Source of the DNA: Escherichia coli
Lineage (GTDB): Bacteria > Pseudomonadota > Gammaproteobacteria > Enterobacterales > Enterobacteriaceae
Direction: 5' to 3' (one strand)
Assembly: GCF_041886205.1 (NCBI RefSeq)
Contig: NZ_CP169029.1
Length of the DNA: 64,000 nucleotides
The notes below the pieces were generated by a model. It was given only the letters and a program-made list of their open reading frames with translations. It ran no database searches and was not told the origin of the DNA. Positions 1 through 64,000 of this stretch are shown here, in pieces. The translations under genes and the position numbers were made by a program. How positions within the stretch are numbered: position 1 is the first letter of the stretch; every line of letters begins with the position of its first letter.

Positions 1-191
1 AAATGCAATGGAAAAGATGATATAGAGAGTGAAATAATCCAGATTATTACTATTGTTCATGCTACTAATGGCAATCCTGTCAAAACTTTCAAACAATTAT
101 AGCAAACAAAATAATGAACAATAGTAACAAGAGGCAACGAGCTAATTAGCTGTCTATAATTACACCGCACTATGGCCTTACTGATCGATTT

Positions 192-1715
192 TCACTCAAC
201 CACAACCTTCACCTTCGGTTTAGAAAGGATAATTTTGACCAGGTCGATGTATGTAACAGGTTTATAGAAATAATAACCCTGCTGAAATGTGATATTATTT
301 TGGTTCAGATAGTCAAGTTGTTCTTTCGTTTCGACACCTTCAGCGACGATACTGATCGAAAGTTTACGCGCCAGATCCAATACACAATCCAGAATTCGGG
401 TTGATTCTGGGTCTGCGTTTACGCGGCCAACGAAACTGTGATCAATTTTGATATAATCAATATGCAGGTCATGAAGATAAGAAAGCCCTGAGTAGCCAGT
501 ACCGAAATCATCCAGCGCGATGACAAAACCATTTTCATGCAGAATGTTCAACCGCTGAACCAGACTTTCATCAACATTCAATGGCTCACGCTCGGTGACT
601 TCCAGAACAAGGTTTAAATCGCGGCGGGTAAAACTGTCACGGAAATTTAAACACTCGTCGACAAACGTCGGCGAAATAATATGCGAAGCGCTAAAATTAA
701 TTCCAATATGAAAACCTTCCGGCAGTTTACTCGCGATAGCGTTCATCTGTCTGGCAACCTGATTCATCAGGCTTTGTGTAAGCGGAACGATTAATCCGGA
801 TTTTTCAGCAAGTGGAATAAATGCCGCGGGTGAAATATATCCACCGTGAGGTTGTTTCCAGCGGGCTAACACCTCAACTCCCCGCAATGTCCCTTCCCGA
901 CCATTTACCACAGGTTGGTAAAAAGGGACGATCTCCCCATTATTTATTGCCCGTCGCAGGATCTCTTCAGGCGTTGCGCTTTTATTGAAATACCTATCAA
1001 GCAGGAAAGCAGCGGCGCAGGCGATTAACAGAATAAATATCAAAATCCCAAAGCCTTTATCGATAAGTCTGTAGAAGCTAAAGAGTGGCGGCGGGTTAAA
1101 GATAATAGTGAAATGATATTTTGTGGAGTGAACCTTCTCGGTATAGGGATAATGTCCATTAAGTGTCATCACATCACCCGTAGGCCCAATAATGTCATCC
1201 GCCACGCGTAATACATACCTTACCCCTTTCAAGGGTACATTAAGCGCCCCACGAATATGCTGATCGCTTATCGTAACCAAAATGCGCGTATCTGCAAATT
1301 GGTTCTGATAGAGCAGGATAGGTAATCTATTAACGGTGTCGATTGCTGGAGCCAACAGTAAATTACTGTCCGGGACAACAGGAATACGAGACAACAGGAC
1401 CCGATTCCCAGGCAGGGATGTACACCAGACTATTCCCTGTTTGAGAATGATGATTGTGCGCAGGTGAGGTTTCAGAGCTGCTTCAGTGCCAAGCTGATAT
1501 TGCTCCTCGAGGTCGCATTCCTTCCCGGCAATGTTAACCGCTGTTTGAGTCGCCTGTGACGCTTCTTCAAGTATATGATTGATATTGTTGGCGGCATATC
1601 TCGCTCCCGACAGGTACTCTGCTTTTGCGGAATACCAGAGCTGGATGTTCAAAATAGCGACACCGGTTATAAATAAGCATATCGCAACGAGGATGGGTAT
1701 GAGTGTATTGCGCAT
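192..1715 (-). CDS. pdeG: CSS-motif EAL-domain c-di-GMP phosphodiesterase PdeG (YcgG); start taken at internal Met giving 507 aa
   Basis: 521-aa ORF on the track; N-terminal TM segment plus C-terminal EAL-like domain; synteny next to ymgC as in K-12. Confidence 0.8.
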   Translation of the reverse strand: MRNTLIPILVAICLFITGVAILNIQLWYSAKAEYLSGARYAANNINHILEEASQATQTAVNIAGKECDLEEQYQLGTEAALKPHLRTIIILKQGIVWCTSLPGNRVLLSRIPVVPDSNLLLAPAIDTVNRLPILLYQNQFADTRILVTISDQHIRGALNVPLKGVRYVLRVADDIIGPTGDVMTLNGHYPYTEKVHSTKYHFTIIFNPPPLFSFYRLIDKGFGILIFILLIACAAAFLLDRYFNKSATPEEILRRAINNGEIVPFYQPVVNGREGTLRGVEVLARWKQPHGGYISPAAFIPLAEKSGLIVPLTQSLMNQVARQMNAIASKLPEGFHIGINFSASHIISPTFVDECLNFRDSFTRRDLNLVLEVTEREPLNVDESLVQRLNILHENGFVIALDDFGTGYSGLSYLHDLHIDYIKIDHSFVGRVNADPESTRILDCVLDLARKLSISIVAEGVETKEQLDYLNQNNITFQQGYYFYKPVTYIDLVKIILSKPKVKVVVE

Positions 1716-1898
1716 TTGCTTGTCCCGGCCAAAGGGTTTAATACATGAAAATGCCATTCATTCGCTCGCGCTGGCATCTACAGAGAGCATGGTAGAGAGC
1801 ATAGGAAATATCCACGCCGAAGATAAAATTTTCTCCATCTTGATCTAACCCATTAATTATTGAGCATAATGTAGGCAGGATTAAATAAATTAGGTGGG

Positions 1899-1952
1899 AT
1901 ATCAGGCATCAAGAATGGAGAGCGAGAACTCTCCATTCTTGACACCTGATAT
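1899..1952. repeat. Long imperfect inverted repeat (about 25-bp arms; perfect 13-bp inner stem CAAGAATGGAGAG / CTCTCCATTCTTG around a 6-nt loop)
   Basis: Read directly from sequence; lies between ymgC stop and pdeG start. Confidence 0.7.
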
Positions 1953-2046
1953 TGCGGACATAATAAGAAAGCATAACGCCTGAAATGCTCACTTTGCATC
2001 AGCATGGTGATACAGCTGATGTTTATTCTAAAACCTTACTCAAGTT

Positions 2047-2295
2047 CTAAGAGAGCACGGATTCCCTGTCATTAATAATGATATCCGTTAGTGTAGTCTT
2101 ATGCATTTCAATGTACTGCAATATTTGCAGATAGAGATCAGAAAGAATCACACTGGTTTCATCTTTTAAACGCAAGCGTAAAGCCTGATCAATAATATGA
2201 CTATCAACATACCCATGCGTCATGAACACCTCCCTCTCGAGATTTTTAAACAAAGCACATTGAAAAATAAATCTCTCTGGGATTGAATTATTCAT
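2047..2295 (-). CDS. ymgC: YmgC, last gene of ycgZ-ymgA-ariR-ymgC operon
   Basis: 82-aa ORF; operon synteny. Confidence 0.75.
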   Translation of the reverse strand: MNNSIPERFIFQCALFKNLEREVFMTHGYVDSHIIDQALRLRLKDETSVILSDLYLQILQYIEMHKTTLTDIIINDRESVLS

Positions 2296-2407
2296 GTCAG
2301 CCTCGTAGAAATATTAACCCAATAAAATTATGCTGTGTATAGTCTAAAGCGACAGACAAAAATAAGATGAATGAGTTTTCTATAAACTTATACTTAATAA
2401 TTAGAAG

Positions 2408-2674
2408 TTACATATCATCAGCTGTGTATCGCAACACGATTTCCAGTGTTTTTCTAATCACATCAGCTTTGAGAATATCACTTGTTGTTTCCAGGGAGTG
2501 TATCAGACTTAAGATAATATTTTTATTATTAACATTATCGCCTGAAAGCATTAAATTGGTGACAGCCTGCCCTAACACAGCTGACTCTTCTTCTAACAAA
2601 TTACCCGAACTGCGAAAGTAACTTGCTAACGCTTTATCAGTTATTGCATTATGAATTGTAGTATCTTCAAGCAT
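2408..2674 (-). CDS. ariR: AriR (YmgB) biofilm/acid-resistance regulator
   Basis: 88-aa ORF; recognised sequence and synteny. Confidence 0.8.
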
Positions 2675-2702
2675 GGTAACCTCTCATCTTACTTATGAAA
2701 TT

Positions 2703-2975
2703 TTAATGTATTCTGTTTATTTTCTTACCATTGAACATACTTTTATTGTCAGCTGTCGCTGTTCTTCGGTTTAGCCCTCCTGAATCACTATTGCTAAAAT
2801 CACGAATTATGCTGTCGATTAAATCGCGTCGGAAAGCATCTTCCTCAGCCGATTTCATTACGAGTAATTGCTTAATAAGAGTCTGCAATGAAAAATTTAT
2901 CTTCATGCGCAGTATCTGGAGCACCGCCTGGCCAGTAATTTCATATTTTATACGTTCATTATCAGATGTCTTCAT
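2703..2975 (-). CDS. ymgA: YmgA, RcsB-connector family
   Basis: 90-aa ORF; synteny. Confidence 0.75.
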   Translation of the reverse strand: MKTSDNERIKYEITGQAVLQILRMKINFSLQTLIKQLLVMKSAEEDAFRRDLIDSIIRDFSNSDSGGLNRRTATADNKSMFNGKKINRIH

Positions 2976-3017
2976 AACGACTTCATAGCTAACCTGTTAA
3001 ATAATCAGGCTGTTGCA

Positions 3018-3248
3018 TTATTCAAAAAGCAACCCAATTAGTGCATTATAATGTTTCTGTTCCCCTGTCGCTTGTTCCAGTCGGCATAGAAGTTTGGCAC
3101 AAAGCGACTTTCGACTCAGATTACGTCCATCTTTCAAAATCTCAGTCACAATTTCCCCGAGAGTTTCCTGCTGAGTAGGCAAGTTAGCTTTTGCAAAGTA
3201 ACGAGTGATTGCTCCCGCAGAATCTAAAGTCACTGAATTTTGATGCAT
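3018..3248 (-). CDS. ycgZ: YcgZ, first gene of BluR-repressed operon
   Basis: 76-aa ORF beginning MHQNSVTLDSAGAITRYF; divergent from bluF. Confidence 0.8.
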   Translation of the reverse strand: MHQNSVTLDSAGAITRYFAKANLPTQQETLGEIVTEILKDGRNLSRKSLCAKLLCRLEQATGEQKHYNALIGLLFE

Positions 3249-3302
3249 GCTACGCCTCTGTTAAAAATGTTAATCAATGTTAAGTGAGGTAACAATAGCA
3301 AA

Positions 3303-3324
3303 CTTGTACGAAATATGTGTACAG
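3303..3324. promoter_or_regulatory. Candidate operator in ycgZ promoter region (TTGTAC-N9-GTACA partial palindrome)
   Basis: Seen in sequence about 55-75 bp upstream of ycgZ start; related to the TTGTACAA palindromes upstream of bluR. Confidence 0.3.
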
Positions 3325-3874
3325 AATGATAAATTAATTTTTTGCATTTAGTGCTAATACATACAAAACAACAAGTTATGATAAAAATTATTGCATCATT
3401 TAAATGACAACCTATACAAAAATTTTCGCCAACTCATCTTTAACTTTTTCCATTTTTTATCAATGTAAAGAAACAGTTATGTTTTGGTATTAAAAGAAAG
3501 ACACCGGAAGATATGTCTGTTACCGTCTTACTCTCACCTCTCCCATTACCCTGGACAGTTAATGCTTACCACCCTTATTTATCGTAGCCATATACGTGAC
3601 GACGAACCTGTCAAAAAAATCGAAGAAATGGTTTCGATAGCAAATCGCAGGAACATGCAGTGTGACGTAACAGGGATCTTACTGTTTAATGGTTCTCATT
3701 TTTTCCAGCTTCTGGAAGGTCCGGAAGAACAGGTTAAAATGATATATCGGGCTATATGTCAGGATCCACGGCACTATAATATTGTTGAACTGCTGTGCGA
3801 TTACGCGCCTGCTCGCCGTTTTGGCAAAGCGGGAATGGAATTATTTGATTTGCGCTTGCACGAGCGAGATGACG

Positions 3875-3883
3875 TTTTACAGG
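3875..3883. repeat. Left copy of 9-bp target-site duplication TTTTACAGG
   Basis: Identical 9-mer immediately flanks both IS ends. Confidence 0.9.
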
Positions 3884-4940
3884 GGCTTTGTTGAATAAAT
3901 CGAACTTTTGCTGAGTTGAAGGATCAGATCACGTATCTTCCCGACAACGCAGACCGTTCCGTGGCAAAGCAAAAGTTCAAAATCACCAACTGGCCCACCT
4001 ACAATAAAGCCCTCATCAACCGTGGCTCCATAACTTTCTGGCTGGATGATGAAGCTATTCAGGCCTGGTATGAGTCAGCAACACCTTCTTCACGAGGCAG
4101 ACCTCAGCGCTATTCTGACCTTGCCATCACGACTGTGCTGGTCATTAAACGCGTATTCAGGCTGACCCTGCGCGCTGCGCAGGGCTTTATTGATTCCATT
4201 TTTTCTCTGATGAACGTTCCGCTACGCTGCCCGGATTACAGCTGTGTCAGCAGGCGGGCAAAGTCGGTTAATGTCAGTTTCAAAACGCCCACCCGGGGTG
4301 AAATCGCACACCTGGTAATTGATTCCACCGGGCTGAAGGTCTTCGGTGAAGGCGAGTGGAAAGTCAAAAAGCATGGCCAGGAACGCCGCCGTATCTGGCG
4401 TAAGCTGCATCTCGCCGTTGACAGTAAAACACATGAAATCATCTGCGCTGACCTGTCGCTGAACAACGTTACGGACTCAGAGGCCTTCCCCGGGTTAATC
4501 CGGCAAACCCACCGGAAAATCAGGTCAGCCGCCGCCGATGGCGCTTACGATACCCGGCTATGTCACGATGAACTGCGGCGTAAGAAAATCAGCGCGCTTA
4601 TCCCTCCCCGAAAAGGTGCGGGTTACTGGCCCGGTGAATATGCAGACCGTAACCGTGCAGTGGCTAATCAGCGAATGACCGGGAGTAATGCGCGGTGGAA
4701 ATGGACAACAGATTACAACCGTCGCTCGATAGCGGAAACGGCGATGTACCGGGTAAAACAGCTGTTCGGGGGTTCACTGACGCTGCGTGACTACGATGGT
4801 CAGGTTGCAGAGGCTATGGCCCTGGTACGAGCGCTGAACAAAATGACGAAAGCAGGTATGCCTGAAAGCGTGCGTATTGCCTGAAAACACAACCCGCTAC
4901 GGGGGAGACTTACCCGAAATCTGATTTATTCAACAAAGCC
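3884..4940 (+). mobile_element. IS903-group insertion sequence (IS5 family), 1057 bp, 18-bp terminal inverted repeats GGCTTTGTTGAATAAATC
   Basis: Terminal IRs read at 3884-3901 and 4923-4940 (reverse complement); single transposase ORF; 9-bp TSD. Confidence 0.9.
3961..4884 (+). CDS. IS903-type DDE transposase (307 aa from GTG start; track ORF starts at upstream ATG 3916)
   Basis: Protein VAKQKFKITNWPTYNKALINRGS... recognised as IS903/IS102-like transposase. Confidence 0.85.
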   Translation: MAKQKFKITNWPTYNKALINRGSITFWLDDEAIQAWYESATPSSRGRPQRYSDLAITTVLVIKRVFRLTLRAAQGFIDSIFSLMNVPLRCPDYSCVSRRAKSVNVSFKTPTRGEIAHLVIDSTGLKVFGEGEWKVKKHGQERRRIWRKLHLAVDSKTHEIICADLSLNNVTDSEAFPGLIRQTHRKIRSAAADGAYDTRLCHDELRRKKISALIPPRKGAGYWPGEYADRNRAVANQRMTGSNARWKWTTDYNRRSIAETAMYRVKQLFGGSLTLRDYDGQVAEAMALVRALNKMTKAGMPESVRIA

Positions 4941-4949
4941 TTTTACAGG
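4941..4949. repeat. Right copy of 9-bp target-site duplication TTTTACAGG
   Basis: Seen in sequence. Confidence 0.9.
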
Positions 4950-5961
4950 CCGTATTCGACAAAGGCACATCAAAATTTCAGCTAACTTATGATGACAGAG
5001 CGCTACAATTTTTTCGTACTTTTGTCCTTGCAACCGAACAATCAACCTATTTCGAGATCCCTGCCGAAGATTCCTGGCTTTTTATCGCTGACGGATCTGA
5101 TAAAGAACTTGATTTCTATACCCTTTCACCAAATATAAACGACCGCTTTGCCTTTCATCCAATTGTCGATCCCTTATCGCGGCGGATAATCGCTTTTGAA
5201 GCCATTGTGCAAAAAAATGAAGATAGCCCATCAGCTATAGCGGTTGGGCAGCGTAAAGACGGGGAAATCTACAAAGCGGATCTCAAAAGTAAGGCGCTTG
5301 CATTCGCGATGGCACACGCACTTGAGCTCGGTGATAAAATGATTTCAATCAATCTATTACCTATGACCCTGGTTAACGAACCTGACGCAGTCTCTTTTTT
5401 ACTTAATGAAATAAAGGCCAATGCTCTGGTGCCTGAACAAATCATCGTTGAATTTACTGAAAGTGAAGTCATATCTCGGTTTGATGAGTTTGCCGAAGCG
5501 ATTAAATCGCTAAAGGCTGCTGGTATCAGTGTAGCAATTGATCATTTTGGCGCAGGTTTTGCTGGTTTGTTACTCCTGTCACGCTTCCAGCCTGACAGAA
5601 TTAAAATCAGTCAGGAATTGATTACCAATGTTCATAAAAGTGGGCCACGGCAGGCAATTATTCAGGCGATCATAAAATGCTGTACATCACTTGAAATTCA
5701 AGTCAGTGCTATGGGCGTGGCAACACCAGAAGAGTGGATGTGGCTTGAATCCGCAGGAATTGAGATGTTTCAGGGGGATCTGTTTGCTAAAGCTAAATTG
5801 AATGGTATCCCTTCCATAGCGTGGCCGGAGAAAAAATAATTTTCAGCACATTCTTTCACATGATTTCAGTAAATCATCGTGAAAATGAATACGTTATGTT
5901 TAAATTTAATCCACATTAAAAATAATGTTTCATCCAAATTAGCTGAAATCTTATTTATACT

Positions 5962-5989
5962 TTGTACAATTTTAGCGTATATTGTACAA
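5962..5989. promoter_or_regulatory. Two copies of the self-complementary octamer TTGTACAA spaced 20 bp start-to-start, upstream of bluR
   Basis: Read directly; 55-80 bp upstream of bluR start; position typical of an operator within a promoter. Confidence 0.35.
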
Positions 5990-6043
5990 AGTATTATTGG
6001 GTCGTGTACAGGCGACGGAGATTTATGACCGCAAGGAGGAATT

Positions 6044-6775
6044 GTGGCTTATTACAGCATTGGTGATGTTGCTGAACGTTGCGGGATTAATCCTGTCACT
6101 CTCCGGGCCTGGCAACGCCGCTACGGTTTGTTAAAACCACAGCGCAGTGAAGGCGGACACCGACTCTTTGATGAAGAAGACATACAACGTATCGAAGAGA
6201 TCAAGCGTTGGATAAGTAATGGCGTCCCTGTAGGCAAAGTTAAAGCATTACTGGAAACCACCAGCCAGGATACGGAAGATGACTGGAGCCGCCTGCAAGA
6301 AGAGATGATGTCAATTCTTCGTATGGCTAATCCTGCCAAACTACGCGCAAGAATTATTTCACTGGGTCGAGAGTACCCAGTAGATCAATTGATTAATCAT
6401 GTTTACCTTCCTGTTCGCCAGCGTCTCGTGCTTGATCACAACACCTCCCGCATTATGAGCAGTATGTTTGACGGCGCATTAATTGAATATGCAGCAGCCT
6501 CGCTTTTCGAAATGCGCCGTAAGCCCGGTAAAGAAGCCATTCTGATGGCGTGGAATGTTGAAGAGAGAGCACGATTGTGGCTGGAAGCATGGCGTTTATC
6601 ATTGTCAGGATGGCACATTTCTGTTCTTGCTGATCCCATTGAATCGCCGCGCCCGGAACTGTTCCCGACGCAAACATTGATTGTCTGGACAGGCATGGCA
6701 CCAACAAGAAGGCAAAACGAACTTTTACAACATTGGGGTGAGCAAGGTTATAAAGTCATCTTTCATGCCCCCTAA
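6044..6775 (+). CDS. bluR: MerR-family repressor BluR (YcgE)
   Basis: 243-aa ORF with N-terminal MerR HTH ([27 protein letters not shown]); synteny. Confidence 0.85.
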
Positions 6776-6994
6776 TTTCACCTTTATCCCGCCCCTTAGA
6801 CAGAATGTTATAATCTGAACCCACAACAGCGTTTGTACCGGAGCTGGTCCGTTGCAAAATGCTCACCGGACAATTCAGGTAATCCCCCTTTCACACTTTG
6901 TACATATCACAGCCAAAGGACAGACCAGATTGAAGTGGTAAAACCGATCGTGCACACTACGCAGTCTCACAACTAACAAGAGGTTATTATCCTG

Positions 6995-7399
6995 ATGGAT
7001 CAGGTCGTTGTTTTTCAAAAGATGTTTGAGCAAGTGAGAAAAGAGCAAAACTTCTCCTGGTTTTATTCAGAATTAAAACATCACCGTATTGCACATTACA
7101 TTTATTATCTGGCTACGGATAACATCAGAATTATTACTCACGATGACACGGTTTTGTTATTAAGAGGAACCAGAAACCTGTTAAAAGTTAGTACGACCAA
7201 GAACCCTGCTAAAATAAAAGAGGCCGCATTGCTTCATATTTGCGGAAAATCTACATTTCGGGAATACTGCTCAACACTGGCAGGCGCGGGCGTTTTCCGT
7301 TGGGTTACTGATGTTAATCATAACAAACGCAGTTACTACGCCATTGATAATACGCTTTTATATATTGAAGATGTAGAAAATAATAAACCATTAATCTAG
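6995..7399 (+). CDS. ycgX: YcgX (DUF1398 family) protein
   Basis: 134-aa ORF; synteny. Confidence 0.7.
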   Translation: MDQVVVFQKMFEQVRKEQNFSWFYSELKHHRIAHYIYYLATDNIRIITHDDTVLLLRGTRNLLKVSTTKNPAKIKEAALLHICGKSTFREYCSTLAGAGVFRWVTDVNHNKRSYYAIDNTLLYIEDVENNKPLI

Positions 7400-7605
7400 C
7401 TAAAGTTGGATGCTTAAGAAATGCTTCATAATTCAGTAAGGCATTAGCATAATGGGAATAAAAGTGCAGAGACCATTCCTATGGTTCTAATACTGCCTTT
7501 TTATTGCCGCCCATAGATGTTCAGTACACCAATACTATAAAATTGATATTGAAATGTACTCCCTTGCTTATTGATACATTATTTTATACGGTTAGTTTGC
7601 TTTTA

Positions 7606-7633
7606 AAAACAACGGGCGTGCTATACGCCTGTT
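7606..7633. repeat. Second copy (26/28 identical) of the icd terminator hairpin sequence
   Basis: AAAACAACGGGCGTGCTATACGCCTGTT versus AAAACAACGGGCGTGTTATACGCCCGTT at 8897-8924. Confidence 0.7.
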
Positions 7634-7778
7634 TCATGGCTTAACCCATATTAATTTTGCTTTATTTTTCATCGCGTTATAAGTTTTTAACCAGCAACGA
7701 GTTATCCTTTACTATAAAGTTCAATAGTTGAGACCTTACCCTCATGTCATGCGTATATTCATTATAATGCTCCTTAGA

Positions 7779-7805
7779 CAAAAAAAGCCAACCATGATGG
7801 TTGGC
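7779..7805 (-). terminator. Intrinsic-terminator-like hairpin (GCCAACCAT/ATGGTTGGC) followed by a U7 tract on the minus strand; no annotated minus-strand gene upstream
   Basis: Seen in sequence. Confidence 0.4.
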
Positions 7806-8024
7806 AAAGTGGCACAAAGTAGCATAAAGGCTATGCTTTAATTACAGAAGGTTCAGTCATTTAAATGTATATCGTTTTATCTAAACAGAACTAAAACGAA
7901 GTGAATGATTTCACTTTTCCACTAAATCTCATTTTGTTTAATCTCTGTTGAGATTCCTTGCTTTAAATTTTGTTTTATAAAACAGTAGCTTTATTTTTTA
8001 ATTGATTTTTAGGTAATATAAAAA

Positions 8025-8279
8025 ATGCAAAATCAAGAAATGAATATCCAAATTAAACTATACGCTTATTTAAATAAATATGACACTCGCCTTACAGAAG
8101 AAAAAATTGCGATTGATAAAGCTATTAGAGAATTACATTTTAGCAGCGAGCATGTTGATAACAAAAAAATAATACTGAAGTTACTTTCATTTTTATCATA
8201 TACAGATGATGTTGTTGAAAAAGACATTATCAGAAATACATTGGAAGTGGTTCTTCTTTTTACTTCCGATGATATTTAA
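8025..8279 (+). CDS. AriR/YmgB-family paralogue (84 aa)
   Basis: C-terminal half KIILKLLSFLSYTDDVVEKDIIRNTLEVVLLFTSDDI parallels Ari[39 protein letters not shown] in this same window. Confidence 0.6.
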   Translation: MQNQEMNIQIKLYAYLNKYDTRLTEEKIAIDKAIRELHFSSEHVDNKKIILKLLSFLSYTDDVVEKDIIRNTLEVVLLFTSDDI

Positions 8280-8522
8280 TTGGATTCACTAACTTTATTA
8301 TCAAAATTATTGTCCGAACACTACCTTTCTTACTTATGTTTAATAATAATCACTGCGAATGAGGGGCGCACAACTATATTTTTCTCACACCTGTGATGTA
8401 AAAACACGAGAAAATCCAAATAAAGAACAACATTTGCAATTCCCACCAGATGGATTGCATCACACTTTATTATTCAAAATATTTATCAGCATCATTAAAA
8501 GCCGAAGGATAAGACAAAACAA

Positions 8523-8846
8523 ATGAAGTGGATAGTAATTGACACGGTAATTCAACCTACATGTGGTATATCTTTTTCAGCCATATGGGGTGATATGAAA
8601 ATGATCATCTGGTATCAATCTACTATATTTCTCCCTCCTGGTAGTATATTTAAACCGGTTAAATCTGGTATTATCCTTAAAGATAAAGAATATCCTATTA
8701 CTATTTATAACATCGCACCATTCAACAAGGATTTATGGAGTCTACTCAAAAGCAATCAAGAGTGTCCTCCAGGAGAAAGCAAAATAACAAATAAATGTTT
8801 GCATAATAGTTGCATTATAAAAATATGCCCATATGGGCTCAAGTAA
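8523..8846 (+). CDS. iraM: IraM anti-adaptor protein (RpoS stabiliser)
   Basis: 107-aa [26 protein letters not shown]...; position next to icd. Confidence 0.8.
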
Positions 8847-8896
8847 AGGGTTTAATATAAATATGCTCGATATGCTATTAATAATACCTACATAAA

Positions 8897-8924
8897 TAAA
8901 ACAACGGGCGTGTTATACGCCCGT
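8897..8924 (-). terminator. icd intrinsic terminator (hairpin AACGGGCG...CGCCCGTT followed by a U-rich tract on minus strand)
   Basis: Seen in sequence 25 bp downstream of icd stop. Confidence 0.65.
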
Positions 8925-8948
8925 TGCAATATTAAACACATGTAGTGA

Positions 8949-10199
8949 TTACATGTTCTTGATGATCGCATCACCAAATTCTGAACATTTCAGCAGTTTA
9001 GCGCCTTCCATCAGACGTTCGAAGTCATAGGTTACGGTCTTGGCGTTGATTGCGCCTTCCATACCTTTAACAATCAGGTCTGCGGCTTCAATCCAGCCCA
9101 TGTGGCGCAGCATCATCTCAGCAGAGAGGATGATAGAGCCAGGGTTTACTTTGTCCTGACCGGCATATTTCGGCGCAGTACCGTGGGTGGCTTCAAACAG
9201 GGCGCATTCGTCACCGATGTTTGCGCCAGGGGCGATACCAATACCACCAACCTGCGCTGCCAGGGCGTCAGAAATGTAGTCACCGTTCAGGTTCATACAG
9301 GCGATAACATCATATTCAGCCGGACGCAGCAGGATCTGTTGCAGGAACGCATCAGCGATCACGTCTTTAATGACGATCTCTTTGCCGGTATTCGGGTTTT
9401 TAACTTTCAGCCACGGGCCGCCGTCGATCAGTTCTCCGCCAAACTCTTCACGCGCCAGCTGGTAGCCCCAGTCTTTAAACGCGCCTTCGGTGAACTTCAT
9501 GATGTTGCCTTTGTGCACCAGGGTCACAGAGTCACGATCGTTAGCAATTGCGTATTCGATCGCTGCACGAACCAGACGTTTGGTGCCTTCTTCCGAACAC
9601 GGCTTAATACCGATACCGCAATGTTCCGGGAAGCGAATTTTCTTCACGCCCATCTCTTCACGCAGGAATTTAATCACTTTCTCGGCGTCGGCAGAGTCAG
9701 CTTTCCATTCGATACCCGCATAAATGTCTTCCGAGTTTTCACGGAAGATAACCATATCGGTCAGTTCAGGGTGTTTAACCGGGCTTGGAGTGCCCTGATA
9801 GTAACGTACCGGACGCAGGCAGATGTAGAGATCCAGTTCCTGACGCAGGGCAACGTTGAGAGAACGAATACCGCCACCAACCGGAGTGGTCAGCGGGCCT
9901 TTAATGGCAACGCGATATTCACGAATCAGATCAAGGGTTTCAGCAGGCAGCCAGACATCCTGACCATAAACCTGTGTGGATTTTTCACCGGTGTAAATTT
10001 CCATCCAGGAGATTTTACGCTCGCCTTTATAGGCTTTCTCGACTGCAGCGTCGACCACTTTCAGCATGGCTGGGGTTACATCTACACCGATTCCATCACC
10101 TTCAATGTAAGGGATAATCGGATTTTCAGGAACGTTGAGTTTGCCGTTTTGCAGGGTGATCTTCTTGCCTTGTGCCGGAACAACTACTTTACTTTCCAT
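8949..10199 (-). CDS. icd: Isocitrate dehydrogenase (NADP), native C-terminus with no e14 junction
   Basis: 416-aa [41 protein letters not shown]... Confidence 0.97.
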
Positions 10200-10659
10200 T
10201 CACCTCTCCTTCGAGCGCTACTGGTTTGCTCGTCTGCCACCACGTTGCATATGCGTTTGCGTCCTGCGATACGGATGCTTTAGAGCAATTTTTGTTAATG
10301 ATTTGTAATTGGCTTGTCAATACTACCCTATTGTTTGCCGTCATGAAAGATGCGCGTTATTAGGCTATAATGCGGCAATTCATAATCTGTGAAAATACCA
10401 TGCAAAAAACTTCTTTTAGACCAAAGACAGTATTTTTCAGACCTTCAAATAAGGTATTAAATATCAATAATTTACACCAGATTTTAAGCAATAAAAAAAA
10501 CCACCAGAGATAACTAACAGGGTGCTATTTGGTCAAAATTTGACATTACTCGATTCAGCGACTAACTCACTTTGAGCACTATTGGGAAAATTATCAAAAG
10601 TCATGGTTGAAGCGACAAGCAACGAGTAAATTATGGCATCCACCCTTTTTGAGGTTCAC

Positions 10660-10752
10660 ATGAAACGCTTTGCACTGATAGCTGTGACACTCGTTGCCTT
10701 TACTGGTTCTAGTTCTGCATCTGCTGCAACCGAAGAAATCAACTTCAAGTAA
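10660..10752 (+). other. 30-codon mini-ORF encoding a signal-peptide-like sequence (MKRFALIAVTLVAFTGSSSASAATEEINFK), in frame with the downstream 149-aa ORF but separated by TAA and TGA stops
   Basis: GAGG 5 nt upstream of ATG; frame relationship counted from coordinates (10786-10660 = 126). Confidence 0.4.
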
Positions 10753-10785
10753 CAGAAACACTATATAACAATGAAGTGTTGAAAA

Positions 10786-11235
10786 ATGGATACTACCGAA
10801 GAACGCAATGGAACATATTTCTACAGAGGACACCCGAACCTGTCCAAAATAGAACTACTCAACGTCATATTCCTTGAAGAATTCTGTAAGGAATTGGGGA
10901 TTGATTCGGTATCAGGTGCAGCAATCTTATCTGGTCAACCTTGGCTGGGTACAAGAGCGAAGCCGCAAGGGGCAACCCTGGGAACAAGTGTTGTCTCAAA
11001 GTATGCGCGTATACTGATGAGAGATGCACGCATGCCTTTTGGTATTTCTGTTCATACACCAGTGGGGGTAAGGATGCAGAAATCTAATAAGCTTGCTGCA
11101 ATTATCGCTCGTTGGGTCCCGTGGATTGGTTGGGCTTCACTGTCGATGAGTCTTTACAGGGTTTCGACTCGTACCCAGGAAAAATACAATCTGATTGCCA
11201 AACCTCAAGACCGTATTAAGTGGACTTCCTTCTAA
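10786..11235 (+). CDS. Hypothetical protein (149 aa), hydrophobic C-terminal segment; possible remnant of a secreted protein or toxin
   Basis: Track ORF; no convincing RBS of its own; stop overlaps start of next ORF (TAATG). Confidence 0.45.
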   Translation: MDTTEERNGTYFYRGHPNLSKIELLNVIFLEEFCKELGIDSVSGAAILSGQPWLGTRAKPQGATLGTSVVSKYARILMRDARMPFGISVHTPVGVRMQKSNKLAAIIARWVPWIGWASLSMSLYRVSTRTQEKYNLIAKPQDRIKWTSF

Positions 11236-11570
11236 TGGCGACAACAATCACAGACGAAGTTTTAGCACTGTTCCGTGATGAGATTCCAGGTTATCAGGAT
11301 GACCACGGGAAGGAAATTCCGTTAGAACTGGACTCTGATTTGTTCGACTATCCACGAGATGATATAGAGGACGCTATACGGAAATACAAAGAGAGGTTTG
11401 GGATTAACCTGGATAATCTGGACTGGTCTTTGTACCTTCCGTGGGAGTCTGCACCATTGCTTCAACGATGGTTCAAGCTCAAGCGGGAAGAGGTAGAAAC
11501 AACACGTTTACCGTTAACTGTACGGATGTTTGCAGAATCAGCAGAAGCGGGAAAATGGCTGTATCAGTAG
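11235..11570 (+). CDS. Hypothetical small acidic protein (111 aa from ATG in TAATG overlap; track gives GTG start at 11220)
   Basis: Track ORF; translationally coupled to upstream ORF; hairpin and T-rich tract just downstream. Confidence 0.5.
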   Translation: MATTITDEVLALFRDEIPGYQDDHGKEIPLELDSDLFDYPRDDIEDAIRKYKERFGINLDNLDWSLYLPWESAPLLQRWFKLKREEVETTRLPLTVRMFAESAEAGKWLYQ

Positions 11571-11890
11571 AATAAAAAAGAAGGCTGCGATGCCCTTCTT
11601 ATTACTGCTGATGATGGTAGTGGTAAAGCATCATCCTGAACTTGAACAGTGAAGTGCTGTCACCCATCAGTAATACAGAAACACTATTTTTCATACCAGT
11701 ATTTATTCAATTCATCAATGTAAAATGTGTTCATTGGGCCATATTTATCACCATGCAGCCACACAACCGCTGCTCACTAACCCAGGTATTGATGAAACCG
11801 CGCTGAAGAGCCTGAACCCTGAACCTCTAATGAGTACCTTCAAAGTCCAATGCAATCCGACACTGTGCTACCCTCTGCGTATAGCTCTAT

Positions 11891-12541
11891 TTGGAATTTA
11901 CTATGAAATACTTTAGCGATTCTAAATCTTCTTTTAGAAAAAAACAGGTTAGTCGACTAAACTCGCAACACTCCACTAAGCGTAAACCTGAAAACCAGCC
12001 CACGCGGGTGATCCTGTTCAATAAACCCTACGATGTTCTTCCGCAGTTCACCGATGAAGCCGGACGCAAAACATTAAAAGAATTCATCCCGGTTCAGGGC
12101 GTTTATGCAGCAGGTCGTCTTGACCGCGATAGCGAAGGGTTACTGGTGCTGACCAATAACGGCGCGTTGCAGGCGCGTTTAACCCAGCCGGGTAAACGCA
12201 CCGGAAAAATCTATTATGTGCAGGTGGAAGGTATTCCCACACAAGACGCACTTGAAGCCTTGCGCAATGGCGTAACCTTAAATGATGGCCCTACCCTGCC
12301 CGCAGGCGCGGAGCTGGTTGACGAACCCGCGTGGTTATGGCCGCGGAATCCACCAATTCGTGAACGCAAAAGTATTCCCACCAGCTGGCTAAAGATCACC
12401 TTATATGAAGGACGTAATCGCCAGGTGCGCCGCATGACCGCCCATGTTGGTTTCCCCACGCTGCGACTGATTCGCTATGCGATGGGTGATTACTCTTTGG
12501 ATAATCTTGCCAATGGCGAATGGCGAGAAGCGACAGATTAA
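11891..12541 (+). CDS. rluE: 23S rRNA pseudouridine synthase RluE
   Basis: 216-aa ORF; exact start uncertain (alternative ATG at 11903). Confidence 0.9.
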
Positions 12542-12550
12542 GGATGCAAA

Positions 12551-14172
<1,622 letters not shown>

Positions 14173-14207
14173 TTATTATCTTTACTTAAAACAAGGAAGC
14201 AGTGAAC

Positions 14208-14849
14208 GTGGCAAAGAATTACTATGACATCACCCTCGCCCTGGCCGGTATTTGTCAGTCGGCACGCCTGGTGCAACAACTCGCTCACCAGGGGCATTGT
14301 GATGCCGATGCGCTACACGTCTCACTTAACAGTATTATTGATATGAACCCCAGCTCGACGCTGGCGGTTTTTGGCGGTAGTGAAGCCAACCTGCGCGTCG
14401 GGCTGGAAACCTTGCTCGGCGTGCTCAATGCCAGCAGTCGCCAGGGCTTAAACGCCGAATTAACCCGCTACACACTCAGTCTGATGGTGCTTGAGCGCAA
14501 ACTCTCCTCAGCGAAAGGTGCGCTCGACACTCTGGGCAACCGGATCAACGGCCTGCAACGCCAGCTCGAACACTTCGATTTACAGTCCGAAACGCTGATG
14601 AGCGCGATGGCTGCTATCTATGTTGATGTGATTAGCCCGCTTGGCCCGCGCATTCAGGTCACCGGTTCCCCTGCTGTACTGCAAAGCCCACAAGTGCAGG
14701 CGAAAGTTCGCGCAACCCTGCTGGCAGGCATTCGCGCCGCCGTGCTCTGGCACCAGGTCGGCGGCGGACGTCTGCAACTGATGTTTTCTCGTAATCGCCT
14801 GACCACTCAGGCAAAACAAATTCTTGCTCATTTAACCCCGGAGTTGTGA
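14208..14849 (+). CDS. hflD: HflD lysogenisation regulator
   Basis: ORF; synteny; probable GTG start. Confidence 0.85.
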
Positions 14850-16223
<1,374 letters not shown>

Positions 16224-16313
16224 ACCTCGTATCAGTGCCGGATGGCGATGCTGTCCGGCCTGCTTATTAAGATTATCCGCTTTTTATTTTTTCACTTTAC
16301 CTCCCCTCCCCGC

Positions 16314-16331
16314 TGGTTTATTTAATGTTTA
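16314..16331 (+). promoter_or_regulatory. PhoP box direct repeat (TGGTTTA-TTTAA-TGTTTA) in phoPQ promoter
   Basis: Matches (T/G)GTTTA-N5-(T/G)GTTTA consensus; about 60 bp upstream of phoP. Confidence 0.7.
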
Positions 16332-16391
16332 CCCCCATAACCACATAATCGCGTTACACTATTTTAATAATTAAGACAGGGAGAAATAAAA

Positions 16392-17063
16392 ATGCGCGTA
16401 CTGGTTGTTGAAGACAATGCGTTGTTACGTCACCACCTTAAAGTTCAGATTCAGGATGCTGGTCATCAGGTCGATGACGCAGAAGATGCCAAAGAAGCCG
16501 ATTATTATCTCAATGAACATATACCGGATATTGCGATTGTCGATCTCGGATTGCCAGACGAGGACGGTCTGTCACTGATTCGCCGCTGGCGTAGCAACGA
16601 TGTTTCACTGCCGATTCTGGTATTAACCGCCCGTGAAAGCTGGCAGGACAAAGTCGAAGTATTAAGTGCCGGTGCTGATGATTATGTGACTAAACCGTTT
16701 CATATTGAAGAGGTGATGGCGCGAATGCAGGCATTAATGCGGCGTAATAGCGGTCTGGCTTCACAGGTCATTTCGCTCCCCCCGTTTCAGGTTGATCTCT
16801 CTCGCCGTGAATTATCTATTAATGACGAAGTGATCAAACTGACCGCGTTCGAATACACCATTATGGAAACGTTGATACGCAATAATGGCAAAGTGGTGAG
16901 CAAAGATTCGTTAATGCTACAACTCTATCCGGATGCGGAGCTGCGGGAAAGCCATACCATTGATGTACTGATGGGACGTCTGCGCAAAAAAATTCAGGCA
17001 CAATATCCGCAAGAAGTGATTACCACCGTTCGCGGCCAGGGCTATCTGTTCGAATTGCGCTGA
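16392..17063 (+). CDS. phoP: Response regulator PhoP
   Basis: 223-aa [19 protein letters not shown]... Confidence 0.97.
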
Positions 17064-18523
17064 TGAAAAAATTACTGCGTCTTTTTTTCCCGCTCTCGCT
17101 GCGGGTACGTTTTCTGTTGGCAACGGCAGCGGTAGTACTGGTGCTTTCGCTTGCCTACGGAATGGTCGCGCTGATCGGTTATAGCGTCAGTTTCGATAAA
17201 ACTACGTTTCGGCTGTTACGTGGCGAAAGCAATCTGTTCTATACCCTTGCGAAGTGGGAAAACAATAAGTTGCATGTCGAGTTACCAGAAAATATCGACA
17301 AGCAAAGCCCCACCATGACGCTAATTTATGATGAGAACGGGCAGCTTTTATGGGCGCAACGTGACGTGCCCTGGCTGATGAAGATGATCCAGCCTGACTG
17401 GCTGAAATCGAATGGTTTTCATGAAATTGAAGCGGATGTTAACGATACCAGCCTCTTGCTGAGTGGAGATCATTCGATACAGCAACAGTTGCAGGAAGTG
17501 CGGGAAGATGACGACGACGCGGAGATGACCCACTCGGTGGCAGTAAACGTCTACCCGGCAACATCGCGGATGCCAAAATTAACCATTGTGGTGGTGGATA
17601 CCATTCCGGTGGAGCTAAAAAGTTCCTATATGGTCTGGAGCTGGTTTATCTATGTGCTCTCAGCCAATCTGCTGTTAGTGATCCCGCTGCTGTGGGTCGC
17701 CGCCTGGTGGAGTTTACGCCCCATCGAAGCCCTGGCAAAAGAAGTCCGCGAACTGGAAGAACATAACCGCGAATTGCTCAATCCAGCCACAACGCGAGAA
17801 CTGACCAGTCTGGTACGAAACCTGAACCGATTGTTAAAAAGTGAACGCGAACGTTACGACAAATACCGTACGACGCTCACCGACCTGACCCATAGTCTGA
17901 AAACGCCACTGGCGGTGCTGCAAAGTACGCTGCGTTCTCTGCGTAGTGAAAAGATGAGCGTCAGTGATGCTGAACCGGTAATGCTGGAGCAAATCAGCCG
18001 CATTTCACAGCAAATTGGCTACTACCTGCATCGTGCCAGTATGCGCGGCGGGACATTGCTTAGCCGCGAGCTGCATCCGGTCGCCCCACTGCTGGACAAT
18101 CTCACCTCGGCGCTGAACAAAGTGTATCAACGCAAAGGGGTCAATATCTCTCTCGATATTTCGCCAGAGATCAGCTTTGTCGGTGAGCAGAACGATTTTG
18201 TCGAGGTGATGGGCAATCTGCTGGATAATGCCTGTAAATATTGCCTCGAGTTTGTCGAAATTTCTGCAAGGCAAACCGACGAGCATCTCTATATTGTGGT
18301 CGAGGATGATGGACCCGGTATTCCATTAAGCAAGCGAGAGGTCATTTTCGACCGTGGTCAACGGGTTGATACTTTACGCCCTGGGCAAGGTGTAGGGCTG
18401 GCGGTAGCCCGCGAAATCACCGAGCAATATGAGGGTAAAATCGTCGCCGGAGAGAGCATGCTGGGCGGTGCGCGGATGGAGGTGATTTTTGGTCGCCAGC
18501 ATTCTGCGCCGAAAGATGAATAA
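17063..18523 (+). CDS. phoQ: Sensor histidine kinase PhoQ
   Basis: 486-aa ORF; ATGA overlap with phoP. Confidence 0.97.
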
Positions 18524-18598
18524 ATATGTCCATACTTCACGCATTACGTTAAGCATCCGTTATAATCGGTTGCAGATACCAGCCTGTGGATGCTTAAC

Positions 18599-19720
18599 AT
18601 GGAATACCAACTCACTCTTAACTGGCCCGATTTTCTTGAACGTCACTGGCAGAAACGCCCGGTGGTGTTAAAACGCGGCTTTAATAATTTTATTGACCCG
18701 ATCTCTCCAGACGAGTTGGCGGGTCTGGCGATGGAAAGCGAAGTCGACAGTCGACTGGTCAGTCACCAGGATGGCAAATGGCAGGTCAGCCACGGTCCGT
18801 TCGAAAGCTACGATCATCTCGGTGAAACTAACTGGTCATTGTTAGTGCAAGCAGTAAATCACTGGCATGAGCCGACCGCCGCGCTGATGCGACCGTTCCG
18901 TGAACTACCGGACTGGCGTATTGATGATCTGATGATCTCTTTTTCTGTACCTGGCGGCGGCGTCGGCCCGCATCTCGATCAGTACGACGTGTTTATCATT
19001 CAGGGTACCGGACGTCGTCGCTGGCGAGTGGGCGAAAAGCTGCAAATGAAACAGCACTGCCCACACCCGGATCTGTTACAGGTCGATCCGTTCGAAGCCA
19101 TCATCGATGAAGAGCTGGAGCCTGGCGATATTCTTTATATTCCGCCAGGATTCCCGCATGAAGGCTACGCGCTGGAAAATGCGATGAACTATTCCGTGGG
19201 TTTTCGCGCGCCAAATACGCGGGAATTAATTAGCGGATTTGCCGATTATGTGCTGCAACGTGAACTGGGCGGCAACTACTACAGCGATCCTGATGTTCCA
19301 CCTCGCGCTCATCCTGCGGACGTTCTGCCGCAAGAGATGGATAAACTGCGTGAGATGATGCTCGAATTGATCAACCAGCCGGAACACTTTAAGCAATGGT
19401 TTGGCGAGTTTATATCCCAGTCACGTCATGAACTGGATATCGCGCCGCCAGAGCCGCCTTATCAGCCGGATGAAATCTACGATGCGCTGAAACAAGGTGA
19501 TGTGCTGGTGCGCCTTGGTGGTCTGCGCGTATTGCGCATTGGCGACGACGTGTATGCCAATGGTGAGAAGATCGATTCCCCGCACCGTCCGGCACTGGAT
19601 GCACTCGCCAGCAACATTGCGCTGACTGCGGAGAATTTTGGCGATGCGCTGGAAGATCCGTCATTCCTCGCGATGCTCGCGACGCTGGTCAATAGCGGGT
19701 ATTGGTTCTTCGAAGGGTAA
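18599..19720 (+). CDS. roxA: Ribosomal protein oxygenase RoxA (YcfD), JmjC/cupin
   Basis: ORF; synteny. Confidence 0.85.
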   Translation: MEYQLTLNWPDFLERHWQKRPVVLKRGFNNFIDPISPDELAGLAMESEVDSRLVSHQDGKWQVSHGPFESYDHLGETNWSLLVQAVNHWHEPTAALMRPFRELPDWRIDDLMISFSVPGGGVGPHLDQYDVFIIQGTGRRRWRVGEKLQMKQHCPHPDLLQVDPFEAIIDEELEPGDILYIPPGFPHEGYALENAMNYSVGFRAPNTRELISGFADYVLQRELGGNYYSDPDVPPRAHPADVLPQEMDKLREMMLELINQPEHFKQWFGEFISQSRHELDIAPPEPPYQPDEIYDALKQGDVLVRLGGLRVLRIGDDVYANGEKIDSPHRPALDALASNIALTAENFGDALEDPSFLAMLATLVNSGYWFFEG

Positions 19721-19768
19721 GTTTGGATTTAAGCCGGATGCGGCATCACATGCCGCATCCCTTTTCGC

Positions 19769-20995
19769 TTACTTCCGTTGCGCCGTTAACTCGGCAATAC
19801 GGACGATCACCTGCACCGCTTTTTCCATACCTTCCAGAGTCACAAACTCATGCTTACCATGATAGTTGTAACCGCCAGTGAACAGGTTCGGGCACGGTAA
19901 TCCCATAAACGACAACTGCGCGCCGTCGGTACCGCCGCGGATCGGTTTCAGTTCCGGTTCAATATCGCAGTCACGCATCGCCTGCTGGGCGATATCGAGA
20001 ATATGCGGATGCTCAACCACTTTCTCGCGCATATTGTAGTAACTGTCTTCAATCACCAGTTCAATGTAGCAATCAGGATGTAACCCTTTGCCCACTTTTT
20101 TGGCGATCTCCATCATTTTACGTTTACGCGCTTCAAACTGTTTACGGTCGAAATCACGGATGATGTAGTGCATATCGGCTCGGTCAACGGTGCCTTTCAT
20201 GCTCGCCAGGTGATAGAAACCTTCATAGCCTTCTGTCATTTCCGGGCTTTCATCCGCCGGAACTTCCGCATGAATACGTGCCGCCAGCGACAGCGCATTT
20301 ACCATCACTCCTTTCGCCGTGCCCGGATGAACATTGTTACCGACAATTTTGATATTGACCGATGCGGCGTTGAAGTTTTCAAACTCCAGTTCGCCTACGC
20401 CACCACCGTCAACAGTGTAAGCCCAGCGGGCATCGAAGGCATCAACATCAAAATGTTTCGCCCCTTTGCCCACTTCTTCATCCGGGGTAAAGGCGACGCG
20501 AATATCACCATGCGGAATGTTTTTCTGTTGCAATACCGCCAGCGCGGTCATGATTTCTGCAATACCGGCTTTGTCATCGGCACCTAACAAGGTTTTACCA
20601 TCGGTGGTAATCAACGTCTGACCCAGTAGCTGATGCAGCACCGGGAACATAACCGGTGATAAAACTTCATCGCCGATACCCAGCGCAATATCGCCACCGC
20701 GATAGTTTTCAACAATTTGCGGATTAACATTTTTGCCGCTGCAATCCGGTGAGGTATCCACATGAGAAATAAAGCCAATCGCCGGGATATCGCCAGGGAC
20801 GTTAGCCGGTAACGTCGCCATCAAAGTGCCCTTCTCACTTAAGGTCACATTGATAAGCCCCATTTCTTCGAGCTGCTCTTTCAGCAGATGCAATAACTTC
20901 CATTGGCCTTCCGTGCTGGGAACCTGTCTCACCCCTGCTTTTGATTGGGTATCCAGAGACACGTAGTTCAAAAATCGCTCAAGTAGTTTATCCAT
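19769..20995 (-). CDS. pepT: Peptidase T
   Basis: ORF; 408 aa from internal Met [12 protein letters not shown]. Confidence 0.93.
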
Positions 20996-21244
20996 GTAGT
21001 CACCCTCACTTTTTGTGACAACATTATTAAGAAGCAAGAAAAGACAAATATTGCGTCAGGTCACTTTTACCCCTGCAAGCGGGAATATTTATCAGCATTA
21101 CCTTAATGAATATAAAGCTAAGCCAGTAATTCACAACAAAGATTGGCGATTCAAGCGGTTTGCCGTAGAATTACCGCCCTCATTAAGAGTCACCAAGGTG
21201 GTTAACCACAAACCCCGCATCGGTAAGCCATCCGTTGCGTTTAC

Positions 21245-22381
21245 ATGGGACAGAGTAAAAAATTGAATAAACAACCGAGTTCGCTTTCACCGCTGGTGCA
21301 ATTGGCGGGAATTCGCAAATGCTTTGATGGTAAAGAGGTCATTCCCCAGCTGGATCTGACTATCAACAATGGCGAGTTCCTCACGCTGCTTGGCCCTTCT
21401 GGCTGCGGTAAAACAACCGTTCTTCGCCTGATTGCAGGTCTGGAAACTGTTGATTCCGGACGCATCATGCTGGATAACGAGGACATCACCCACGTTCCGG
21501 CGGAAAACCGCTATGTGAACACTGTTTTCCAAAGCTACGCACTTTTCCCCCACATGACCGTGTTCGAAAATGTGGCCTTTGGGTTGCGCATGCAAAAAAC
21601 CCCCGCTGCTGAAATTACGCCCCGCGTGATGGAAGCCCTGCGGATGGTGCAACTGGAAACCTTCGCTCAACGTAAACCGCATCAGCTCTCTGGTGGTCAA
21701 CAGCAACGCGTCGCCATTGCTCGCGCGGTGGTTAACAAGCCTCGTCTGTTGTTGCTGGATGAGTCGCTCTCAGCGCTGGATTACAAACTGCGTAAGCAAA
21801 TGCAGAACGAGCTGAAAGCGTTACAGCGTAAGCTTGGTATTACCTTCGTCTTTGTCACTCACGATCAGGAAGAAGCGCTCACCATGTCAGACAGGATTGT
21901 GGTGATGCGCGAGGGTCGTATTGAGCAAGATGGTACACCGCGCGAAATTTACGAAGAGCCGAAAAACCTGTTTGTTGCCGGCTTCATTGGCGAAATCAAT
22001 ATGTTTAACGCCACTGTCATCGAACGTCTAGACGAGCAGCGCGTACGCGCCAACGTTGAAGGCCGCGAATGTAATATCTACGTTAACTTCGCCGTTGAAC
22101 CGGGGCAAAAACTGCATGTTCTGCTGCGCCCGGAAGACTTACGTGTTGAAGAGATTAACGACGACAACCACGCTGAAGGGCTGATTGGTTACGTTCGTGA
22201 GCGTAACTACAAAGGCATGACGCTGGAGTCGGTTGTTGAACTGGAAAATGGCAAGATGGTGATGGTCAGCGAATTCTTCAATGAAGACGACCCTGACTTT
22301 GACCACTCTCTCGACCAAAAAATGGCCATTAATTGGGTAGAAAGCTGGGAGGTCGTACTGGCTGATGAAGAACACAAGTAA
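21245..22381 (+). CDS. potA: Spermidine/putrescine ABC transporter ATPase PotA
   Basis: Walker [10 protein letters not shown]; 378 aa. Confidence 0.95.
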
Positions 22382-23222
22382 GTTCCAGAATGTAGTGATT
22401 GTCACTATTGTCGGTTGGCTTGTGTTGTTTGTCTTTCTGCCCAACCTGATGATCATTGGCACCAGCTTTTTGACCCGCGACGACGCCAGTTTCGTCAAAA
22501 TGGTCTTTACGCTGGATAACTACACGCGTCTGCTCGATCCGCTCTATTTTGAAGTGCTATTGCACTCGCTGAATATGGCGCTGATCGCCACCCTCGCCTG
22601 CCTGGTGCTGGGCTACCCGTTTGCCTGGTTTCTGGCGAAGCTGCCACACAAGGTGCGTCCGCTGCTGCTGTTTCTGCTGATTGTTCCCTTCTGGACCAAC
22701 TCACTGATTCGCATCTACGGGCTGAAAATTTTCCTCAGCACCAAAGGCTATCTCAACGAGTTTTTGCTCTGGCTGGGCGTTATCGACACACCAATCCGTA
22801 TCATGTTCACGCCCAGTGCGGTGATTATCGGTCTGGTTTACATTCTGCTGCCGTTTATGGTGATGCCGCTGTACTCCAGTATTGAAAAACTGGATAAGCC
22901 GTTGCTTGAGGCGGCGCGCGATCTCGGTGCCAGCAAGTTACAGACTTTTATCCGTATCATTATTCCACTGACGATGCCGGGAATTATTGCCGGATGTCTG
23001 CTGGTGATGCTGCCAGCGATGGGCCTGTTCTATGTATCCGACCTGATGGGCGGTGCGAAAAACCTGCTGATCGGTAACGTCATCAAGGTACAGTTCCTCA
23101 ATATTCGTGACTGGCCATTTGGTGCAGCCACCAGCATTACGCTGACTATCGTAATGGGCCTGATGTTGCTGGTTTACTGGCGCGCTTCTCGTTTGCTGAA
23201 TAAGAAGGTGGAACTGGAATGA
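22365..23222 (+). CDS. potB: Spermidine/putrescine ABC permease PotB
   Basis: ORF; operon order. Confidence 0.93.
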
Positions 23223-24013
23223 TCGGTCGACTGCTTCGCGGCGGTTTTATGACCGCTATCTACGCGTACCTGTATATCCCAATCATTATTTTGATTGTGA
23301 ACTCCTTTAACAGCTCGCGCTTTGGCATCAACTGGCAGGGTTTTACCACCAAATGGTATAGCCTGCTGATGAACAACGACAGCCTGTTACAGGCAGCGCA
23401 GCATTCACTAACAATGGCGGTGTTTTCGGCAACATTTGCTACGCTTATCGGTTCACTGACGGCAGTTGCGCTGTACCGTTATCGCTTTCGTGGTAAGCCG
23501 TTCGTTAGCGGAATGCTGTTTGTGGTGATGATGTCACCAGATATCGTGATGGCGATTTCGCTGCTGGTACTGTTTATGCTGCTGGGAATTCAGCTTGGCT
23601 TCTGGTCGCTGCTGTTCTCTCATATCACCTTCTGCCTGCCATTTGTGGTGGTGACGGTGTATTCGCGCCTGAAAGGTTTTGACGTGCGGATGCTGGAAGC
23701 GGCGAAAGATCTCGGTGCCAGCGAATTTACCATTCTGCGAAAAATCATACTGCCACTGGCAATGCCAGCGGTGGCGGCGGGCTGGGTGTTAAGCTTTACC
23801 CTGTCGATGGACGATGTGGTAGTTTCTTCGTTCGTCACCGGACCAAGTTATGAAATTCTGCCGTTAAAAATTTATTCGATGGTCAAAGTCGGCGTATCGC
23901 CGGAAGTTAACGCGCTGGCAACCATATTACTGGTGCTGTCGCTGGTGATGGTTATTGCCAGTCAGCTTATTGCTCGTGATAAAACGAAAGGTAACACAGG
24001 GGACGTTAAATGA
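23219..24013 (+). CDS. potC: Spermidine/putrescine ABC permease PotC
   Basis: ORF; 4-bp overlap with potB. Confidence 0.93.
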   Translation: MIGRLLRGGFMTAIYAYLYIPIIILIVNSFNSSRFGINWQGFTTKWYSLLMNNDSLLQAAQHSLTMAVFSATFATLIGSLTAVALYRYRFRGKPFVSGMLFVVMMSPDIVMAISLLVLFMLLGIQLGFWSLLFSHITFCLPFVVVTVYSRLKGFDVRMLEAAKDLGASEFTILRKIILPLAMPAVAAGWVLSFTLSMDDVVVSSFVTGPSYEILPLKIYSMVKVGVSPEVNALATILLVLSLVMVIASQLIARDKTKGNTGDVK

Positions 24014-25056
24014 AAAAATGGTCACGCCACCTGCTCGCGGCGGGTGCTCTGGCACTGGGCATGAGCGCCGCTCACGCCGATGACAACAACACGCTGTATT
24101 TCTACAACTGGACCGAGTACGTGCCGCCAGGACTGCTTGAACAGTTCACCAAAGAAACCGGTATTAAGGTTATCTATTCGACTTACGAGTCGAACGAAAC
24201 CATGTACGCCAAGCTGAAAACGTACAAAGACGGTGCGTATGACCTGGTGGTTCCTTCAACCTATTACGTCGATAAAATGCGTAAAGAAGGGATGATCCAG
24301 AAGATCGACAAGTCGAAGTTAACGAACTTCAGCAATCTCGATCCAGACATGCTCAACAAGCCTTTTGACCCGAATAACGACTACTCCATTCCGTATATCT
24401 GGGGTGCGACGGCGATTGGTGTTAACGGTGATGCGGTGGATCCGAAATCTGTCACCAGCTGGGCCGATCTGTGGAAGCCAGAGTACAAAGGCAGCCTGCT
24501 GTTGACCGACGATGCCCGTGAAGTGTTCCAGATGGCGCTGCGTAAGCTGGGCTATTCCGGTAACACCACCGATCCGAAAGAGATTGAAGCTGCATATAAC
24601 GAGCTGAAAAAACTGATGCCAAACGTCGCAGCGTTTAACTCCGATAACCCGGCTAACCCGTACATGGAAGGCGAAGTTAACCTCGGCATGATCTGGAACG
24701 GTTCTGCTTTCGTTGCACGCCAAGCGGGTACGCCTATTGACGTGGTGTGGCCGAAAGAAGGCGGCATATTCTGGATGGACAGCCTGGCGATCCCGGCAAA
24801 TGCCAAAAACAAAGAAGGCGCGCTGAAATTGATCAACTTCCTGCTGCGCCCGGATGTGGCAAAACAGGTTGCTGAAACTATCGGTTATCCAACGCCAAAC
24901 CTTGCGGCGCGTAAGCTGTTAAGCCCGGAAGTGGCGAACGATAAAACGCTCTACCCGGATGCTGAAACCATTAAAAATGGTGAATGGCAGAATGACGTTG
25001 GCGCAGCCAGCAGCATTTATGAAGAGTATTATCAGAAGCTGAAAGCAGGACGTTAA
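24010..25056 (+). CDS. potD: Periplasmic spermidine/putrescine-binding protein PotD
   Basis: 348-aa ORF with signal peptide. Confidence 0.95.
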   Translation: MKKWSRHLLAAGALALGMSAAHADDNNTLYFYNWTEYVPPGLLEQFTKETGIKVIYSTYESNETMYAKLKTYKDGAYDLVVPSTYYVDKMRKEGMIQKIDKSKLTNFSNLDPDMLNKPFDPNNDYSIPYIWGATAIGVNGDAVDPKSVTSWADLWKPEYKGSLLLTDDAREVFQMALRKLGYSGNTTDPKEIEAAYNELKKLMPNVAAFNSDNPANPYMEGEVNLGMIWNGSAFVARQAGTPIDVVWPKEGGIFWMDSLAIPANAKNKEGALKLINFLLRPDVAKQVAETIGYPTPNLAARKLLSPEVANDKTLYPDAETIKNGEWQNDVGAASSIYEEYYQKLKAGR

Positions 25057-25063
25057 TTCAGCA

Positions 25064-25095
25064 AGCGGGCGGTGGTATTACCGCCCGTTTTTTAT
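25064..25095 (+). terminator. potD intrinsic terminator (GGGCGGT...ACCGCCC followed by T7)
   Basis: Seen in sequence. Confidence 0.7.
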
Positions 25096-25170
25096 TTAGC
25101 AAGGATGTGGCTAATGAGTCAGGACAGTAAAGTTTTATCCCGCTCTTTCGTCGGTATTGTGGTCCCCTTG

Positions 25171-25200
25171 TAGGCCTGATAAGCGTAGCGCATCAGGCAA
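25171..25200. repeat. REP (repetitive extragenic palindrome) unit GCCTGATAAGCGTAGCGCATCAGGC
   Basis: Canonical REP sequence. Confidence 0.8.
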
Positions 25201-25211
25201 TGCTTCCTGCT

Positions 25212-26033
25212 TTATAAGCCCTTCAGCAACTTTTCAACAAATTCTGGCACCACCTGACTTGCCGGGCCGTAATATTTCTCGGCAAATTCATTACCGACCT
25301 GACTTGGTTCGAGATTCAGTTCCACGGTGTGCGCGCCATGCAGTTTCGCTTCGTGAACAAACCCAGCCGCCGGATAAACATGCCCGGAAGTACCAATGGC
25401 AATGAAAATATCGGCCATCGACAACGCCATATAAATTTCATCCATGCCGAGCGGCATCTCACCAAACCATACTACGTGTGGACGTAGCGGTGCCGGGAAC
25501 TGGCAGCAATGGCATTTATCTTCTGGGGTAACGTCTCCGGTCCAGTCGAGAACCTGACCACTTTGTGAACAACGAACTTTCAGCAGTTCCCCATGCATAT
25601 GAATGACATTGGTATTACCTGCGCGTTCATGCAGGTTGTCTATATTCTGCGTCACCAGCAAAAAGCGATCGCCGAGAGCATCTTGCAGTTTAGCCAGCGC
25701 AAGATGCGCGGCGTTAGGCTGAATTTCTGGCTGCTGCAGCTGTCGACGACGGGCGTTATAAAACGCTTGCACCAGTTCAGGATCGCGATCGAAACCTTCC
25801 GGCGTTGCCACATCTTCAACCCGATGTTCTTCCCACAGGCCATCTGCGGCGCGAAAGGTACGAATACCTGATTCCGCAGAAATTCCTGCCCCTGTCAGTA
25901 CGAGTACTCTTGGTTTTTCCATTGCTTCCGGCACCACTTTATCTCTGAAAAAAATACGCTGACGCAAACGCTCGCGCAGGCGGCGTTTATTTTTACGAAA
26001 ACGACTTAACCGATGACCCCGACGCGACAGCAT
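25212..26033 (-). CDS. cobB: NAD-dependent protein deacylase CobB (sirtuin)
   Basis: 273-aa ORF. Confidence 0.93.
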
Positions 26034-26048
26034 AGCAACCTCTGTTGT

Positions 26049-26960
26049 TTAATCGGTTAGATGTAGGAAGGCCGCACCACGCATTCCTCCCGCATCACCG
26101 TGGCGCGCGCGTTCAATGCGCGGAACACGAGCTACAGGTAAGAGATGACGAGGCAGCCTGTCCGCCAGTTGCGTTGTGATTGCCGGGAAATTCGATAAGC
26201 CACCACCAATGACGACCAGGTCAGGGTCAACAATGGTCAGGATATTTCCCAGACAAACCGCTAATAAATCCAGATAACGCTCAACGTGCGCCCTTGCCTG
26301 CTCATCGCCTTGATTATAAAGCGCAATAATTTCGGGAGCCTGCAACTGTTGATGATAATAGTGTTGATACAGCCACGCAAAACCGCGACCAGACAGATAA
26401 TTCTCAATGCAGCCATGCTGACCACAGCCGCAGCGGCGTAACGGGAAATCCAACCCCATCATGGTTAACGCATCAACCGGCAGACGCATATGGCCAAACT
26501 CGCCGGTAATGTAGCTTTTACCGGTAATCGGTTTGCCGTTGAAAATCAGCCCGCCGCCAACGCCGGTGCCGAGAATCAACCCCATCACCAGTGGATATTG
26601 AGTAAATTCATCATCCCAGGCTTCTGAAAGGGCAAAACAGTTGGCATCGTTATCAAGGCGTACATCGCGATCAAGACGTGCGCTCAGGTCGGCACGCAGC
26701 GGTTTACCGCTGGCAGCGGGGACATTGGCGGCATACAGCGTACCATCTTCTGTTTCCGGCATTCCCGGAATACCGATGCCGACAGAACCTTTACAGCCAA
26801 AACGTTGGTCAGCTTCAGCTACCAGCTCACACACTGCATCTAAAAATGCGTCATAGCTGTCACGCGGTGTCGGCACCCGCTTTTCCCACTGCAACTGCCG
26901 ACCGCTATCAAACACGCCAAGCGCAATTTTTGTTCCACCAATATCAAACCCGTAATACAT
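26049..26960 (-). CDS. nagK: N-acetyl-D-glucosamine kinase NagK
   Basis: ORF; start at [15 protein letters not shown]. Confidence 0.93.
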
Positions 26961-26988
26961 TGCCGCTCCTTGTTTTAATGTACTGCCT

Positions 26989-30237
<3,249 letters not shown>

Positions 30238-30387
30238 TCAATCGGCTAAATTGCCATGTTTTATCATCAATCTTGCCGCCTGATCTTAATCTGAAAAATC
30301 ATCCAATACAGACAGATACCCATTACACCTCGGGTCATAACCCACAGGATCAACCGCATGTAAATTAAAAAAGAGCATGTTGTCCTG

Positions 30388-31461
30388 ATGAAACAAAAAG
30401 AGCTATGGATTAACCAGATCAAAGGGTTATGTATTTGTCTGGTAGTAATTTATCACTCGGTCATTACCTTTTATCCGCATCTGACCACTTTTCAGCATCC
30501 GTTATCGGAAGTCCTGAGCAAATGCTGGATCTATTTCAATCTTTACCTTGCCCCCTTTCGTATGCCGGTTTTTTTCTTTATATCCGGCTATTTGATTCGC
30601 CGCTATATCGACAGCGTACCATGGGGAAATTGTCTCGATAAACGGATCTGGAACATCTTCTGGGTGTTGGCGCTTTGGGGCGTGGTGCAGTGGCTGGCGT
30701 TAAGTGCGCTGAACCAGTGGCTGGCACCTGAGCGCGATTTAAGCAATGCCTCCAATGCCGCTTATGCCGATTCCACCGGTGAGTTCCTGCACGGGATGAT
30801 CACCGCCAGCACCAGCTTGTGGTATCTGTATGCGTTAATTGTCTATTTCGTGGTATGTAAAATTTTTAGCCGTCTGGCGCTGCCACTATTCGCCTTGTTT
30901 GTACTGCTGAGTGTGGCGGTTAATTTCGTTCCCACGCCGTGGTGGGGAATGAACAGTGTGATCCGCAATTTGCCTTATTACAGCCTTGGCGCATGGTTTG
31001 GCGCAACAATAATGACCTGTGTTAAAGAGGTGCCGTTGCGCCGCCATCTGCTGATGGCTTCTTTGCTTACCGTTCTGGCGGTCGGTGCCTGGTTGTTTAC
31101 TATCTCGCTTCTGTTGTCGCTGGTATCGATTGTGGTGATCATGAAGCTATTTTATCAATACGAGCAACGTTTCGGTACGCGCTCCACCAGCCTGCTGAAT
31201 GTGATAGGCTCCAACACCATTGCTATCTACACCACCCATCGCATTCTGGTTGAAATATTCAGCTTAACTCTGCTTGCGCAAATGAACGCGGCACGCTGGT
31301 CGCCGCAAGTCGAACTGACACTCCTGCTGGTTTATCCCTTTGTCAGTTTGTTGATTTGTACTATTGCGGGCTTGCTGGTAAGAAAACTTTCACAGCGCGC
31401 ATTCAGCGATCTGTTGTTCTCCCCGCCTTCACTGCCCGCTGCCGTCAGTTACTCCCGCTAA
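30388..31461 (+). CDS. ycfT: Inner-membrane acyltransferase-family protein YcfT
   Basis: 357-aa multi-TM ORF; synteny. Confidence 0.85.
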   Translation: MKQKELWINQIKGLCICLVVIYHSVITFYPHLTTFQHPLSEVLSKCWIYFNLYLAPFRMPVFFFISGYLIRRYIDSVPWGNCLDKRIWNIFWVLALWGVVQWLALSALNQWLAPERDLSNASNAAYADSTGEFLHGMITASTSLWYLYALIVYFVVCKIFSRLALPLFALFVLLSVAVNFVPTPWWGMNSVIRNLPYYSLGAWFGATIMTCVKEVPLRRHLLMASLLTVLAVGAWLFTISLLLSLVSIVVIMKLFYQYEQRFGTRSTSLLNVIGSNTIAIYTTHRILVEIFSLTLLAQMNAARWSPQVELTLLLVYPFVSLLICTIAGLLVRKLSQRAFSDLLFSPPSLPAAVSYSR

Positions 31462-31588
31462 ACCATCGCCCCAGCCGGGGCGATTCAATTTGCTAAACCA
31501 TGTCGATTACGGATAATGAACAGCATTGCTTATCAGAGATATGCCCCCATATGTTGAGGCATATCCTAACGAGAATCTGACAACCGTT

Positions 31589-34500
31589 ATGCCTGAACAA
31601 TATCGTTATACGCTGCCCGTCAAAGCGGGTGAGCAGCGTCTGCTGGGCGAGTTAACCGGCGCTGCCTGCGCGACGCTGGTGGCGGAAATTGCCGAACGTC
31701 ACGCCGGACCAGTGGTGCTTATTGCGCCAGATATGCAAAATGCTCTGCGTTTGCATGATGAAATCAGCCAGTTTACCGATCAGATGGTGATGAATCTGGC
31801 GGACTGGGAAACTCTTCCCTACGACAGTTTTTCGCCTCATCAGGACATTATCTCCTCGCGCCTTTCCACCCTTTACCAGCTACCGACGATGCAGCGTGGC
31901 GTACTGATTGTTCCGGTGAATACGCTTATGCAGCGCGTTTGCCCGCACAGTTTTCTCCACGGTCATGCGCTGGTGATGAAAAAAGGTCAGCGCCTGTCAC
32001 GAGATGCATTACGAACCCAACTGGACAGCGCCGGTTATCGCCATGTTGACCAGGTGATGGAGCACGGCGAATACGCCACGCGCGGCGCGTTGCTGGATCT
32101 CTTCCCGATGGGAAGTGAGCTGCCTTATCGTCTTGATTTCTTTGATGATGAAATCGACAGCCTGCGGGTGTTTGACGTCGACAGCCAGCGCACGCTGGAG
32201 GAAGTAGAAGCGATCAATCTGCTGCCCGCGCACGAATTTCCGACCGATAAAGCGGCAATTGAACTGTTCCGCAGCCAGTGGCGCGATACCTTCGAAGTGA
32301 AGCGCGATCCGGAACATATTTACCAGCAAGTGAGTAAAGGCACATTACCTGCCGGGATCGAGTACTGGCAGCCATTGTTCTTCAGCGAACCGCTGCCGCC
32401 ACTGTTCAGTTATTTCCCTGCCAATACCTTGCTGGTGAATACTGGCGATCTGGAAACCAGTGCCGAACGTTTCCAGGCTGACACTCTGGCGCGTTTTGAG
32501 AATCGCGGCGTCGATCCGATGCGCCCACTGTTGCCACCACAATCGCTCTGGCTGCGGGTGGACGAGCTCTTCTCAGAGCTGAAAAACTGGCCCCGGGTGC
32601 AGCTAAAAACTGAACATTTACCGACCAAAGCCGCGAATGCCAATTTAGGTTTCCAGAAACTGCCAGACCTGGCCGTTCAGGCACAACAAAAAGCACCGCT
32701 GGATGCGCTGCGTAAGTTCCTCGAGTCTTTCGACGGTCCGGTGGTGTTCTCGGTAGAAAGTGAAGGTCGCCGTGAAGCGCTGGGTGAACTGCTCGCGCGA
32801 ATTAAAATTGCTCCGCAACGCATTATGCGTCTTGATGAAGCCAGCGACCGTGGGCGTTATCTGATGATTGGCGCTGCCGAACATGGTTTTGTCGATAAGG
32901 TGCGTAACCTGGCGCTGATCTGCGAAAGCGATCTGCTCGGTGAACGTGTTGCCCGCCGTCGTCAGGATTCTCGCCGCACCATCAACCCCGATACACTGAT
33001 CCGCAACCTCGCGGAGCTGCATATTGGCCAGCCGGTGGTCCATCTGGAGCACGGCGTCGGTCGCTATGCCGGAATGACCACGCTGGAAGCTGGCGGCATT
33101 ACCGGCGAGTACCTGATGCTCACCTATGCCAACGACGCCAAATTGTATGTTCCGGTGTCGTCACTGCATCTGATTAGCCGTTACGCAGGTGGCGCGGAAG
33201 AAAACGCCCCGCTGCATAAACTTGGCGGCGATGCGTGGTCACGCGCGCGGCAGAAAGCGGCGGAAAAAGTGCGTGATGTGGCAGCAGAATTGCTGGATAT
33301 CTACGCGCAACGCGCCGCCAAAGAGGGCTTCGCGTTTAAACACGATCGTGAGCAGTATCAGTTGTTCTGCGACAGCTTCCCGTTTGAAACCACGCCGGAT
33401 CAGGCACAGGCCATTAATGCGGTACTTAGCGACATGTGTCAGCCGCTGGCAATGGATCGTCTGGTGTGTGGCGATGTTGGCTTTGGTAAAACAGAAGTGG
33501 CGATGCGCGCCGCTTTCCTGGCAGTAGATAACCACAAGCAGGTGGCGGTGCTGGTGCCTACCACCCTTCTCGCGCAGCAGCATTACGACAACTTCCGCGA
33601 CCGTTTCGCCAACTGGCCGGTACGTATCGAAATGATCTCCCGTTTCCGCAGCGCCAAAGAGCAGACGCAAATCCTTGCGGAAGTAGCGGAAGGGAAAATC
33701 GATATTCTGATCGGTACGCACAAACTGCTGCAAAGTGACGTCAAGTTTAAAGATTTAGGCCTGCTGATTGTCGATGAAGAACACCGCTTCGGGGTGCGTC
33801 ATAAAGAGCGCATTAAAGCGATGCGCGCGAACGTGGATATTCTGACGCTTACTGCAACGCCGATCCCACGCACGCTGAATATGGCAATGAGCGGAATGCG
33901 TGACCTGTCGATTATCGCCACGCCGCCCGCCCGTCGTCTGGCAGTTAAAACCTTTGTCCGTGAGTATGACAGCCTGGTGGTCCGGGAGGCGATCCTGCGT
34001 GAAATTTTGCGCGGGGGGCAGGTTTATTATCTCTACAATGATGTGGAAAACATCCAGAAAGCTGCCGAACGGCTGGCAGAACTGGTGCCTGAAGCACGGA
34101 TTGCCATCGGTCACGGGCAGATGCGCGAGCGCGAACTGGAACGGGTGATGAATGATTTCCATCATCAACGTTTCAACGTGCTGGTTTGTACCACCATTAT
34201 CGAAACCGGGATCGACATCCCGACAGCCAACACCATTATCATTGAACGTGCGGATCACTTCGGTCTGGCGCAGCTGCACCAGTTACGCGGTCGCGTCGGA
34301 CGTTCACATCATCAGGCATATGCATGGCTGCTGACGCCGCATCCAAAAGCGATGACTACCGATGCACAAAAACGTCTTGAAGCGATTGCCTCGCTGGAAG
34401 ATCTCGGTGCAGGCTTTGCGCTGGCAACGCACGATCTGGAGATCCGCGGCGCGGGTGAACTGCTTGGCGAAGAACAAAGTGGCTCAATGGAAACCATCGG

Positions 34501-35035
34501 TTTCTCGCTGTATATGGAGTTGCTGGAAAACGCCGTCGATGCACTGAAAGCCGGACGCGAGCCGTCGCTGGAAGATCTCACCAGCCAGCAAACAGAAGTC
34601 GAGCTGCGGATGCCGTCGCTATTGCCAGATGATTTCATTCCTGACGTGAATACGCGTTTGTCGTTCTATAAACGTATTGCCAGCGCCAAAACGGAAAACG
34701 AACTGGAAGAGATCAAAGTCGAGCTTATCGATCGCTTCGGCCTGCTGCCGGATCCGGCGCGTACCCTGCTGGATGTTGCCCGTCTGCGCCAGCAAGCGCA
34801 GAAACTGGGGATCAGGAAGCTGGAAGGTAATGAGAAAGGCGGGGTGATCGAATTTGCCGAGAAGAATCACGTTAATCCGGCCTGGTTGATTGGTTTGCTG
34901 CAAAAACAGCCGCAGCATTACCGCCTTGATGGTCCGACGCGCCTGAAATTTATTCAGGATTTGAGTGAGCGGAAAACGCGTATCGAATGGGTACGCCAGT
35001 TTATGCGTGAACTGGAAGAGAACGCGATCGCTTAA
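31589..35035 (+). CDS. mfd: Transcription-repair coupling factor Mfd
   Basis: 1148 aa from MPEQYRYTLP; helicase motifs GDVGFGKTEVA and DEEHRFG. Confidence 0.97.
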   Translation: MPEQYRYTLPVKAGEQRLLGELTGAACATLVAEIAERHAGPVVLIAPDMQNALRLHDEISQFTDQMVMNLADWETLPYDSFSPHQDIISSRLSTLYQLPTMQRGVLIVPVNTLMQRVCPHSFLHGHALVMKKGQRLSRDALRTQLDSAGYRHVDQVMEHGEYATRGALLDLFPMGSELPYRLDFFDDEIDSLRVFDVDSQRTLEEVEAINLLPAHEFPTDKAAIELFRSQWRDTFEVKRDPEHIYQQVSKGTLPAGIEYWQPLFFSEPLPPLFSYFPANTLLVNTGDLETSAERFQADTLARFENRGVDPMRPLLPPQSLWLRVDELFSELKNWPRVQLKTEHLPTKAANANLGFQKLPDLAVQAQQKAPLDALRKFLESFDGPVVFSVESEGRREALGELLARIKIAPQRIMRLDEASDRGRYLMIGAAEHGFVDKVRNLALICESDLLGERVARRRQDSRRTINPDTLIRNLAELHIGQPVVHLEHGVGRYAGMTTLEAGGITGEYLMLTYANDAKLYVPVSSLHLISRYAGGAEENAPLHKLGGDAWSRARQKAAEKVRDVAAELLDIYAQRAAKEGFAFKHDREQYQLFCDSFPFETTPDQAQAINAVLSDMCQPLAMDRLVCGDVGFGKTEVAMRAAFLAVDNHKQVAVLVPTTLLAQQHYDNFRDRFANWPVRIEMISRFRSAKEQTQILAEVAEGKIDILIGTHKLLQSDVKFKDLGLLIVDEEHRFGVRHKERIKAMRANVDILTLTATPIPRTLNMAMSGMRDLSIIATPPARRLAVKTFVREYDSLVVREAILREILRGGQVYYLYNDVENIQKAAERLAELVPEARIAIGHGQMRERELERVMNDFHHQRFNVLVCTTIIETGIDIPTANTIIIERADHFGLAQLHQLRGRVGRSHHQAYAWLLTPHPKAMTTDAQKRLEAIASLEDLGAGFALATHDLEIRGAGELLGEEQSGSMETIGFSLYMELLENAVDALKAGREPSLEDLTSQQTEVELRMPSLLPDDFIPDVNTRLSFYKRIASAKTENELEEIKVELIDRFGLLPDPARTLLDVARLRQQAQKLGIRKLEGNEKGGVIEFAEKNHVNPAWLIGLLQKQPQHYRLDGPTRLKFIQDLSERKTRIEWVRQFMRELEENAIA

Positions 35036-35181
35036 TGGTAAATCGGGGGCGTTTCTGCGCCCCCATCTGCAACATTTACAAATTCTTTGCACTTCCCTGC
35101 ACTATCCGACACTGTCACCATCCATAATTCAGGCTTATCTGTTTATTACAATAACCTTATATTTATTATGGATTTTTGGTG

Positions 35182-36198
35182 ATGATCAAAACGCGTTTTT
35201 CTCGCTGGCTAACGTTTTTTACGTTCGCCGCTGCCGTGGCGCTGGCGCTACCGGCAAAAGCCAACACCTGGCCGCTGCCGCCAGCGGGCAGTCGTCTGGT
35301 TGGCGAAAACAAATTTCATGTGGTGGAAAATGACGGTGGTTCTCTGGAAGCCATCGCCAAAAAATATAACGTCGGCTTTCTCGCTCTGTTACAGGCTAAC
35401 CCTGGCGTTGATCCTTACGTACCGCGCGCGGGTAGCGTGTTAACGATCCCGTTGCAAACCCTACTTCCAGATGCGCCGCGCGAAGGCATTGTGATCAATA
35501 TTGCGGAGCTGCGTCTCTATTACTACCCGCCGGGTAAAAATTCGGTAACCGTGTATCCAATAGGTATTGGTCAGTTAGGTGGTGACACGCTGACACCGAC
35601 AATGGTGACCACCGTTTCAGACAAACGTGCAAACCCAACCTGGACGCCAACGGCAAACATCCGAGCCCGTTATAAAGCACAGGGAATTGATTTGCCTGCG
35701 GTGGTTCCGGCTGGACCGGATAACCCAATGGGTCATCATGCGATTCGTCTGGCGGCCTATGGCGGCGTTTATTTGCTTCACGGTACGAACGCCGATTTCG
35801 GCATTGGCATGCGGGTAAGTTCTGGCTGTATTCGTCTGCGGGATGACGATATCAAAACACTCTTTAGCCAGGTCACTCCAGGTACCAAAGTAAATATCAT
35901 CAACACCCCGATTAAAGTCTCTGCCGAACCAAACGGTGCGCGTCTGGTTGAAGTACATCAGCCGCTGTCAGAGAAGATTGATGACGATCCGCAGCTGCTG
36001 CCAATTACGCTGAATAGCGCAATGCAATCGTTTAAAGATGCAGCACAAACTGACGCTGAAGTGATGCAACATGTGATGGATGTCCGTTCCGGGATGCCGG
36101 TGGATGTCCGCCGTCATCAAGTGAGCCCACAAACTCTGAAAATCCTGGATAAAAAAAATCCCCGCGACACGGCATGTCGCGGGGAAAATCAGCAGTAG
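35182..36198 (+). CDS. ldtC: L,D-transpeptidase LdtC (YcfS)
   Basis: ORF with signal peptide and YkuD-type catalytic region (HGT...SSGCIRL). Confidence 0.9.
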   Translation: MIKTRFSRWLTFFTFAAAVALALPAKANTWPLPPAGSRLVGENKFHVVENDGGSLEAIAKKYNVGFLALLQANPGVDPYVPRAGSVLTIPLQTLLPDAPREGIVINIAELRLYYYPPGKNSVTVYPIGIGQLGGDTLTPTMVTTVSDKRANPTWTPTANIRARYKAQGIDLPAVVPAGPDNPMGHHAIRLAAYGGVYLLHGTNADFGIGMRVSSGCIRLRDDDIKTLFSQVTPGTKVNIINTPIKVSAEPNGARLVEVHQPLSEKIDDDPQLLPITLNSAMQSFKDAAQTDAEVMQHVMDVRSGMPVDVRRHQVSPQTLKILDKKNPRDTACRGENQQ

Positions 36199-36221
36199 CA
36201 GGCATTAATGAGGGTTAATGC

Positions 36222-36479
36222 TTATTTATAAATTACTGCTGTTCCATGGAGGGTATTCGGACCGGTTACAGAAGTAATACGGAAAGATTTTGCGCCCATC
36301 TCATCCGCTTTTTGCGCCAGCTGCTCTTCCAGCGATCCCAGATTTGTCCCCGCGTTAGCACTGATAGTACCGACTTTTTGTTGGCCTTCTGGCGTTGACT
36401 GAACTTCGACAGCCGCAAAGCTGGCAAATGACATGGAGCTTAAAATCGCCGCAGCGATGAGGGTTTTTACGTTTTTCAT
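36222..36479 (-). CDS. bhsA: Multiple stress resistance protein BhsA (YcfR)
   Basis: 85-aa ORF with signal peptide. Confidence 0.9.
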   Translation of the reverse strand: MKNVKTLIAAAILSSMSFASFAAVEVQSTPEGQQKVGTISANAGTNLGSLEEQLAQKADEMGAKSFRITSVTGPNTLHGTAVIYK

Positions 36480-36719
36480 AATAGTGGCCTTATGCAGATG
36501 AATGACGTCGCAAGCAATTACTTAACGATCGATAACTAAATGATAGATGTGATCTGGATCACATACAAGATATTTTTTATAACAATCATTAATTAATTTA
36601 AAAATCTTTAAATTTCAGTTAAATAGAAAGCAATTATTTTTATGGGGTCTGGACTGGTGAACGGAGGTGATTATTTTTATAATAACCTTTCATTCACAGT
36701 CACCAGGTACAACGGCATC

Positions 36720-37352
36720 ATGGCAACTGACTCAACACAATGTGTAAAAAAAAGCCGTGGCCGCCCAAAAGTGTTCGACAGGGATGCCGCGCTTGATAAG
36801 GCCATGAAATTGTTCTGGCAACACGGTTATGAAGCGACTTCTCTTGCGGACCTCGTCGAAGCGACCGGAGCCAAAGCGCCCACGCTATACGCGGAATTTA
36901 CCAACAAAGAGGGGTTATTTCGTGCCGTTCTCGACCGCTATATCGATCGTTTTGCCGCTAAGCATGAAGCACAGCTGTTTTGTGAAGAGAAAAGCGTGGA
37001 GTCTGCGCTGGCTGACTATTTTGCTGCCATCGCCAACTGCTTTACCAGCAAAGACACCCCGGCAGGCTGCTTCATGATCAACAACTGCACCACCCTCTCC
37101 CCGGATTCTGGAGATATCGCCAATACGTTGAAATCACGCCATGCGATGCAAGAACGCACTTTGCAGCAGTTTTTATGTCAACGACAAGCGCGCGGGGAAA
37201 TCCCGACCCACTGTGACGTGACACATCTGGCAGAATTCCTTAATTGTATTATTCAGGGGATGTCAATCAGCGCACGCGAAGGTGCATCGCTGGAAAAACT
37301 GATGCAGATTGCCCGAACGACTTTGCGTTTATGGCCGGAACTGCTGAAATAA
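36720..37352 (+). CDS. comR: TetR-family repressor ComR (YcfQ)
   Basis: ORF; 210 aa from internal Met. Confidence 0.85.
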   Translation: MATDSTQCVKKSRGRPKVFDRDAALDKAMKLFWQHGYEATSLADLVEATGAKAPTLYAEFTNKEGLFRAVLDRYIDRFAAKHEAQLFCEEKSVESALADYFAAIANCFTSKDTPAGCFMINNCTTLSPDSGDIANTLKSRHAMQERTLQQFLCQRQARGEIPTHCDVTHLAEFLNCIIQGMSISAREGASLEKLMQIARTTLRLWPELLK

Positions 37353-37413
37353 GTCGCAAAAAAAGCCCCTCAGCCTGAGCGAATGAGGGGCTAAATTGCA
37401 GAGTACAGCCTTG

Positions 37414-37953
37414 TTATACTTTGTTATTCAAAATCAGTTGCCCGTTGCTATCTAGCGGGATCTGCGTACCCGGATCGCGGTCCATGCGGATTTTGCCCTG
37501 CTGATCGCCAATCTTATAGGTCACATCATAACCGAGCATTTTTTCTGACTTGTCATACACCGTTTTACAACGCTGTTGCGTAGTCGTGTAAGTATCGCTT
37601 TCCTGGAGAGAGCCCTGGATCTGGTTACCGGCATATCCACCACCCAGCGCCCCCACAACAGTAGCAACATCTTTACCGCGACCACCGCCAAACTGATGCC
37701 CTATCACGCCACCAGCAACAGCGCCGAGCACCGACCCGGTAATGCGATTTTCATCCTGCACCGGTCGACGATGGGTCACTGTGACGTTGCGACACTCCTG
37801 ACGCGGTGTTTTAACCGTTTCCTTGATTGGGGTTGCAGAAACAACCTGAGCGTATTGCGGGCCACGTTCAAACACGTTCAGACTGGCCACTGCCGCTACG
37901 CCCAGCGCAGCTGCGACACCAATCCCGATACCCGCCAACATTGATTTATTCAC
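37414..37953 (-). CDS. ycfJ: YcfJ, glycine-zipper membrane protein
   Basis: ORF; probable GTG start giving 179 aa. Confidence 0.8.
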   Translation of the reverse strand: MNKSMLAGIGIGVAAALGVAAVASLNVFERGPQYAQVVSATPIKETVKTPRQECRNVTVTHRRPVQDENRITGSVLGAVAGGVIGHQFGGGRGKDVATVVGALGGGYAGNQIQGSLQESDTYTTTQQRCKTVYDKSEKMLGYDVTYKIGDQQGKIRMDRDPGTQIPLDSNGQLILNNKV

Positions 37954-38080
37954 GGGAACACCTCCTTCTTTGCAGTTATGCCAATCATGCAAGCGAAGGA
38001 GAAAAGCAGCTATCAGACAGAAGATGAAAAGCGCGGGAATGGCTGGAAATACTTAATGATTCGGAGGAGTCTGAAGGAAT

Positions 38081-38167
38081 GCCTGATGCGACGCTTAACG
38101 CGTCTTATCAGGCCTACCGCTCGTACCATTTGTCCAGGGCGGATGAGGCGTTTATGCCACATCCGCC
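38081..38167. repeat. Pair of REP units (BIME-like)
   Basis: GCCTGATGCGACGCTTAACGCGTCTTATCAGGCC and GGCGGATGAGGCGTTTATGCCACATCCGCC. Confidence 0.8.
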
Positions 38168-38179
38168 AGTGTACGTCGA

Positions 38180-39484
38180 TTAATGCAACTTCAAACGCGG
38201 ACGGATAACGCGGTTAATACTCCCCACCAGCATCATTAATCCGGTTTTAAAGTAACCATGCAGCGCAATCTGATGCATTCGGTATAGCGAGATATATACA
38301 AAGCGCGCAATTCGTCCTTCAATCATCATTGAGCCGCGCGTCAGGTTACCCATCAGGCTACCAACGGTGGAGAAGTTCGACAGCGATACCAGTGAACCAT
38401 GATCTTTATACTGATAATTTTTCAGCGGCTTACCGTTTATCTGCGCCAGAATATTGTTCATTGCGCAGGTCGCCATCTGGTGTGCAGCCTGAGCACGCGG
38501 CGGAACAAAGCCCCCTTCCGGACGCGGGCATGACGCGCAGTCGCCAATAGCGTAAATGTCTGGATCGCGGGTGGTTTGCAGCGTCGGTTCCACCACCAGC
38601 TGGTTGATACGGTTAGTTTCAAGACCACCGATATCTTTCAGGAAGTCTGGCGCTTTGATCCCGGCTGCCCATACCATCAGATCCGCCTCAATATATTCGC
38701 CATCTTTAGTGTGCAGGCCGCCTTCATCAGCACTGGTGACCATGGTTTGCGTCAGCACGCGAACGCCAAGTTTCGTTAGCTCGTTGTGGGCCGCAGCAGA
38801 GATACGTGGCGGTAACGCAGGCAAAATACGTTCTCCCGCTTCTACCAGCGTTACGTTCAGGGCTTCGTTGGTCAGGCCTTTGTAACCGTAGCTGTGCAGT
38901 TGCTTGACCGCGTTGTGCAATTCAGCGGAGAGTTCTACACCCGTCGCGCCGCCGCCGACAATCGCAATGTTCACTTTGCCATTCGCGCCCAGGTTGGCGG
39001 AGTATTTCAGGAACAGATTCAGCATCTCCTGGTGGAAGCGACGCGCCTGGTGCGGGTTATCGAGGAAAATGCAGTTCTCTTTGACACCTGGTGTATTGAA
39101 ATCGTTAGAGGTGCTACCCAGCGCCATTACCAGTGTGTCATAGGCGATTTTACGTTCCGGAACCAGCAGTTCACCTTTCTCGTCGCGCAGTTCTGCAATA
39201 GTGATTGTTTTCGCTTCACGATCAATATCAATGACGGAACCCAGCTGGAACTGGAAACCATGATTGCGCGCATGGGCCAGATAGCTCAACGCATCGACGC
39301 CTTCATCAAGCGAGCCAGTCGCCACTTCGTGCAGCAGCGGTTTCCACAGGTGGCTGTGGTTACGATCGACCAGCGTAATTTTGGCTTTTTTCTTGCGTCC
39401 CAGCTTATGCCCCAGCTGTGTTGCCATTTCCAGCCCACCAGCACCGCCGCCGACAATCACAATTTTTTTCAATGGCGTAGTCAA
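38180..39484 (-). CDS. ndh: NADH:quinone oxidoreductase II (NDH-2)
   Basis: ORF with FAD-binding GGGAGG motif; 434 aa from MTTPLKKIV. Confidence 0.95.
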
Positions 39485-39755
39485 CGTGACCCCCTTAAAT
39501 TTATTAACCAATTGTTAATTAATGGTTATTAACATAGCTCTTAATTAACAACAGGTTACAGCAATGAAAATGTTCTTCGCTATTGAGAATAACATGAATG
39601 GTGCATTGGTCATACCAAAATTGATGTTAATCAAGTTTTGTTGCTGAAAAGATAGGCGACTTTACCGGGTGAGATCAAAAAACAGAGTTTATTGTTTATT
39701 ATTTGAGCGAATTTGTGAGAGTGATATAGAGTGAGGGGTGTATGCAGGGCGTTCG

Positions 39756-39880
39756 GTAGGCCTGATAAGAGGCGCATCAGGCATTGATGCTCGACTGTCG
39801 GATGCGGCGTAAACGCCTTATCCGACTTACAGAATTCGGAGCGCATCAGGTACCGGCAAGGTTACCTGATGCGACGAGGG
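39756..39880. repeat. Cluster of REP units (BIME)
   Basis: Repeated GCCTGAT..ATCAGGC-type palindromes. Confidence 0.75.
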
Positions 39881-39883
39881 CAT

Positions 39884-40426
39884 TTACCCGAGGGTTTTGA
39901 ACGCTTTAATGCGCTGCAAATGCGGGGAGATATTCTTGAATTTGTGCGTCTGCTCTTCGTCCCAGACAATCTCGTAATAATGATGCAACTCTTCAGATGT
40001 CCGCTGGCTGTTAAGCGCTTCATCATTACGCGACAAAATCACCAGGCAACGATCGCGATTCTTCTCGCGGAAGTTGGTCACACACTTAGTGGCAATATCG
40101 GCATACTCTTCCGGGCGATCAATCTTGCCTTCCATGTTCTCATAAGGGAACAAATTAGGGTTGAAGATCACCTGACGGATATCGCAAAGAAAACCAATCC
40201 GTTCCGCCCAGTATCCGCCCAGACCAACGCCGCAAATCAGCGGACGCTCGTCGACGTTCAGTTGCAACATTTTGTCCACTTCTTTGAGCAGATGCTGCAT
40301 ATCATGTTTCGGATGCCGCGTACTGTAGCTTATCAAGCGTACATCCGGGTCAATAAACTGCAATTGTAAGACTTTCTCGTGGTTACCCGGACTGTTAGAG
40401 TCAAAACCGTGTAAATAGATAATCAT
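39884..40426 (-). CDS. ycfP: YcfP (UPF0227) esterase-like protein
   Basis: ORF; 180 aa from [11 protein letters not shown]. Confidence 0.85.
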
Positions 40427-40448
40427 CGCTTCCTCACATAAGCCAGGG

Positions 40449-42289
<1,841 letters not shown>

Positions 42290-42309
<20 letters not shown>

Positions 42310-42934
42310 CTTTACCTGACCAGATAATTTCGCCCGTCTGCACCAGCATCAGCTGCATTTGTAGGGTCGGAGCGTTAACGTTGCCAGAGGCGCTGGAGTA
42401 TAGCACGTAATGAGCGCCGACATTGCGGGCAATGCCTATGGCTTTACTACGGGTACCTAAACTGTCCTGCGGCGACAAACCTAACTGTTGCTTAGCCATC
42501 GACAGCTGCTGGGCGGAAACCAGGGTAAATTTACCGTTATTAGCCAGCGCATTTCGCAGCGTTTCGGTCGCTTCTGCGGCATTCAGCGAACCGTTAGTAC
42601 GGTTGTTAACGCTATCAACCAGCAGGACGCTACCCGCAGTCACCCCGTCAGCCCCAAGCATCTTACTGACCATCGGCTGCATTGCGCCATTCCAGTCATA
42701 ATGGCGAATATGCGGCGCAGGCGGTGCAGTTTGATCTTCGTGCTCAATTGGGCCTGGCTGCTGCGGGATCGTCGGCACCGAGGGCACTGTGGGGACAGGC
42801 TGTTGTGGCTCGGCTGGTTGTTCCGGCGCTGGTTTCACTTCTTCTACCGGTGCAGGTTCACGTTGCCCCACACACCCGGCGAGAAACATCGCCAGCGCGG
42901 TAATCAAGGCGTAGCGACTCATTTTTGTCATCAA
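42290..42934 (-). CDS. lpoB: PBP1b activator lipoprotein LpoB
   Basis: ORF with lipobox LAGC. Confidence 0.9.
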
Positions 42935-42944
42935 GATTCACCCC

Positions 42945-43322
42945 TTACAAATATAGATAAAGTCTGACTTTGTGCGCCCCCAGAAAATTGGCGCTGCCGT
43001 ACAGCGTTACCGCCGAATGTGCGGGAATGGTAACGCTGCGTGGCCTTTCCAGAGGATGCATCTCCAGCCCTCTGGCGTCATACCAGTAAAAACGATAATG
43101 AACGGTAATGGGTTCTTGCCTTTCGTTATAAAGCGTTGAGGATGCTGAAGGTTGAATATCAGACGTCGAAAGGACGGGCTTTTCTGCACTGATGCCCGCA
43201 GCCAATAAAGATGACTCCATCACCAGCGATTGCTCATCATTCACCGGAATTTCCGGATGTGAACGACAGCCCACCAGCAGTAACAACGCCAGAGACACCA
43301 GCCCAAAGCATCCTTTTCTCAT
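42945..43322 (-). CDS. ycfL: YcfL lipoprotein
   Basis: 125-aa ORF with lipobox LVGC. Confidence 0.85.
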   Translation of the reverse strand: MRKGCFGLVSLALLLLVGCRSHPEIPVNDEQSLVMESSLLAAGISAEKPVLSTSDIQPSASSTLYNERQEPITVHYRFYWYDARGLEMHPLERPRSVTIPAHSAVTLYGSANFLGAHKVRLYLYL

Positions 43323-43324
43323 CG

Positions 43325-43684
43325 TTACAGACCTTTATGTGCCAGCATTGGTCCCAGCGGACAGCCACCCAACAAGTGCATATGGATGTGGTAAACCTCT
43401 TGTCCGCCATGGCGGTTGGTATTCATGATCAGACGATAGCCATCTTCGGCAATACCTTCTTGCTCAGCAATTTTTGCCGCTACGGTGATCATGCGTCCCA
43501 GCGCCTGCTCATGCTCAGCTGACACGTCGTTCACAGTCGGAATGAGGATATTCGGAATGATCAGAATATGCGTTGGCGCTTGGGGCGAAATATCGCGAAA
43601 CGCCGTTACCAGATCATCCTGGTAGACGATATCGGAGGGGATCTCACGACGAATAATTTTGCTGAATATAGTTTCTTCTGCCAC
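43325..43684 (-). CDS. hinT: Purine nucleoside phosphoramidase HinT (HIT family)
   Basis: HIT motif HIHMHLLGG; probable GTG start giving 119 aa. Confidence 0.93.
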
Positions 43685-44017
43685 GACATTTTCCTTTTTC
43701 AAATAGCCATGCGTTGCGCCATGCTACGCCGCGCCACACTGCGAGTATAGAGTATGGTCGAGTTAAACCTGCTCTTTCAACCTTAACTCACGATTTCTTA
43801 AGCAAAAAATCGTTTTGCTGCCGTATATATCGCCATTATTCCCATTTCTGCCTGCGAATGCGCTGAAAAGACATTCTCTGTTTGGTTTACACGACAAATA
43901 TGAATGCGTATATTTCTCATTTGCATTTACACGCAAAATTATTCGCACACTAAATATAACCGCTCATCACCCTCCTCCGGCATGAGCCTGACGACAACAT
44001 AAACCAAGAGATTTCAA

Positions 44018-46207
44018 ATGCTTTCAACACAATTTAACAGGGATAATCAATATCAAGCCAGCACCAAACCGTCACTACTTGCCGGTTGCATAGCATTGGC
44101 ACTATTACCTTCTGCCGCTTTTGCCGCTCCAGCCACTGAAGAAACGGTGATTGTTGAGGGTTCAGCCACAGCTCCAGATGATGGCGAAAATGATTACAGC
44201 GTAACGTCTACCTCTGCGGGTACCAAAATGCAGATGACTCAACGTGATATTCCTCAGTCGGTCACTATTGTTAGCCAGCAGCGGATGGAAGATCAGCAGT
44301 TACAAACGCTGGGCGAAGTGATGGAAAACACGCTGGGGATCAGCAAAAGTCAGGCGGATTCCGATCGTGCTCTTTATTATTCCCGCGGATTCCAGATCGA
44401 TAACTATATGGTTGATGGTATCCCCACCTATTTTGAATCGCGCTGGAATCTGGGCGACGCACTTTCTGATATGGCACTGTTTGAACGCGTAGAAGTAGTG
44501 CGTGGCGCGACAGGACTCATGACCGGGACGGGTAATCCATCTGCGGCAATTAATATGGTTCGAAAACACGCGACCAGTCGTGAATTTAAAGGCGATGTCT
44601 CGGCGGAATACGGTAGCTGGAACAAAGAACGGTATGTGGCGGATTTACAAAGCCCACTCACCGAAGACGCTAAAATCCGCGCGCGAATTGTCGGCGGCTA
44701 CCAGAATAACGACTCATGGCTGGACCGCTACAACAGTGAAAAGACCTTCTTCTCGGGCATTGTCGATGCTGATTTAGGCGATCTTACGACGCTTTCAGCC
44801 GGTTACGAATATCAGCGCATTGATGTTAATAGCCCTACCTGGGGCGGTTTACCGCGCTGGAATACTGATGGCAGCAGCAACAGTTACGATCGTGCACGCA
44901 GTACCGCACCTGACTGGGCGTACAACGATAAAGAGATCAACAAGGTCTTTATGACCCTGAAGCAGCGGTTTGCTGATACCTGGCAAGCGACACTGAATGC
45001 CACCCACTCTGAAGTCGAATTTGACAGCAAAATGATGTATGTCGATGCCTATGTAAACAAAGCGGATGGTATGCTGGTTGGGCCATACAGTAATTATGGA
45101 CCTGGCTTTGATTATGTCGGCGGCACCGGTTGGAACAGTGGCAAACGTAAAGTTGATGCGCTGGATTTGTTCGCTGACGGTATTTATGAATTGTTTGGTC
45201 GTCAGCACAATCTAATGTTTGGTGGCAGTTACAGCAAACAAAACAATCGTTACTTCAGTTCATGGGCCAACATCTTCCCGGATGAAATTGGCAGTTTCTA
45301 CAACTTTAATGGCAATTTCCCACAAACCGACTGGTCACCACAGAGCCTGGCACAGGACGATACCACACATATGAAATCGTTATATGCTGCCACTCGAGTC
45401 ACCCTTGCCGATCCGCTGCATCTGATCCTCGGCGCACGTTATACCAACTGGCGGGTTGATACGCTGACTTACAGCATGGAGAAAAACCACACCACGCCTT
45501 ACGCTGGTCTGGTGTTTGACATCAATGACAACTGGTCGACCTACGCCAGCTATACCTCTATTTTCCAGCCGCAAAATGATCGTGACAGTTCAGGCAAATA
45601 TCTGGCTCCAATCACCGGTAACAACTACGAGCTGGGTCTGAAATCGGACTGGATGAATAGCCGTCTGACCACCACGTTAGCCATCTTCCGTATTGAGCAG
45701 GATAATGTCGCTCAGTCCACCGGTACACCTATCCCCGGCAGCAACGGCGAAACCGCCTATAAAGCGGTGGATGGGACAGTCAGTAAAGGGGTGGAATTTG
45801 AACTCAACGGCGCAATTACCGACAACTGGCAGCTGACATTTGGCGCAACGCGCTATATTGCAGAGGATAACGAAGGAAACGCCGTTAATCCTAATCTGCC
45901 ACGCACCACGGTTAAAATGTTCACCAGCTATCGGTTGCCTGTCATGCCAGAGTTGACGGTCGGCGGTGGTGTTAACTGGCAAAATCGCGTGTATACCGAC
46001 ACCGTGACACCGTATGGCACCTTCCGCGCCGAGCAAGGTAGCTACGCGCTGGTGGATCTCTTCACCCGCTACCAGGTGACGAAAAACTTCTCGTTACAGG
46101 GGAACGTCAATAACCTGTTCGACAAAACCTACGATACCAACGTGGAAGGTTCTATCGTCTACGGCGCACCGCGTAATTTCAGCATTACCGGCACGTATCA
46201 ATTCTGA
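44018..46207 (+). CDS. fhuE: TonB-dependent ferric-coprogen/rhodotorulate receptor FhuE
   Basis: 729-aa ORF ending in C-terminal Phe. Confidence 0.95.
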   Translation: MLSTQFNRDNQYQASTKPSLLAGCIALALLPSAAFAAPATEETVIVEGSATAPDDGENDYSVTSTSAGTKMQMTQRDIPQSVTIVSQQRMEDQQLQTLGEVMENTLGISKSQADSDRALYYSRGFQIDNYMVDGIPTYFESRWNLGDALSDMALFERVEVVRGATGLMTGTGNPSAAINMVRKHATSREFKGDVSAEYGSWNKERYVADLQSPLTEDAKIRARIVGGYQNNDSWLDRYNSEKTFFSGIVDADLGDLTTLSAGYEYQRIDVNSPTWGGLPRWNTDGSSNSYDRARSTAPDWAYNDKEINKVFMTLKQRFADTWQATLNATHSEVEFDSKMMYVDAYVNKADGMLVGPYSNYGPGFDYVGGTGWNSGKRKVDALDLFADGIYELFGRQHNLMFGGSYSKQNNRYFSSWANIFPDEIGSFYNFNGNFPQTDWSPQSLAQDDTTHMKSLYAATRVTLADPLHLILGARYTNWRVDTLTYSMEKNHTTPYAGLVFDINDNWSTYASYTSIFQPQNDRDSSGKYLAPITGNNYELGLKSDWMNSRLTTTLAIFRIEQDNVAQSTGTPIPGSNGETAYKAVDGTVSKGVEFELNGAITDNWQLTFGATRYIAEDNEGNAVNPNLPRTTVKMFTSYRLPVMPELTVGGGVNWQNRVYTDTVTPYGTFRAEQGSYALVDLFTRYQVTKNFSLQGNVNNLFDKTYDTNVEGSIVYGAPRNFSITGTYQF

Positions 46208-46266
46208 ATAACACCTTTAAAAAAGGCAGCCATCTGGCTGCCTTAGTCTCCCCAACGTCTTACAGA

Positions 46267-47700
46267 TTAGTGGTTACGGATGTACTCATCCATCTCGGTT
46301 TTCAGGTTGTCGGATTTAGTACCGAAAATCGCCTGAACACCAGAACCAGCAACCACTACGCCCGCTGCGCCCAGTTTCTTCAGGCCGGCCTGATCCACTT
46401 TAGACACATCAGCAACGCTGACGCGCAGACGGGTAATACATGCGTCGAGGTTAGTAATGTTTTCTTTACCACCAAATGCAGCAACCAGAGCCGGTGCCAT
46501 TTCGCTGGTACCTGTCGCTTTTGCATCTTCAGTCGCGTCTTCACGACCCGGCGTTTTCAGATCCAGTGCTTTAATCAGCACGCGGAAGATGGTGTAGTAA
46601 ACAATCGCATAACCGATACCGACGATCGGGAACAGCCACAGTTTGCTGCTGTTACCAGACAGAACGATGAAGTCGATCAGACCGTGCGAGAACGACGTAC
46701 CGTCACGCATCCCCAGAAGAATACAGATTGGGAATGCCAGGCCTGCCAGAATCGCGTGGATGATGTACAGGATCGGCGCAACGAACATGAAGGAGAACTC
46801 GATCGGCTCGGTGATACCGGTCAGGAACGAGGTCAGCGCCGCGGAGATCATAATACCGCCCACTTTCGCGCGGTTTTCTGGTTTAGCAGAGTGCCAGATA
46901 GCAATTGCGGCAGCTGGCAGACCGTACATTTTGAACAGGAAGCCACCAGACAGTTTACCCGCAGTCGGGTCACCCGCCATATAACGCGGAATGTCGCCGT
47001 GGAAAACCTGACCTGCTGCGTTGGTGTATTCACCAATCTGCATCTGGAAAGGTACGTTCCAGATGTGGTGCAGACCAAACGGTACCAGGCAACGTTCGAT
47101 GAAACCGTAAATGCCAAACGCAACTACCGGGTTCTGGTAAGCAGCCCACTGAGAGAAGGTCTGGATTGCAGAACCAATCGGCGGCCAAATGAAGGACAGC
47201 ACAACGCCAGTAAAGATGGCAGCCAGGCCAGAAATGATCGGCACAAAGCGTTTACCGGCAAAGAAGCCAAGATACTCAGGCAGCTTAATACGGTAGAAAC
47301 GGTTAAACATGTACGCTGCGATCGCACCGGAGATAATCCCTCCGAGTACGCCAGTATCCGCCAGGTGTTTAGAGGCGATTTCTTCAGCAGGTAAATGCAG
47401 TACCAGTGGCGCAACCACGGCCATGGTTTTCACCATGATGCCATAGGCAACAACTGCGGCCAGCGCGGATACGCCATCGTTATTGGTAAAGCCGAGGGCG
47501 ACACCGATCGCAAAAATCAGTGGCATGTTTGCAAAGACGGAACCGCCTGCTTCTGCCATAACATGCGATACAACGGCGGGCAGCCAGCTGAAATTCGCGG
47601 AACCGACGCCCAGCAGAATACCTGCGATAGGCAGTACGGATACCGGCAGCATCAGCGATTTACCGACCTTTTGCAGGTTAGCAAATGCATTCTTAAACAT
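46267..47700 (-). CDS. ptsG: Glucose-specific PTS EIICB
   Basis: 477-aa ORF. Confidence 0.97.
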
Positions 47701-47994
47701 AATTGAGAGTGCTCCTGAGTATGGGTGCTTTTTTTACGTTCTCACGCGTGGCAAGGGGGGAGAGCCTCGCCGTGTACAGGGCATCTAAGCGCCCTTTATT
47801 TATTACACAGAGTAAAATAATTCAGTGCCAATTTGTTTGACGGCTATCACGTTTCAACTTCAGATCATTGGAGAAGTTGCACATTTTGACAAAACATATG
47901 TCACAATATTTCAAACGTGGTTATTCACCGCCCAATTTTCGGCGGTGAACTTTACTCGTTTTAGCCATTAATTACGAGCTTTAAAAAAACTCAT

Positions 47995-48792
47995 TCAACG
48001 GATGGATTGAAGGCGGGAAGCGTCGATGTGAAACAGACGGGCGAAGTTATCGGTGGTTACCTGCGCCAGTTCTTCAACGGCAACACCTTTCAACACAGCC
48101 ATGTATTCTGCAACGTCACGAACCATCGCAGGTTGATTCTCTTTTCCTCGATGCGGTACCGGCGCAAGGTAAGGTGAGTCAGTTTCCACCAGTAACCGAT
48201 CCAGGGGGACATAACGCGCAGCATCGCGCAGTTGCTCCGCATTACGGAAGGTCACAATGCCGGAAAAGGAGATGTAAAATCCGAGATCCAGTAATTTGCC
48301 CGCCGTTTCTCTGTCCTCTGTAAAACAGTGTAGTACGCCACCGCAATCCGTCACTTTTTCTTCGCGCAGAATTGCCAGCGTATCGGCGCGGGCGTCACGG
48401 GTATGGACGATAACCGGCTTGTTCAGTTCACGACCAATCTGGATATGATGGATGAAGGACTCTTGCTGACGAACTTTAGTTTCCGGTGTGTAATAATAAT
48501 CCAGCCCGGTTTCTCCCAGCGCTACAACACCCTCTTCTGCCGCCAGACGGCGTAAATCTTCTACATCGTAGGGATCATTCTGGTTGAGTGGATGCACGCC
48601 ACAAGAAAATACGACGTTGTCACGTTCGCCTACCAGATCCCGCATGTGTAAATAGCCCGGTAATGTTGTGGCGACTGCCAGACAAAAATTCACATCGCGT
48701 GCGGCGGCTTTCGCCAGAACGTCATCCACGTCCTTATGCAAAGATTCATAATCCAGACCATCGAGATGGCAGTGTGAGTCGACTAAAAACAT
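47995..48792 (-). CDS. ycfH: TatD-family metal-dependent DNase YcfH
   Basis: ORF; 265 aa from MFLVDSHCHLD. Confidence 0.9.
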   Translation of the reverse strand: MFLVDSHCHLDGLDYESLHKDVDDVLAKAAARDVNFCLAVATTLPGYLHMRDLVGERDNVVFSCGVHPLNQNDPYDVEDLRRLAAEEGVVALGETGLDYYYTPETKVRQQESFIHHIQIGRELNKPVIVHTRDARADTLAILREEKVTDCGGVLHCFTEDRETAGKLLDLGFYISFSGIVTFRNAEQLRDAARYVPLDRLLVETDSPYLAPVPHRGKENQPAMVRDVAEYMAVLKGVAVEELAQVTTDNFARLFHIDASRLQSIR

Positions 48793-48802
48793 GATGTCTC
48801 TC

Positions 48803-49807
48803 TTAAAGATGAGGAACCGGTAGCACAACGCCCGGTTGCAGGTAATGCTCAATACGCAGTAAAAGATCGGTGATGAGAAGCTCGCGGTTGATGCCTGTGA
48901 CAGACATTAACTGTTCACGAATGTGGCAAACATCCCCCAGTATAGCCTGCAGGCGCGAGGGAGAAAGATGGTTTGCCAGTTCGGCGACCAGGCCCGGCAC
49001 ATCAACATTGGTCACCTGCGCAGCGCCATGATGGCGTTTTAGCGCATCCATCAGCAACGTTGCCAGCCAGTGTAAACGCGCCGGAGCTTGTTCATGATTA
49101 AGGGCCGCCAGCAGCGAATACCAGTCGCCCGATGGTACGCTATATGCCAACGCCTGACACAATGTTTCACGAGCCTGCCAGTTATCTCCCTGAAACAACG
49201 CCAGTGCCGCGCCAGGCGAACCGGCGCTTAAGCGCAATGCGGCAAGTAATGCATCCTGTGACATTGTCACTTCGCGTGAAAGCCAGGTCACGGCGTACTG
49301 TTCCGGCGGCGGCGCAAGGTAATGTAACCGACAACGACTACGTAATGTTGCCAGTAAACGTTCAGGCTCGCGGGTAGCCAGGAAAAACCAGGTTTCTGCT
49401 GGTGGCTCTTCAAGCGTTTTCAGCAATGCGTTAGCCGCGGCGTCGGTTAGTAAGGCAGCATCGGTTACCCAGACAACTTTCGCACCACCTAAGCGTGCGT
49501 GCTCATTCAGCTTTTCGGTGACCTCACGTACCGCATCAATGCCCAACGCATTTTTCCCTTTTTCGGGAGCCAGGGTGTAGTAATCGGGATGCGTGCCAGC
49601 CTGCATCAACTGACATCCACGACAGTGACCGCAACTTTTGTGACCCTGCGGTTGTTGGCAGAGTAAATAACGGCTCAGGGCGTAGATTAAAGCATCATCG
49701 CCCATGCCCGGTAACGCCTGAATGAGCAGCGCATGGTGACCTCTTCCGGCCTGATAGCTGGCTACCAGTTTTTCGAAATCAGGTCGTAACCATGGATACC
49801 ATCTCAT
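48803..49807 (-). CDS. holB: DNA polymerase III delta-prime subunit
   Basis: 334-aa ORF. Confidence 0.95.
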
Positions 49808-50445
49808 GCGTCCAACTCCTTCACCCAGTGGGTCACGGTAGTGCGGATTGCATCCATCACGGCCTCCAGCGGCTGGGTGGCATCAATGGTATGAATGCTT
49901 TTATCTTGTGCTGCCAGTTCCAGATAGCGGGCGCGGGTGCGATTAAAGAAATCGAAAGACTCTTGCTCAATACGATCCAGCTCGCCGCGCGCACGCGCGC
50001 GTTTTAAGCCAACTTCCGGGGTAACATCGAGATAGAGCGTTAAGTCGGGGCGAAAATCACCGAGAACAGCATCACGCAGTGTTGCCAGCATATGTTGGTC
50101 AATACCACGTCCGCCGCCCTGATACGCCTGAGTGGAGAGATCGTGGCGATCGCCAATCACCCAGGTGCCGTTAGCCAGCGCAGGTTTGATGACTGTTTCT
50201 ACCAGTTGAACGCGCGCGGCATAAAACATCAGAACTTCGGCTTTATCGGTAATGACTTCATCGCCTACCGATTTGATATCCAGCACCAGGCTTCTTAACC
50301 TTTCGGCAAGTTGCGTACCGCCAGGTTCCCGAGTGAAAACCATGTCGCGGATACCCAGTTGCTCGAGCGTCTCAACCACCACATTACGCGCGGTAGTTTT
50401 GCCTGCGCCTTCCAGCCCCTCAATGACGATATACTTACTGCGCAT
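49804..50445 (-). CDS. tmk: Thymidylate kinase
   Basis: P-loop GLEGAGKTT; 213 aa. Confidence 0.97.
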
Positions 50446-51457
50446 TTTTTTCCTTAAGCACTTTCAGATAATCCTGCACAGACTTGTTATGACTGGCAAG
50501 ATTGGTATTAAACGTGTGACCACCTTTACCATCGGCCACAAAATAGAGATACGGCGTTTTTGCCGGATGCGCAGCAGCCTTCAGCGAATCCGCCCCCGCC
50601 GTAGCTATCGCACCCGGCGGCAAACCGGTAATGGTATAGGTGTTATACGCTGTCGGCGTTTCCAGGTCTGCACGAGAAAGTTTGCCATTATAACGCTCTC
50701 CCATCCCGTAAATCACGGTTGGGTCGGTCTGCAAGCGCATACCAATGCGTAAACGGTTGATAAATACCGAGGCAACCTGATCGCGTTCACTGGCAACGGC
50801 GGTTTCTTTTTCGATAATTGATGCCATCGTCACCAGCTGATTTTTATCTTTATAAGGCAGACCGTCCGCACGCCCTTCCCAGGCGCTATCGACCGCTTTC
50901 ACCATTTTCTTGTGCGCTCGCTTGAGTAACGCGACATCGGTGGTATTGGCGGTATACATCCAGGTGTCTGGCCAGAACCAACCTTCAATCCACTCCGGGT
51001 TTTCCAGTTCAAGTGCCTGCGCTACGGTGGCGTACTTATCGTCACTCAGCGTGTGCTTGATATACGGAGCCTCACGCAATTGCTTGAGGTAGTCGCTCAG
51101 ACGCATCCCTTCTACCAGTCGCAGCGGGAACTGTGCTTCTTTACCGCTTTCCAACAATTTCAGCATCTCGCGCACGGTCATCTGCGGTGTAAAGCGGTAA
51201 GTCCCGGCTTTAAAGTGAGAAAGATCCGGTTCGATACGCAGCAGCCATTGAAAAACCCGTGGGCGATTGATGATCTTATCAGCATAAAGCTGTTCACCGA
51301 GCGCCAGACGTCCGGTCCCTGGCTTCAGGGTAAATATCGTCTCTTCTTTGATAAGCAATTTGCTGTCGGCAAGATGGCGAACCTTCCAGACGCCCACACC
51401 AGCGGCGATACCCAGTACCACCAGCAATAACAAGATTATCAATAACACTTTTTTCAT
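50435..51457 (-). CDS. mltG: Endolytic murein transglycosylase MltG (YceG)
   Basis: 340-aa ORF. Confidence 0.93.
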
Positions 51458-51459
51458 GA

Positions 51460-52269
51460 CTAATTCGGGCGCTCACAAAGTGGGGCTAAATATTCATATA
51501 ACGTTGCTGACGAAAAGGAGACATCGCCACAGGCACGTACGGGCATCACTGGCATTAACGCATTACAAATAACCATCTCATCTGCCTGCAACGCCTCTTC
51601 CAGAGAAGCTTGCACTTCGACAAGCTGATAAGAGGATTGTGCCAGCAAACGGATACAGAATTGTCGCATAATGCCGTTAACACCTGCCTGATCCAGTCGC
51701 GGCGTATAAACTACGTTGCCCTTCCGCCAGAACAAATTAGCCGCACAGCATTCCGTAACCCACCCTTCGCTGTCAAGGACCAGCGCCTCATCAGCGTTTG
51801 TCTGCTCAAGATGAGAGCGAATCAATACTTGCTCAAGCCGATTAAGATGTTTAATACCTGCAAGATGAGGATTGCGCCCCAGCCGCACCGGGCTTAGCAC
51901 CAACGTCATCCCCTCGTTACGCAAACGGTCGTAATGTGCAGGATAAGCCGTAACGGAGAGAATCCGCGTTGCTGGTCCGCTGTTCAATGTGCTGTACCCT
52001 CGCCCGCCACTACCGCGACTGATCACGACTTTCAGTACACCATTTTGCTGTTCTGCTGCCAGCGTTTTCATCTCTTGTTCAAGCTGAGGCCAGAAGTCAC
52101 AGGAAATCATCAACCGCTGACAAGCATCCTGTAGTCGCTGGATATGCGCCGATAACAAACTGACTTTACCGTCGATAACTCTGGCAGTGGTAAAACAACC
52201 ATCACCAAACTGCGTTGCCCGATCGCTTACTGCCAGCGATTCCTGCTTATAACCGTTAATTAAGAACAT
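51460..52269 (-). CDS. pabC: Aminodeoxychorismate lyase PabC
   Basis: 269-aa ORF. Confidence 0.93.
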
Positions 52270-52388
52270 ACCGGCTCCTTATCAGAGAATTGTTAGTGTG
52301 GCAGCATGTTCACTACGGAACAAGTCGGAATAAAAGCTAAGAAAAAAGGCCCGCAAGCGGACCTTTTATATGGGTGGGAAATGACAAC

Positions 52389-53660
<1,272 letters not shown>

Positions 53661-53717
53661 CTAGTGGGACAAAAAGATAAAACTCAGGCGGTCGAACGAC
53701 CGCCTGGAGATGTTCAC

Positions 53718-53954
53718 TTACGCCTGGTGGCCGTTGATGTAATCAATGGCAGCCTGAACGGTGGTGATTTTCTCAGCTTCTTCGTCCGGAATCTCAGTAT
53801 CAAACTCTTCTTCCAGAGCCATTACCAGCTCAACGGTGTCAAGAGAATCCGCGCCCAGGTCTTCAACGAAAGAAGCATTGTTGGTAACTTCTTCCTGCTT
53901 AACGCCCAGCTGTTCGCCGATAATTTTCTTAACGCGTTCTTCGATAGTGCTCAT
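53718..53954 (-). CDS. acpP: Acyl carrier protein
   Basis: 78-aa ORF with DSLD phosphopantetheine site. Confidence 0.98.
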
Positions 53955-54164
53955 ACTCTTAAATTTCCTATCAAAACTCGCTTTCGCGATGGTTTTCGTA
54001 GTGTATAAAATGTTGAAAAATTTGCAACTAAATCCCGGCAGGTCTTACCACGATTTTACGTTATTTTGAGGCCTTACCCCCCAATAACGCAAATCATTTT
54101 GCACTAATTATTACTCATAACCACGCAGACTGCGCGCAACATGAGCATTTTGTGCAAATCGCGG

Positions 54165-64000: not shown

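Follow-up and report, generated by a model that had tools for sequence, protein, structure and literature searches.

The PhoP box of the phoPQ promoter P1 in an Escherichia coli chromosome segment

The purB-phoP intergenic region and its PhoP box

We analysed a 64-kb stretch of Escherichia coli DNA, hereafter the window, in which a preliminary description had placed a PhoP box upstream of phoPQ. The site lies in the 168-nt purB-phoP intergenic region of the E. coli chromosome, downstream of a 456-aa ORF that is named purB in the RefSeq annotation of identical DNA and whose stop codon occupies 16221-16223. Over 5 kb the window is 98.9% identical to K-12, which together with the absence of the e14 prophage marks it as a non-K-12 strain, and the segment 16200-16420 is 100% identical to K-12 MG1655. 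The features of the region are as follows.

16237..16259, + strand: REP-like G+C-rich hairpin 3' of the purB stop codon, a terminator-like upstream boundary of the promoter region
16296..16324, + strand: candidate core of promoter P2, with -35 TTTACC (16296-16301), a 17-nt spacer and -10 TATTTA (16319-16324)
16315..16331, + strand: PhoP box, with direct-repeat half-sites GGTTTA (16315-16320) and TGTTTA (16326-16331) and TTTAA between them
16331, + strand: transcription start of the constitutive promoter P2, -61 from the ATG and the last A of the PhoP box
16332..16343, + strand: 12-nt spacer between the box and the -10 hexamer, CCCCCATAACCA
16344..16349, + strand: P1 -10 hexamer CATAAT, a 5/6 match to TATAAT
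16356, + strand: P1 transcription start, -36 from the ATG, PhoP-dependent according to PMC3536696 (coordinate computed)
16356..16391, + strand: 36-nt phoP 5' leader, with Shine-Dalgarno sequence GGGAG at 16379-16383
16392..17063, + strand: phoP CDS, 223-aa response regulator (ORF and RefSeq annotation of identical DNA)
17063..18523, + strand: phoQ CDS, 486-aa sensor kinase, its start overlapping the phoP stop codon (ORF and annotation)
16331..16674, - strand: antisense RNA AsphoP (K-12 b4843), with its 5' end at 16674 inside phoP and its annotated 3' end at 16331

A hairpin equivalent to that at 16237-16259 precedes the box in other genera. An Rfam search of the phoP region gave no family matches; far downstream, the RNase E 5' UTR element rne5 (60841-61177, + strand) and the sRNA SraB (58812-58980, - strand) matched at gathering score.

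Positions 16314-16331 of the window read TGGTTTATTTAATGTTTA. The preliminary description had placed these 18 bases exactly, the box proper being the 17-mer that starts at 16315; the T at 16314 is flank, and its inclusion accounts for the seven letters given there for the first half-site. The consensus for the PhoP box is (T/G)GTTTA-N5-(T/G)GTTTA, with the hexamers exactly 5 nt apart (Kato et al. 1999, as quoted in PMC5775216), and we searched both strands for it with the pattern KGTTTANNNNNKGTTTA. GGTTTA-TTTAA-TGTTTA matches this hexamer-N5-hexamer arrangement with 0 mismatches, bearing out the consensus match claimed at the outset. This was the single exact match in the window, against 0.04 expected, and any exact match occurred in 4 of 100 dinucleotide-preserving shuffles of the window. 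At up to 2 mismatches we obtained 26 matches against 15.4 expected, a near-chance figure that leaves the exact site as the one that stands out and makes relaxed matches hardly informative. We therefore rejected the latter as PhoP sites, with the exception of a cluster near 7.9 kb. No second box was found at up to 2 mismatches in 16200-16400.

The cluster at 7.9 kb has features of its own. At 7935-7969 (+ strand), a 1-mismatch box (TGTTTA-ATCTC-TGTTGA) is followed after 12 nt by TAAATT, which is the geometry of the architecture I promoters described below. This box lies 73 nt before a gene of the YmgB/AriR family, followed by iraM (genes 8025-8279 and 8523-8846), and four more 2-mismatch matches are clustered at 7882-8011. 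iraM has been reported to be PhoP-dependent. Of the 5,426 E. coli genomes, just 10 cover the 2-kb arrangement to at least 80%, K-12 being diverged here. The e14 prophage is absent, with an intact icd (from 8949, - strand) directly adjoining iraM, the ariR-like gene and ycgX (window 7000-9000); a location of the cluster within lit, a gene of e14, was rejected, as BLAST shows the window to be without e14.

Geometry places the phoP box in a promoter. Like phoP, it is on the + strand, and its half-sites point toward the -10 hexamer, which begins 12 nt farther downstream. The distance to phoP, previously put at about 60 bp, is exactly 60 nt from the end of the box to the ATG at 16392. At the -35 position (16-18-nt spacing), hexamers match TTGACA at merely 2 or 3 of 6 bases. 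A sigma-70 consensus scan of 16150-16450 returned no promoter at P1 or P2 and one weak match inside purB; such a blank is what an activator-dependent promoter should give and does not count as counter-evidence.

P1 is the proximal phoP promoter, activated by PhoP and giving rise to a 36-nt leader (Coornaert et al. 2013, PMC3536696) that is the target region of the sRNAs MicA and GcvB (PMC3536696). Its positive regulation by PhoP is also described in PMC3750022. In the window the start base, 16356, is an A located 7 nt after the -10 hexamer. PhoP binding, PhoP and Mg2+ dependence and both start sites were taken from the literature, the starts of P1 and P2 and the PhoP dependence coming from later papers that cite Kato et al. 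1999 and Minagawa et al. 2003.

Among PhoP-activated promoters, architecture I is defined by a single direct-orientation box located 12 nt upstream of the -10 hexamer, over the -35 position (Zwir et al. 2012, PMC3335776), and its members are mgtA, phoP, yrbL, slyB, pmrD, as well as orgB (PMC3335776). The site in the window has a single direct box, a 12-nt spacing where 11-12 nt are required, a box that covers the -35 position and a poor -35 hexamer. Judged by its sequence, phoP P1 here matches this definition in every respect and is thus a classic architecture I promoter. Such promoters are predicted to be of class II, and independence of alpha-CTD has been shown for mgtA (PMC3335776); by analogy with mgtA, where it was demonstrated, PhoP would make a class II contact at phoP P1 as well.

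Published data bear on the very sequence. The PhoP box of Shigella flexneri phoP has been printed as tGGTTTAtttaaTGTTTAc (Lin et al. 2018, PMC5775216), a 19-mer identical to window positions 16314-16332. A gel shift of the Shigella phoPQ promoter fragment by phospho-PhoP was obtained in the same work, and autoregulation was reported (PMC5775216). In Salmonella, deletion of the PhoP box of the phoP promoter prevented growth in low Mg2+, and conservation of the box across ten enteric species appears in a supplementary figure (Perez et al. 2009, PMC2650801). A comparison with the published phoP P1 promoter had been proposed with the preliminary description; when run, it showed identity with K-12 MG1655 and with the printed Shigella box.

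The second promoter, P2, overlaps the box. P2 is constitutive and forms a two-promoter layout with P1, which is activated by phosphorylated PhoP (PMC3750022). A P2 construct covering 'nts -61 to +30' was made with a primer whose 3' end is acccccataaccacataatcg (PMC3536696 Fig. S3), and P1 stays responsive to phosphorylated PhoP after loss of the P2 -35 hexamer and the part upstream (PMC3750022). The candidate P2 core was placed from the P2 start, and its putative -10 hexamer falls within the PhoP box. The coordinates of AsphoP were converted from the K-12 annotation and Table 1 of PMC9600491, the window differing slightly from K-12 elsewhere. Its annotated 3' end (K-12 1,190,508) is the same base as the P2 start and the end of the box, 16331. 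This coincidence would be in keeping with a duplex sensitive to RNase III whose limit is set by the 5' end of the P2 mRNA.

Conservation of the box in E. coli and across the Enterobacterales

The purB-phoP intergenic region occurs in 5425 of the 5426 complete genomes of E. coli, and a 61-nt core running from the P2 -35 hexamer to the P1 start was found in 5424 of the 5426. Roughly half of the matching records have this core unaltered, and most others differ at one position. Two common polymorphisms, seen among aligned loci L123-L125, L127 and L128, explain most of these one-position differences: one additional C in the run of C just upstream of the box (16310-16313; O157:H7 and others), and a C-to-A change at 16341, within the 12-nt spacer. 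The box and the -10 hexamer are unchanged in 10 of 10 aligned Escherichia sequences, a spread drawn from the 5,426 E. coli genomes.

A few E. coli records stand apart. Strain P276M (L126, NZ_CP044293.1) carries a 9-bp deletion (ACCCCCATA), equivalent to 16331-16340, that shortens the spacer from 12 to 3 nt. The deletion leaves the box intact and is predicted to inactivate P1; P276M gives the weakest core-promoter match of the 5,426 genomes, and this could be an assembly error. In NZ_OY754834.1 the intergenic match begins only at query position 72 (window ~16295) and falls in two places on the record, which suggests that DNA was inserted or rearranged immediately 5' of the P2 -35 hexamer. Plasmid-labelled records in the E. 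coli collection contain eleven of the matches to the phoP promoter region.

For the wider comparison, phoP loci were found by a degenerate pattern for PhoP residues 5-16, with one genome per species, which yielded at least 120 loci; this coding-sequence anchor was chosen so as not to presuppose the box. All of these loci are phoP orthologues, with PhoP 74-100% identical and phoQ downstream wherever the locus reaches. For the same reasons we rejected the idea that phoP loci devoid of a box are paralogues; insertions explain the missing box. Among the 109 loci listed with 200 nt available upstream, 44 have a perfect box, and in 42 of them it ends 59-63 nt from the ATG. Boxes at this distance number 49 at up to 1 mismatch and 56 at up to 2, the species being related, so that the counts do not represent independent events. 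Shuffled upstream regions gave, for a box anywhere, 0.0001 perfect matches per locus, 0.0022 at up to 1 mismatch and 0.028 at up to 2.

We then profiled the 57 box-anchored loci listed. The -10 hexamer 12 nt past the box is nearly invariant (A in 53/57, A in 57/57, A in 52/57 and T in 56/57), and conservation extends to the start region and first ~15 nt of the leader. The 24 nt that precede the box show no conservation, at no more than 0.65 bits per column. Selection of the loci on the box inflates the box columns of this profile and does not affect those of the -10 hexamer and leader. Two further elements are conserved though consensus-free: spacer positions 10-12 of the box (A, A, T; 16321-16326 region), kept in 45-48 of the 57 species listed, and the (T/C)CCCC directly 3' of the box (16332-16336) in the same alignment. 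Their retention may stem from a PhoP preference that is wider than the consensus, from the P2 -10 hexamer or from both.

These data bear on whether the box might be a chance match in an A+T-rich intergenic region, with no regulatory role. The exact matches in 4 of 100 shuffled windows, and the 26 matches at up to 2 mismatches that make such resemblances common, speak for chance. Against it, the site is located where one is expected, at exactly 12 nt from a -10 hexamer; it recurs at the same position in dozens of the species listed while the flanks have diverged; it is unchanged in all E. coli variants aligned; and binding data have been published for the identical sequence (PMC5775216). We regard coincidence as extremely improbable and retain the assignment as the PhoP box of P1.

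Some loci depart from the standard arrangement. In Yersinia spp. (L004, L014, L025, L082), a perfect box is located ~63 nt upstream of a gene inserted between purB and phoP, which codes for an outer-membrane beta-barrel protein of 207-221 aa (Pfam OMP_b-brl), and no perfect box adjoins phoP in these four loci. In Y. ruckeri (L101) the inserted gene is present, and no box was found at up to 1 mismatch. Klebsiella/Raoultella and relatives (L048, L088, L116, L119) have a variant box, TATTTA-ACAGC-(T/C)GTTTA, 60-62 nt from the phoP ATG, which is kept although purB and phoP are 1.6-4 kb apart.

Conservation might also have been imposed mainly by P2, the sequence being kept as its -10 hexamer and start with the likeness to a PhoP box secondary. 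The P2 start and the likely P2 -10 hexamer do overlap the box. However, the most conserved columns are the GTTTA of both half-sites, the second of which is downstream of any P2 -10 hexamer, and the distance from the box to the P1 -10 hexamer is fixed at 12 nt. Moreover, what reappears ~63 nt upstream of the inserted gene in Yersinia is a perfect box and not a P2-like sequence (PMC2650801). We consider it very unlikely that P2 is the main cause of conservation, and PhoP-dependent activation of P1 is the preferred explanation.

A prophage family at P1 in other genera

Loci devoid of a box were found in Citrobacter werkmanii, C. braakii, C. gillenii, C. portucalensis and C. youngae ATCC 29220, and also in Lelliottia nimipressuralis strain 51 and Enterobacter genomosp. 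O (integrated genome loci L003, L029, L038, L041, L069, L077, L099 and L122). In these loci, a gene for a 429-aa tyrosine recombinase (Arm-DNA-bind_2 and Phage_integrase domains) ends 73 nt before the phoP ATG, and purB was not found up to 12 kb upstream. They match their relatives that have a box from (C)ATAATCAGCGTTAAACTATT on, and no farther upstream.

A scan of IMG/VR for the 20-mer (C)ATAATCAGCGTTAAACTATT returned 47 viral contigs (L130-L176), many of ~40 kb. In 47 of 47 the integrase gene ends 28 nt before the core, and none of these 47 integrase-side contigs contains a PhoP box. The far end of the prophage was located by a second scan, for the box followed by TCCCC. Contig IMGVR_UViG_3300014641_000023 has the integrase-core-phoP junction at one end (L156) and the far junction at the other (L202). 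In the latter, a terminator hairpin of the purB type is followed by GGTTTACGAAATGTTTA, then by 12 nt of spacer and by CATAATCAGCGTTAAACTA, which runs into phage DNA. The same far junction was present on four more contigs, with the 3' end of purB visible (far-side loci L202, L186, L188, L189, L190 and L209).

The junctions at both ends of IMGVR_UViG_3300014641_000023, together with those on the four further contigs, indicate that the attachment core corresponds to the P1 -10 hexamer, the +1 and the first leader bases. This att core is ~18 bp long and reads CATAATCAGCGTTAAACTA in the sister genera. The E. coli equivalent is CATAATCGCGTTACACTA, at 16344-16361, and differs from the sister genera at three positions, one of which is a one-base deletion. 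The E. coli site is unoccupied, as an unbroken match spanning 80% or more of the core promoter was obtained in 5423 of the 5426 genomes, and the attachment site of the window itself is unoccupied too.

A prophage family, ~40 kb where complete, thus sits in phoP P1 of the Citrobacter freundii-complex, Enterobacter and Lelliottia. Lysogens have the PhoP box and P1 still adjacent to purB and directed into the prophage, and phoPQ keeps just the -10 hexamer and leader, behind phage DNA. We put forward tentatively, as a possibility that falls short of our favouring it, the whole reading in which the att site splits P1, so that PhoP autoregulation would be lost or rewired in lysogens and a promoter responsive to PhoP and low Mg2+ would be acquired by the phage. 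A single consistent gene driven by the displaced P1 was considered and rejected, the far-end neighbours varying among variants and often converging on the promoter. A sequenced phage with the same integrase, from which attP could be read, was also sought, the best match being only ~50% identical and of the Rac IntR type. A literature search of incomplete coverage, which carries no implication of novelty, gave nothing relevant on phoP/purB as a prophage integration site.

Shorter insertions of 0.9-2.2 kb, which appear as remnants, are found in Enterobacter cloacae DSM 26481 (L031), E. cloacae M-7 (L117) and E. quasihormaechei (L046). They take the place of exactly the 33 nt that contain box and spacer, with the purB terminator hairpin on one side and the P1 -10 hexamer on the other, and no direct-orientation box is left in the three loci. 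A reverse-orientation box with 1 mismatch is located ~165-180 nt upstream of phoP in L046 and L117, and farther in L031.

Autoregulation of phoPQ and comparison with known systems

We identify the site, with near certainty, as the PhoP box of P1, the autoregulated promoter of the E. coli phoPQ operon. The present analysis showed directly the sequence and geometry of the site, that it is unique in the window and that it is conserved. The feature is real, conserved, already known and fully described. The preliminary description had identified it with the known autoregulated phoP promoter, and sequence, position, orientation and spacing all agree with the published E. coli phoPQ P1; our corrections are merely cosmetic, namely the start of the box at 16315 and the overlapping constitutive P2, which had gone unmentioned.

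In the standard model, which our data support, PhoQ, once activated (e.g., by low Mg2+), would phosphorylate PhoP, and a dimer of phospho-PhoP would bind both direct-repeat half-sites at 16315-16331. As the box takes the place of the missing -35 hexamer, 12 nt upstream of CATAAT, bound PhoP would recruit sigma-70 RNA polymerase in a class II manner. Initiation at 16356 would then yield phoPQ mRNA with its 36-nt leader, and the extra PhoP and PhoQ would close a positive feedback loop. Basal expression would be provided by the overlapping constitutive P2.

PhoP might in addition play a dual role, with phosphorylated PhoP activating P1 and occluding P2, so that activation would exchange P2 for P1 instead of simply adding P1 to it. 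This possibility extends the main explanation and does not replace it. The P2 start is the last base of the box, and the only plausible P2 -10 hexamers (TATTTA at 16319-16324 and TTTAAT at 16321-16326) fall within it. The retention of A, A and T at spacer positions 10-12 (45-48 of the 57 species listed) points the same way, as does the design of experiments in which just the P2 -35 hexamer and upstream part were cut, keeping P1 intact (PMC3750022). Nevertheless, the literature consulted calls P2 constitutive, with no PhoP repression reported (PMC3750022), the spacer conservation could equally represent the sequence preference of PhoP itself, and the candidate P2 hexamers are weak and placed indirectly. 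Any effect of PhoP on P2 is one that we infer, and we consider occlusion of P2 rather doubtful. The explanation that we favor remains activation of P1 by PhoP bound to the box.

PhoPQ controls Mg2+ homeostasis, resistance to antimicrobial peptides and polymyxin, acid resistance and virulence in enteric bacteria, and the site described here underlies its positive feedback. For the window itself little is at stake, as this is a textbook regulatory site placed to the base. The by-products of the analysis could matter more: the base-exact overlap of an activator site with a constitutive start, and a prophage that splits a promoter. If the interpretation of the latter holds true, its presence in Citrobacter and Enterobacter species of clinical relevance would mean that strains possessing and strains lacking PhoP autoregulation occur in nature.

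The closest known system is the P1/P2 region of phoPQ in E. coli K-12 (Kato, Tanabe and Utsumi 1999, as represented in PMC3536696, PMC3750022 and PMC5775216). The whole intergenic region of the window is identical to it; the box, the 36-nt leader and the -61 P2 start are all alike, and there is no difference at the site.

The phoP promoter of Salmonella enterica (Soncini et al. 1995; PMC3335776) likewise has a single direct box 12 nt upstream of the -10 hexamer and is subject to positive autoregulation. In S. enterica subsp. arizonae (L068), the box GGTTTATTAACTGTTTA ends 62 nt before the MRVL-aligned ATG. The box spacer is TTAAC in Salmonella and TTTAA in the window, and the gap to the ATG is two nucleotides longer in Salmonella. 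The 'surge' dynamics of the feedback reportedly differ between Salmonella and E. coli as well (PMC7808668).

In Yersinia, the y1795-phoPQ arrangement is autoregulated through a perfect box at a similar distance from the start codon (Perez et al. 2009, PMC2650801). The box there is 0.76-0.9 kb from phoP, before the inserted gene, whereas that of the window is directly before phoP. The arrangement that we found reproduces the one described by Perez et al. 2009 (PMC2650801) in further Yersinia species.

Finally, the boxes of mgtA, mgrB, slyB and yrbL, which belong to other architecture I promoters, follow the same consensus as the phoP box, are oriented in the same way and likewise lie 11-12 nt from the -10 hexamer. 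Those boxes drive effector genes, whereas that of phoP drives the gene of the regulator and overlaps a further promoter, which is constitutive.

Follow-up and report, generated by a model that had tools for sequence, protein, structure and literature searches.

Does the short spacer between the convergent genes potD and cobB in the Escherichia coli genome analyzed here result from the loss of ymfA and ycfZ, the two genes that occupy this site in K-12, or has this lineage never possessed them? The stretch under study (hereinafter the window) consists of 64,000 nucleotides of an E. coli chromosome (NZ_CP169029.1) and is collinear (~99% identity) with the genome of strain LHM10-1, in which the annotated collinear genes run from ymgF through icd, phoPQ, potABCD, cobB, lolCDE and fabHDG to rne. 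The convergent orientation of potD and cobB and the gap of 155 bp (positions 25057-25211), both given in a preliminary description of this region, are borne out by the open reading frames (ORFs) of the window. The K-12 gene order given in that description, with the caveat that ymfA and ycfZ might lie elsewhere, is correct as well: the order in MG1655 is cobB (b1120)-ycfZ (b1121)-ymfA (b1122)-potD (b1123), with ymfA and ycfZ on the potD strand, and the arrangement in BL21 is the same, potD-ymfA-ycfZ-><-cobB. The comparisons described below lead us to conclude, with high confidence, that the 155-bp gap was left by one old deletion event, which removed ~1.29 kb.

Table 1. Features of the potD-cobB region, in window coordinates
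Feature	Position	Strand	Basis or remarks
potD, last gene of potABCD, intact	24010-25056	+	ORF; potD annotation in the collinear strain LHM10-1
potD rho-independent terminator-like hairpin followed by a T-run	25063-25096	+	12-bp stem, 4-nt loop
Remnant: potD-ymfA spacer and 5' end of ymfA	25097-25157	+	blastn/tblastn against intact alleles
Deletion junction, TGTG (4 nt), assignable to neither flank	25158-25161		Homology ends at 25157 and restarts at 25162
Part of the ycfZ-cobB spacer next to cobB, including a single REP	25162-25211		100% identity to positions 4889-4938 of the strain 3R locus
cobB, Sir2-family deacetylase, intact, convergent with potD	25212-26033	-	ORF; annotation in the collinear strain LHM10-1

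At its potD end, the gap contains a hairpin (25063-25090) whose stem includes 7 G-C pairs and which is followed by a TTTTTTATTT tail that extends to position 25100; with this G+C-rich hairpin and T-run located just past the stop codon, the segment is a likely rho-independent terminator. The same terminator-like sequence is common to the deletion alleles and the intact alleles and precedes ymfA in K-12, BL21, 3R and other species of Escherichia. At the cobB end, there is a single REP unit (approximately 25166-25200, with the core GCCTGATAAGCGTAGCGCATCAGGC at 25174-25198), an extragenic, multi-copy, imperfect palindrome of ~35 nt. The 33-nt stretch of this REP alone is found at a median of 9 places per genome in E. 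coli genomes, and a related copy is present elsewhere in the window (39756-39786). A search of the gap for known RNAs yielded only a weak match of the REP to the Rfam family naRNA4, below the gathering score, which we read as REP-derived.

According to the preliminary description, these two elements, the potD terminator and one REP, are all that the gap holds; both indeed are present, but a third component, a remnant of the 5' end of ymfA, was overlooked. The segment 25091-25157 corresponds to the potD-ymfA spacer, the start codon of ymfA (25114) and the first ~15 codons of this gene, so that the window retains the ymfA ribosome-binding region, the ATG and the codons for MSQDSKVLSRSFVGI.... 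In a blastn comparison, positions 25057-25157 are 94% identical to the DNA of strain 3R, and tblastn with YmfA as the query aligns residues 1-15 with positions 25114-25158 and nothing else in the window. The absence of the rest of ymfA and of ycfZ from the gap, as originally proposed, is confirmed by these searches: neither tblastn nor blastn of the window finds anything past the ymfA stub, and the YcfZ query has no significant match in the window (best E=0.074, located elsewhere). Given that the DUF3592 domain of YmfA spans residues ~40-112 of 153 whereas the window keeps residues 1-15, no part of this domain is encoded, and the window contains no ORF for a TPM-domain protein of the YcfZ kind. 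The frame that starts at 25114 comprises 19 codons, MSQDSKVLSRSFVGIVVPL*, and is closed by a TAG at 25171-25173, within the REP flank; this stub ORF probably is a decaying remnant.

That the stub is a piece of a real gene follows from the conservation of the YmfA N-terminus in homologues from Phytobacter that are only 55-59% identical to YmfA (MQQDAKVFRRIF... compared with MSQDSKVF/LxRxF in Escherichia). The remnant belongs to the ymfA type found in strain 3R and E. albertii (…KVLSR…), not to the K-12 type (…KVFFR…); the ancestor in which the deletion occurred carried a ymfA-ycfZ haplotype of this '3R/albertii' type. The extent of the loss follows from alignment with intact alleles: the match to the window continues as far as 25157 and resumes at 25162, and in the alignment with the intact 3R allele, 1,287 bp are skipped between these two positions. 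The missing DNA includes ymfA from approximately codon 16 on, the entire ycfZ gene and ~88 bp at the ycfZ end of the spacer between ycfZ and cobB. In intact alleles, this spacer contains two REPs, of which the ycfZ-proximal one was deleted along with the genes, whereas the potD terminator, the ribosome-binding site, start and ~15 codons of ymfA, the other REP and cobB have been kept. Because the 5' remnant of ymfA is present, the state of the window is the result of a deletion in a lineage that once possessed the genes. Hence, of the two options left open in the preliminary description, a clean deletion or a failure to acquire the genes, the latter does not hold for this lineage and the former is supported, although the deletion was not quite clean in that it left the ymfA stub behind and removed one REP.

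The short allele is not confined to the strain studied. Among 5,426 complete E. coli genomes, 576 (10.6%) match a 1,155-bp query consisting of potD, the gap and cobB in one piece, and 4,850 contain internal ymfA-ycfZ DNA; since the two sets are exactly complementary (4,850 + 576 = 5,426), none of the genomes with the short allele contains ymfA-ycfZ at another location. A 48-nt probe that spans the junction is found in 555 genomes, once in each, with coverage of at least 96%, and never matches an intact allele. The breakpoint sequence, ...CGGTATTGTGGTCC(C/G)C..., is the same in the window, in the aligned carriers and in the genomes matched by the 48-mer, including EDL933. Among the carriers are O157:H7 EDL933 and EC4115, O145 RM12367, ATCC 8739 and O9:H10 strains, and the junction, together with the diagnostic 48-mer, could be of use for typing or for tracing lineages. 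Only part of the ymfA-ycfZ DNA is present in 23 genomes. In JSMCR1 (NZ_CP030152.1), a different, independent partial deletion is observed, in which the last ~165 nt of ycfZ adjoin potD.

The case for a single origin rests on the junction and the remnant. None of the seven other carriers examined differs from the window in the junction, although the flanks differ by up to 5-8%. The junction, the length of the gap and three substitutions in the remnant (CGCT, TTCGTC and TATTG) are the same in D7, O157:H7 GTVSS-023, EDL933, LR14 and 2013C-4282, in which the 1,155-bp potD-cobB match is 95.6-99.3% identical to the window. The three substitutions are common to the deletion alleles and absent from every intact allele examined, and the exact sequence of the remnant is carried by no sampled intact allele. 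The same junction and the same remnant substitutions are found in Escherichia sp. E1V33, which is classified as a separate species in GTDB and aligns with the window without gaps over 7.3 kb, with an identity of 95.1% overall and of only 92-93% over the 900 bp that surround the junction.

In neighbor-joining trees of the two 800-bp flanks, the deletion alleles are not monophyletic on either side, and the flanks are mosaic. Mosaic flanks neither prove nor disprove a single origin, which was judged instead from the junction and the substitutions in the remnant. As the deletion alleles do not group together in the flank trees, the allele appears to be old and to have been moved or re-flanked by recombination; a single origin, accordingly, also requires either recombination or long-standing polymorphism. 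The spread of the allele may have occurred by vertical descent, homologous recombination or both, which would account for its presence in backgrounds as divergent as O157:H7, O145, ATCC 8739, the strain studied here and Escherichia sp. E1V33. Over the 3' end of potD, the spacer and the 3' end of cobB (24357-25911), E. coli genomes differ by 2-6%, in a mosaic pattern that depends on the flank; nucleotide divergence in this range is high for comparisons within a species.

The alternative that survives these observations best is that the same junction was generated several times at a hotspot, either REP-associated or driven by microhomology. The scatter of the deletion alleles in the flank trees, across backgrounds that are 2-8% apart, would fit this explanation, as would the existence of another, different partial deletion, with the 3' end of ycfZ beside potD (JSMCR1), and the location of the right breakpoint 8-12 nt from the retained REP, a proximity that may or may not be relevant to the mechanism. 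Repeated deletion, however, would have to yield the identical junction bases, TGTG, in every one of the seven other carriers and to strike each time an allele with the three remnant substitutions that are seen in no intact allele examined; moreover, the junction 48-mer never matches intact DNA, and a microhomology of 2-5 nt is too weak to force the same outcome. We consider recurrent deletion very improbable, and a single deletion event remains the preferred explanation.

The same remnant bears on the second alternative, namely that the lineage of the window never had ymfA-ycfZ and that K-12-like strains gained these genes by insertion at the point that corresponds to 25157/25162. DNA downstream of potD was compared across 80 loci (up to 4 kb each, less where a contig ends sooner) in a sample that does not include E. 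fergusonii, E. marmotae and E. ruysiae. In 38 of the 63 species with both genes in view, the potD-cobB gap is shorter than 120 bp and contains hairpins or REP-like palindromes only; these taxa include Salmonella arizonae and most Citrobacter, as well as Enterobacter and Lelliottia. For 17 species, the DNA retrieved downstream of potD (at most 4 kb) contained no identifiable cobB. Among the sampled loci, ymfA-ycfZ occupy this position in Escherichia and two of the three Phytobacter species and nowhere else: P. massiliensis and P. diazotrophicus encode homologues with 50-59% amino-acid identity between potD and cobB, and P. ursingii has neither gene and a gap of 68 bp. The Phytobacter pattern is explained either by an independent insertion at the same site or by an old presence followed by many losses.

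This widespread tight arrangement is what gives the scenario of ancestral absence its appeal, but it does not fit the contents of the gap in the window. The start codon and ~15 codons of ymfA are homologous to the conserved N-terminus of YmfA, and an insertion would have had to land in frame within a pre-existing 'gene head'. Sequences homologous to the 71-nt remnant region (25091-25161) are limited to the five Escherichia loci; the region lacks any counterpart in the potD-downstream DNA and potD-cobB spacers of the 75 non-Escherichia species of Enterobacteriaceae. Four of the five retrieved Escherichia loci have ymfA at this site, and three of these, in the E. coli representative, E. albertii and E. 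whittamii, also have ycfZ (in the fourth, MOD1-EC7003, the contig ends within ymfA). Taken together, the conserved N-terminus, the restriction of the remnant to Escherichia and the presence of ymfA in four of the five Escherichia loci indicate that the short spacer of the window is secondary. Ancestral absence is thereby effectively refuted and, in our estimate, is marginally less probable still than recurrent deletion. A third possibility, that the genes were collapsed or lost in assembly or through sequencing error, can be dismissed given that 576 independent complete genomes, EDL933, EC4115 and ATCC 8739 among them, share this 155-bp gap.

Given that potD and cobB are directly adjacent in most other Enterobacteriaceae, ymfA-ycfZ represent an insertion that was later lost in some lineages, and the allele of the window, produced by a single deletion, is a later, partial reversal of the insertion of ymfA-ycfZ into an ancestrally tight junction. 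Other genes also are found at this position. Some loci of Enterobacter and Lelliottia contain a 409-aa ORF, either alone or next to one of 645 aa, and Raoultella terrigena and Enterobacter sp. 10-1 have an ORF of ~545 aa. In Kosakonia pseudosacchari, there are three ORFs (228, 253 and 448 aa), and small ORFs of 100-170 aa also occur at the site. As a guess from their sequences, this cargo (0.4-3.5 kb) could include an EAL protein, alone or accompanied by a 645-aa signaling protein, an acyl-CoA-synthetase-like protein, a two-component system and small membrane proteins. The spacer between convergent potD and cobB is thus a recurrent landing site for unrelated cargo genes across the Enterobacteriaceae.

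As to how the deletion arose, the breakpoints were found to be free of IS elements, att sites, long direct repeats and foreign DNA, and a deletion mediated by an IS element or a prophage was rejected on account of a junction that lacks IS, att site and long repeats. The sequences that flank the two breakpoints share only 2-5 nt (AT/ATTG(C)), and the TGTG at the junction exactly matches neither flank. Because there is only this microhomology and neither an IS element nor a long repeat, illegitimate recombination, of the microhomology or slippage type, would be the most likely route. The junction does not pin down the exact breakpoint or the mechanism. The deletion would have deprived the strain of two membrane proteins, a DUF3592 protein and a TPM-domain protein, and no effect on potABCD or cobB would be expected.

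The intact YmfA protein (153 aa) belongs to the DUF3592 family (PF12158), and intact YcfZ (262 aa) contains a TPM domain (TPM_phosphatase, PF04536); neither protein matches any PADLOC defense model at E<=0.01. The dN/dS ratio of ymfA between haplogroups is 0.16-0.2, with dS of ~0.9, a signature of purifying selection, which indicates that a real gene was lost. Two membrane proteins under purifying selection (dN/dS ~0.2) nevertheless appear to be dispensable in nature. Frameshifts were called by PGAP in ymfA of BL21 (positions 4058-4518 of the locus) and in ycfZ of strain 3R (positions 4016-4800); as signs of dispensability these are anecdotal and may reflect sequencing error. In BL21, an IS1 is inserted in nagK, beside cobB (positions 6277-7601 of the locus).

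At least two intact haplogroups of ymfA coexist within E. coli, with 74% amino-acid identity to each other and the above-mentioned dS of ~0.9; one of these is closest to the gene of E. albertii (dS 0.29) and the other to that of E. whittamii (dS 0.07). For the same pair of strains, dS of potD is 0.09, so that the locus harbors deeply diverged haplogroups beside a null allele; the divergence between the ymfA haplogroups exceeds even that of potD between E. coli and E. albertii (dS ~0.5). The age of the null allele and its sharing across species, beside two highly divergent intact haplogroups, appear mildly unusual. It is conceivable, albeit unlikely in our judgment, that the potD-cobB site is an ancient trans-species polymorphism maintained by balancing selection, with at least two ymfA-ycfZ haplogroups and one null allele of single origin. 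If true, this would replace simple neutral loss with balancing or frequency-dependent selection, such as pressure from phages, colicins or the host on envelope proteins.

Elsewhere in the window, the surroundings of icd also are variable. The gene (8849-10099, minus strand) is directly followed by iraM, a gene of the YmgB/AriR family, ycgX and bluR (approximately 7900-10100). K-12 carries the e14 prophage beside icd; in the annotation of the window, there are no prophage genes at this position, and e14 appears to be absent. On the other side, the icd-rluE spacer (10100-11802) contains an insert of two genes that encode an STM2901-family protein and a DUF1493 protein (ORFs at approximately 10686-11470). 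This insert is present in 374 of the 5,426 complete E. coli genomes; the others match the first 321 nt of the spacer only, with icd and rluE adjacent.

The variability of ymfA and ycfZ in E. coli is not new. The gene b1121/ycfZ, labeled 'homologous to virulence factor', belongs to the standard probe set of E. coli virulence arrays and is present or absent depending on the strain group (PMC2749873; PMC3091784), YmfA and YcfZ are among the membrane proteins that differ between strain groups (PMC10304320), and YmfA was reported in 359 of ~524 genomes in a pangenome study (PMC8788219). In the sections of three of these sources that treat the two genes, presence or absence only is reported, and the junction, the ymfA stub, the single origin and the outgroup state are not described (PMC2749873; PMC3091784; PMC10304320). 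The absence of ymfA-ycfZ from EDL933 is, furthermore, visible in the reference annotation. Because b1121/ycfZ is known to vary and the EDL933 annotation lacks the genes, the polymorphism was already known, and the absence of ymfA-ycfZ is an ordinary difference in accessory genes that sets ~10% of E. coli, among them the O157:H7 reference strains, apart from K-12. In itself, the finding matters little; of modest value are the precise junction with its diagnostic 48-mer, the evidence for the dispensability of two membrane proteins under purifying selection and the recurrent use of the potD-cobB spacer as a landing site.

The closest counterpart of the window is the arrangement in EDL933, and likewise in EC4115, ATCC 8739 and O145 RM12367, with the same 155-bp gap, the same junction, the same ymfA stub and a single REP. 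In genomes of the EDL933 type, ymfA and ycfZ are absent genome-wide, as in the 576 carriers in general; the differences from the window amount to ~2% in the flanks and one SNP in the junction-proximal flank of the REP (CCCC vs CCGC). K-12 MG1655 shares with the window the flanking genes, the potD terminator and the cobB-proximal REP but, unlike the window, has intact ymfA (153 aa) and ycfZ (262 aa) and a second REP, and its ymfA belongs to a haplogroup at dS of ~0.9 from the one from which the remnant of the window derives. Superficially, the window resembles Salmonella, Citrobacter, Enterobacter and Lelliottia, in which potD and cobB also are convergent and are separated by spacers of 32-120 bp with a hairpin or REP-like palindromes. 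However, the spacers of these other Enterobacteriaceae are primary and contain no ymfA remnant, whereas the short spacer of the window is secondary and was produced by deletion.
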